Source of the DNA: a virus
Lineage: Duplodnaviria; Caudoviricetes
Length of the DNA: 43,234 bases
Reading direction: 5' to 3' (one strand)
IMG/VR virus record: IMGVR_UViG_3300033475_000061
Location: 1 to 43,234 of that record
Shown here: one piece after another, positions 1-43,234 of the stretch
Layout: each line of letters starts with the position of its first letter
Position numbering within the stretch: position 1 is the stretch's first letter
Translations under genes and position numbers: made by a program
Notes under the pieces: model-generated
Seen by the model: the letters and a program-made list of their open reading frames with translations, nothing else
Told to the model about the DNA's origin: nothing
The model's database searches: none

Positions 1-57
1 GTACCGGGCATGATCGCCTTGGGGGCCTCCCCCCACCCCATCGTCACCGTGAGTGAC

Positions 58-441
58 TCAGGTGGCATGCCATCCGCCGGGCTGACGCGTCGCGGTCTGC
101 GCGCTGTCGCACGTCGCGCACAGCCCGCGCCCGTAGGCCGGGTCGTTGGCGTCCAGTCCCGCCGCGACCAGCTCGTCACGGCCTCGCGGCCAGTGGTCTG
201 CCCTGGTGCTGGCCCGGTAGCAGCGCCCGCCGTGCCCGTGGGCACCAACCTCGGGACACACACAGATGGGGTCACGACGCAGCACGCTTGGCCTGAACCA
301 CTGGGTGTGCCCCTTGCCGTACCCGCGCTCGTGCCGCGACCCGCGGCGCTGGTCGGCGGCCTTGGTGTGCGCCTGGCAGCGTCCGCCCGTGACCAGCTCT
401 GGGCATCCGCTCTGGCTGCAGACGCGCAGTGCCCTGGCCAT
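58..441 (-). CDS. HNH endonuclease (terminase-associated type)
   Basis: CSQSGCP...RC..H, RGYG..H, RDPIC, ADHWP, LCATC motifs; last gene before the genome end; TGATG overlap with upstream gene. Confidence 0.85.
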   Translation of the reverse strand: MARALRVCSQSGCPELVTGGRCQAHTKAADQRRGSRHERGYGKGHTQWFRPSVLRRDPICVCPEVGAHGHGGRCYRASTRADHWPRGRDELVAAGLDANDPAYGRGLCATCDSAQTATRQPGGWHAT

Positions 442-671
442 CACGCCGCCTGCGTCTGCGCCCACCGCGCGCCGGGCCGCCGCGTCCCCCGGTTGTTCGG
501 GCTGTACCTCGTGGCCAGCTCTGCCGCGAGGACGTCGCCGAGCCGGTACAGCCCGTCGCCGCCGCGCGCGAGGTGGCCGCGCACGACCCACATGCCGAGG
601 GTGGCGGGGCTGACGCCGGCGCGCCCGGCGGCCTGCTTGCGGGTGAGGCGGGCGTCAAGGTCCACGTCCAC
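441..671 (-). CDS. Small HTH DNA-binding protein
   Basis: LTRKQAAGRAGVSPATLGMWVVRGHL...YRLGDVLAAE; GGAGG RBS. Confidence 0.8.
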   Translation of the reverse strand: MDVDLDARLTRKQAAGRAGVSPATLGMWVVRGHLARGGDGLYRLGDVLAAELATRYSPNNRGTRRPGARWAQTQAA

Positions 672-687
672 CTCCCGGACAGCAGAA

Positions 688-714
688 AGCCCGGGCCAGA
701 AGCTGGTCCGGGCT
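688..714 (-). terminator. Intrinsic terminator-like hairpin
   Basis: AGCCCGGACCAG-CTT-CTGGCCCGGGCT followed by TTCTG on the minus strand. Confidence 0.55.
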
Positions 715-782
715 CGCCGGGCAGACTGCGCCCGCTGCGCTCATGGTAACGCGATTGCCGCCATGGTCAAGGATGGGGTCAC

Positions 783-872
783 CTACGGCGCGTCGGGCCG
801 CCATTCCGCCTTCGCCAGCCGCTCTTCCTCGTCAAGCTGCATCCGCAGCCAGGGGACCAGGTCCTCGCTCAT
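783..872 (-). pseudogene. 29-aa remnant resembling the N-terminus of DUF6221-type phage proteins
   Basis: MSEDLVPWLRMQLDEEERLAKAE then early TAG; ATGA overlap and GGAGG RBS. Confidence 0.45.
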
Positions 873-1576
873 GCCGCCTCCACTCCCGCTGCCAGCATCT
901 TGACCCACCGCTGGTACTCGTCGTCATCCCAGAGCCTGCCGCATGCCGCGCACTCGGCCGTCCACCGCGACGCGTGGTCCCGGTACAGCGCCCCCACCAC
1001 ATCGCAGCTGCACGGCACCCCGTCCAGCAGCTCAGGCCGGTCGGGGATGTCACCCGCCGCCCGCCGGCACCGTTGCAGTAGCGCCCGCATCTCCCCGACC
1101 CACTCGTCCACCGCCGGATGCACGTCGGCGGCCCAGTCGGCCCGGTCTGCGAGCCACCGCAGCAGCGCGGGCACGGTGGCGGCCGGCAGGTGCTCGCCGG
1201 GGCAGGTGGGGTGGCTGCGCCAGTCCCGCACCCACTGGTCGAGCACGCTGGCGACGGACAGGCCGCCGATCTGGTCGTGGCGGGCGTCGCGGACGGCCCC
1301 AGCGCGCGCGTGGGCCGTCAGATCGACCAGGTCCACACTGACGGGCACGGGCGCCTCCCGGGAGCCGGAGACGGGCGCAGCGCCGGCCGCAGCGCGGGTG
1401 TGGCCGGCGGGCAGTACGGCGGAGACCGGGTCGGCGCCGGGCTCGGGTACCTCGGGCGTACCGAGGGCCGCGTACGCCTCGCCGAGCTCCCGCAGGGTGC
1501 GGGCCAGCCCGGCGCGGCACGGCTGGCATACCTGGCCGCGCTCGGCCTGGCGCCGCTGGTCGATGACGCAGATCAC
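869..1576 (-). CDS. Conserved actinophage Zn-binding protein, possible late regulator
   Basis: N-terminal C...CQPC and C-terminal CSC...CAAC; GTGA overlap; located at the end of the early operon. Confidence 0.7.
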   Translation of the reverse strand: MICVIDQRRQAERGQVCQPCRAGLARTLRELGEAYAALGTPEVPEPGADPVSAVLPAGHTRAAAGAAPVSGSREAPVPVSVDLVDLTAHARAGAVRDARHDQIGGLSVASVLDQWVRDWRSHPTCPGEHLPAATVPALLRWLADRADWAADVHPAVDEWVGEMRALLQRCRRAAGDIPDRPELLDGVPCSCDVVGALYRDHASRWTAECAACGRLWDDDEYQRWVKMLAAGVEAA

Positions 1577-1764
1577 GGCGCCTCCCGGTCGTCTGCCGGC
1601 AGGTGCTCCCGGTCCCACTCATCATCGCGGGCGGCCTCTTCAGCGTCGGCGCGGCGCTCGTCGAGCAGGCCGCGGGCTGACCAGCCCAGCCACCAGCAGA
1701 TGCCGCCAAGGCCGAGCTGGGAGGCCGTGAGCAACGCGAGCGTGACCGGCCCGGCCTCAGCCAC
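1573..1764 (-). CDS. Small membrane protein
   Basis: Hydrophobic VTLALLTASQLGLGGICWWLGW; GGAGG RBS; start uncertain. Confidence 0.55.
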   Translation of the reverse strand: MAEAGPVTLALLTASQLGLGGICWWLGWSARGLLDERRADAEEAARDDEWDREHLPADDREAP

Positions 1765-1805
1765 CGTCCACCTCCGGGGGCAGCCTGCGCTGGGTAGTGG
1801 CCATG

Positions 1806-2363
1806 TCAACCCGCCTTCCCGCGCCGCGCCGGCGGGAGGAAACCTCGCCGCCGCGCCTCCGCAATCCATCGATGCACAGTAGGGATAGGCACGCCCGCCT
1901 CTTCTGCTAGCAGCGGTGCGACCTTGCTCGACCTCGCCACGGCAGCGTTATACGCATCCGCCACCTGGCGGTAGAAGGCTTCCGGGTCGCTTCCATCTGG
2001 GCGCGCAAGCCGCGGTGTCTCCGCCGCGATCGCGTACGGCAGCTGGTCACCCTCGATGAATTCGGCTCTCGAACGACGTTCAAGAGCCGTGTAGGTCAAG
2101 TCGTTGCCGGCATCCTGCTCGGTCAGTACTCGCCGGGCTTCCGGCGTATTGATCATGCTTTCGATCCAGCCAATCGGCAGGCCACGCAGAACGGTGGAGT
2201 TGATGCCGGGTGCCCATGGGTTTCCACTCAGTACGAGGTCGACGATGATCCGTCGACCTTCGCTTTCGATGGTCTTAGCGAGGACTACCGCGCCCTCGAC
2301 TCCATCGACTCGCACCCAACCCTGGTGCCCGTACTGAAGGCGCTTGAGCCAGTGGCAGATCAC
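1806..2363 (-). CDS. Hypothetical protein with C-terminal HTH (DUF6214-like)
   Basis: VADAYNAAVARSSKVAPLLAEEAGVPIPTVHRWIAEARRRGFL; visibly more A/T-ending codons than neighbours. Confidence 0.75.
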   Translation of the reverse strand: MICHWLKRLQYGHQGWVRVDGVEGAVVLAKTIESEGRRIIVDLVLSGNPWAPGINSTVLRGLPIGWIESMINTPEARRVLTEQDAGNDLTYTALERRSRAEFIEGDQLPYAIAAETPRLARPDGSDPEAFYRQVADAYNAAVARSSKVAPLLAEEAGVPIPTVHRWIAEARRRGFLPPARRGKAG

Positions 2364-2554
2364 GGCGCCTCCCTGGCGGCTTTCTTCGCGGCCGCATCGC
2401 GGGCCTGCCATGCCGCGTCACGTTCGGCGTTCTGGCGCTCGTACGCGCTCGGCGGATGCACCAGGCAGCCCCGCGACCAGCCACGGATGTACCTCGGCCC
2501 GCTGTAGTCGGACACGTCGACCAGGTCGCACGTGCACTGCGGGTCGTCGCTCAT
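2360..2554 (-). CDS. Hypothetical protein (CxC...CxxH)
   Basis: MSDDPQCTCD...GCLVHP; overlapping stop/start at both ends. Confidence 0.65.
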   Translation of the reverse strand: MSDDPQCTCDLVDVSDYSGPRYIRGWSRGCLVHPPSAYERQNAERDAAWQARDAAAKKAAREAP

Positions 2555-2661
2555 CTGCCGTACCCCCATCCCACGTGGACGGCCCTGATCACCATGTCGG
2601 CGGCGGTACCGAGGACCACGTAGGCCACGGCGGTGGCCAGCCGGGCTGCGCAGCGGATCAC
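2551..2661 (-). CDS. 36-aa hydrophobic peptide
   Basis: VIRCAARLATAVAYVVLGTAADMVIRAVHVGWGYGR fills the gap with GTGA/ATGA overlaps; below the ORF-track cutoff. Confidence 0.5.
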   Translation of the reverse strand: MIRCAARLATAVAYVVLGTAADMVIRAVHVGWGYGR

Positions 2662-3884
2662 CGATCGCCTCCGCTGTCGTCGACCAGCGGGGCGAACACC
2701 AGGACCTCAAGCCAGGTGCGCGCGCGGCCGACATGGACGTGGGTGCTGCCGCCGGGTCCGGGGTGCCCGGTCTGCATCCCCCAGCCGTCACCGACGCGCA
2801 CCCAGCGGTCCCCGTCGGCGTCCCGCACCGCCGTCACCTCCGGTCCTGGCTCGGCCGGCAGCGCCCATGTCCGGGGTTGCGGGTCCTCGGCCGGGTCCGT
2901 CGTCAGGACCTGGTAGACGTCCGCGAGCGGCAGCGTGTCGCGCCCGGCGGCCTCGGCCTCGGTGGCGAGGGCGAGCAGCGCGGTCTGCTGGCGACCCAGC
3001 AGCGCGACCTCGGACTGCTCACCCATCGGTGGCCGCCCGGCGGCCACCCACGCCTCGTGGACGGCGTCGAGCTGCTCGGGCAGCGTCGGGGCGCTCGGGG
3101 CGGCCGGCGGCGGGGTGCCGCTACCATCGACGGCGGGCGCCCGGTCGGGCGATGACGCGAACTTCTTGGCGACGTTCTCCTCTGGCCAGCCGGGCGCCCC
3201 CTCAGCCTCCTGCGACGACGCGATGCCCTGCGCCCGTATGGCGGCCCGGGTCGGGCAGTGTCCGATCTCCCGCTGCCCGATGCCTTCCAGTGCGCATCCG
3301 GCGCACGGCGGCCAGCCGCGCGCCAGCGCCTCGGCGGGGTAGGTCCACTCGCTCTCCCAGCCCGGCGGCGGCGAGTGCAGCGCGAGCACCCGATCGATGC
3401 TCGCCCGCGCCACGGCCAGGTCTGCGCGGGCAGCGTCCCGCTCGTCTATCAGCCAGGACAGCAGCACGCCCAGGTCGGGCGTGATGAGCGCGCGGGCGTC
3501 GGAGTCCTCGGCCCGCCACCGGGCGACAGCCTCCATCGTCCGTTCCCACTGGAGGTCGAACAGCGCGCGCAGTTCCGCAACCTCGCGTTCGAGCTGCTCC
3601 CGCTCGGCCACCGCAGCGTCCGCCCGGGCGGTCTCGGCGGCCAACCGCTCCGTCAGGGCGGCAACCTCAGCGCGCAGGGCATCCGTGTCCTGCCACTCCT
3701 GATGCATCGGCACCGTCATGCCCTCGGCTGCGGCGGCCACGTCCCGCAGCGCGCGCGTCACCTTGTCGAATCCCCATCCCCGGACGGTCTGGCCGGTGGT
3801 CTGGGTGTGGGCGCCGTCATGGCCCGCGTCGCGGTCACAGTGCAGTTCCCAGACGGTGTTTACCTCGGGGCAGCGGTCAGGCAT
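2658..3884 (-). CDS. Mosaic hypothetical protein (Cys/His motif, coiled coil)
   Basis: MPDRCPE...HCDRDAGHDGAH, coiled-coil stretch, CAGC...CPT; AAGGAG RBS. Confidence 0.7.
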   Translation of the reverse strand: MPDRCPEVNTVWELHCDRDAGHDGAHTQTTGQTVRGWGFDKVTRALRDVAAAAEGMTVPMHQEWQDTDALRAEVAALTERLAAETARADAAVAEREQLEREVAELRALFDLQWERTMEAVARWRAEDSDARALITPDLGVLLSWLIDERDAARADLAVARASIDRVLALHSPPPGWESEWTYPAEALARGWPPCAGCALEGIGQREIGHCPTRAAIRAQGIASSQEAEGAPGWPEENVAKKFASSPDRAPAVDGSGTPPPAAPSAPTLPEQLDAVHEAWVAAGRPPMGEQSEVALLGRQQTALLALATEAEAAGRDTLPLADVYQVLTTDPAEDPQPRTWALPAEPGPEVTAVRDADGDRWVRVGDGWGMQTGHPGPGGSTHVHVGRARTWLEVLVFAPLVDDSGGDR

Positions 3885-4122
3885 CGGGCGTCTCCTTCGG
3901 GGTGGTTGCGTGCTCGCGGGCGTAGTCGGCTGCCTTACGCAGCCGGGCGTCCCGGCCGGGAAGGTCCACGGCGGTGAGGATGGCGTCGCCCAGGGCCGTG
4001 ACGATGTGTTCGGCCAATGCGATCGCGGACATGCCATCGGCGGCACCCCAGGCGATCGCGAAGGCGCCGAGGCCCGCGTTCAGTGCCCGCTCACGCACGT
4101 CCGGGGGGATGGGGGCGGTCAT
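3877..4122 (-). CDS. Hypothetical protein
   Basis: 81-aa ORF with ATGA overlap, within the operon. Confidence 0.65.
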   Translation of the reverse strand: MTAPIPPDVRERALNAGLGAFAIAWGAADGMSAIALAEHIVTALGDAILTAVDLPGRDARLRKAADYAREHATTPKETPDA

Positions 4123-5024
4123 GCGGCATCAACTCCGGCGGCCGACAGACCCGACCGGCAGCCATAGGGAGAGCAGCCGTCCGGGTCACCGTCCTCCGAC
4201 ATGTCGGCCAGCAACGCGAAGATGTCACCCTGACGCTCGGCCCACTCCGCGCGAGTCACCCGATCAATGGGGGCGACGCTTAGCGGCACCCGGGAGCGAT
4301 GCAAGAAGGCCTCGCCATCGAGCGGTAGGCCATGGGCGCCGCCTTTACGGATCGCCGCGTCGAAGGCGACGGCGTCGTCCCACTCGTCCGGATGGTTATC
4401 ACGCAGGTCCCGCCACTGCCGGTTGCCGTGGAATGGACAGCCGATGCAGGCGCTCTTGGCTACCGAGGTCCAGCCACGCGAGCGCAGCCACCGCTCACAG
4501 TCGATGCGGGACATGCCCAGGTCCAGCAGCGGGTACCGCTTGGTGATGTACGAGACACCATCCTTGTCGGAGACCCGGCCGATCTCGTCGACCGAGAACC
4601 CAATCCACTGCTCGGCTCCGCGGCCCTTCGGCACGCGCTTGAAGTCCGGCGCGGCGGCGCCGAGCAGCTCTCGGACCTTACGGCCGATCGGCGCCAGCTT
4701 GTACTCAGATGTGCACTGCCGACGGCCCATCCCTTCAGAGCCGTCCGGATTGCGCACGAAGTAGGGGATGCTCGCGTATCGGTGCAGCGGGTCGAGCGTG
4801 TCGTCTCGCAAGTTGCCGCTACTGACCCGGTACAGCGGGATGCCGGCCTCAACCAGCACCACCTCAAGACGGTCAAGGTGCTCATACACCCGGCGCGGCT
4901 CCCAGCCGGTATCCGCGAAAATCGCCCCGTCCAGCGGATCAAGGTCGCCAGCAGCCGCCATCAGTGCGAGCGTGGTTGACTGGACCCCTGCCCCCAGGCT
5001 CAGCAGACGCAGATCCGGCCTCAT
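4119..5024 (-). CDS. PAPS reductase-like / adenine nucleotide alpha-hydrolase family protein
   Basis: PP-loop SLGAGVQS, FADTGWE, RQCTSEYK, YPLLD, KSACIGCPFH, C-terminal GCSPYGC. Confidence 0.85.
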   Translation of the reverse strand: MRPDLRLLSLGAGVQSTTLALMAAAGDLDPLDGAIFADTGWEPRRVYEHLDRLEVVLVEAGIPLYRVSSGNLRDDTLDPLHRYASIPYFVRNPDGSEGMGRRQCTSEYKLAPIGRKVRELLGAAAPDFKRVPKGRGAEQWIGFSVDEIGRVSDKDGVSYITKRYPLLDLGMSRIDCERWLRSRGWTSVAKSACIGCPFHGNRQWRDLRDNHPDEWDDAVAFDAAIRKGGAHGLPLDGEAFLHRSRVPLSVAPIDRVTRAEWAERQGDIFALLADMSEDGDPDGCSPYGCRSGLSAAGVDAA

Positions 5025-5248
5025 ACGGCACCGTCCCGGGCCAGGATCGCGGCGTGCGCCTGGTAGTCCACGTCCTGCGGCGCCGGCCGCGTACTGCCCT
5101 CCGGGTACGCCTCGGCGACCCACTCCGGCGGAGCCGGCCGGCGGTCATGCGCGAGCAGGTCGCCGCAATGCTCGCAGACCCACAGACGCGGGTCCCGGCC
5201 GAGTAGCCGGGTCATGCAACAGTGCCGGCAGGGTATGCGCTCGGTCAT
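5021..5248 (-). CDS. Small zinc-ribbon protein
   Basis: CRHC...CEHCG; ATGA overlaps. Confidence 0.6.
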   Translation of the reverse strand: MTERIPCRHCCMTRLLGRDPRLWVCEHCGDLLAHDRRPAPPEWVAEAYPEGSTRPAPQDVDYQAHAAILARDGAV

Positions 5249-5751
5249 GGCGTGGCCTCCACATCGTCGAGCACGGCGTCGAGCGCGTCAGCCTCTTCGG
5301 TGTGGCCGGGTTGGCGGTGCCACCGGTCCCGTAGCTCCGCCACGGCTGCACATACCTCGCGCAACCGCTGCACCTCGGCGCGCGCCTGGTCCCGCTCGAC
5401 GGTCAGCCGGTTCCCCCTGACACGTTCGAAGTCACGCTCCCGCACAGTGAGGTCGTAGAACGCCTTGTCGACCGGGTGCATCCTCCCGGCCACGCCGGTC
5501 CGGTTCACCTGGTCAAGGGTTTCCGCTAGGCCGTCCCGCTCGGCGGTCAGCCGCTGCACCTCGGCGAGCAGCGCGTCGGCAGCAGTGAGCGCCGCGCTGA
5601 GGATCATGTCGCTGTCCCGGTCCACGTCGACGGGGACACTCATCCGCCACCGGGTGGTGCCGGATGACAGCTCGCCGATGAGGGTGTGGGCTCGGGCGAT
5701 CTGGGCCCGTACGGCGTCGAGGTCCAGGGCGTCGGTGGTCTCGGTGGACAT
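5245..5751 (-). CDS. Hypothetical coiled-coil protein
   Basis: Repeated AEVQRL..ERD helices; GAGGAG RBS. Confidence 0.7.
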   Translation of the reverse strand: MSTETTDALDLDAVRAQIARAHTLIGELSSGTTRWRMSVPVDVDRDSDMILSAALTAADALLAEVQRLTAERDGLAETLDQVNRTGVAGRMHPVDKAFYDLTVRERDFERVRGNRLTVERDQARAEVQRLREVCAAVAELRDRWHRQPGHTEEADALDAVLDDVEATP

Positions 5752-5969
5752 CAGGACTCCTCGGCAACGATGAGGCGCACGCCGAGCTTGACGTCCTCGG
5801 GGACATCGGACCACTCCTTCGGGATGCCACCGACGTAGCCCATTCGGTACCAGTTCCGGTTAGCCCAGCCGCCATAGGCGGCACCCTCGTCGTCGCGCAC
5901 CCACGCCTCGGTGAGGTCGGTGTCGGCGAGGATCGTTCCGTCGGGTGGCTCGGGGATCGTAGAGGTCAT
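5751..5969 (-). CDS. Hypothetical protein
   Basis: MTSTIPEPPDGT...; AGGAG RBS. Confidence 0.65.
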   Translation of the reverse strand: MTSTIPEPPDGTILADTDLTEAWVRDDEGAAYGGWANRNWYRMGYVGGIPKEWSDVPEDVKLGVRLIVAEES

Positions 5970-5983
5970 CAAGGTCTCCTGGG

Positions 5984-6835
5984 TCAGGCTGATTTGCGGA
6001 TCGGGATGACGTTGCCCCGGCGGGCCGGCTCGGTCGGGGGTGCTGCCTTACGGCACAGGGCACAACTCGACGAGCCGTCCGGGCGGGCGCGGGCCCTGAG
6101 GTTGTGCGGGCACCGGTCCGGGATCGGCGGCGGCGGCCGGCTTCCATCGTCGAGATTCGGATCTTGGTCGCGGCCGGTCGCGCGCGAATGGGTGACGGCC
6201 GTACGAAGATCTTCATCGGAGTGGGGGGTGGCAGTTGTGTCTTGGTGTAAGTGGGTGTTGGTGGCCAACGGCGTGGGGTGCAAAACGACGTCCCCGTGGG
6301 GTGCAAAACGCCGTTTGCCACCCACGCCGTGGGGTGCAAAAGCCGGCTCGTCGACCTCTTTTGCACCCTGTGCCGTGGGGTGCAAAACCTCGGCGCGGTC
6401 GGTTTCTGCACCCCTTCCCGTGGGGTGCAAAACCGGGTCCGGATCGGTCGGGTCCGGACCCTTGCGGCCGGCGTGCCGAGCCTGCATGCGATCGACCTCG
6501 ACCGATATCTGAGCAGGCGTCAGGACCTCGACGTGATCGAGCAACTCGGGACCGAGCATCAGCCGGTACTCGTCGGCCTGGCCGAGCCGACGCGCCCCGT
6601 ACGCCACCCGCTCGATCAGCCCGACCTCGCGCAACTTCGCGACCGCCGTCTGCGCCACGTTGTAGGTCACCTCGCAGTCAACCGCCAGCCGCGCCACTCC
6701 CGGAAAGATCCGTGCCCCATCGCGGTAGTCCGCGTAGGTGGCGAGCATCAGGGCGACGTACTTGGTCGTCTTGCCCAGCCGGGCGCGCCGCACGACGTCG
6801 GTCCATTCGCGCACGGAGACACTCGGCGTGGTCAA
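5984..6835 (-). CDS. Replication initiator (N-terminal winged HTH, lambda O-like layout)
   Basis: KYVALMLATYAD...IFPGVARLAVDCEVTYNVAQTAVAKLREVGLIERV; internal iterons; C-terminal CPH...CALC. Confidence 0.8.
   Translation of the reverse strand: MTTPSVSVREWTDVVRRARLGKTTKYVALMLATYADYRDGARIFPGVARLAVDCEVTYNVAQTAVAKLREVGLIERVAYGARRLGQADEYRLMLGPELLDHVEVLTPAQISVEVDRMQARHAGRKGPDPTDPDPVLHPTGRGAETDRAEVLHPTAQGAKEVDEPAFAPHGVGGKRRFAPHGDVVLHPTPLATNTHLHQDTTATPHSDEDLRTAVTHSRATGRDQDPNLDDGSRPPPPIPDRCPHNLRARARPDGSSSCALCRKAAPPTEPARRGNVIPIRKSA
6272..6432. repeat. Iteron array / probable replication origin: 5 x CGTGGGGTGCAAAA plus inverted partial copies
   Basis: Copies at 6272, 6295, 6328, 6374 and 6419; inverted TGCACCC copies within 6359-6368 and 6403-6414. 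Confidence 0.85.
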
Positions 6836-6839
6836 TGGA

Positions 6840-7016
6840 TCAGCTCTCCTTGCTCTCGCCGAGGCGCCGCAGCTCTGCGGCAGCCGCGACGGGGTCGGTT
6901 TCGGGCAGCTCGTGCACCTCGTTGCGTGCCGGCCGCCCGCACCGGCACGGCACATCCCCGCGGTGGTCGGCCGGCAGGTCGTCGGCCACGTACGGGTGGT
7001 GCGGCGCCAGTTTCAC
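6840..7016 (-). CDS. Small hypothetical protein
   Basis: VKLAPHHPY...PCRCGRP...VH; GGGAGG RBS. Confidence 0.6.
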   Translation of the reverse strand: MKLAPHHPYVADDLPADHRGDVPCRCGRPARNEVHELPETDPVAAAAELRRLGESKES

Positions 7017-7363
7017 GCCGACCTCCCTCGGCGCCGCCCGGGCTGCGCCTCCGCCTCCAGCGCGGCCAGCGGCCCGTACCGCTCCCGGACCGCGACCCGA
7101 GTGCGGGCGCCGCGCAGGACCTCCCCGCACGGCGGGCACAGCGACGTGCCGGGCTCGCCGCAGCGCCGGCAGGTGTCCGGCGGCGGGTCGTCCAGGCCGA
7201 GGGCGGCGAGCATCTCGCGCAGCCACCCCCGCGGGTCCGGCTGGCCCAGCGACCGGTCGGCGAAGTAGCGGCGCGCCTTGGCCTGCCGGCGCATCCGGGC
7301 GAGCCGGTCGGCCTCGGCGCCGCCGATGCGGGCCGTGTCGTAGCCGCCGTCATACTCGGCCAT
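7013..7363 (-). CDS. Hypothetical zinc-finger protein
   Basis: CRRCG...LCPPC; TGATG overlap. Confidence 0.65.
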   Translation of the reverse strand: MAEYDGGYDTARIGGAEADRLARMRRQAKARRYFADRSLGQPDPRGWLREMLAALGLDDPPPDTCRRCGEPGTSLCPPCGEVLRGARTRVAVRERYGPLAALEAEAQPGRRRGRSA

Positions 7364-7749
7364 CACGCCACCTCGGAGATGATCAGATGCACGGCGCCCG
7401 CCGGCCCGTACGGCAGTCGCTTGACCGGCTCGCCGGAGCGGATCTCGGTGCCCACGAGGTACTCCCGCGAGTCGTCGGCGAGCAGGCCGTAGTCCACGAG
7501 CCCATCGACGATGGCCTTGACGGTCGGGAAGTAGTTGTGGTCGTCGCGCCGTCTGCGGTCCGGGAACCGCAACTCGGCGACGATGCGGGCCCGGCCGAGC
7601 ATGGGCAGCTGGGCCGAGCGGGCGTGCACGGTGGCGGCCTCGCGCCACAGCCGCACCACCGGAGCCAGCCGTCGCCGGTCGCGGCGGCCGTTGGCGTTGA
7701 GCCACGGCGCCGGTGCCGGGATGTCCAGCGTCCAGACCCGCGCGCTCAC
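7363..7749 (-). CDS. rusA: RusA-like Holliday junction resolvase
   Basis: RRRRDDHN..PTVKAIVDGLVDYGLLADDS catalytic pattern. Confidence 0.8.
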   Translation of the reverse strand: MSARVWTLDIPAPAPWLNANGRRDRRRLAPVVRLWREAATVHARSAQLPMLGRARIVAELRFPDRRRRDDHNYFPTVKAIVDGLVDYGLLADDSREYLVGTEIRSGEPVKRLPYGPAGAVHLIISEVA

Positions 7750-8003
7750 AGCGCCGCCCGCCGCTCCAGCGCGTACAGCTCACTGAAGCGCTCCGGATAC
7801 TCGGCGGCCAGGCGGCGCAGGGCGCGACCGTACGCGGCCTTCATCCGCAGGTTGCGTTCTCGGGTCTGCGGATCGGCGGATCGGCTCACTTCCAAGTTCT
7901 TGATGCGGTGGGCTTCGAGACAGTCCGGACACGCCTGCTCGCCCCGCCGCCAGTGCCGCTGGTAGCCCGCCCACGTGCCGACCTTCTCCCCACAGGCGGT
8001 CAC
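7746..8003 (-). CDS. Small Cys/His zinc-binding protein
   Basis: GTWAGYQRHWRRGEQACPDCLEAH motif common in actinophages. Confidence 0.7.
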   Translation of the reverse strand: MTACGEKVGTWAGYQRHWRRGEQACPDCLEAHRIKNLEVSRSADPQTRERNLRMKAAYGRALRRLAAEYPERFSELYALERRAAL

Positions 8004-8263
8004 GATCGTGCCCTCGGGCTGGTGCGCCACGACGCGGCCTCGGGGCAGGAGGCGAAATGGCTCGTGTGTAGGTTGCGGCGCCCGAACTGCTGGGCGACGC
8101 CGAGCACCCGCGCCAGCGGCCTAGTCCCGCCGGCGGCCTCGACGCTGATGGTCCCGCCGGCGACCGGCTCGGCGTCGACGGGCATCGCGCGGGCGCGGGT
8201 CGTCACGCACCAGATGACCGGCGCCCCACAGGAGCGGCACGGCTCGGTCGGCCAGGCGGTCAC
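8000..8263 (-). CDS. Zinc-finger protein
   Basis: CRSCGAPVIW...MPVDAEP...HFASCP. Confidence 0.8.
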   Translation of the reverse strand: MTAWPTEPCRSCGAPVIWCVTTRARAMPVDAEPVAGGTISVEAAGGTRPLARVLGVAQQFGRRNLHTSHFASCPEAASWRTSPRARS

Positions 8264-8637
8264 TGCTCACCGTCCACATTGGTCAGCGTGCCCTCGTCGT
8301 GCCACCGCAGCGCCTCGACCAGTTCGCGATACAGCCGCCTCTGCTCGTCGCGGGTGTCCTCGTCTGTGTCGCGGTCACAGACCTCGACGTACGCCTGCGC
8401 CGCCTCGACCACGTCCTCACGGGAGTCGGCCAGCGCGGCGAGGTCTCGCCGGGCCAGCTCGACCACCGCGAACGCGGCGACCGTGCCGGCGTGATCCGGC
8501 TCGTCCAAGAACATCTTCAGCAGTTCGCGCAGTGCCGCGCGCTCGTCGAGTGCGACCGCCGGTCGCGCGCCGGCCACGATCACCGCGAGCAGGTCGAGCT
8601 GTCCGGACAGCAGCGGGTCAGACCGCAGGTCGCTCAC
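8260..8637 (-). CDS. Hypothetical protein
   Basis: 125-aa helical ORF with GTGA overlaps. Confidence 0.7.
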   Translation of the reverse strand: MSDLRSDPLLSGQLDLLAVIVAGARPAVALDERAALRELLKMFLDEPDHAGTVAAFAVVELARRDLAALADSREDVVEAAQAYVEVCDRDTDEDTRDEQRRLYRELVEALRWHDEGTLTNVDGEQ

Positions 8638-8650
8638 TGCTCACCGTCCA
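8260..8650. repeat. 17-bp direct repeat TCACTGCTCACCGTCCA at 8260-8276 and 8634-8650
   Basis: Exact copies; both genes ending there finish with DGEQ-stop. Confidence 0.9.
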
Positions 8651-9602
8651 GTTCCGGCTCGGCCGTCTCTGGCGCCGCCATCAGCGTGTCGATGACGCTC
8701 ATCGCGTCCGCCTTGGACAGGTCCTTCGTGGACTCGACGTCCCGCCCGAGGATCAGCGAGATCTGCGCGAGCCCGGCCTCCCGGTCGGTCAGGTCCCGCT
8801 CGCGCAGCAGGGCGTGCAGCTTGCGCTGCTGCGCGGTGGTGATGGGCTCGGCGGGCTCCGGTGCCTGCGGCTGCGGCTCGGCGGCCACGGGCTCGTCGTC
8901 GAGCGGCGGCTCCTCCGGTGCGGCGGGAATCGCCGCTGCGGCGCGCCGTGGCGGCTTCACCGTCCGGGCGCCGGATTCCGGCGCCGCGATGGTGTCCTGG
9001 ATCTCCTCCACCGAGGCGATGCCCATCAGCGCATCCGGCGCCACCCGATCACACACCCGGCCGGCCGCGCGCGCCCAGAGCATGTCCTGCGGGGTCTTAG
9101 CATAGTTGTCGTTGCGGGTCCAGCCGGCCTTGCGGGCCTGGTCCATCGTGACGGTGATCCGCTCGATCTGCTGGCTGCCCCGGCGTCGTCCGGCCACGAC
9201 GGCGCGGGTGTCGGTCAGATCCTCCGTCCACACCTCGTGGCCCTTGGACTGCAACAGCGCCACCTTGATCTTCGCGTACATGCCGGGCCTGCCGTGCACG
9301 ACGTAGATCTGTTGCAGCGCGGTCATCGGATCCAGGCCGAGCGTGATGCCCTGCAACACGGCGGCGGTGGCGTTGGCGATGGCGGTCGCCCGGGCCTCGG
9401 CCTTCTCTTCCGGCGTCGCCCGCGGGTCGACCTTGGGCTTGTAGGCGTCCGGTATGAACGCGGTACCCACCAGCGGGGCGACGAGTCGGTGGGCGTGGCC
9501 GGCGGCCTCGACCCATTCGCCGAGGCGGGCCAGGGCGTCGGACGGCGCGCCGAACGCGACCAGGTCGGCGCCCGACTGGGGGATGGCGATGTCGGTGGTC
9601 AT
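8634..9602 (-). CDS. RecT-like ssDNA annealing protein
   Basis: LGLDPMTALQQIYVVHGRPGM...ARKAGW...P.DML.ARA; Pro-rich linker; follows the exonuclease gene. Confidence 0.75.
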   Translation of the reverse strand: MTTDIAIPQSGADLVAFGAPSDALARLGEWVEAAGHAHRLVAPLVGTAFIPDAYKPKVDPRATPEEKAEARATAIANATAAVLQGITLGLDPMTALQQIYVVHGRPGMYAKIKVALLQSKGHEVWTEDLTDTRAVVAGRRRGSQQIERITVTMDQARKAGWTRNDNYAKTPQDMLWARAAGRVCDRVAPDALMGIASVEEIQDTIAAPESGARTVKPPRRAAAAIPAAPEEPPLDDEPVAAEPQPQAPEPAEPITTAQQRKLHALLRERDLTDREAGLAQISLILGRDVESTKDLSKADAMSVIDTLMAAPETAEPELDGEQ

Positions 9603-10402
9603 TGCTGCTCCCTGACGAGTCGGAACGTGCTGGTCGACGGCGGCATGATCGGGCCGCCGATGAGGTCGCGGGAGCGGGCGGTGAACTGGCCGACGCGCAT
9701 CGCGTACAGGAAGTCCTTGTGCTCCTGCTCGCCGGCCTCGACGGGCACCAGGTCGTACCCGTCGGCACGCACGTGGATACCGGCGCAGTACTCGACCTCG
9801 GGCGGGTCGATCTCCTGACCGTCCACAATCCACTTGTCGGCGTACCGGTAGGCGGCCAACTGCAGCGCCGTCTCACCGAAGATGCCTGACCGGGTGGTCT
9901 TGAGGTCCATCAGCAGCAGCGTCGGGCCGCGCTCGGGTACCCGCACGCGGGCGCACAGGTCCGCAGTGCCGGCGTACCCCCAGCGGTAGGAGACGCACGA
10001 GAACTCGACGTGTAGTGGCTGGACCTCGAACTCCTCCATGAACTTGGCGTACGCCTCGACGTGGCCGGCGATGTCGTCGCCGACCTGCACGGCTTTGCCG
10101 GCCAGCAGTTGCTCGGCGGCGCGGTGGACCTCGGTGCCGCGACGCGCGGCGGTGTCCTTGGCCTCGTACCGGGCACCCTGCAGCACCTTGAGTCGGGCGG
10201 CCGGGCCGAGCGCGCCAAGCTCCTCCCACCGGTCGACGGCGGCCTCGGCGGTCGTGTTCGCGGCCCAGTTGATGAGGGCCGGCTTGGGTACGCCGTCGCC
10301 GATGATGGTGGTAACGCCGGGCACGCGGGCACCGGCGGCGTCCTTGTAGTAGTGGCCCTTGGCGGTCTCGACCCGCCGGATCGGTGGCGTGAAGCGGCTC
10401 AC
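9599..10402 (-). CDS. PD-(D/E)xK exonuclease (RecE/Cas4-like)
   Basis: PGVTTII, RGTEVH, YAGTADL, DLKT, QLAAY motifs. Confidence 0.85.
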   Translation of the reverse strand: MSRFTPPIRRVETAKGHYYKDAAGARVPGVTTIIGDGVPKPALINWAANTTAEAAVDRWEELGALGPAARLKVLQGARYEAKDTAARRGTEVHRAAEQLLAGKAVQVGDDIAGHVEAYAKFMEEFEVQPLHVEFSCVSYRWGYAGTADLCARVRVPERGPTLLLMDLKTTRSGIFGETALQLAAYRYADKWIVDGQEIDPPEVEYCAGIHVRADGYDLVPVEAGEQEHKDFLYAMRVGQFTARSRDLIGGPIMPPSTSTFRLVREQQ

Positions 10403-10776
10403 CGGTCATCTCCCGTCTTCTCGGTCTCCATCTGCCCGCCGGGGTTGCACGCGTCCGCCGGGCAGCCGTGCAGGCATGACCCGCAGGCCACGTCCGCGCA
10501 GTACCCGCCGGTGTCGTCGGCGGCGCACTGCGCCGGGTCGCACCGGCAGTACGCGCACCGGGCCGAGGTGCAGGCCACGCGTTGCAGTACCAGCTCGTAC
10601 CCCAGCTCGTGCGCCCAGTCGATGACGGAGGTCACCAGCGGAATGTGCGAACCGCGCTCCCAGACCGACACGCTCGTCGCGGCCGCGCCGATGGCCCGAG
10701 CGACGCTGCGGGCGCTGAGCCTGCGTGCCTCGCGGACCGCCCGCAGCGCCGTGATGATCTCGCCCCAGGTGCTCAT
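10399..10776 (-). CDS. XRE-family HTH protein with Cys-rich C-terminal domain
   Basis: LRAVREARRLSARSVARAIG...VSVWERG; 10 Cys in the C-terminal part. Confidence 0.8.
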   Translation of the reverse strand: MSTWGEIITALRAVREARRLSARSVARAIGAAATSVSVWERGSHIPLVTSVIDWAHELGYELVLQRVACTSARCAYCRCDPAQCAADDTGGYCADVACGSCLHGCPADACNPGGQMETEKTGDDR

Positions 10777-10979
10777 CTGGCCATCTCGTGCTCGGCGTGC
10801 AGCAGCACGAACCGGTCTCGGTCGTCGGTGAACGTCAGGTCTTCCAGGCGCCAGTTGGCGCGGTCGGCCAGGTTGGCCAGCGGCGCGGGCAGGGCGTGCA
10901 CGACGAGGTAGATCTCGTCCCGGCCGCGACCGCACGCGGTGTGCCGGGCCAGGAGCAGCAGTAGGCGCCAGACGCTCAC
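10773..10979 (-). CDS. Hypothetical protein
   Basis: 68 aa; GGAGG RBS; overlaps neighbours. Confidence 0.6.
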   Translation of the reverse strand: MSVWRLLLLLARHTACGRGRDEIYLVVHALPAPLANLADRANWRLEDLTFTDDRDRFVLLHAEHEMAR

Positions 10980-11452
10980 GCCCCCACCTCCGCGAGCATC
11001 GCGTCCAGCTCGGCCCGGTCGATCTGCCCGGTGTCCTCGACAGAGGACGCCAGGCGCATCCGGGTCCGCGCGTCGATGCCGAGCCGGTCATACCAGCCCG
11101 ACCAGAGGTGCTCGACGTCGTGGCGGAAGTCGTCTTCGAGGCGGTTCAGCTCGCGGTGGACGTCCAGCGCCCACTCGCCGGTGTCCCAGTCCGGCGCGGG
11201 CTCCCGGCTCGGCGCGGCCTGGCCGACCTCGGCGGCGGGCGACCAGCGCTCGGTCGCCCCGACGTGCGCAGGCTCACGCTGGACCACCTGCCGCACCAGG
11301 CGCAGCAGCACACCCCGCGCGGTGGCAGCCGGCGAGGGAGGCTCCTGGGTGGCCTCGCGCGGCCGGGCCGCGCGGCGCAGGATAGCGATGCCGGCCAGGG
11401 CCAGGATGCCGGCGGCCAGCGCGAGCAGGGTGACGGACAGGGCCTCACGCAT
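10976..11452 (-). CDS. Membrane-anchored hypothetical protein
   Basis: N-terminal hydrophobic helix. Confidence 0.7.
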   Translation of the reverse strand: MREALSVTLLALAAGILALAGIAILRRAARPREATQEPPSPAATARGVLLRLVRQVVQREPAHVGATERWSPAAEVGQAAPSREPAPDWDTGEWALDVHRELNRLEDDFRHDVEHLWSGWYDRLGIDARTRMRLASSVEDTGQIDRAELDAMLAEVGA

Positions 11453-11648
11453 CGGGGGTCACCGCCAGATCTACGTCCGGGGCGAAGTCGGGGACGTTCA
11501 CGGTCAGGTCTCCAACGACCCGGCCCCAGCCGTCGGGGAAGTTGAGGTTGATGCCGATGGCGACCTCGTCGATGCGCAGTTGCGGGCGGCGGGCGGCGCG
11601 GATCTTCCGATCGGCACCGATCACGAGAAAGACCCGTTCGGTGGTCAC
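11445..11648 (-). CDS. Hypothetical protein
   Basis: VTTERVFLVIGADRKIR...; GGAGAG RBS; GTGA overlap. Confidence 0.65.
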   Translation of the reverse strand: MTTERVFLVIGADRKIRAARRPQLRIDEVAIGINLNFPDGWGRVVGDLTVNVPDFAPDVDLAVTPDA

Positions 11649-11920
11649 GATGCACTCTCCGAGGTGAGGTAGTAGTGGGCGTACCGCGCGTACGCGGCAT
11701 CCACTGTGGACGTGGCTTCGGCGAGCGCCTGCTCGCCGTGGTGGCGGCGCTGCTGCGGGCTGAGCCCGAGCACGGCGATGGCCTGCCCGGCGTGGGCGTC
11801 GACCGGGTCGCGGTGCAGGTACCGCAGCGCGCCGCCCACGGAGGCGGCCACCGCCACGGCGACCAGCACGGCGACGCTGAGGCCGGCCATCACCAACTCG
11901 GCGATGTCGACGGCGGTCAT
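11645..11920 (-). CDS. Membrane-anchored hypothetical protein
   Basis: LVMAGLSVAVLVAVAVAASVGGAL. Confidence 0.65.
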   Translation of the reverse strand: MTAVDIAELVMAGLSVAVLVAVAVAASVGGALRYLHRDPVDAHAGQAIAVLGLSPQQRRHHGEQALAEATSTVDAAYARYAHYYLTSESAS

Positions 11921-12198
11921 GCGGCACGCTCCGCGCCGATGTGTGCGATCAACTGCCTGGGCTCGCGCCGGCCGCCGATGCCGAAGGCCAACTCGGTGTG
12001 GTCCTGACATGGCGGCGAGGCGTGGACCGCGTCGAACCCGGCCAGTGGATAGGTCATGGCGTCGGCCTGGATGAACCGGAACGGGTAGTGCGGTTGCGCC
12101 TGAATGTCCACGCCGACCACGTCGAAGCCGGCGCGGTGGTATCCCATCGCCGCGCCGCCGGCGCCACAGAACAGATCCAGCAGTACCGGCCGGCTCAC
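11917..12198 (-). pseudogene. C5 cytosine DNA methyltransferase, internally deleted (93 aa)
   Basis: Motif I LDLFCGAGG and motif IV HASPPCQ present; ENV and later motifs absent. Confidence 0.8.
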
Positions 12199-12578
12199 GT
12201 CACCCTCCGTCCCGGCCCGGCGCCCAGCGCGTACCCGTCCCCGGCGGCCCGGGTCGGGGCGTGCGCGTCGCGCAGGTCCTCGTCGGTCGACTCGCGTGGT
12301 AGCCGCCGCAGCAGGCCCAGCAGCGGCACGTGCAGCGCCTGGATCGCGGCGGCGTACATCAGCGCGCGGTCACGGTGGTAGGCGGCGTCGGCCTGTGCCT
12401 GGCGCCGGTCGGGGTCGGCGGATGCCCGTACGAGCGCGTCGACGCGGCCGCGGGCGTCGTTGGCGCCCACGAGGTACTGGGCGGTGACGGCGGCGAAGTC
12501 CGCCTCGGCGTGCTCGAATGCGGCGACGGAGCCCAGCATCTCGCCCCGGAGGCGGCGCACGAGCTCGGCGGCGCTCAC
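12195..12578 (-). CDS. Hypothetical protein
   Basis: 127 aa; GTGA overlaps. Confidence 0.6.
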   Translation of the reverse strand: MSAAELVRRLRGEMLGSVAAFEHAEADFAAVTAQYLVGANDARGRVDALVRASADPDRRQAQADAAYHRDRALMYAAAIQALHVPLLGLLRRLPRESTDEDLRDAHAPTRAAGDGYALGAGPGRRVT

Positions 12579-12670
12579 CGCGCACCCCCGGTCTGCGCCT
12601 GGTACACCCACAGCGCCACGGCGATCAGCGCGATCAGCGCGATGACGACGGCGCGCACCGCCGGGCTCAC
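12575..12670 (-). CDS. 31-aa membrane peptide
   Basis: VSPAVRAVVIALIALIAVALWVYQAQTGGAR fills the gap with GTGA overlaps. Confidence 0.55.
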   Translation of the reverse strand: MSPAVRAVVIALIALIAVALWVYQAQTGGAR

Positions 12671-12858
12671 CGGGCCACCGCCCGGCGCCGCCAGGTCGCC
12701 TCGTCGAGGACCCGCACGCGCTCCTTGCCGCGCCAGGGCGTGCTGCACCCGAGTTCGGCGTCGAACGCCAACAGCGCGCGCTCGCGGCTGAGCATCGGCC
12801 CCTCGCGGTCGATGCCGTCGGGGGAGGTGCAGACGAGCCGGTACAGGGTCTCGGTCAT
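12667..12858 (-). CDS. Hypothetical protein
   Basis: MTETLYRLVCTSPDG...; ATGA overlap. Confidence 0.6.
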   Translation of the reverse strand: MTETLYRLVCTSPDGIDREGPMLSRERALLAFDAELGCSTPWRGKERVRVLDEATWRRRAVAR

Positions 12859-13199
12859 GACATCACCGCCGGGCACGTCTGCGCGCGGTGGATCTGGCGC
12901 ATCGTGCGGCTGCCCGCGTGCTCGTCGCAGCGGACCCGGTCGGAGTCGACGAGCCCGCACGGCGCCTTGCCGCACCGGCAGTCGGCCTCGAGCGCGGTAC
13001 CGGACCAGGCGCGGCCGATGTGCAGGCCGCCGACCTGCGCCGGGCCGACCGGCGCGCGGTGCCGGCCGATGTAGTCCGGCGCCAGGCTCACCCAGCCCTG
13101 GTCGTCGGTGACGACCGGCTCCGCCTTGATCACCGGCCAGCCGGTGCGGTCCCGCTCCTGGTGGCGCGGCACGTACCGCCGCCACGTCGGGGCGGTCAC
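12855..13199 (-). CDS. Cys/His-rich hypothetical protein
   Basis: CRCGKAPCGLV...CDEH...H...CP. Confidence 0.65.
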   Translation of the reverse strand: MTAPTWRRYVPRHQERDRTGWPVIKAEPVVTDDQGWVSLAPDYIGRHRAPVGPAQVGGLHIGRAWSGTALEADCRCGKAPCGLVDSDRVRCDEHAGSRTMRQIHRAQTCPAVMS

Positions 13200-13300
13200 G
13201 ACGTCCACCGCCCGGCGCAGATCACGGCGACGGTCAGGATCACCAGGCCGATCAGCAGCCACGCCACCGCCCCGCCGCGCGGGTCATCCGGGTGCGTCAC
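13196..13300 (-). CDS. 34-aa membrane peptide
   Basis: AVAWLLIGLVILTVAVICAG; GAGG RBS. Confidence 0.55.
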   Translation of the reverse strand: MTHPDDPRGGAVAWLLIGLVILTVAVICAGRWTS

Positions 13301-13746
13301 GGGGTCACCTCGGCGGGCCGCTGGTCGAGCACGGAGCCGCAGACCCACTCGACGGTCTCCACCGTCTCGGTGACCGTGACCTTCGGCACGGCGGCCAGCG
13401 CCTGCGGGTCGGGTACCTCGCGGGTCACCTCGGTGGTGCCGGTGACGACCCGCTCGCACACGTCGCTGCGGACGCAGAGCACCTCGAAGGCCAAGCCACG
13501 CAGGTTGCCGGTCAGGCGGAACAGCTCACCCGAGGCACCCGCGGCCGCCTTCTGCTTCTTGCCGGGCAACACCCGCGCCCACGCGGCGAGCTGCTCGCGC
13601 TGCTCGTCGGCGTCGCCGGGGATCACCTCAAGCGGAGCGTGTGCGCCGCGGTACGGGAGCATTAGCTCGGGGTGTTCCTCAAGGATGTCCGCGAGCTCGC
13701 GTAGCCCGGCGATGTACTCGGCGCGCTCGTTGGTAACGTCTTGCAT
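13297..13746 (-). CDS. Hypothetical protein
   Basis: 149 aa; strong AGGAGG RBS. Confidence 0.8.
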   Translation of the reverse strand: MQDVTNERAEYIAGLRELADILEEHPELMLPYRGAHAPLEVIPGDADEQREQLAAWARVLPGKKQKAAAGASGELFRLTGNLRGLAFEVLCVRSDVCERVVTGTTEVTREVPDPQALAAVPKVTVTETVETVEWVCGSVLDQRPAEVTP

Positions 13747-13778
13747 GACACTGACCTCCTAGTTGGGTCTGGGTCGCT

Positions 13779-13941
13779 GGGTCCCGGCGGTCACTCGCCG
13801 GGGCCCTCCTTACGTCTTGGCCCGGCCCGGGGTGGTGGAGAGAGGCGGGGACTGGTGTCCCACCCCGGGCCGGGGGCTTAGCGGGAGACCGCCCCCACCC
13901 CGGACAGGCGGTCTCCCGGTCCCCGCACCCCTGCGGGGACC
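13779..13941. other. Four consecutive GC-rich stem-loops
   Basis: Stems 13779-13789/13796-13806, 13821-13835/13860-13874 (15 bp perfect), 13882-13893/13907-13918, 13918-13927/13932-13941. Confidence 0.75.
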
Positions 13942-14198
13942 TCCCGGCTGTCGCGCGCCCATGGCGGCGCCGGCCAGGAGTAGGGCCCGGCGGCGCTCGG
14001 CGCGCCCGACCCGACGCGCCCCCTTCCGGGACCGCGCTGGGGCGCGGGAGCAGCCGCCGGGAGCTTGAGTGCGAGCAGCATCGGGGCGCAGGTGAGCAGG
14101 TGCGTCCACGGCGAGGCGAGCGCGAGGGCGCCGGTGATGGTGGCGGCGAGAGCCAGCCGGCCGTACGCGGTGGCCCAGAGGGCGCGCAGGGCGCTCAC
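13878..14198 (-). CDS. Membrane protein
   Basis: Hydrophobic N-terminal half; GTGA overlap. Confidence 0.5.
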   Translation of the reverse strand: MSALRALWATAYGRLALAATITGALALASPWTHLLTCAPMLLALKLPAAAPAPQRGPGRGRVGSGAPSAAGPYSWPAPPWARDSREVPAGVRGPGDRLSGVGAVSR

Positions 14199-14644
14199 GA
14201 TGCACCGTCCCGGCCGTACTCGCGGTACGCCTTGCGCAGCGCGCGCCGACGCTGGCGCGGGGTGAGCTGGCTGCCGCCGCGCTGGTGCAGGTAGACCGTG
14301 AGCCGCCGCTCGTAGGTCAACGGCGTCGCGTGGGTGCTCACGCCGGTGCCCGGGTGGTACGCCGGGCCACCGCCGGCCATCGCCGGCCAGAGCTGGTCCA
14401 CGCTCACCGCCCGGGCGGCGTGGTCGGGCCGGGAGCCCTGCGCCGGGTCGTGCTCCAGGGCCGCAACGGCTCGAAGGAGGGCAGGCATACCGCACCGGCA
14501 GGACTGCGGATGGTCGTCGGCGGCGGCGAGGTACTGCTGGGCCTTCGCCTCGCGGCGCGCCACCAGGCGGTCGCTGGGCAGTGTGCGCCGCGCGATCGGC
14601 CGGTGCTTGTTGGCCCGGGAGCCGGCCAGGGCGCGGGCGCTCAC
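14195..14644 (-). CDS. Hypothetical basic protein
   Basis: 149 aa; HPQSCRC; LTPRQRRR; GTGA overlaps. Confidence 0.6.
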   Translation of the reverse strand: MSARALAGSRANKHRPIARRTLPSDRLVARREAKAQQYLAAADDHPQSCRCGMPALLRAVAALEHDPAQGSRPDHAARAVSVDQLWPAMAGGGPAYHPGTGVSTHATPLTYERRLTVYLHQRGGSQLTPRQRRRALRKAYREYGRDGAS

Positions 14645-14880
14645 GACGCACTCCGGGCCAGGCGCAGGAGGCAGGTCAGAGTCAGGGCGACGACCAGATC
14701 CGGGGTCGAGACGCACTGCAGGACCAGGTAGTCGCCGAACCTTTCGAGCGCCGCGTCTTCACCGGTCCGCTCGATCAGGTCACGGAAGTTGGCGATCCAC
14801 TCATCGAGGCGGTGCGTGGCGGCGACCAGCAACTCCTCCGGACTCAGTGCGGCGGCCTCCGCCGGGGTCAGCGCGCTCAT
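14641..14880 (-). CDS. Hypothetical protein
   Basis: MSALTPAEAAAL...; AGGAGG RBS. Confidence 0.7.
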   Translation of the reverse strand: MSALTPAEAAALSPEELLVAATHRLDEWIANFRDLIERTGEDAALERFGDYLVLQCVSTPDLVVALTLTCLLRLARSAS

Positions 14881-15038
14881 CGGGTACCTCCTACGCGGGG
14901 TCGCGACCGGCGCGGGGTCAGGCCGTCGCGGGGCGGGCGTCCACCCCGGTCGCCGGTGGCGGGCGGTCGGCTGTCGCGCGGGCCGGTACCGGCGGCGCCG
15001 CCGGTCAGCGGGTTGTCCGAGCGCGGCGGGCGGCTCAT
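14877..15038 (-). CDS. Small Pro/Arg/Gly-rich ORF
   Basis: 53 aa; ATGA overlaps at both ends. Confidence 0.35.
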   Translation of the reverse strand: MSRPPRSDNPLTGGAAGTGPRDSRPPATGDRGGRPPRDGLTPRRSRPRVGGTR

Positions 15039-15253
15039 GAGATGCCGCCGAGCTGAGCCAGGCGCCCGATCGCCGCATCACGGCCGGCGACGAGCTCGTA
15101 CTGGTACGGGCCGGCGCTGGGCAGGTCCAGCGACCGCTTGTCGATCAGCCACCAGTCGCCGGCGACCCACGGCGTGGGTACGGCGGCGGCGAGCAGCCGG
15201 TCGGCGTCGTGCAGCCCGATGCTGTGCCGGCCGGCGTCGATCGTGGGGGTCAT
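15035..15253 (-). CDS. Hypothetical protein
   Basis: 72 aa; ATGA overlap. Confidence 0.6.
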   Translation of the reverse strand: MTPTIDAGRHSIGLHDADRLLAAAVPTPWVAGDWWLIDKRSLDLPSAGPYQYELVAGRDAAIGRLAQLGGIS

Positions 15254-15456
15254 GCCGCACCCCGTGCTTCCACGGGCTGGGCGATCGCGTCGATGTCCTC
15301 GACGCGGAAGAGGTACCGGCCCGACGGCAGCCGGGCGGCGGCGATCTTGCCCGTGCGGGCCCAGTCGCGGACAGTCTCCTCAACGACGACGACACCCGCC
15401 GCAGCAAGCCTCTCCACGACCTGGGAAGGCGTGAGAAGCGGGGTAGGCTGTGTCAT
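15250..15456 (-). CDS. Cro/excisionase-like HTH protein
   Basis: LLTPSQV...ETVRDWARTGKIAAARLPSGRYLFRVEDI; divergent from the repressor. Confidence 0.85.
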   Translation of the reverse strand: MTQPTPLLTPSQVVERLAAAGVVVVEETVRDWARTGKIAAARLPSGRYLFRVEDIDAIAQPVEARGAA

Positions 15457-15499
15457 ACACAGAACCGTAGGCCGGCCAAGCGACCTGTGTCAAGCACAG
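15448..15499. promoter_or_regulatory. Two palindromic operators (CTGTG-N5-CACAG) overlapping the early lytic promoter
   Basis: CTGTGTCATACACAG 15448-15462 and CTGTGTCAAGCACAG 15485-15499; minus-strand TTGACA (15493-15488)-N18-TACGGT (15469-15464). Confidence 0.8.
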
Positions 15500-15549
15500 C
15501 TTGGCTGTGATGTCTGGCGATCCTGTGGTTACCCGGCTAGCCTGTGCCT

Positions 15550-16020
15550 ATGACCACTTCGCAGGCGGAGCGCAGCTCCACCGGATGGACAGCGGACGAC
15601 AGCACCTTCGGTGCGCGGCTCGCACTGGTCAGGCAGCGGATGTCCTGGGGAAACGTCAAAGAGGCGGCGACGGTGTGCGGCATCGCGCCGGAGTCGTGGC
15701 GGACGTGGGAGCGCGATGACGTGCTGCCCCGCCGCATCGTCGAGATCTCCTCGCTGATCGCGCTGAAGACCGGATGCGACCGGATGTGGCTACTCACCGG
15801 CGAGCGTGCCGGCCGGCCGATCGGAGATACCCGAGGGTATCCCCGCGGCGGCAAGGGGGGGAGCCGCAGGCGCCCGGGCGGACCCGGTACGCGAGAGATT
15901 CTCAGGCGCCGGGATGGGTTGATCGGCGTCGATCAGCATCCGAAGGGACGATCTGAGCCCTCGGGTACCGGTCCGGACCTCCGCCGCCCGGCCGTCCTGC
16001 CCCGACCGGTCGCGGCCTGA
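15550..16020 (+). CDS. Immunity repressor (XRE HTH) with long low-complexity tail ending VAA
   Basis: FGARLALVRQRMSWGNVKEAATVCGIAPESWRTWE...WLLTG; TAGCCT -10 at 15538 suggests a leaderless mRNA. Confidence 0.85.
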   Translation: MTTSQAERSSTGWTADDSTFGARLALVRQRMSWGNVKEAATVCGIAPESWRTWERDDVLPRRIVEISSLIALKTGCDRMWLLTGERAGRPIGDTRGYPRGGKGGSRRRPGGPGTREILRRRDGLIGVDQHPKGRSEPSGTGPDLRRPAVLPRPVAA

Positions 16021-16074
16021 TTGCGGACCGGTGACCCATTGGCTACCGATCGCGATCAGTCCGAGGGTGGATCA

Positions 16075-16890
16075 ATGATCCCCGCCCCGGAACAGATCAT
16101 CGAGGCTCATCTCAGGGAGATGACCGCCGGCGGCTACGCCGTCAACACCATCGAGGACGCCCGCCGCGTCCTGCTCGCCGCGCAGAGCGAGCTACCCGCC
16201 GGACTGCCCACTGCCGCCACCGACGAGCTGGTCGACTGGCTCGCCCGCGACGGCTGGTCGGTACAGACCCGCGCCACCTATCGCCAGCACCTGCGGCGGT
16301 TCTTTCTCTGGGCCACCGCGAACCAGTGGATCAGTTGGGACCCGTCCAGCACCCTGCGCCGCCCGCGGGTCCCCATCGGCCTGCCGCACCCCGCCACCGA
16401 CCAGGAGGTGCACCTGGCGACCACCCGCGCCGACCTGCCGCACCGACTGTCCTGCCGGCTGGCTGCGTACGCCGGGCTGCGCTGCTGCGAGATCGCCGCG
16501 CTGCGCCGCGAGGACATCACGGCGGAGACGATGCGTGTGCTCGGCAAGGGTGGCAAGGAGGCGGTCGTGCCCACGCACCCGCGCATCTGGGAGCTCGTCA
16601 CCGAGGTGCCGCCGGGGCCGCTGATCTGCTGGCGCGGCGGCCCGGTCGTCGCGCACTGGGTCACCCAGCGCACCACGTACCACCTGCGTACGAAGCTGGA
16701 CGTCTGGGCCACGATGCACGAGTTCCGGCATTGGTTCGGCACGATGATCCAGCGCACGTACCACGATTCCCGGGTCACTCAGCAGCTCATGCGGCACGCG
16801 TCGCTGACGTCGACCCAGGTCTACACGCTGATCACCGACGACCAGGCGCGGCGCGCCGTGCTCGGCCTGCCGGACGTCAGCGGTCGATGA
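16075..16890 (+). CDS. int: Tyrosine integrase without arm-binding domain
   Basis: AGLRCCE (R), GKGGK (K), HEFRH, MRHASLTSTQVY (H, Y); 271 aa. Confidence 0.92.
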   Translation: MIPAPEQIIEAHLREMTAGGYAVNTIEDARRVLLAAQSELPAGLPTAATDELVDWLARDGWSVQTRATYRQHLRRFFLWATANQWISWDPSSTLRRPRVPIGLPHPATDQEVHLATTRADLPHRLSCRLAAYAGLRCCEIAALRREDITAETMRVLGKGGKEAVVPTHPRIWELVTEVPPGPLICWRGGPVVAHWVTQRTTYHLRTKLDVWATMHEFRHWFGTMIQRTYHDSRVTQQLMRHASLTSTQVYTLITDDQARRAVLGLPDVSGR

Positions 16891-17200
16891 TGCGGGGCCG
16901 GCGCCGCCAGCCACGGCGCTGGCCTGGTATCTCCTGGCCCTCCTCACCGATGAACTCCGAGCGCGGCAGCCGGTCGAGGGGTAGATCCTCCCGGCGACCA
17001 CCCACGACGATCACCTCGGCCTGCGTGTCGCCGAAGCACATCTGGGTGGCGTCCGCCCAACCGGCCGCACCCCCGTCGGTCACGATGCCCACCACGAGGT
17101 ATCCGCGCCGGGCGCAGTAGGCCACGCACAAGCCGATGCGGTGCTGTCGGTCGGCATAGTATTTCTCCGGCACCCAGATCACGGCGCGCAGGTCCGGCAC
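16877..17200 (-). CDS. Degenerate serine-resolvase-like domain protein
   Basis: RAVIW...C.AYCARRGYLVVGIVTD...EVIVV...DRLPR layout without the YxRVS motif; GGAGG RBS. Confidence 0.55.
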   Translation of the reverse strand: MPDLRAVIWVPEKYYADRQHRIGLCVAYCARRGYLVVGIVTDGGAAGWADATQMCFGDTQAEVIVVGGRREDLPLDRLPRSEFIGEEGQEIPGQRRGWRRRPRIIDR

Positions 17201-17299
17201 GAAGACCTCCCGGGGCTGAGGTGATCAACGATCAACGATCGGATCAACGACAGTGGGCGATCTTCGGTTACGGCTACCCATAGATGGTTTTCACCGAAG

Positions 17300-17313
17300 C
17301 CCCCCCCCCCCCC
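17300..17313. repeat. C14 homopolymer
   Basis: Fourteen consecutive C in the intergenic region. Confidence 0.9.
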
Positions 17314-17360
17314 GCTGTGTAGCGTTTTAGCAGGTGGGGGAGTGGAGGGCCGCCCGGCGG

Positions 17361-17576
17361 TCAGCGCTCCTTCACGAACACCCCGACCCCGGGCAGTGTC
17401 TCGACCAGCCCGGCCTGGCGCAAGAGCCAGAGGGCTTTGTCCGAGACGGTGTCGCTGATCCCGTAGATCTCGCGCATCTGCGCGCGGCTGGGCAGGCGTG
17501 AGCCGGGCGCGTACTCGCCGGACTCGATCTTGTGTCGCAGGTCGTCCGCGACCTGCTCATAGCGCTGCTTGGGCAT
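17361..17576 (-). CDS. Stand-alone GntR winged-HTH regulator
   Basis: YEQVADDLRHKIESGEYAPGSRLPS...YGIS...L...GLVETLPGVGVFV. Confidence 0.92.
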   Translation of the reverse strand: MPKQRYEQVADDLRHKIESGEYAPGSRLPSRAQMREIYGISDTVSDKALWLLRQAGLVETLPGVGVFVKER

Positions 17577-17651
17577 GGTGTCACTCCCCGATCGGCGACC
17601 CCATGAGATCACGGGTTGTGCCAACGCTGCAACGGGTAGCGACTCATACCC

Positions 17652-17681
17652 TTGACCTGCCACAGCTAGCCATCGTACCCT
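17652..17681 (+). promoter_or_regulatory. Housekeeping-sigma-type promoter
   Basis: TTGACC-N18-TACCCT, divergent from gntR. Confidence 0.65.
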
Positions 17682-17870
17682 CGCCTGGTCTCCTCCCGAT
17701 CGGCAAATTGTGAGGCGACACAGGTCCGCCACCGGTATCCCCCGAGACGCGGACCAGCGCCGGCCCCGCACCAGCCCTCGGGGGGTAGGGACGGGGCCGG
17801 CGCCCCACCTCCGCGAAGACGGCGGGCCGTAGACAGCCAAGGTCGCGGCCCGCCGGAGGGGAGCAGCGCG

Positions 17871-18062
17871 ATGCCCGGTCCTGACCTCGAGCCGGTGCCG
17901 CTGGAGCCGGCCGCCGAGCGCGCCGAGCGCTACTGCGTCGACCGGCACCAGCCCGACCCGGCGCTGACCGTACCGACCTGCCAGGTCGACGGCGTGCCGT
18001 GGCCGTGCGTGGACTGGCGGCAGTCGCGGGCGCGACTCATCGCGGCCGGGCTGACGCCATGA
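17871..18062 (+). CDS. Small His/Cys protein (H...C...WPC)
   Basis: RHQPD...TCQVDGVPWPC; GGAGGGGAG RBS. Confidence 0.7.
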   Translation: MPGPDLEPVPLEPAAERAERYCVDRHQPDPALTVPTCQVDGVPWPCVDWRQSRARLIAAGLTP

Positions 18063-18223
18063 TCGTGGAGCTGGAGATTCGGGTACCCGAGCGGGTGGCG
18101 CTGGCCTGGCGGGCCCGCGAGCACCGGGCCGATCCGCGTACCGGCCGGTGTCGGGCGTGCGAGTGCGAGTGGCCGTGCCTGCCGGCGCATGTGGCGCGGC
18201 GGCGGCTGGCCGGGCTGGACTGA
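18059..18223 (+). CDS. Small His/Cys protein (H...CxxC...WPC)
   Basis: EHRAD...RCRACECEWPC; ATGA overlap; same motif as the previous gene. Confidence 0.7.
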   Translation: MIVELEIRVPERVALAWRAREHRADPRTGRCRACECEWPCLPAHVARRRLAGLD

Positions 18224-18288
18224 TCCCACGGTGCTCCCACGTGCTCCCAGCGGTGGGAGCTGTCGGGCAGCCGACAGGAGTCGTCTCG

Positions 18289-18369
18289 CATTTCCTCTCT
18301 CTGTCCTTGTTTCCTGGACAGTAGTCCGCTAGACTGTCCATACAACAAGGACAGAAGGAGAGGGAAATG
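18289..18369. promoter_or_regulatory. 81-bp imperfect palindrome containing promoter, RBS and ATG
   Basis: Arms CATTTCC/GGAAATG, TCTGTCCTTGTT/AACAAGGACAGA, TGGACAGT/ACTGTCCA; TTGTTT-N17-TAGACT on the + strand. Confidence 0.8.
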
Positions 18370-18720
18370 GCCTACCAGAAGATCACCTCCGGACAGCGTT
18401 ACACGGTCAACGCCCTGCGTGACCGCGCCTGGGCCGCCGGCTTGGAGTCCGCCACGTTCTCGCAGATCGCCGCCGACATCACCGGCTGGCGCCAGCGGAT
18501 CGCCGAGGCCGAGGCCGCGAAGGTCGCCGAGCAGTCCGCCACCACGGAGCCCGAGACGGGCGAGCCGGCCAGCATGGTCAACATCCTGCGTGCCGCCGGC
18601 CGCACCGTCCGCCAGATCGCCGCCGCCCTCGGCGTCGCGATCTCCACCGTCTACCGGTGGGCCCACGGCGGCCGGGCCTCCACCGTCAACGCCGTCCGCC
18701 TCGCCGCCCTGGCCGCCTGA
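18367..18720 (+). CDS. HTH DNA-binding protein
   Basis: LRAAGRTVRQIAAALGVAISTVYRW; AAGGAG RBS. Confidence 0.85.
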   Translation: MAYQKITSGQRYTVNALRDRAWAAGLESATFSQIAADITGWRQRIAEAEAAKVAEQSATTEPETGEPASMVNILRAAGRTVRQIAAALGVAISTVYRWAHGGRASTVNAVRLAALAA

Positions 18721-19196
18721 TGGTGACGGCACGGGACGCCGACCCGGTCGGCGTCACCGAGATCGCCGAACGGCTCGGCGTAGCGCCCGACACGATCCAG
18801 AAGTGGCGCGCCCGACACGAGGGCTTCCCGGCGGCCCGCTGGCCGCAGGTGGGCGGGAGGCCGGCGTGGCACTGGCCGGACATCCAGGCGTGGCTACGCG
18901 GCACCGGCCGTCCCAGTGAGCCCGTCTGGGTGGAACTGATGGAGGGCGAGTCCCCGTACGCCGCCGGAGTGGACTACGGGGACGTGGCACCGCTTCCCAG
19001 CGTTGAGGGTGATGCCGCGCTGTGGGCGTGGTTGGACGGCGAGGGCTACGGCCCGGACCAGCCCAACTTGTGGATCAACCTGGTCCCCATCGGGACCTGG
19101 GCCCCGAACAACACCCCTGCGGCGCAGCGGATCTGCGCCGTGACCGTCGAAGAGCTGCGCCGCATCGAGGCGGCCATGGAAGAGGAGCAGTCATGA
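18720..19196 (+). CDS. AlpA/excisionase-like HTH fused to an unknown acidic domain
   Basis: VGVTEIAERLGVAPDTIQKWRARHEGFP...W.WPDIQAW; TGATG overlap. Confidence 0.8.
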   Translation: MVTARDADPVGVTEIAERLGVAPDTIQKWRARHEGFPAARWPQVGGRPAWHWPDIQAWLRGTGRPSEPVWVELMEGESPYAAGVDYGDVAPLPSVEGDAALWAWLDGEGYGPDQPNLWINLVPIGTWAPNNTPAAQRICAVTVEELRRIEAAMEEEQS

Positions 19197-19825
19197 CCCC
19201 GGTAATCATGAACGTGGACGCTGACCTGGTCGCGGCGCCGGACGCGGAACTGCCGCCGATGGACCGGTTGTGGGCGGCCCTCGGTCTGCCGATGGACGGC
19301 GTACAGCGCCAGCCGGCGCCGGTGTCCGGCCCGTACCGTCGACTGGCCGCCGGCCTGCACTCCGTCGCGTCCCGGCGGGACGGCAACGCCTACGCCGTGT
19401 GGGAGACCGCTGGCCCGCAGGACACCGACGCCTGGGGCAGGCGCACCTACGCCAGCCACCTCACTTGGTGGTCCTACGCAGGATCGTGGGGTGCCCGCGC
19501 GTGGCACGTGAGTGCCAAGGTCCTCGTCCAGGTGGACGAGGATCTGGAGACGTCGATGTCCTTGCGCGACGTCACCCTGGCCGTATCCGGCCGGGACGGT
19601 GACGTCACCGTCTACTACGGTGACGCGCTGGCGTGGGTGCTCGCCGGTCCCGTCCGGGACCGGGCCGCACGCCGCGCCCTGCGGGGCGTCGCCGGGGTGC
19701 CGGATCCCGACGACGATCCCGCGCCGGACCTGAAGGACTGGTACAGGGTTGTCGCGTCCAGGGATCTCCCGGATGCGGCGATCGCGGACCGAGTCCGCCG
19801 GTTCGCGGAGATAGTTACCGCCTGA
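19193..19825 (+). CDS. Hypothetical protein
   Basis: 210 aa; GAGGAG RBS; ATGA overlap. Confidence 0.75.
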   Translation: MTPVIMNVDADLVAAPDAELPPMDRLWAALGLPMDGVQRQPAPVSGPYRRLAAGLHSVASRRDGNAYAVWETAGPQDTDAWGRRTYASHLTWWSYAGSWGARAWHVSAKVLVQVDEDLETSMSLRDVTLAVSGRDGDVTVYYGDALAWVLAGPVRDRAARRALRGVAGVPDPDDDPAPDLKDWYRVVASRDLPDAAIADRVRRFAEIVTA

Positions 19826-19843
19826 TGGGCAACCACACGACGA

Positions 19844-19877
19844 AGCCGCCCCGCCCCCAGACGGGGGCGGGGCGGCT
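19844..19877. terminator. Hairpin between convergent operons
   Basis: AGCCGCCCCGCCCCC-AGAC-GGGGGCGGGGCGGCT, 15-bp perfect stem. Confidence 0.75.
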
Positions 19878-19901
19878 CGTAGGGACGCGGCTGGTGGCGG
19901 G

Positions 19902-20099
19902 CTACTCCAGTCGGCCCGCGTACTTCCCGGTCGCCTGCGGCGGCGCGGCGGGCCGGTTCGGCACCAGGTAGACGCTGAGCGCGCCGACGACGGCGAGCGC
20001 GACGGTCACGACGTGCCCGACGGTGCCGGTCAGGCCGAGGTCGGACAGCGCCGTCAGGACGGCGAAGAGCAGGCCGATCCAGAACTTCGCAGCGGTCAT
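19902..20099 (-). CDS. Holin-like protein (2 TM)
   Basis: KFWIGLLFAVLTAL...VALAVVGALSVYLVPN. Confidence 0.75.
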   Translation of the reverse strand: MTAAKFWIGLLFAVLTALSDLGLTGTVGHVVTVALAVVGALSVYLVPNRPAAPPQATGKYAGRLE

Positions 20100-20101
20100 G
20101 A

Positions 20102-20959
20102 TCAGAGTCCCTTCGTGGCAAGCCAGCCGCGCAGCGCGGTGGCCATCCGGTGGTTGTCGCCGACGTGGTGCTCGGCCACCCACGGCCGGGCGACGGCGGC
20201 GAGCGCGGCATCCGGGTCGGCGGGCGCCGGCGGTACCGGCGCGGGGGTCGGCTGCGGCGCCGGCTGGGTCAGCGGCGTGAAGATCGTCACGTCGCCCTGG
20301 TCGGCGAGCAGCGCGCCGAAGTCGGCGAACGTCAGGTAGGCGCGGCCCTGGATACCCCAGCCCGCGCCCCACGAGTTGGTGAGCCAGACCCGCCCGGCGT
20401 CAGCGTCGACCTCGTCGACCACGAACTCGTGGCCGCCGACGACCGGGCCGGTGATGCGCAGCCGGCCGTCAGGGTCCGGGTCGAACATGTCCTGATGCCA
20501 GGCCACGCCGACGATGACCGGGGTCTGGCCCAGCGCCTTGAGCGCGCCGCCGAGCGAGAACGTGTGCTGGTACCCGGAGATCTCGCCGGCCGCCTTAAGC
20601 ATCTTGGCGATCGTCAGGCCGTCGGAGCCGGTGTCGTCCGGCGGGTACTGGCCGGGGTAGTCGTCGGCGCTGGTGGCGTCGGAGTAGAGCTGGACGGCGC
20701 CGGCCTCGGTCAGCGGGTACCGCGACACCGGCGTGTACGTCTCGTAGAACGGCTCGGTGCCCAGGCAGCCGATGCCGGCGTTGCCGGTGCAGGAGCCGAG
20801 CTGCCCCTGGTCCAGCACCGGGATGCCCCGGGTGTGCTTGGCGTTGACGATGCTCAGGCCGGCGGTCGGGAAGCCGTACCGCCTCGACTGGCTGTCGTGG
20901 CGGATGTGCCGGGCCAGGCGCGGGTCGGTGCTCGGGATGCGCTCGTAGTGGACGGTCAA
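20102..20959 (-). CDS. Papain-like (C1) cysteine peptidase
   Basis: DQGQLGSCTGNA, GGHE, NSWGAGWG catalytic motifs; Pro-rich linker. Confidence 0.85.
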   Translation of the reverse strand: MTVHYERIPSTDPRLARHIRHDSQSRRYGFPTAGLSIVNAKHTRGIPVLDQGQLGSCTGNAGIGCLGTEPFYETYTPVSRYPLTEAGAVQLYSDATSADDYPGQYPPDDTGSDGLTIAKMLKAAGEISGYQHTFSLGGALKALGQTPVIVGVAWHQDMFDPDPDGRLRITGPVVGGHEFVVDEVDADAGRVWLTNSWGAGWGIQGRAYLTFADFGALLADQGDVTIFTPLTQPAPQPTPAPVPPAPADPDAALAAVARPWVAEHHVGDNHRMATALRGWLATKGL

Positions 20960-21052
20960 GGGTCGTACCTCTCTGTCAGACTTGGTGCGGGACTCGCGGC
21001 CTGGCGTTGTCGGGTATGGTCCGTGAGCGCGCGGCCGGGCGGGTGGGGTCGC

Positions 21053-21289
21053 TCAGCACCTCAGGTCGCGGCGCAGGCGGGCGACATCGGCCGCCAGGCG
21101 CTTGCCCGTCGGCGTGGTCGGCGGCTGGCCCCGGTACGCGTCGTCGAGCGTCGTGACCAAGCTGCAGAAGTGGCGGCCCGTCGCAGCGGCCACGTGGTTG
21201 GCGTACAGGATGCTCGACAAGGTGAAGACGAACATCGACACGTAGATCACCAGCAGCGCGTAGCGCGACCGGGCGATCACCCCAGCCAC
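21053..21289 (-). CDS. Single-TM lysis-cassette membrane protein
   Basis: YALLVIYVSMFVFTLSSILYA then FC...LRC; start uncertain. Confidence 0.65.
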   Translation of the reverse strand: MAGVIARSRYALLVIYVSMFVFTLSSILYANHVAAATGRHFCSLVTTLDDAYRGQPPTTPTGKRLAADVARLRRDLRC

Positions 21290-21311
21290 CCCCGGGCGAC
21301 CTCGGCCACCG

Positions 21312-21569
21312 TCACGACGAGTCCAGCGGTTGCCGCTCCGGCGCTGAGGGCGATGACGGCCCGGTTGTATCTGTTGGCTCCGGCCTGCCAGGATCCGGGC
21401 GCAGCAGCTGCAGCAGACCCACCGCCCCCGGCACCCCGAGCAGCGTCGTGTACACCGCAAGCAGCGCCGGGGACACCGACCCCGTGGCTTCCTGATGGAC
21501 GATGCCGCCCAGTCCGACCAGCAGGCAGCCGACGTCCCTCATGATCGCGATGACTGCTTGAGCGCGCAC
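21312..21569 (-). CDS. Holin-like membrane protein (2 TM)
   Basis: RDVGCLLVGLGGIVHQ...LLAVYTTLLGVPG; follows the lysin gene. Confidence 0.7.
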   Translation of the reverse strand: MRAQAVIAIMRDVGCLLVGLGGIVHQEATGSVSPALLAVYTTLLGVPGAVGLLQLLRPDPGRPEPTDTTGPSSPSAPERQPLDSS

Positions 21570-21575
21570 GCACGA

Positions 21576-22646
21576 TTACCGGCCCGTCTGGAGCTGCGCG
21601 ATGAGCTGCGCGGCGATGTCGGCCGCGGTCGGCACCATCACCGGCACCGGGGCGGAGAGCGCCGCCTTGAGCGCCTCCAGCTCGGCGCGCAGTTCCTGCA
21701 CCTGGGCCACCAGCCACACCGCCTCCCCGGCGCGGGGGCCGCCGGCCACCGTGGGCGAGCCGTCCGCCAGCGCCGCCACCCGGTAGATGAGGGCGGCGAC
21801 GTCGTCGTCGGCGCGGGCCGGCGCCGCCACCGCCGCCGCGATGGCCTTGAGGGTCGCGGTCGTCCACACCGGCTCGCCCTTGGTGGGGCCGTCCGCGACC
21901 GTGTCCTTGCCGCCGACGAGCGCGGCCTCCCGGTAGATGAGGGCCAGGCCGTCCGGGTCGTCGCGTAGTGCCATGTCGTCTCCCATGATGAGGGTCCGCA
22001 GATCGTCGAGGGTGCCGCGGAACGCGTTGGCGTCACAGCCGGGCTGCGAGCCGATGGTGAGCTGGCTGCCGTACTGCCACAGGACCGGCGTCTGCCCGGA
22101 GTACGCCGCCCAGCCGGCGCCGGAGTCACCCGGGTACGCCTGCCGGTAGTGCCCGGCCCGGTTGGCGCCGTAGTTGGCGTTCCATAGTGGTACGCCGAGG
22201 CCGGCGAGGCCGGCGAGCTGGTCTCCGTACTGGCCCTTGCTGGCGTACGCGATGACCCGCTTGGGCTGCGCGGCCTTGAGCGCGCCGCAGAACGCCACGC
22301 CGGTCGAGGCGGCGACATTGTCGTAGCTCCACCGCTCCAGGTCCGGCTGAAGGAAGAAGCCCGGGTATCCGCGCCACCACGGCACCTGGGCGTCCAGGTA
22401 GGCCAGGAAGTAGGCCACCTGCGCGGCCACGCTTGGCCCCGAGCGGACCACGTGGTACGCGCCCAGAAACTCGATGCCGACCGCGCGCGCCCGGTCGAGC
22501 CTGTCGGCGAGGTGCTTGTGCTGGGTGCTCGTACCCTCGGTTGCCTTGTGGGTGAAGAAGGTGATGCCGTCACGGCGGGCGGCGGCGAGGTCCATCGGGC
22601 CCCGCGACCAGTCGAAATCGCTGGCGTCCCAGCCGTAGATGGTCAC
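21576..22646 (-). CDS. Endolysin, GH25 muramidase with repeated C-terminal domain
   Basis: GWDAS, KATEG, GAYH, DLE, LWNANY, LWQY, CDAN motifs. Confidence 0.9.
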   Translation of the reverse strand: MTIYGWDASDFDWSRGPMDLAAARRDGITFFTHKATEGTSTQHKHLADRLDRARAVGIEFLGAYHVVRSGPSVAAQVAYFLAYLDAQVPWWRGYPGFFLQPDLERWSYDNVAASTGVAFCGALKAAQPKRVIAYASKGQYGDQLAGLAGLGVPLWNANYGANRAGHYRQAYPGDSGAGWAAYSGQTPVLWQYGSQLTIGSQPGCDANAFRGTLDDLRTLIMGDDMALRDDPDGLALIYREAALVGGKDTVADGPTKGEPVWTTATLKAIAAAVAAPARADDDVAALIYRVAALADGSPTVAGGPRAGEAVWLVAQVQELRAELEALKAALSAPVPVMVPTAADIAAQLIAQLQTGR

Positions 22647-23176
22647 GGCGCATCCAGGAGGACGACGGTGAGGGTGGAGCCCGGATACTCCCAAGACGCA
22701 GCGGTGCCGGCGGTGCTGTTCTTCTTCGCGGCCAGCTTGAGCGTGTGCGCGCCGGCCGGCAGCGCGACCGTCCAGGTCTGGGATGCGGTGCGGTGCTGGT
22801 AGGTAGTGGCCAGGTCGTGCACGATCTGGCCGCTCGCGGCCATCGCCACGCCGTCGACGAGCAGATCACCGGTGCAGTAGGCGCCCAGCGCGCCGGTGGC
22901 GCAGGAGATCTGCAGCGTGCCGGTGACGACCGCCTTGGCGTGGGTGCCGAGCACGGTGACGCTCATCGTCGCGCCGTCGACATCCTGGTTGGTGGTGGTC
23001 AGCACGTCGCCCGTGTTGGACACGGCGGTGCCGCTCTGCAGCGGGCCGTTGAGGGCAATGGTCAGAGCTGACAGCGCGGTCTCCACGCTGTCGGCCAGGT
23101 CGTGGGAGATCGCGCTCGGATCACCCGGGTCGAAGGACTCCGCGTAGCGAATGCTCCACACCTCTGTCGTGCCCAT
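22643..23176 (-). CDS. Minor tail protein
   Basis: Beta-rich, LPAGAHTLKL; last gene of the tail operon. Confidence 0.65.
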   Translation of the reverse strand: MGTTEVWSIRYAESFDPGDPSAISHDLADSVETALSALTIALNGPLQSGTAVSNTGDVLTTTNQDVDGATMSVTVLGTHAKAVVTGTLQISCATGALGAYCTGDLLVDGVAMAASGQIVHDLATTYQHRTASQTWTVALPAGAHTLKLAAKKNSTAGTAASWEYPGSTLTVVLLDAP

Positions 23177-23177
23177 G

Positions 23178-24017
23178 TCAGCTCCCGGTGGCCAGGTCGT
23201 AGCAGGTCTTGCCGGATGCGGCGATGGCCGCGCAGGTGGCGTACGTCGCCGCGATGTCGGCACAGGTGACGCCGATGGCGCCGCCGGCGCGGCCATCTGG
23301 GCGGGACGTGGCCACCACCGGCAGCGGGTACCGGCGCCACGCATCGCCGGCGATGCGCGTGAACCGCATCTCGGCGAGGTCACCGACGGACAGGTACCAG
23401 GTGTCCCCGGACCAGGCGGCGGGCAGTCGCAGGATCAGCGGTGTGCCGTCGGCGCACATCGCGCGCACCCGCCGCCAATCGGCCTGGGTGCCGACCTGGA
23501 TCGTCACCGTGCCCTGGGCTGTGGAGCGCACGTCCGACACGATCACAGCATCAGCCCGGCCGAGCGCGGCGAAGACGCCACGCCGGGCCGGATAGGTCAG
23601 GTCGATGCCGTCGATGTCGCCGGGGATGACGGTGGCGGCGTTGGTGGCCGGCAGCGCCGGATGTCCGAGCCACGCGCTGTCCCCGGACGCCAGTGTGACC
23701 ACATTGGACACTTGGGTGACGCCGGGCGCATCGGCGCTGGTCGCCTCATAGCTGATCGGCACGTCGAGCGGGCACTCGTGGTCGTAGACGACGAGCTGGG
23801 CGGCGACACCGCCCGGGTCCGCGTTGCGCACCGCGACGCGGCTGCCGTCCGGGTTGACGCGGTTGATGGTGGCATGCGTGACGTCCCAGCCGAGCACGAC
23901 GAGCACCCGGGCCACCGGCGTGCCGTCGGCGGCGGCCGTCTGCGGGGTGGCCCACAGGGCCGCCTCAAACACGCCGTCACCGAACAGGCCGTCCCCGAAA
24001 TACATGGTGGACGTCAT
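23178..24017 (-). CDS. Minor tail protein (distal-tail-like)
   Basis: YDHECPLDVPISY, WLGHP, GRADAVIVSDVR; ATGA overlap. Confidence 0.7.
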   Translation of the reverse strand: MTSTMYFGDGLFGDGVFEAALWATPQTAAADGTPVARVLVVLGWDVTHATINRVNPDGSRVAVRNADPGGVAAQLVVYDHECPLDVPISYEATSADAPGVTQVSNVVTLASGDSAWLGHPALPATNAATVIPGDIDGIDLTYPARRGVFAALGRADAVIVSDVRSTAQGTVTIQVGTQADWRRVRAMCADGTPLILRLPAAWSGDTWYLSVGDLAEMRFTRIAGDAWRRYPLPVVATSRPDGRAGGAIGVTCADIAATYATCAAIAASGKTCYDLATGS

Positions 24018-25687
24018 GACGAGACGACCCGGTAGGCGTAGCCGGCCGGGCACAGCAATTGGTTGGAGGCGCTGGCGGCGCTCCACTGGGCGGTGAGCAC
24101 CAGCGACTGGTCGGATACGGTGTCGACGGAAGTGTTGGAGGCGCTGGCGTTGCAGAACGGTGTAGCCGCCGTCGGCAGGTCGCTGAACCCCTCCAAGAAG
24201 CCGTGCCAGTTGCTGCCCGCGCCGATGCCCTTGGCGGTCATCACGCCGCGCGCCCGCCAGGTTTTGCCGGTCGCACCGGACGCGGCGGTGAGCACCACGG
24301 AGCCGACGACGGAGCCGGCGACGCCGCCGATGCGCAGGCGCAGCGTCAGCGTCGGCGTACCCGTCACCCCGGCGGTACCCCACGCCTCGACCGTGTACGT
24401 GGCACCGGCGGACATGGTGTTGGCGCGGATCGTCAGCGAGTGCAGCACCGTCTCCGTGGTTGAGTTGGCGAGGGTCAGCAGCGCGGTGCGGGTCGAGGTC
24501 GCCTTGTGGTAGGTGGGCGAGCCGGTGCTGCCGATCGCGGTGGCCACATTGGACTGTGCGAGCACGGTGTTTCCGCCGCCGTCGGCGATGGGGATAGACA
24601 CACCCCACATGAGCGAGTCCGCGACGGACACGTACGTCGCGCCTGTGACCGACAGAGCGGTGATGGGCGACTGGGTGCCCAAGCCGTCGTCGTTGACGCC
24701 GGGCATGGTGGCGGCGCCGTTGATGTAGACCGGCATCGTCGCGCCGTTGATGTTGATGGCGTTGCCGGTGCCGTTGGAGCCGTCACGCCGAAAATGGCAG
24801 TTCACAATGGACAATGGGCCAGGCCCGGTGGCGGTGACGCTCAGGCCGTGGGAAACGTTGCGGTCACTGGAGCATGCGGTCATCGTCATGCCGCCGGCTG
24901 AGGATCCGGTACCCCACGCGCCGGCGACGGAGAAGCCCGCGCCACTGTTCCATTCGCTGCGGCAACCCACCAGGTGGCCGTTCTGGAATTCGGTGATGGT
25001 GAACCCGTCGCCGCCGGTGTTGCCGATCGCCTGGCAGTCCAGCAACGTCGAGTCCGTCATCTTGTTCAACACGAAGCCGCTGCCCCGGTTGCTGTCGGCC
25101 GTGACCCGGAACATATTCCACGAGTACGGGTGGGTGCCGCTGGTGTCGATGCCGTGGCGGGGCATGCCCCGGATCCACACGCGGTCCAGCTGCACATCAT
25201 GCACCAAGCCGTTGGCTTGGATGCCGTCGACCGTGCCGGATGCGGAGCTGCCGTCGATGTTGAGGTCGGTGATGCGCTGGCCGCTGGACTCGGTCGGGTA
25301 GCCGCCGGTCGCCTTGTCCACCAGCAGGATCGCCGCCGCGCCGCTGAACGCTGCGGTGAGTTTGAGGCCGGCGGCGAACGGGGTGTCGGTACTGGCGAAG
25401 ACCCGCAGCGCCTGCATGCCGCGCAGCCACACGTTGGGTGGCAGCACGATGGGGGCGGTGATGGCGCACTTGCCGGGGATCAGCACCATGCCACCGGTCG
25501 TCGCCGCTGCCGCCACCGCCGCCGCGATGTACGTGTCGTCCGGGCTGACCCCGTCCGCGTACGCACCGTACTCCCGGACGTCGTAGGCGAGGGAGGTCAG
25601 CCGCCCGTCCAAATTGGATAGTGCGGTCTGGGTTGTGCTGCCCCATCCCGGGTTGCCGAGCACGGGCAGTGTGAACTGCTTGGCCAC
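24014..25687 (-). CDS. Tail spike / depolymerase with right-handed beta-helix
   Basis: YDVREYGAYADGVSPDD pectate-lyase-3-type start; N.G.GF repeats; GGAGG RBS. Confidence 0.8.
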   Translation of the reverse strand: MAKQFTLPVLGNPGWGSTTQTALSNLDGRLTSLAYDVREYGAYADGVSPDDTYIAAAVAAAATTGGMVLIPGKCAITAPIVLPPNVWLRGMQALRVFASTDTPFAAGLKLTAAFSGAAAILLVDKATGGYPTESSGQRITDLNIDGSSASGTVDGIQANGLVHDVQLDRVWIRGMPRHGIDTSGTHPYSWNMFRVTADSNRGSGFVLNKMTDSTLLDCQAIGNTGGDGFTITEFQNGHLVGCRSEWNSGAGFSVAGAWGTGSSAGGMTMTACSSDRNVSHGLSVTATGPGPLSIVNCHFRRDGSNGTGNAININGATMPVYINGAATMPGVNDDGLGTQSPITALSVTGATYVSVADSLMWGVSIPIADGGGNTVLAQSNVATAIGSTGSPTYHKATSTRTALLTLANSTTETVLHSLTIRANTMSAGATYTVEAWGTAGVTGTPTLTLRLRIGGVAGSVVGSVVLTAASGATGKTWRARGVMTAKGIGAGSNWHGFLEGFSDLPTAATPFCNASASNTSVDTVSDQSLVLTAQWSAASASNQLLCPAGYAYRVVSS

Positions 25688-25719
25688 GCGGAACCTCCAG
25701 GGGCAGCACGAAATGGTGG

Positions 25720-26493
25720 TCAGTAGGGGAAGACGCCGAGACCGCGGTGATCGAAGGAGCATGACTTGCCGGGCGCCGTCTTGTACTGGAGCCAGAATGT
25801 CGTCGGGCCCTCATTGAGGCCGGTGAGGAACACGAACCGGGATGCAGTGACGGAGTACTCGGTGAAGGTGGTACCACCCACCTGCACCGTCGAGCCGACC
25901 CGGTTGATGTTGTCGGGAGCGATCGTGTTGGCGCCGGACGCCACCAGCGTCGCGTAGGCGCCATCGAATGCGTCCGGAGTGACATCCTGCCAGAACACCG
26001 AGATCGTGGAGAAGATCAGCGCGCGGCCCGTCTGTCCAATGTCGACGGTCACCGACGGGCCGAAGGTGGCCAGATCGCCCCAGTCGGACGAGGTGCATCC
26101 TTCGTCGAGGTCGATCACCTGGCTCGCGGGCCCGAACACGAAGTCGGACAGCCTCGAGATCTGGCCGGCGCCGTTGACCGCGGCCAGCCCGAACGAGCCG
26201 TCGCCCAACCGGCCGATCTCTACGACGGTGGCGCCCGTGTCGTCGCGGACCGCGAGCTGTCCGGGGACGGTGCCGAAATTGCCCAGCACCACCCAGGTCG
26301 AGCCGCTGCCGAGCAGGGCGACAATGTCACCGGCCACCGGCAGGTATGAGGACAGGTAGGAGGCGGCGACCAGGGCGCCGCCGCCGACATCCACGGTGAT
26401 CGCACCGGCCGCGTAGGACGTGACGGTGCCGATGCGCATGCTCGCCCCGCCCTGTCCCGCCTGCGATACGGCAGCCGCTACGCCCATCGTCAT
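25720..26493 (-). CDS. Minor tail protein
   Basis: RIGTVTS...YLSSYLPVAGDIVALL...WVVLG small beta domain plus C-terminal domain. Confidence 0.7.
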   Translation of the reverse strand: MTMGVAAAVSQAGQGGASMRIGTVTSYAAGAITVDVGGGALVAASYLSSYLPVAGDIVALLGSGSTWVVLGNFGTVPGQLAVRDDTGATVVEIGRLGDGSFGLAAVNGAGQISRLSDFVFGPASQVIDLDEGCTSSDWGDLATFGPSVTVDIGQTGRALIFSTISVFWQDVTPDAFDGAYATLVASGANTIAPDNINRVGSTVQVGGTTFTEYSVTASRFVFLTGLNEGPTTFWLQYKTAPGKSCSFDHRGLGVFPY

Positions 26494-27602
26494 CCCCCTC
26501 CGTCGCTCGTGGTCGACGTAACCGACCGGGTCTGGATCTGCATGGGAGTGCCGACGTCCAGCGGCAGCGTGAACGCGTCCACCAGGTGTTTCTCCGTCCC
26601 CTCGGAGGTCTCCACCTGGATGACGTCGCCGGCCTCCAGGGCCGGGTTCGGCACGCACTGGATCTCCCGGGTGCGGGTGATGCCGATGACGCGCGACAGC
26701 CGCGCCTGCCCAGCCACCACCGCCTGGGCGGCGTCCGTCACTAGCGCGTTGGACAGATGGCGGACCACCTTGCCGTACGGGCCGCCCCAGCGGGTGGGGC
26801 TGGCCGGGTCGACGTCCACGACGGTGACGAGCAGCGGCGTGTCGCCCGCCCGCTCCACATCTACAATGATCTTGTTGGCGACGTCCGTCCGGCTGCGGCC
26901 CTGCGCATCCGACACGATCACCGCATCATCGGTGTCCGCCCGCAGTGTCCACACCGGAGGGTCGTCCAGGGTGGGTATCGGGCGTACCACGCACTGCTGG
27001 CCATCCGCCGTGATATACACCTCGGCGCCGAGCGCGGTGGCCAGATCGTCGATGGCCTGGCCCCTGTCGTACTGCCACATGATGGAGGCGGGCACCGTCC
27101 ACAGCCGGCCGGTCATGTCGACGAATGAGGCGGGTACGCCCGCCTCGAACACGAACTGCCGGATCACGCTGGTTAGCAGCGCCCTCGTGTCCGGTGTGCG
27201 GGGCGTCTCGAACTGGAAGTCGTTGATGGCGGCGAAGCGATCCGAGCAGACGACCTCGACCGCGCCGGACAGCCGCTGGCGCGACACACTCTCCACCCGG
27301 CCGGCGAACACCGGGGCCGGCTGGCCCACCATGGCGCCGGCCGCATCGCGAATGCCGCGCCACGCCCGGATCTCGGCGCCGAACGGGGCGAGCAGGTCGG
27401 TCGCGCTACGCGGCCACATCTCCTCCGCGACGACGAACGTGGCGGTACGCCGCACCCGGTTGCGGGCCGTCACCTGCACCGAGCCGGACTGAATGTCGAG
27501 GTCGGCCGCCTTGGCTCCGGCGAACCACACCTCGACGTGGGTGTACAGCTGGTGGGAGCGCGTCAGCGCGTCAAGCCAGTCGGGCGTGGCACCCGCCCAC
27601 AT
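26490..27602 (-). CDS. Minor tail / baseplate hub protein (DUF5047-like)
   Basis: Follows the tape measure gene; SPTRWGGPYGKV, PNPALEAGDVI. Confidence 0.8.
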   Translation of the reverse strand: MWAGATPDWLDALTRSHQLYTHVEVWFAGAKAADLDIQSGSVQVTARNRVRRTATFVVAEEMWPRSATDLLAPFGAEIRAWRGIRDAAGAMVGQPAPVFAGRVESVSRQRLSGAVEVVCSDRFAAINDFQFETPRTPDTRALLTSVIRQFVFEAGVPASFVDMTGRLWTVPASIMWQYDRGQAIDDLATALGAEVYITADGQQCVVRPIPTLDDPPVWTLRADTDDAVIVSDAQGRSRTDVANKIIVDVERAGDTPLLVTVVDVDPASPTRWGGPYGKVVRHLSNALVTDAAQAVVAGQARLSRVIGITRTREIQCVPNPALEAGDVIQVETSEGTEKHLVDAFTLPLDVGTPMQIQTRSVTSTTSDGGG

Positions 27603-30355
27603 CAGACGCGCACCCCGCCCGACACTGCCGCTGTCGTCGCCCGGTCGTATGAGGCGATCCGCGCATCCACCACAATCTTCACCCGGGACGTGATCTCCTC
27701 ATCGCCCACATACACCCGCACCTGTGGCGCGGCGACATTGACCACCGGGGCCGCGGTCGCCTTCCCCCCGCCGGGCATGAACCGGCCGCCGTACCAACGG
27801 CTGGCCTGGTCGAGGATCGCGGTCGAGCGGGCATAGTCGCCCAGGCGCGGAATGAACGCCTCACCGCCGGTGGCGGGCTCAGCGAAGCCGTACGTCGGCG
27901 AGGTGCGCGCCGGGTACAGCGCGGCGCTACCGAGGCGCACCAGGCCGTCGGCGGCGTAGTCGATGCCGCCCCAGCGTCGGTAACTGTTGAGCTGACCCTG
28001 CACGTGCGACGTGTCGCCATGGGTCACGACGGTGACTGTCGTGGTGATGTGCTTGCCGTTGAGCGCGTCGAGCGTCTGCTTGTACTGCCGCACCGACGAC
28101 GCCGCACCGGCCAGACCCGGCGCGTTGATGCTCGTGGCCACGGCCGCCGGCATCTGCGCGTAGGTGCGGATCAGGTCGTCGATCTGCTGCTTGGTGAATC
28201 CGGCCTGAGACAACGTCTTGCGCAGCTGCGAGATGTAGCCGTTGTACGTGTCGCTGGCGGCCTGGACCGAGCCGGTCTCGGTGAGCTTCGCCTGTGCTGC
28301 CTTTTCGGCCGCGTCGACCGTATCCAGGATGGCAGACTTGTTGTCGCGGCCCTTCTGGGTGTTGATGTCGAGGGTGCGGCCGTTCTCCTTCAACGTGTTC
28401 GTCAGATCGCCAATGGACTGCGCGAAGCCGATCTCCCCTCTGGCCCAATCCTCAGCAGCACCGTGCAACTCCTTGAAGACGTCGTCGAGGGTCTGGCCCT
28501 TGCTGATCGCGTCCTGCAGACTCGACGCCATCGTCTTGGCGTTCTGGGCGACGTTGACGAAGCTGTTTGCGCTCGCGGCGGTCGAGGTGGCGGCGTTGGC
28601 CTGCGCCTCGGCATATTGCGGCAGACCCTTCTTGAGGTCGTCGATCGATATGCCGGCCTTCTTCGCCTGCGTCGCCAGCGCGTCGAAGTCCTTCTTCGCC
28701 TGGTCGCCGTTCCCGCTGGACACGAGCGATGCCAGTGCCTGGTCGATGGCGCCGAGGCGCTGCTGAGCGTGGTAGCCGCTCTCGTCGAAGACCCGGCCGA
28801 GACCGGTGACAGACTCGATGGTGCCACCCACCGCGTTCCCGAATTTGGCCATGCCCCCGCTGCCGAGCGTGCCGAGGTCGTAGTCGAGGTGGCCCAGCGA
28901 GTCGCCGGCGGCCTTACCGCCGGCGGCGAACTTGTTGAGATCCTGTGTGGTCTTGCTGACCTGTGGCGTGATGTCCTTGCCGAAGGCGGCAGAGGCCGCC
29001 TGCGCGGCCGCCAACACGATGGCGAGCCTGCCGGCCACACCGGCTACCTTGCCCAGACCCGTGGCGGCGACCTGACCCGCAGGTCCCATGTCGCGCAGGG
29101 AGGTCATGAGTTCCTGACCCTGTTGGCGTAGCTTCAGCCATCCGGTACCGAGCAACAGGCCGGCACCCGATAGCCCGGCAAGGAGGGTGACGGTCTGCTG
29201 CACCGGCGCGGGCATCTGACCGAAGGCATTTACCGCGCCGGTCGCTGCCTGCGCCAGCTTGCGCAGCCCCGCATTGGCACCGGAGCCGCTCTGGATGGCC
29301 AGCGTCTCAAGGGATCCCTTGAGCTGCTCGACGTCGCCGCTCAAATTGTCCATCTTCTGCCGCGCGGTATCGGCTGCGGCACCCTGGTCGTTGACCGACC
29401 CGATGTACTTCTGGATCCCGGCCGAGCCCTGCGTGTACAACACGTTGGCCGAGCGCATCGCGTCGCTACCGAAGATCTGGGCAAGGGCCTGGTCGCGTTG
29501 CTGCTGGGTCAGGCCACCGAGCTGCTTCTGCAGGATCCCGGCGAGCGCTGTGATGCCGACGAACTTGCCCTGCGCGTCATAGACGTTGATACCCAACTGC
29601 TTCATCAACGCGGCGCTCTGCTGCGACGGGTTGGCCAACGCCTGCAACATCGTCTTCAGCGACGTACCCGCGTCGCTGCCCACCAAAGCGTTGTCGGCAA
29701 AGGCACTCAACACGCCCGCAGTGTCCTCAAGGGACAGTCCGAACTGGGAGGCGACGAGCCCGCCCTGCTTGAGCGAGTCGCCCATGCCCGTCATGTCCGC
29801 CGCCGACTTGTTGGCGCTCGCCGCGAGCACATCGGCGATGTGCGGCACCGCCGAGCCCTGAAGCTTGAAGATGTTCATGGCCTGTGCCGCAATCGTCGCG
29901 GCCTGGGACAGATCCATCTGGCCGGCGGCGGCCAGCGACAGCGCACCTTGCAGGCCACCGCCCAGGATATCCTTCACCGACACGCCGGCCTTGGCGAGTT
30001 CCTCCTCAGCCTGCGCGGCGTCGGTGGCGCTGTATGCCGTCGCCTGCCCAGCCTGGATCGCTGCGGTCCGTAGATCCGACAGGCGCTTGGCGTTGGTGCC
30101 CGCCACCGACCCAACCGCCGACATCTCCTTGTCGAAGTCCATGGCGGCCTTCGTGGCCATGCCGAAGGCGCCGAGCAGGCCGGCGCCGAGACCGCCGGCG
30201 GCGATGGCGAGGCCGTTGAACTTGTCCTTGTGCTTGACGCCCAGCGTGTCCAGTTCGCCGCCGAAGTCCGACACGGACTTCTTGGCGGTGGCCAGTCCGG
30301 CCGTCAGCCCCTGGACCTTGGCGACCAGGTTGACGGAGACAGTACGGTCGGCCAC
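27602..30355 (-). CDS. Tape measure protein
   Basis: 917 aa, Ala/Gly-rich; GSDAGTSLKTML, MDNLSGDVEQL; follows the chaperone genes. Confidence 0.95.
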   Translation of the reverse strand: MADRTVSVNLVAKVQGLTAGLATAKKSVSDFGGELDTLGVKHKDKFNGLAIAAGGLGAGLLGAFGMATKAAMDFDKEMSAVGSVAGTNAKRLSDLRTAAIQAGQATAYSATDAAQAEEELAKAGVSVKDILGGGLQGALSLAAAGQMDLSQAATIAAQAMNIFKLQGSAVPHIADVLAASANKSAADMTGMGDSLKQGGLVASQFGLSLEDTAGVLSAFADNALVGSDAGTSLKTMLQALANPSQQSAALMKQLGINVYDAQGKFVGITALAGILQKQLGGLTQQQRDQALAQIFGSDAMRSANVLYTQGSAGIQKYIGSVNDQGAAADTARQKMDNLSGDVEQLKGSLETLAIQSGSGANAGLRKLAQAATGAVNAFGQMPAPVQQTVTLLAGLSGAGLLLGTGWLKLRQQGQELMTSLRDMGPAGQVAATGLGKVAGVAGRLAIVLAAAQAASAAFGKDITPQVSKTTQDLNKFAAGGKAAGDSLGHLDYDLGTLGSGGMAKFGNAVGGTIESVTGLGRVFDESGYHAQQRLGAIDQALASLVSSGNGDQAKKDFDALATQAKKAGISIDDLKKGLPQYAEAQANAATSTAASANSFVNVAQNAKTMASSLQDAISKGQTLDDVFKELHGAAEDWARGEIGFAQSIGDLTNTLKENGRTLDINTQKGRDNKSAILDTVDAAEKAAQAKLTETGSVQAASDTYNGYISQLRKTLSQAGFTKQQIDDLIRTYAQMPAAVATSINAPGLAGAASSVRQYKQTLDALNGKHITTTVTVVTHGDTSHVQGQLNSYRRWGGIDYAADGLVRLGSAALYPARTSPTYGFAEPATGGEAFIPRLGDYARSTAILDQASRWYGGRFMPGGGKATAAPVVNVAAPQVRVYVGDEEITSRVKIVVDARIASYDRATTAAVSGGVRV

Positions 30356-30402
30356 CTGACACCACCCTCACGTTCTGGACGGGCAGGCGTACCCTGCGTG
30401 GC

Positions 30403-30591
30403 ATGAGGGCAGGACAGAAATTGACCAGGCGCGATGTCGCGAACCTGGCGGTACTCGCGATCTTTGGGATCGCGCTCGGCTATCTGATCTACCTGGCCGG
30501 CTGGGGCGCCGTCGCGCTCGTGCCGGTCCTTGGCGTCGCCGCGCTGATCGGGCTCGTGATCGCCGCACTGCGGCGGCACACCACCCGGTAG
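30403..30591 (+). CDS. Small 2-TM membrane protein on the opposite strand (moron-like)
   Basis: Hydrophobic 62 aa; TACCCT -10 at 30390, 7 nt before the ATG. Confidence 0.7.
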   Translation: MRAGQKLTRRDVANLAVLAIFGIALGYLIYLAGWGAVALVPVLGVAALIGLVIAALRRHTTR

Positions 30592-30999
30592 CTACCTCAG
30601 CTCGGCCCGCCAGCGGGTCGCACCCATCCGGGCGCTGCTGCTCTTGTAGGCATCGGCGTAGGCGTCCTGCGAAATCTCAATCGCCGTGCACGCCCCGCAG
30701 CGGTGCGGCGGCGACACCCGGTACGCCTCGGCGTCATGCTCGGTGGTCTCCGCCAGATCCCGGCCGCAGCCGTCGCAGGTCCTCTCGCGGTACAGGGCGA
30801 GCGCCAGCATCCAGGCGCGCTCCTGCTCGTCCCACTCGATCTCGGGCTGGCTGGCCACTATCCGGCCGGCGTCGTCGTGCTCGTAGACGGTCCGCGGCTC
30901 CCAGCCCTCGAACCGCTTGAGGGAGATGCGCAGACGCGCCGCCGCCTCTATTCGGGCGCGGAGCTCCGGAGCATCGCGGAGGCGCCCGGCGAGAAAGGG
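30592..30999 (-). CDS. Tail assembly chaperone, frameshift extension (G-T)
   Basis: The -1 frame is open from the slippery site to 30592: FLAGRLRD...RFEGWEPRT...CDGC...CGAC. Confidence 0.8.
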   Translation of the reverse strand, partial: PFLAGRLRDAPELRARIEAAARLRISLKRFEGWEPRTVYEHDDAGRIVASQPEIEWDEQERAWMLALALYRERTCDGCGRDLAETTEHDAEAYRVSPPHRCGACTAIEISQDAYADAYKSSSARMGATRWRAELR

Positions 31000-31487
31000 A
31001 CGTCGACCTCGCCGCGGTTGACCACGATCGCGGCGCCGGCCAACGCGTCGAACTGCGCATCGGAGAGTTGGTCCTGCAGGAGGGTGTCGAGTACCTCGGC
31101 GTCGAGCAGCGGCTCGACGAGCGATGCGGCGACCAGCGCGGGCCAGAAGGTCAGTGTGTTGTATCCGTAGGCGCCGTCGAGCCGGTCAGGCTTGCCGTCG
31201 GCGTCCAGCCGTGGCGGGTGCGCGGCGTACAGCTCGTTGTACTCCCGGCGCGGTAGCGCACGCAGACGGAAGACGACCGTGGCCTGCGCCATCTGCTCTT
31301 CGAGCGCCCGCATCTGCTCGGCGTACTGCCGGGCACCGGAGCCAGCCAGCGAGTCGCCGCTCGCCTGTTCCGCGGCGGCGCGCTTGCGTTCCAGGTCCTC
31401 CCACGCCGCGACGAGGTCACCGCGCAGGCACAGTTCGACGGTCTTCTCCGGCCTCTTCGCCGACTTGATGATCTCGGTGACGTCCAT
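30948..31487 (-). CDS. Tail assembly chaperone (G)
   Basis: Between major tail and tape measure genes; ends VDVPFS. Confidence 0.85.
   Translation of the reverse strand: MDVTEIIKSAKRPEKTVELCLRGDLVAAWEDLERKRAAAEQASGDSLAGSGARQYAEQMRALEEQMAQATVVFRLRALPRREYNELYAAHPPRLDADGKPDRLDGAYGYNTLTFWPALVAASLVEPLLDAEVLDTLLQDQLSDAQFDALAGAAIVVNRGEVDVPFSPGASAMLRSSAPE
30993..30999 (-). other. -1 programmed frameshift slippery heptamer C CCT TTC
   Basis: XXXYYYZ in the correct phase; the shift joins the downstream ORF. Confidence 0.8.
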
Positions 31488-31554
31488 TCCTGCCCTTCCT
31501 GCCCGTGGTGTGGTGGGGCGCCGGTCCGGGCAGGAAAGCCGGCGCCCCAGCTTG

Positions 31555-32040
31555 TTACGCGACGACGGCGCGAAGGTTCGGCTGAGCCGAGATGATGACC
31601 GGCACCTCGTACTTGCGTACCGACTGGTTACCGCCGTCCGGCGGGAGCAGGGACACCTCGCCGCAGATGATCGGGTAGACCTCGACCGGCTGGGTCGAGG
31701 TCCAGGCCGTGGTCTCCGCGACGTCCCGGCGGATCACGATGTAGCCGGCCGTCGCGGTGATCAACGTCGAGTAGGCCGTGTCGCCGCTCGCCTGCTTCTT
31801 CAGGCGCAACCGGGTGTCGCCGAAGCTGGGGCGGCCGGGCACGGCGGTGCTGAACTTGGAGTTCAGCGCCGTGTTGTCGACCTTGTCGGTGCTGCTCTCG
31901 AAGTTGACCAACCCGTCGGCGGTCAGCACGCTCTGGAGCAGGATGCCCGCGTTGAGCTCGGTCGTGGTCGGCGCCGCGATGTTGCTGATCGTCGGCGCGT
32001 ATGCGACGCGGGTGTTGCCATCGGTAAGGACGTCCGCCAC
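31555..32040 (-). CDS. Major tail protein
   Basis: DGNTRVAYAPTISNIAAPTTTELNAG...VEVYP; AAGGAGG RBS. Confidence 0.9.
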   Translation of the reverse strand: MADVLTDGNTRVAYAPTISNIAAPTTTELNAGILLQSVLTADGLVNFESSTDKVDNTALNSKFSTAVPGRPSFGDTRLRLKKQASGDTAYSTLITATAGYIVIRRDVAETTAWTSTQPVEVYPIICGEVSLLPPDGGNQSVRKYEVPVIISAQPNLRAVVA

Positions 32041-32043
32041 CGA

Positions 32044-32280
32044 TCAGCCCTCCTTGGATCCGCCGCGAGCCGCGGCCTTGGTTGGTGCCTGGGTCTGTGC
32101 GGCCGCCTCGACGGCGGCCTGTTGCGCGGCGAGGTGCTCGGCCACCACCGGCGAGACCGGCTCCGGCGGCGCATCGGCGCGCACCCAGCCCATCGCCAGC
32201 CAGTCCTCGACCGCGCCCTGCGGGCACTCGAAGTGCCCGCCGGTCTCGGGATGCTGCAGCCACACGCGCTCGTCGCTCAT
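32044..32280 (-). CDS. Hypothetical protein
   Basis: MSDERVWLQHPETGG...WLAMGW; ATGA overlap. Confidence 0.7.
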   Translation of the reverse strand: MSDERVWLQHPETGGHFECPQGAVEDWLAMGWVRADAPPEPVSPVVAEHLAAQQAAVEAAAQTQAPTKAAARGGSKEG

Positions 32281-32609
32281 GCCGGGTACACCTCGTAGGT
32301 GAGCGCCGTGGTGGGCGTGGACGTGATGGTCACCAGGCCGGTGCCGAGGTTGACCTGCGATGGACTGATCTGGAACGCCTTGACGCCGGTGGCGACCGTT
32401 GCCACGCCGGAGACGCTCGCCGGATTGCCTGCGGGCGTCGCGCCGCCATCGGAGATCGTGATCGTGTTGATGGTGCCGGCGGTCCGGACGAGCAGGATGC
32501 AACCCTGCGTGCCGAGCTGCGCCTGCGTGATCGTGTCGGAGGCCGAAGCGTTGTTGACGGTGACCGCCGTCCCGCCGGCCGTAGGCACGGACATGGTGAG
32601 TGCCGCCAT
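32277..32609 (-). CDS. Small beta-rich virion protein
   Basis: Thr/Ala/Gly-rich, 110 aa; AAGGAGG RBS. Confidence 0.7.
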   Translation of the reverse strand: MAALTMSVPTAGGTAVTVNNASASDTITQAQLGTQGCILLVRTAGTINTITISDGGATPAGNPASVSGVATVATGVKAFQISPSQVNLGTGLVTITSTPTTALTYEVYPA

Positions 32610-32672
32610 CCGGCGCACCTCCTTGGGAGATCCGCCGGGTGGCGGAAAGTGTTGGTACAGAACGCCTTCGGG

Positions 32673-33083
32673 CTAGCAGGCGTACATCTGGTAGACCGAG
32701 ATCGAGTCCATGACGACGGTCCCGGTGCTCTCGTCACGGTCCGGCGGCGTCGGCTCCTGCGCCTCCCGGATCGGGGCGCAGCTCAACCCGACCACCGTCG
32801 GCTTGACGTCCAGCAGTGCGGTGCGCACCCGCTGCGCTGCCGCCCGGGCGGCGCCCGCGTTGCCACCCACGCTGTGGCAGTACCAGGTCGTCAGGTACCG
32901 GGTGGACCCGCCGCGCAAGTCGTTGTCCGGGTGGTGCGCGGGCCGGCTCACCGTGGCGTAGACCACGACGTAGGGCGGCACGCCGCCGGCCGGTACCGCG
33001 CCGTCGTAGACGGTCAGCGAGGTGTCCGCGCGCAGCAGAGTAAGGCCGGCGTCGACGAGCGCCTGGTCGAGACCGTCGGTCAC
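32673..33083 (-). CDS. Tail terminator
   Basis: VYDGAVP...PPYVVVY; synteny. Confidence 0.75.
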   Translation of the reverse strand: MTDGLDQALVDAGLTLLRADTSLTVYDGAVPAGGVPPYVVVYATVSRPAHHPDNDLRGGSTRYLTTWYCHSVGGNAGAARAAAQRVRTALLDVKPTVVGLSCAPIREAQEPTPPDRDESTGTVVMDSISVYQMYAC

Positions 33084-33469
33084 GCGAGCAGGTCCCCAGC
33101 CAGGCGCGCCAGCGCCGCCTCGGTCTTCGGCGCCTCGGATTGCAGCGCCGGCAGGCCGCCGGGGCGCGGGGCATTCTTCGGGGTGCCGAACTCGATGATG
33201 TTGCCCAGCGCACCCTGGCGTCGGGCCTTGTCTGGCCCGATCTCGGCGCGGACCGAGCCCGGCAGGTGGTACAAGTCGTAGGAGATCGCCCGGGGCAGCG
33301 CGGGGGCGTGGCGCAGGCCGGTCCAGCGGCGGGCCCAGTCCTGCTTGATGTTCAGGGCGCCCTTGGCCACCACCGCCTCGACAACGGGCAGGGCGCGGGA
33401 CTGCGCCTTGGTGAGGCTGGCGAGCAGCCGGTCGACACCCTCGACGGTGACGGAGATGTCGTCGGCCAT
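33080..33469 (-). CDS. HK97 gp10-like neck protein
   Basis: AEIGP...NIIEFGT.KNAPRP. Confidence 0.8.
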   Translation of the reverse strand: MADDISVTVEGVDRLLASLTKAQSRALPVVEAVVAKGALNIKQDWARRWTGLRHAPALPRAISYDLYHLPGSVRAEIGPDKARRQGALGNIIEFGTPKNAPRPGGLPALQSEAPKTEAALARLAGDLLA

Positions 33470-33864
33470 CAGCCCGTCACCTCCTCAATCTGGATGCGCC
33501 GCGCAGTCTTGTGGGTACCGCCGGCGAGCCCCCGGATCCACCACTGGCGGCCGGGCAGGTCCGCATCCAGCGCCGAGGTGTCGCAGGTGACCACGTCCTC
33601 GACGGCCGGGCCGGTCACGGACATCGGCAGCTGCAGCTCGTACGGCACCTGGTAGACGCGGGCCTCGCCCACGTCGGACCCCTGGCTCTCCAGCGCACGC
33701 TGCTGTATCCGGCACCTGCCGGAGTAGACGACGGTATACGTGCGGGTGATCTGGCCGGTGTCCGGGTCGGTGGCCTCCCCGCTCTGGCGTCGGATCGTGC
33801 ACGCGTCGACCATGAGCGCCTCGGCGGCGCGGCGGCCGGCGAGCACGGCGGTCGTGGCGCTCAC
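33469..33864 (-). CDS. Head-to-tail stopper (DUF6093-like)
   Basis: GRRAAEALMVDACTIRR...VYSGRCRIQ...TARR. Confidence 0.85.
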   Translation of the reverse strand: MSATTAVLAGRRAAEALMVDACTIRRQSGEATDPDTGQITRTYTVVYSGRCRIQQRALESQGSDVGEARVYQVPYELQLPMSVTGPAVEDVVTCDTSALDADLPGRQWWIRGLAGGTHKTARRIQIEEVTG

Positions 33865-33974
33865 TGGACCTGCCCCGGCTCGTCGGGCGCGGTGCCGGAG
33901 ACGGGGCGCACGACCCGGCCGGTGTTGGGTCTGGTTGTCGTGGGCTGCGGCGCGGGGCCGGCGGGTACGGGCAT
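33861..33974 (-). CDS. 37-aa Pro/Thr-rich ORF
   Basis: MPVPAGPAPQPTTTRPNTG...; GAGG RBS; GTGA overlap. Confidence 0.45.
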   Translation of the reverse strand: MPVPAGPAPQPTTTRPNTGRVVRPVSGTAPDEPGQVQ

Positions 33975-33981
33975 CAGGACC

Positions 33982-35553
33982 TCACAGCCGCGTCCAGTGC
34001 CACGTCGGGGCGGCCGAGTAGGTGAGGGTGATCTTCCGTCCGGTCGGCACCATCACCAGACCCGAAGTGACACCCAGCGTCTGGCCGTCCACCGCGATCG
34101 CGGTCACCGTGCCGCCGCTGACATGCACGGCGCAGTCACGCCAGAACGGGTTGCGCAGCGCGGTACCTGACGAGGGGACGGCCGGTGGGGTTGTGGTGCC
34201 GGAGGTGCCGTCGATGTACTCCACGCGCACGTTGGTGGGGTCCGACACGGAGATCGTGTTGATGATCCCGCCGAGGCCGACGTAGCCGCTGGCGAGCCCG
34301 TTGGTGTCGGCGATGTGCGCGCCCCCGAAGGTGCCCTCGACGGAGAGCGCGGCGACGACGGCCTTGCCGCCCTGCACGAACTGGATGCCGTTGTTGCACA
34401 CCTCGGCCGAGGCGTTGCCGATCCAGGCCACATGCTGGCTGCCCGAGCTGTTCTCGAACGAGCCGATAATCGTGAACGCGGTGAAGCAGTAGATCGCCCG
34501 GATCGCCGGGGCCGACAGATGCTCGGTGAGGTGGAAGCCGTACGTGAAGCCCTGCACCGACACGTCATCGACGTTGTTCAGGTCGTTGTTGCCCGGCCAC
34601 GGTAACGCCACACCGAACGCCCAGCCGCTGCCCTGACCCACCGTGATGGACGTGGGGGGCTGGTCCACGAGCACGGCGCTATGCCGGATCGTGGCCTGCG
34701 CGCAGCCACGCAGGTCGATGCCTGACATGTCGGCGCCGTGCGCCGTGTTCGGCACCTGGATCTCGACGCCCTCAATGATCACGTGAATATTGCTGAAGGT
34801 GGCCGCCGACGAGCCGTAGCCCTGCTGGGGTGTCGGGCCGCCGATGACCGACGCCTCGCCGATCGTGCCCGACGTGTCCGTCGCGGAGATTGTCGAGCGC
34901 AACACCACCCCGGAACGCTGCCGGGTGGTCTGCGTCCAGATCGGCATGGCCGAGGCGTCGACGGCACCCCGGATGCGCAACACCACCTTGTTGGCGGTCA
35001 TGCCGATGACGGGGATCGGGATCTGCGCGTTGCCGTGCGTCAAGCCCTGCTGCACCGGCGCGCCGGCGATGCGGTACTCCACCGGCGGCACTGGGATGTA
35101 CACCTCCGCCGCACCCGAGTGCGCCACCGCATATGCCACCGCATCAGCCACCGCCGCGACGAACGCGGGGGTGTCGTCGGTGACGCCATCACCCACGGCG
35201 CCATACTGCGCCACCACGTTGAAAGACCACGGGCTGCCGCCGGACTCCAACGCGTCGAGACGGTCGCTCACGCGTGGGTAGATCGGCACCACCGGTCCGG
35301 CATTACACGAGGCGTAGAGCACCTTGACGCCGTCGGGGAACTGGAAGAGCGGGATCAGTGTCGTCGCCGGCATCGTCAACAGCGCCCCGGGAATTGGCGC
35401 GCCAGCCGGGTACGTCAGGATGTCCGCCGGGGTGGTACCGGCGGCGTCGGAATACACCGTCAGCGGCAGGCCCGCGGTCGAGCCTAGCGCGTTGTCCGCA
35501 CGGACCTGGAAAGCCAGCCGTGAGCCCTCGTCGGGGCCGACCAGACGTGCCAT
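33982..35553 (-). CDS. Beta-helix fibre/spike protein within the head-neck cluster
   Basis: FNVVAQYGAVGDGVTDDTPAF pectate-lyase-3-type motif; 523 aa. Confidence 0.8.
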   Translation of the reverse strand: MARLVGPDEGSRLAFQVRADNALGSTAGLPLTVYSDAAGTTPADILTYPAGAPIPGALLTMPATTLIPLFQFPDGVKVLYASCNAGPVVPIYPRVSDRLDALESGGSPWSFNVVAQYGAVGDGVTDDTPAFVAAVADAVAYAVAHSGAAEVYIPVPPVEYRIAGAPVQQGLTHGNAQIPIPVIGMTANKVVLRIRGAVDASAMPIWTQTTRQRSGVVLRSTISATDTSGTIGEASVIGGPTPQQGYGSSAATFSNIHVIIEGVEIQVPNTAHGADMSGIDLRGCAQATIRHSAVLVDQPPTSITVGQGSGWAFGVALPWPGNNDLNNVDDVSVQGFTYGFHLTEHLSAPAIRAIYCFTAFTIIGSFENSSGSQHVAWIGNASAEVCNNGIQFVQGGKAVVAALSVEGTFGGAHIADTNGLASGYVGLGGIINTISVSDPTNVRVEYIDGTSGTTTPPAVPSSGTALRNPFWRDCAVHVSGGTVTAIAVDGQTLGVTSGLVMVPTGRKITLTYSAAPTWHWTRL

Positions 35554-35562
35554 GTCGCCCCC

Positions 35563-36195
35563 TCAGATCGTTGTGCGGATGGAGAATGCGCGCCGGCGGC
35601 GGCCGGCGACGCCGAGCTTGTCGGCGATGGACTGGACCATCGCCGCGCCGAGCACCTCGGCGGCCTTCGTCTCGGAGTAGTCGTCGATCGAGTACGCGCG
35701 GATCCCGGTCGGGTTGTCGTACAGCACGCTGGCCGCGTCCAGCACCACCGAGACCACGTCGTCCGGGATGGTGGTGTAGCCATGGGAGTAGGTCACCTGG
35801 ACCCGTGGCGCCCACACACCCAGCGGTCGGGTACGCGGGTAGCCCATGAGCCGGCCGCCGGTGTTCCACCACCACGGGAAGCCACGGGTGAGCTGGTTGC
35901 CGACGCGGGAGTAGTCGCGGTCCTCGACCATCAAGACCGCGACGCCACCAAACTCGGCCATCTCGGTGATGGTCAGCGGGTTGGAGTCGTCGACGACCAA
36001 CGGTCGCTGCGGCAGCGTCAGCACCCGCTCATTGCCGGTGAGGACCACCGTCTCCTGTGAGACGAAGGTGAACACCTGCGCGGAGATGGCCCGGATGAGC
36101 CCCGACGCGCCGTCGACCGCGAGCTGCGCGGAGGACGTGTCGAGGTCCTTCTGGAGCCGGGAGGCGAGCTGGTCCGGTGTCGCCAGCGCGGTCAT
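35563..36195 (-). CDS. Head-to-tail adaptor
   Basis: LATPDQL...ASGLIR...VTYSHGY..IPDDV...NP.G...SIDDYS. Confidence 0.85.
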   Translation of the reverse strand: MTALATPDQLASRLQKDLDTSSAQLAVDGASGLIRAISAQVFTFVSQETVVLTGNERVLTLPQRPLVVDDSNPLTITEMAEFGGVAVLMVEDRDYSRVGNQLTRGFPWWWNTGGRLMGYPRTRPLGVWAPRVQVTYSHGYTTIPDDVVSVVLDAASVLYDNPTGIRAYSIDDYSETKAAEVLGAAMVQSIADKLGVAGRRRRAFSIRTTI

Positions 36196-36213
36196 GCTCG
36201 CCCCCCGATCCCG

Positions 36214-36528
36214 TCAGTCCTGCGGTACGAGCTTGGCCAGCGCGGCGAGCACGCCGGCACGCGGCGCGTCCCGGTGGTTCTCCGCCTCGAGGGCTGCGGC
36301 CGCGCGGGTGGCGTCTTCGCCGACCCACTCGAGCACCTGGGCGATGGTGCCGTCCGGTACCCCGTCGCCGTCCCCGTCGACAGCCGGACCGTCCGTGACT
36401 TCCTCGACCGGCGCCGCACCGGCAAGCAGGAAGTCGGCGAACTCGCCCGGCGGAATCTGCTCGCCCTCGATCAGGTCGTGCAGGCCGTAGTTGTAGTAGA
36501 CGCGGCACGTCTTGATCACCCGGAGCAT
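36214..36528 (-). CDS. Small head-associated protein
   Basis: TIAQVLEWVGED..RAAAALEAE...R.GV; follows the capsid gene. Confidence 0.7.
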   Translation of the reverse strand: MLRVIKTCRVYYNYGLHDLIEGEQIPPGEFADFLLAGAAPVEEVTDGPAVDGDGDGVPDGTIAQVLEWVGEDATRAAAALEAENHRDAPRAGVLAALAKLVPQD

Positions 36529-37832
36529 CAGGCGTGCTCCACCATGACCGCGCGCTTGTACAGCGCCGCGTCGCCGGTGCCACTGTCGCTGGGCACACCG
36601 AAGTCACCGGTGTAGGCCCAGCTCGTGGAGATGACCTGCTGCAGGCGGTCCGACGGCGGCCGCACGATCAGCGCGACCTGGGTGGTCGGCGCCGCCTCGA
36701 TCATGCGGATCGACGGGACATCCTCCACGCCGGTGCCGGCCAGCAGCGAGCCGATACCTTCGAACGGCGCCGCGACCACCGCGCCGTCGCCGACCACGAT
36801 GGGCCGGAACACGGTGGCACCCGAGTTGCTGGTGACCGTCGGCGTCTCGTTGTTGCGCACCCAGTCGATGCCGGAGAACCGGCCGATGGACAGGTCCCGC
36901 CAGACGGGCGAATCCTGGCGACCCTGGAGGGCCTGCTTGAAGTCCGCGTCCGCGAAGAGCTCGGCCTCGGTGTCCGGCGGGATGTGCGCGGTGTAGTAGC
37001 CGCCGTTGGTCGGCACGTTCATCTTGCGCAGACGCACCACGGCCGCCCGGAACATGGCCAGGGTGGCCACGTCGGCGGTGGTGATGTCGTAGGCGGTGTT
37101 GCGGGCCGCGGTGCGTACCGAGGTCGGCGCGTTCTGCGCCACCACGTAGTCACCGGCGGTGTCCACGCGGGCGGTACCCAGGGTCAGGGTGCCGGGCCCG
37201 GACTGGGCGCTGGTACCGGTGACGGTGTTCGCGACGCCCGTGATGCTGACCGTCAGCGGAGTCGAGCCGGACACCGCGGTCGGCACGCCGTTCACCAGTG
37301 TCCGCGTGAAGCCGCTGACGTCCGCGACCACGATGCTGGTATCGGACGAGCCGCTCGCCGTCGCCCAGGTGCGGCCACCGGCGTACGCCCGGTAGATCTT
37401 GTTGCGGGCGATCTGGTTGAGCGACTGCGCGGCGTTGATGCCCAGGGTCTGCACGTCGGCCAAGAACTTCGACGCCAGGGTCATCGCCGACTGGATCATG
37501 TTGGTGTCGACCGACAGGCCGTACTGGTCCATCGTGACGGACCACTGCTCCACGGTGTACGTGCTCGCGCCGGAGATGTCCGCGCCGCCCAGCGGCGTGG
37601 TCGTCGGGGCGATCAAGCCCTTGCGGGTGAAGGTCTTGGTGTCGCCCAGGGCGCCCTGCCATGGCTCGCTGTCCGCGATGGCCGGGAACAGGAACCCGGG
37701 GATCAGGGCATCCCGGAAGACGCGGTCCAGCATGCCGTTCTGCATGATCGCCTGAATGGCGGCCGGCAGAGTCGACCGCACGTCGTGGCGGTCGAGCCGG
37801 AACCAATCGGCGCGGGTCGTCAGCTTCATCAC
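36528..37832 (-). CDS. Major capsid protein
   Basis: 434 aa downstream of the scaffold; strongly GC3-biased codons; start is GTG 37832 or ATG 37829. Confidence 0.85.
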   Translation of the reverse strand: MMKLTTRADWFRLDRHDVRSTLPAAIQAIMQNGMLDRVFRDALIPGFLFPAIADSEPWQGALGDTKTFTRKGLIAPTTTPLGGADISGASTYTVEQWSVTMDQYGLSVDTNMIQSAMTLASKFLADVQTLGINAAQSLNQIARNKIYRAYAGGRTWATASGSSDTSIVVADVSGFTRTLVNGVPTAVSGSTPLTVSITGVANTVTGTSAQSGPGTLTLGTARVDTAGDYVVAQNAPTSVRTAARNTAYDITTADVATLAMFRAAVVRLRKMNVPTNGGYYTAHIPPDTEAELFADADFKQALQGRQDSPVWRDLSIGRFSGIDWVRNNETPTVTSNSGATVFRPIVVGDGAVVAAPFEGIGSLLAGTGVEDVPSIRMIEAAPTTQVALIVRPPSDRLQQVISTSWAYTGDFGVPSDSGTGDAALYKRAVMVEHA

Positions 37833-38020
37833 TTCTCCGTTGTGATCTCGATGGACACGATGTCCGGGTGTGCGTGGGCGATCTGCTCGAGGCCGAGCAG
37901 AGTCGTTTGGGTGAGCGCCGAAACCGCGGCGCAGACGCGCCCGTCCTCAACCCGACCCTCGTGCCCGTCGACCGCCAGGCTGAAATGCCCGTCAGCGAGG
38001 GTGGCGGCGATCCGGATCAC
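37829..38020 (-). CDS. prp: Prp (YsxB-like) cysteine protease, minimal 63-aa form
   Basis: V.GH(20)...VC(30)AAVSAL catalytic motif and C-terminal GL..IA..HPD.V.I. Confidence 0.8.
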   Translation of the reverse strand: MIRIAATLADGHFSLAVDGHEGRVEDGRVCAAVSALTQTTLLGLEQIAHAHPDIVSIEITTEK

Positions 38021-38643
38021 GAGCGGGGGCGGATGCCGTACTTCGCCATCTCGGCGTTGACGATCGCCTTGTCCGCGGTGCGGAAGTCGGTCGCCTGGCT
38101 GTCGCCGCCGCGGCCCTGCGACGGGTCCGGTGCCGGATTACGCGGGGCCGCCGTGCCGGCCGGCTTGGCCAGGTGCGGCTTGCGCTCGAGCACCTTGCCC
38201 AGCGCCTCGGTGATGGCCTCGGTGTCGACCTCGCCGTCCTTGACGTATTGGGACAGGTCGCCGAGGTTGAGCGCCGCGTCGTCGCGGTCGGCGAAGCCGT
38301 CAGCGAGGGCCTTGACTTCCGCCTTGACGGCGCGGGCCGTCGCGGCCTGCTCCCGTTTCTCGGCAGCCTCGACCCGCTCGGCGAGCTTCTCCGCCTCGCT
38401 CTTCTGGGCATCCTCGATCGCCTTGAGCTTCGCCGCCTGTTCGGCCGCCAGCTTCTCGGCGGCCTTGCGGGCGGCCCGTTCCTCGGCGAGCGCCTTCTTG
38501 CCGGCATCGCCCAAAGGCTCGGCTGGCGGGTCGGCGGGCTTGGGCGGCTCAGCCGGTGGGTCCGCCGGCTTCGGCGGGTCGGCCGGGTCGTCGTGGCGGG
38601 CGAGAGAGAACCACGCCTGCCGCGGGAGATACCTGGTGGTCAT
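38017..38643 (-). CDS. Scaffolding protein
   Basis: DPPKPA repeats, LGDAGKKALAEER coiled coil, KSEAEK, KPHLA, PDPSQG. Confidence 0.9.
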   Translation of the reverse strand: MTTRYLPRQAWFSLARHDDPADPPKPADPPAEPPKPADPPAEPLGDAGKKALAEERAARKAAEKLAAEQAAKLKAIEDAQKSEAEKLAERVEAAEKREQAATARAVKAEVKALADGFADRDDAALNLGDLSQYVKDGEVDTEAITEALGKVLERKPHLAKPAGTAAPRNPAPDPSQGRGGDSQATDFRTADKAIVNAEMAKYGIRPRS

Positions 38644-38681
38644 CGCGACCTTCTGTTCGGCCGCCGGCATCGCACCGGCAG

Positions 38682-39599
38682 TCAGAGGATGTAGCCGTGC
38701 ACTCGCAGCGCCCGGATCGTCTCGTCGCGAGACCAGCCGAGCCTTTCCGCTTCCGCGTAGATCGACTCAGGCGTGAGTCGGACCGGCCGCCCCCGGCCAC
38801 CGCGGCCGGTCGCTCGCAGTCGCTGCCCGGCGATGGAGACCGAGCGCAGGTCGCGCTTGGCGTTGCTCACCTGCGCCAGGTCGCCGCCATCGGCGATGGC
38901 CTTCGCGTCGGCCTGCGACCAGCCGGCCGCCCGGTGCTGCTCTGGCGTCATCACCTCATACAGCGCCTTCGGCGACTCAGGCTCGATGACCTCGGCCGCC
39001 GGCACCATCACGCAGTCGCACTGGGGGTGACGCAGGAAACCCCGGCTGTAGCGGTACCAGCGGCCAGCCAGAACCACGCAGCGACTGCAGGACGGCGGGG
39101 TTGTCAGCCTGGTGTACCCGGCGACCTTGCGGTCATTGACCTGAGCTACACCGGTGGCCACACGGGCCGCGTCGGAGACCTGGGTGGCGACAATGCGCTC
39201 GAGGTGGCGGCCGCCGATGGTCAGCGCGCTCGCACCGTCCATGCCGCCGGCCGTGAGCGCTCCGACCTCGAAACTCGGGTACCCCAGCAAGCCCTGCAGT
39301 GTCCGGCCGTCGCTGGCCACGCCGGCGAGCGAGCGGGTCGCCACCTGGCCGGCCGGGTCAGCTGTCTCGCCGGCCAGACGCAGCGCGGTGGACACGTACC
39401 CGTCGGCGCCCCGCGCCGCCTCGGCTTGGTGGCTGGTGACCAGGCTCAGTACCAACTGGGCGATCGCCCGCCAGGTCGCGTCGACGTTAGCCGCGTCGAC
39501 CAGGCCCCAATGCCGTCGCACCTGGCGAACCGCGTCGGCGGCCAGCTGCTCCTGGCGCACGCGGTGCAACTGGGCGAGCCGGGTCAGCTCAGGCGCCAA
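38682..39599 (-). CDS. Minor head / MuF-like head morphogenesis protein
   Basis: GYTR..TPPSCSRC..LAG...FLRHPQCDC...P; follows the portal gene. Confidence 0.75.
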   Translation of the reverse strand: MAPELTRLAQLHRVRQEQLAADAVRQVRRHWGLVDAANVDATWRAIAQLVLSLVTSHQAEAARGADGYVSTALRLAGETADPAGQVATRSLAGVASDGRTLQGLLGYPSFEVGALTAGGMDGASALTIGGRHLERIVATQVSDAARVATGVAQVNDRKVAGYTRLTTPPSCSRCVVLAGRWYRYSRGFLRHPQCDCVMVPAAEVIEPESPKALYEVMTPEQHRAAGWSQADAKAIADGGDLAQVSNAKRDLRSVSIAGQRLRATGRGGRGRPVRLTPESIYAEAERLGWSRDETIRALRVHGYIL

Positions 39600-41016
39600 C
39601 ACCAGAAGGCACCGGCGGCTTGGGGGTGGGCGACGCGGTCGGGTCGGCGCCAGCGGCCGCATCGCTCAGTCGCGGCGAGCGCAGTTCCATCAGCTCGGCC
39701 GCGCTCGGCATCTTCAGCGTCGCCGCGTCCTGCTTGTCCATCTCTTCCATCTGCCGGATCTGCGGATCGGTGAAGCGCATCATCTCGCGCGCGTAGCGCA
39801 GCGGCACGATGCCGGCCTGGTAAGCCTTCGTCGCCGCGTCGGTGGCCTGCGCGATGGTCGGCGTCGACGGGTCACGCCAAGCGGTGGCCAGGCGCTGCAA
39901 GCTCTTGTCCCAGATGCCGGTGTAGATGCGCATGGCGATCTGGACCGTGCGTTCCCAGCTGACGTCGAGCATGCCCTGCTTGACCTCGGCACGCAGGTTC
40001 AGCCGGGCCTCGGCGGACTTGATGCCCTCGGCGCTCGCAGGATTGTCCGTGCTGAAACCGAGGTAGTGCGGGGGCAGGCCGTAGAGGCTAGACACCAGCT
40101 GCGCCAAGGCGTCCAGCGTCTTGTGGAAGTTGGACAGGTCGGAACTCTCGAACTGGCCGAGCTTGGCGTCTTCATTCTCGGTCGCCCAGAGTCGGCCCAC
40201 GACGTTCTTCCAGACCGAGATCGGATTGTTCTGCTCATCGACAAAATCCGACTCGCTGATGCCGACCGCCCAGTACTTCGGCAGCGCGTGGAAGTTGGCG
40301 CCAACCATCATATCTGTGGCGATCTTGCAGGCGGCATCCGACAGCGGCAGGATCGGCTTCAGCTCTGAGACGCCCAGTGGGCGCTTGCGGCGGGCCCGGT
40401 TCAGGATCGGTACCACCGGCACCGCGCCCAGATCGTGCGTGTCGCGGTCAATCTCCGACCAGCCGGTGCCGTCTTTCTCGTAGTGAATGGTCGCGGCCGG
40501 CAGGTACAGGGTCGCCCGATCGGCGTTCTGCGCCTGCTCTTCACCCTGTGACGACCACCGACGCAGCGCGGCGGACGTCTGGCGGGTCCGCGGGTCCGTC
40601 GTGGCGATCATGTCCAGCGCCGACTCATCGGTGATGACCGGCGGGTCGCCGTCGGCATCCGGGCTGCCGATCGTGACATAGGACCGGCCCAGCGCCAGAG
40701 CCTCGACATGCGCCCGGGCCGCGCCGGCGTCCATGTCGTTGGCTTCCCAGATCTGCCAGATCTCATCATCGCCGGACACCTGGTCGGGCCGGCGGAAGCC
40801 TTCCAGCTTCAGCCTCTCTACCACCGAGTCCACAGCCAACTGGGGCCAGAACAGCACGACCTGGCGGATCTGCCCCTCAAGCTGCTGGATCAGCTCCGGA
40901 TGCATGTACGAGAGGGGTTGCTCACCCTCGTAGTAGGCGTCCATGAGCCGCAGGTGTTGCAGCTGCCGATCGTGCAGCCCGATGAGGGACATCAGGGTGT
41001 CGTACTCGGACGTCAT
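39589..41016 (-). CDS. Portal protein (SPP1 gp6-like)
   Basis: YYEGEQPL, WP.LAVD...ERL...GF, IW.ANDMD, LPPHYLG..TDNPAS, W.DP. Confidence 0.92.
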   Translation of the reverse strand: MTSEYDTLMSLIGLHDRQLQHLRLMDAYYEGEQPLSYMHPELIQQLEGQIRQVVLFWPQLAVDSVVERLKLEGFRRPDQVSGDDEIWQIWEANDMDAGAARAHVEALALGRSYVTIGSPDADGDPPVITDESALDMIATTDPRTRQTSAALRRWSSQGEEQAQNADRATLYLPAATIHYEKDGTGWSEIDRDTHDLGAVPVVPILNRARRKRPLGVSELKPILPLSDAACKIATDMMVGANFHALPKYWAVGISESDFVDEQNNPISVWKNVVGRLWATENEDAKLGQFESSDLSNFHKTLDALAQLVSSLYGLPPHYLGFSTDNPASAEGIKSAEARLNLRAEVKQGMLDVSWERTVQIAMRIYTGIWDKSLQRLATAWRDPSTPTIAQATDAATKAYQAGIVPLRYAREMMRFTDPQIRQMEEMDKQDAATLKMPSAAELMELRSPRLSDAAAGADPTASPTPKPPVPSGVGA

Positions 41017-42674
41017 CAGCCCCTCACCACCACTCGTCTGCGCGTCTTGGCCGGCCAGAGCTTGGCCGCGGTCACGTCGCCGGCCGCCTCGTGGCAGATG
41101 ATGCTGGTAATGGACGCGTCGATCTTCCGTCCATCCTCCGGCTTGGTGAGCACATACCGACCGCCTGGGCGGGGCAGCTTGTGGGTCGCCTCGACATGCG
41201 CCTCGGTGGTCGTGCACCCGTCGTGCGACCAGGCGCTCTCCGCCTTCGTGACGTCGGTATGCAGGCGCTCGGCAGCGGCCTGCATTTGCAGCGGCCGGGC
41301 CGTCGCCCAGCGGATCACCTTCTTCTCGCCGTATTCGGCCGACCAGGCGTCCGCCTCGGTCGTCCAGTAAGGCGGGTCCAGATACATCCGGACGATCACG
41401 AAGCGGGTCATCAGCTCCTTGACTGCTGCGCCGACTTCCAGTCGCGGCACCTGTCCGCCCCACTTCGCCGGATCCCAGATCGTCGGGACTTTCAGTCCGG
41501 CCAGTCCGTAAGTCGGTGTGAACTGATACCCGTCCTCGGTCTCAGCTCTGATTGCGGTCCAGTCGTCGACGTCGCTGCCGTCGAACCCCAGCACGATCGC
41601 GGTGCCGTCGGGCACCTCACGCGGCGCCTTGCGGGCCTTCCACGCCTCGATGTCCATCCAGACGCCGGCGCCGGCGGCCATCCGGTTTCCGAAGAACCGT
41701 TCCGCCTGGGCCAGGTCACCCTTGTCGATGAGCTCCTGGGCCTCGGCGTCGATGGACTCGATCCGCACATGCGTCGAGCCGCGGTACACGAACTCGTGGA
41801 TCTTCCGGCGGTTCGCCTTGACCTCGTACTTGAGGTGCTTCGGTGGCGGCCGGTGGAATTTGAAGATGTCCTTGGCCTTGGCCTGGTACGTCAGCTGCGC
41901 CTGGGACTTCTGCGTCGGGTCGAAGGCGTTCGTCGTCTCCTGACCCCGGCCCTGCATGCCGGCGAGGCCACGACGCTGGGTGTCCGCGACGCCGATCATC
42001 TTGTTCTGTGCCGTCCAGATACCCGTCTCGTCCTGTGCCACATAGGTCACCGGGTTGCCCAGACGGGCCTGCGCTGAGGACGTCACGACATCGATGCGGC
42101 CCTCTTCGGTGCCGATGATCCGGGTGAACTGCTCACCGACGCGCAGCAGATCCGAGAGTGGGCCCAGGCGCACCATCGACTTCAGCGGCCGGTAAATGTT
42201 GTCCGTCTGGTCCTCGGCGAACGCCGTGATCTGGATCAGCGGCGTCGGCCACCGCATCCCCATCGCCTCGCCCGGCCGGTACGCATACTCCCAGCCGCAC
42301 CCGCACCCCTGGTCCTCGCACACCCAGCCGTCGTCCCTGCCCGCCCACCCCGCGAACAGCGCCGGCCCGACCGCCTCGAGCGCCACGCCGGTCGCCGACC
42401 ACGGACCTTTGCCGGTCTTCTGTGGCGCGATGATCTGGCTGCGACGGTAGTAGAACGCGGTACCCATGAGCGGGTCGTCGGGGATCCACTCGGCGTCCTG
42501 GCGGACCCGGTAGTGGTTGAGGGTGCACCAGGCCTGCCATGGATACATCTCGAACGGCCGTCCGGCGCGGAAGCCGTCCGGGATCCGGCAGTGGCGCTCG
42601 ATCCAGTCGACCGCGATGAACAGAGCGGGGAAGTCGACGACGAACTGGTCTGCGTCAGCCCGTCGCGTCGCCAC
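41016..42674 (-). CDS. terL: Terminase large subunit
   Basis: Walker A PQKTGK, Walker B VAQDE, nuclease LGFDGS..DD, KIDA. Confidence 0.93.
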   Translation of the reverse strand: MATRRADADQFVVDFPALFIAVDWIERHCRIPDGFRAGRPFEMYPWQAWCTLNHYRVRQDAEWIPDDPLMGTAFYYRRSQIIAPQKTGKGPWSATGVALEAVGPALFAGWAGRDDGWVCEDQGCGCGWEYAYRPGEAMGMRWPTPLIQITAFAEDQTDNIYRPLKSMVRLGPLSDLLRVGEQFTRIIGTEEGRIDVVTSSAQARLGNPVTYVAQDETGIWTAQNKMIGVADTQRRGLAGMQGRGQETTNAFDPTQKSQAQLTYQAKAKDIFKFHRPPPKHLKYEVKANRRKIHEFVYRGSTHVRIESIDAEAQELIDKGDLAQAERFFGNRMAAGAGVWMDIEAWKARKAPREVPDGTAIVLGFDGSDVDDWTAIRAETEDGYQFTPTYGLAGLKVPTIWDPAKWGGQVPRLEVGAAVKELMTRFVIVRMYLDPPYWTTEADAWSAEYGEKKVIRWATARPLQMQAAAERLHTDVTKAESAWSHDGCTTTEAHVEATHKLPRPGGRYVLTKPEDGRKIDASITSIICHEAAGDVTAAKLWPAKTRRRVVVRG

Positions 42675-43140
42675 GGACGACCTGGAACCGGTCGCGCGCG
42701 GATGACCGGGCAGGCTCCTCGGCGGCGGCAGTCTTCGTCTTGGTCTCGCGCTTCGCCGCGATCTGGTCCCCGGCGATGCGCCAGCGGTGCATGTGCATGC
42801 CCGGGATCGTCAGGCCCAGCGCGTCGGCAAGCTGGCGCACCAGAGTGGTCGCCGCGGTCGGCGAGTTGCGTTGCTCAGCCTCGACCAGGCGTCGGACGTA
42901 GAGCGCTACCGGGACTGATTGCAGCAGCCGTTCCCATTGCACGGCCTGGGGCATCCTCCAGAGGTCTTTCCAGATCTCCGTTTCGCGGGCGGTGGCATCG
43001 GTCAGCGGCCATGCCGGCGGGTCGCCCGCCCGGCCTTCCGCTGGCAGAACCGTCCACTCGCCGTCACTCTTGCGGTCGCGCCGCAGCGCGTTCGGGTCCG
43101 GCGGTGGGCCGGACCGGGATCGTGCACCGCCACTTGCCAT
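42655..43140 (-). CDS. terS: Terminase small subunit
   Basis: SGGARSRSGPPPDPNALRR, W..PQAVQW, LGLT..GM; GGAGGAG RBS; precedes terL. Confidence 0.85.
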   Translation of the reverse strand: MASGGARSRSGPPPDPNALRRDRKSDGEWTVLPAEGRAGDPPAWPLTDATARETEIWKDLWRMPQAVQWERLLQSVPVALYVRRLVEAEQRNSPTAATTLVRQLADALGLTIPGMHMHRWRIAGDQIAAKRETKTKTAAAEEPARSSARDRFQVVRGDATG

Positions 43141-43234
43141 GGTGGATACTCCTCCGCCGCATCGCGCGGCATCGGCTGGTCGTCACATCGCGTGACGGTC
43201 GGAACTCATGAACCTGGCTGACCAAACAGCCACC

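Follow-up and report, generated by a model that had tools for sequence, protein, structure and literature searches.

Prp of Staphylococcus aureus (MEROPS C108, clan CR; PDB 4PEO and 7KLD) acts on ribosomal protein L27 and on the scaffold and capsid proteins of phage 80alpha. In the 80alpha system Prp is an essential host gene that cannot be deleted. A review describes a small P1' pocket in the enzyme; Asp31 of S. aureus Prp stabilises a loop, and the D31A substitution abolishes activity. Streptococcus phage Cp-1 encodes a clan CR protease of its own, Orf13, and according to a review the first 48 residues of its capsid protein are removed.

Here we analysed a stretch of 43,234 nucleotides of viral DNA (the window), whose source is a phage of the soil-actinomycete type that encodes a half-length Prp relative between its scaffold and coat genes (Table 1). 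We have good confidence in the reading that this single-repeat relative, likely self-assembling into a Prp-like oligomer, likely removes the W-F-x-L-x-R-H leader that the two head proteins share, after His17 in the scaffold and after His15 in the capsid.

Table 1 Features of the predicted head-maturation locus in the window
Feature	Position	Strand	Basis
VG15/MuF-like minor head protein, often annotated 'capsid maturation protease'	38682..39662	-	PF25310 VG15, E 3.3e-13; PHROG 1522
Head scaffolding protein, 208 aa	38017..38643	-	PHROG 4708 head scaffolding protein, E 3.7e-19
Scaffold leader Met1-His17 (MTTRYLPRQAWFSLARH), predicted cut before Asp18 (38590-38592)	38593..38643	-	Conserved in 110/110 readable scaffolds
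Half-size Prp-like cysteine protease, 63 aa, beta-beta-alpha-beta	37829..38020	-	PF04327, homologues, invariant residues
Putative dyad	His20 = 37961-37963; Cys30 = 37931-37933	-	Small protease gene
Major capsid protein, 433 aa	36528..37829	-	PHROG 1357 major head protein, E 1e-23
Capsid leader Met1-His15 (MKLTTRADWFRLDRH), predicted mature start DVRSTL at 37784	37785..37829	-	RH there in 120/120 loci

A Prp relative encoded between scaffold and capsid

The small gene starts with GTG and reads ...DGH20E...RVC30AAVSAL. It overlaps the scaffold gene at its stop (GTGA, 38017-38020) and the capsid gene at its start (TGATG, at 37829), overlaps that an earlier reading of this DNA from sequence only had described. 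That reading took the product for a Prp, an identification supported by a match to PF04327 (Peptidase_Prp; 32.3 bits against a cut-off of 27, E 1.2e-7, profile positions 1-59 of 90) and by a dyad that does not vary in 120 homologues. The profile comparison with Prp that it had proposed returned the Streptococcus mutans structure 2G0I (E 0.005) and S. aureus 4PEO (E 0.026), each matched in two pieces. By alignment, the Prp dyad set (His22 and Cys34, with Gly21, Gly29 and Ser38) has its counterparts in H20, C30, G19, G27 and S34.

The best 120 of 225 homologues are all 61-65 residues long; G19, H20, E21, G27 and C30 are invariant among them, and position 34 holds Ser in 117 of them and Thr in the other 3. 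In 69 distinct versions of the gene, each 62 codons long, the third codon position differs most (0.37 per site, against 0.16 at the first and 0.14 at the second), and all variation in the His and Cys codons is synonymous. The uniform length, together with a C terminus that is that of Prp repeat 2, argues against a broken or truncated gene. A search at longer lengths also gave one full-length Prp, as well as two apparent fusions (P0126 and P0127) that we read as frameshifted, run-together gene calls and not as natural fusions. The protein scores below the cut-offs of the ribosomal-processing Prp equivalogs (NCBIfam PRK14553; 21 bits versus 136 and 19.5 versus 171), and its place between head genes is not the rplU-prp-rpmA operon setting with an extended L27.

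The small protein is one repeat of a two-repeat fold

Set against the Prp fold as given in PMC9405229, the small chain corresponds to one beta-beta-alpha-beta repeat of two. Profile comparison aligns it with both halves of Prp, at probabilities of 99.4 and 96.6. Residues 29-40 score higher with repeat 1 (45.9, versus 7.1 for repeat 2) and residues 47-60 with repeat 2 (19.1, versus -5.7 for repeat 1), and the crossover falls in a repeated LGLE motif. Compared with Prp, the chain is missing strands 3-4 and a helix but retains, from repeat 2, strand 5 and the end of the C-terminal helix; the invariant Gly11 corresponds to the conserved glycine of repeat 2. Judged from these alignments, the single-repeat build is the most unusual feature of the protein, whose size the sequence-only reading had left unexplained. 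As one repeat of a two-repeat fold, the protein probably works as a homo-oligomer.

A monomer model reached a pLDDT of 79.5 and a pTM of 0.49, with the last strand unformed. Foldseek of this model against the PDB gave no match at E <= 0.001 and no Prp among the matches listed, a hairpin and a helix being too little for a fold search; the best viral structural match was a predicted 61-residue 'cysteine protease Prp' (TM 0.74, E 1.2e-3). Half-size Prps were found in further phages, next to LQRF leaders, and recur beside different head modules. In a tree of the ~50-residue catalytic cores the half-size forms grouped together (10 label changes versus a mean of 41 in shuffles), a result compatible with one or several origins.

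Scaffold and capsid carry a common leader in the Prp register

Read from the ATG at 38643, the scaffold begins MTTRYLPRQA-WFSLARH-DD (motif and Asp at 38590-38613); the capsid, from the ATG at 37829, begins MKLTTRAD-WFRLDRH-DV (37782-37805), so the WFxLxRH-D leader noticed earlier is indeed common to both. The strict pattern W-F-x-[LIVM]-x-R-H occurs exactly twice in the six frames of the window, in these two proteins and in no other window protein, and twice in the head region of Streptomyces phage Kromp that was examined. An equally good 8-residue match (6 identities) arose in 4 of 5000 shuffles of both N-terminal 30-mers. BLASTP sees the leader alone (E 0.038, other pieces E >= 2.0), in agreement with the claim that the two proteins are otherwise unrelated. 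The capsid is 57% identical to Kromp gp7 and matches the TIGR04387 N4-gp56 family weakly, under the cut-off.

The register was set by a variant, WLFDLARF/DE (slashes mark actual or predicted cuts), aligned with 80alpha KFNLQFF/AD and with the L27 leader FKFDLQLF/A of the closest chromosomal Prps; some scaffolds carry FDLARF/D. In 120 capsid leaders P6 is F in 117, P4 is L in 113 and P1 is H in all 120. The 108 scaffold leaders have F at P6 (107), L at P4 (104) and H (99) or F (9) at P1. As in 80alpha, two unrelated head proteins thus bear leaders with hydrophobic P6 and P4 and an aromatic P1, and on this alignment WFxLxRH/D is the Prp motif of L27 and 80alpha, in register. Several residues occupy P3 (D, N, A, T, S, G), Gln not among them. 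P1' is Asp in 78/120 capsids and 86/108 scaffolds, not the small residue of 80alpha-type leaders, which speaks against cleavage in view of the small P1' pocket described for Prp; Asp or Asn at P1' also occurs in leaders of Bacillota phages.

These changes have a counterpart in the enzyme. Asp31 is present in 120/120 full-length relatives and lost through a two-residue loop deletion in 120/120 half-size actinophage proteins; its loss accompanies that of the P3 Gln, and half-size Prps that keep Asp31 adjoin LQRF leaders. Because Asp31 contacts the P3 Gln, which is gone from these leaders, its loss looks substrate-matched. The sequence-only reading had proposed a Prp with a distinct specificity. 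A difference stands, but it is smaller than claimed: the motif is that of L27 and 80alpha in register, Phe takes P1 in some scaffolds, and residue 48 of the Cp-1 capsid is itself His.

Gene and leaders occur together across relatives

The small gene and the capsid leader are both present in 120/120 actinobacterial or viral loci of this capsid, and the scaffold leader in every readable scaffold (110/110), so the survey suggested earlier found the motif with the gene throughout. Anchored on the protease instead, the capsid motif is present in 70/70 loci and the scaffold motif, by pattern, in 68/69, the sole exception reading KWTFNLACF/DE. The 120 loci comprise 89 distinct protease sequences, two of them identical to that of the window; as the loci are related and partly redundant, the co-occurrence rests on few independent events. 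Leaders also co-vary within a locus. In L060 both head proteins carry LPFIPNP[RS]RH beside a divergent enzyme, a search for whose relatives returned only L060 itself, and in L201 both have Phe at P1. One contig (L048/L261) has a frameshifted protease gene with intact leaders beside it.

Six proteobacterial relatives of the capsid have neither a Prp nearby nor a leader; with Met at the Asp16 position, they begin exactly at the predicted cut site. Leader positions and leaderless starts together favour the earlier proposal of cleavage after His in two substrates. We found no published cleavage assay or virion N terminus for any member of this small-protease group.

Five hosts of relatives have no Prp besides the prophage copy

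In five of five host genomes of relatives the prophage copy was the only PF04327 match, and among 401 sampled genomes of the phylum a single match exceeded the cut-off, that same prophage. L27 starts M-AHKK in these hosts, with no extension in 5/5. Both the idea of a Prp private to the phage and the statement that Actinobacteria are not known to use L27/Prp processing agree with what the five hosts contain. The absence of Prp from the examined hosts of relatives would explain why the phage needs an enzyme of its own.

Discussion

How might a single repeat work? We infer that two chains would pair via strand 2 to rebuild one Prp protomer, with Gly19 meeting the invariant Gly11 of the partner in the manner of Gly21-Gly65 of S. 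aureus Prp. Two of these pairs would make up a tetramer equivalent to the Prp dimer and holding as many as four dyads. In the leader, Phe at P6 and Leu at P4 would occupy the hydrophobic pockets that receive the two leucines of L27, and a P1 residue of His (or Phe) would stack on His20.

The small protein could instead be a leader-binding chaperone or assembly adaptor that cuts poorly or not at all. A chaperone role for Prp has already been suggested in the literature, the N-terminal sequence of the 80alpha scaffold is essential while its cleavage is not, and the equivalent of Asp31, essential in S. aureus Prp, is missing. We nevertheless consider this unlikely, given that His20, Cys30, Gly19 and Gly27 are invariant though their codons vary synonymously, that leaderless relatives start exactly at the predicted cut, and that the loss of Asp31 looks matched to a substrate without P3 Gln. 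We give somewhat less weight still to a protein that cuts but obtains the missing half of the fold from another partner (scaffold, capsid or a host protein) and not from a second copy. The absent strands 3-4 and helix and the incomplete monomer model would suit such a partner; a single chain that matches both repeats, keeps the repeat-2 helix end, strand 5 and glycine (Gly11), and recurs in half-size form next to different head modules speaks for self-association.

Two explanations place the cutting elsewhere. Every protease locus with 2 kb or more of upstream sequence (101/101) has a VG15 match, which the 4 leaderless genome loci lack, and Kromp gp4 is annotated 'capsid maturation protease'; cutting by this upstream VG15/MuF-like protein is even so highly improbable. 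A VG15 relative (29% identity, E 4e-25) is encoded by Brevibacterium phage AGM1, which has neither leader nor Prp, the gene at the same position in Bernal13 is annotated as a MuF-like minor capsid protein and its head proteins are leaderless, and the leader motif is Prp's own, in register. From these comparisons, the neighbour probably lies outside the processing system. Least credible of all is removal of the leaders by a host protease, on the 80alpha precedent of host Prp, with the phage gene redundant: the prophage copy is the sole PF04327 match in 5/5 relative hosts and the only one above the cut-off in 401 sampled genomes of the phylum, and host L27 is unextended in 5/5.

On the preferred reading, a self-assembling half-size Prp, the leader may still count chiefly as a tag for assembly or folding, and less through its cut, by analogy with 80alpha, which stays viable when its capsid and scaffold are mutated so that they cannot be cleaved. 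In the present system the enzyme has a phage gene to itself, the examined hosts are Prp-less and cultured Kromp grows on Streptomyces, which makes binding and cutting separable. If true, an enzyme of 63 residues and one repeat would be very small for a site-specific protease, and it would show the Prp fold arising or shrinking by repeat recombination. We lean slightly towards a wider picture, in which an undescribed, widespread single-repeat Prp subfamily would form homotetramers with four sites and the Prp fold would be a tandem repeat. One lineage would have passed from Bacillota phages to actinophages, enzyme and tag being rewired together (Asp31 and P3 Gln lost, Arg-His at P2-P1) into a 63-residue protease/tag pair without a host substrate. 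The natural series of matched enzyme and tag changes is useful for mapping Prp specificity, which bears on Prp both as a target for antibiotics and as a tool for removing tags.

Compared with S. aureus Prp and 80alpha, the locus has the same His-Cys dyad, flanking glycines and helix serine, the same substrate register (hydrophobic P6 and P4, aromatic P1) and the same substrate pair, with leaders of 15-17 residues versus 13-14. The S. aureus enzyme is host-encoded, with ~106 residues in two repeats, whereas this one is phage-encoded, with 63 residues in a single repeat; it lacks Asp31 and has Glu after the catalytic His. Its leaders carry Arg-His at P2-P1, mostly Asp at P1' and no P3 Gln, and the hosts examined offer no L27 substrate. 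Cp-1 Orf13, likewise a Prp relative encoded by a phage, trims the major capsid protein at its N terminus; it is full length (104 residues), takes off 48 residues in a phi29-like podophage after an unrelated motif, LEGARINH, and we found no common scaffold tag described for it in the literature.

In Bacillota phages, a Prp gene of the phage's own together with tagged scaffold and capsid proteins forms a common module. Lactobacillus Lj965, Oenococcus phiS13, Lactococcus PLgT-1 and Acutalibacter Fontainebleau (PHROG 4478 'peptidase') have their own Prp in the head module, as here, and their scaffolds and capsids also share leaders (LDLQRF/A, FNLQRF/A, FNLQLF/D). Their Prps, by contrast, have 95-98 residues and two repeats, the leaders are L27-like (LQxF), and the phylum of their hosts has its own Prp. 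The closest counterpart is Kromp gp6 (MH744420, 'protease'), annotated by name only; we found no account of its substrates or half-size build in the literature. It has 62 residues, is 63% identical and lies in the same gene order, and its leaders, WFQLTRH/D and WFRLDRH/D, are the same as here, making Kromp the cultured member of the system.

Organization of the head module

The window, a virus record of 43,234 bases, has a GC content of ~70% and carries an integrase, a siphovirus-type tail, lysis genes and an SPP1-like head. A metagenome bin titled Kutzneria sp. contains an identical stretch (L001), but the title does not prove the host. On the minus strand, the head module runs in the order terminase, portal, VG15/MuF-like gene, scaffold, small gene and capsid. 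For the small gene, its overlaps and the two leaders, re-reading of the window reproduced exactly the positions and sequences that the sequence-only reading had given. A six-frame scan of the entire window finds the strict leader motif, WFxLxRH↓D (arrow, predicted cut), at two places, and an equally good match between scaffold and capsid leaders arose in 4 of 5,000 shuffles. Beyond the leader the two proteins have nothing in common, as had been claimed.

Features of the window and of loci collected for comparison (L-numbers)
Feature	Location	Strand	Observation
Small gene	window 37829-38020	-	63-aa Prp-like product; putative dyad His20/Cys30
VG15/MuF-like gene	window 38682-39662	-	Minor head protein
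Pectate-lyase-like tail-spike gene	window 33982-35553	-	523 aa; among head-tail connector genes, not in tail module
Second peptidase	window 20102-20959	-	PHROG 16701, E 1.2e-46; directly downstream of endolysin and small membrane-protein genes; without link to head module
Phosphoadenosine phosphosulfate reductase family gene	window 4119-5123	-	PHROG 424; early region
L060 enzyme	L060:2667-2867		Longer loop; Glu after His missing; no relative found in viral contigs
Region upstream of L201 scaffold	L201:1-850		Domain with HEFGH metallopeptidase-like motif and small cysteine-rich gene; no VG15 match there
Capsid leaders, L142 and L143	about 3190-3310		Two complete tandem motifs, WFRLDRH↓DG ... 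WFDLGRH↓DV
Tagged downstream gene, L291, L301 and L352 (full-length Prp phages)	about 7600-8150		Starts with DLQLF↓A leader; several places downstream of capsid
L289 half-size Prp locus	L289:4024-4258 and 6674-7055		59% GC phage; different head module; leader-like VLDAQRF↓ND near start of small downstream gene
L033 module			Entire module on 12-kb contig; bin titled Woeseiaceae, outside Actinomycetota; possibly mis-binned

The small protein is a half-size relative of Prp

The proposed kinship with Prp was borne out by Pfam, in which the small protein matches PF04327 at 32.3 bits (cut-off 27), spanning profile positions 1–59 of 90 only; it lies far below the NCBIfam equivalog cut-offs for ribosomal Prp. 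A protein search returned 225 homologues, the best 120 of which are 61–65 aa long, with Streptomyces, Nonomuraea, Streptosporangium and related genera as named sources. G11, G19, H20, E21, G27 and C30 are invariant in these 120. In the alignment, Gly21, His22, Gly29 and Cys34 of S. aureus Prp have counterparts among the invariant residues, and the Ser38 equivalent is retained (117 Ser, 3 Thr). All 120 full-length relatives have the Asp31 equivalent, which all 120 half-size homologues lack through a two-residue loop deletion. Among 50,697 phage records, gp6 of Streptomyces phage Kromp (MH744420), annotated 'protease', was the single match from a cultured phage, and a search of the open-licence literature found no paper that deals with Prps of actinophages or of half size. 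By all comparative signs, the small protein would work like a Prp. Since it has neither a one-chain Prp fold nor Asp31, we file it as a clan-CR relative and not as a ribosomal Prp.

Against a profile built from 120 full-length Prps, residues 1–54 of the small protein matched columns 1–58 (probability 99.4, E 2.8e-21) and residues 3–60 matched columns 55–108 (probability 96.6, E 6.3e-10), the E values being those of a single pairwise comparison. Position-by-position scoring favoured repeat 1 for residues 29–40 (45.9 vs 7.1 bits), fitted both repeats at residues 41–46 (17.5 vs 16.7 bits) and favoured repeat 2 for residues 47–60 (−5.7 for repeat 1 vs 19.1 bits). The chain is thus the catalytic first half, followed after a junction in the repeated LGLE motif by the last part of helix 2 and by strand 5. 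Its AlphaFold2 monomer contains one long helix and two strands but does not form the last strand; this incomplete model fits an obligate oligomer, without demonstrating one. A review describes a Gly21–Gly65 hydrogen bond in S. aureus Prp, and the repeat-2 glycine of Prp (column 63, conserved in 115/120) aligns with the invariant Gly11. On these grounds, two chains could pair through strand 2 to rebuild one Prp protomer, and four would rebuild the Prp dimer. The small protein is likely to cut the leaders as a homo-oligomer.

In an exhaustive profile search, 788 representatives reached E ≤ 0.001. Among the best 150, 38 are ≤83 aa, most with the same helix-Pro-strand tail; full-length Prps were mostly matched in two stretches. 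The ESM Atlas holds more half-size clusters (55, 58 and 64 aa) and BFVD one 61-aa example. Half-size Prps thus occur beyond the actinophage family. Most of the 80 viral loci retrieved by way of the Asp31-keeping group encode full-length Prp; six of the 80 (L284–L288 and L290; GC ~46% where measured) have a half-size enzyme immediately before the scaffold. Scaffold leaders in these six read, for example, WLFRLQRF↓ND and WTFRMQRF↓ND, and the capsid leader LHFDLQRF↓NE; loop type and leader type point to Bacillota hosts. The six look like a link from L27-like leaders to the actinophage leader. A tree on ~50 residues did not separate a single from a multiple origin of half-size Prps.

Enzyme and leaders travel together

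Co-occurrence of motif and gene, suggested as a check, held in related loci. The capsid-anchored set comprised 124 loci (44 genome loci and 80 of 116 viral ones). The small gene lies directly upstream of the capsid in 120, all of which have Arg-His at the expected capsid site. Scaffolds could be scored in 110 of these 120, the other ten lacking scaffold DNA; the motif was matched directly in 108, and the remaining two have it in a shifted frame (L049) or in divergent form (L060). Protease-anchored viral contigs carry the motif on 70/70 capsids and 68/69 scaffolds, and metagenome contigs on 42/45 capsids (two misses are P4 variants and the third is a frameshifted contig) and 31/31 scaffolds. 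Because the locus sets share members and close relatives, the counts are not independent.

The four remaining capsid-anchored loci (Acidocella, Rhodospirillales), Ralstonia phage Hyacinthe and Komagataeibacter phage phiKX1 have capsids of the same family (32–37% identity), with no leader and no Prp match in the available flanks. Their initiator Met aligns with Asp16, the residue after the predicted capsid cut. Leaders also change in step on the two proteins of one locus: L060, whose enzyme is the most divergent, has the leaders LPFIPNPRRH↓D (capsid) and LPFIPNPSRH↓D (scaffold), and in L201 the P1 residue is Phe in both leaders. Running counter to co-occurrence, contig L048/L261 has a frameshifted protease gene and intact leaders, although this frameshift may be an assembly error. 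The tandem leaders of L142 and L143 suggest that the tag is a duplicable module.

Predicted cut site and source of the protease

Known Prp substrates read KFNLQFF↓AD, KLNLQHF↓AS and KLNLQFF↓AS (Table 1 of PMC9405229). Among the 108 scaffolds, nine read W-x-F-[DN]-L-x-R-F↓D, and L141 reads KWTFNLACF↓DE; in 18/19 loci, the closest chromosomal Prps precede an L27 whose leader reads, for example, MFKFDLQLF↓AHKK. Together these place F at P6 and L at P4, with either H or F at P1. The Cp-1 protease is described as removing the first 48 capsid residues (review, PMC12445089), and the Cp-1 record has His at position 48. Cleavage of both leaders after His by the small protein is likely. In L27, the P3 Gln is described as bonding to Gly29 and Asp31 of Prp. 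Asp31 and P3 Gln are both missing from the actinophage half-size system, and half-size enzymes retaining Asp31 adjoin Gln leaders; we infer, from two groups only, that the two residues may be paired.

The predicted private nature of the enzyme was supported: in each of five relatives' host genomes, the sole PF04327 match is the prophage copy. An L27 extension is likewise lacking, as anticipated, L27 starting M-AHKK in 5/5 genomes (four of these hosts and the bin holding L001). Of 401 sampled genomes of the phylum, one passes the PF04327 cut-off, and its match is that same prophage; a sample of this kind does not prove absence. The VG15/MuF gene, present in 101/101 sufficiently long loci, might itself be the cutter; its relative in phage AGM1 occurs without leader or Prp, which makes this unlikely.

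Comparison with known systems

The small enzyme with its tagged scaffold and capsid is a real, conserved and well-supported system. Processing of the 80alpha scaffold and capsid by host Prp is established; PMC5744158 reports that uncleavable mutants are viable there but that the scaffold N-terminus is essential. Full-length phage-borne Prp accompanies tagged scaffold and capsid in the four Bacillota phages examined (Lj965, phiS13, PLgT-1 and Fontainebleau). The DLQLF↓A-tagged downstream gene of L291, L301 and L352 probably encodes the major tail protein; that of the window is without a leader. Given 80alpha and the Bacillota phage Prps, the general scheme is known or common. The single-repeat build of the small enzyme would be unexpected to a specialist in proteases, and in Kromp the purpose of Prp leaders could be addressed directly. 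Compared with 80alpha and the Bacillota phages, the actinophage system differs in its single-repeat enzyme, its Arg-His↓Asp tag and its hosts without Prp.
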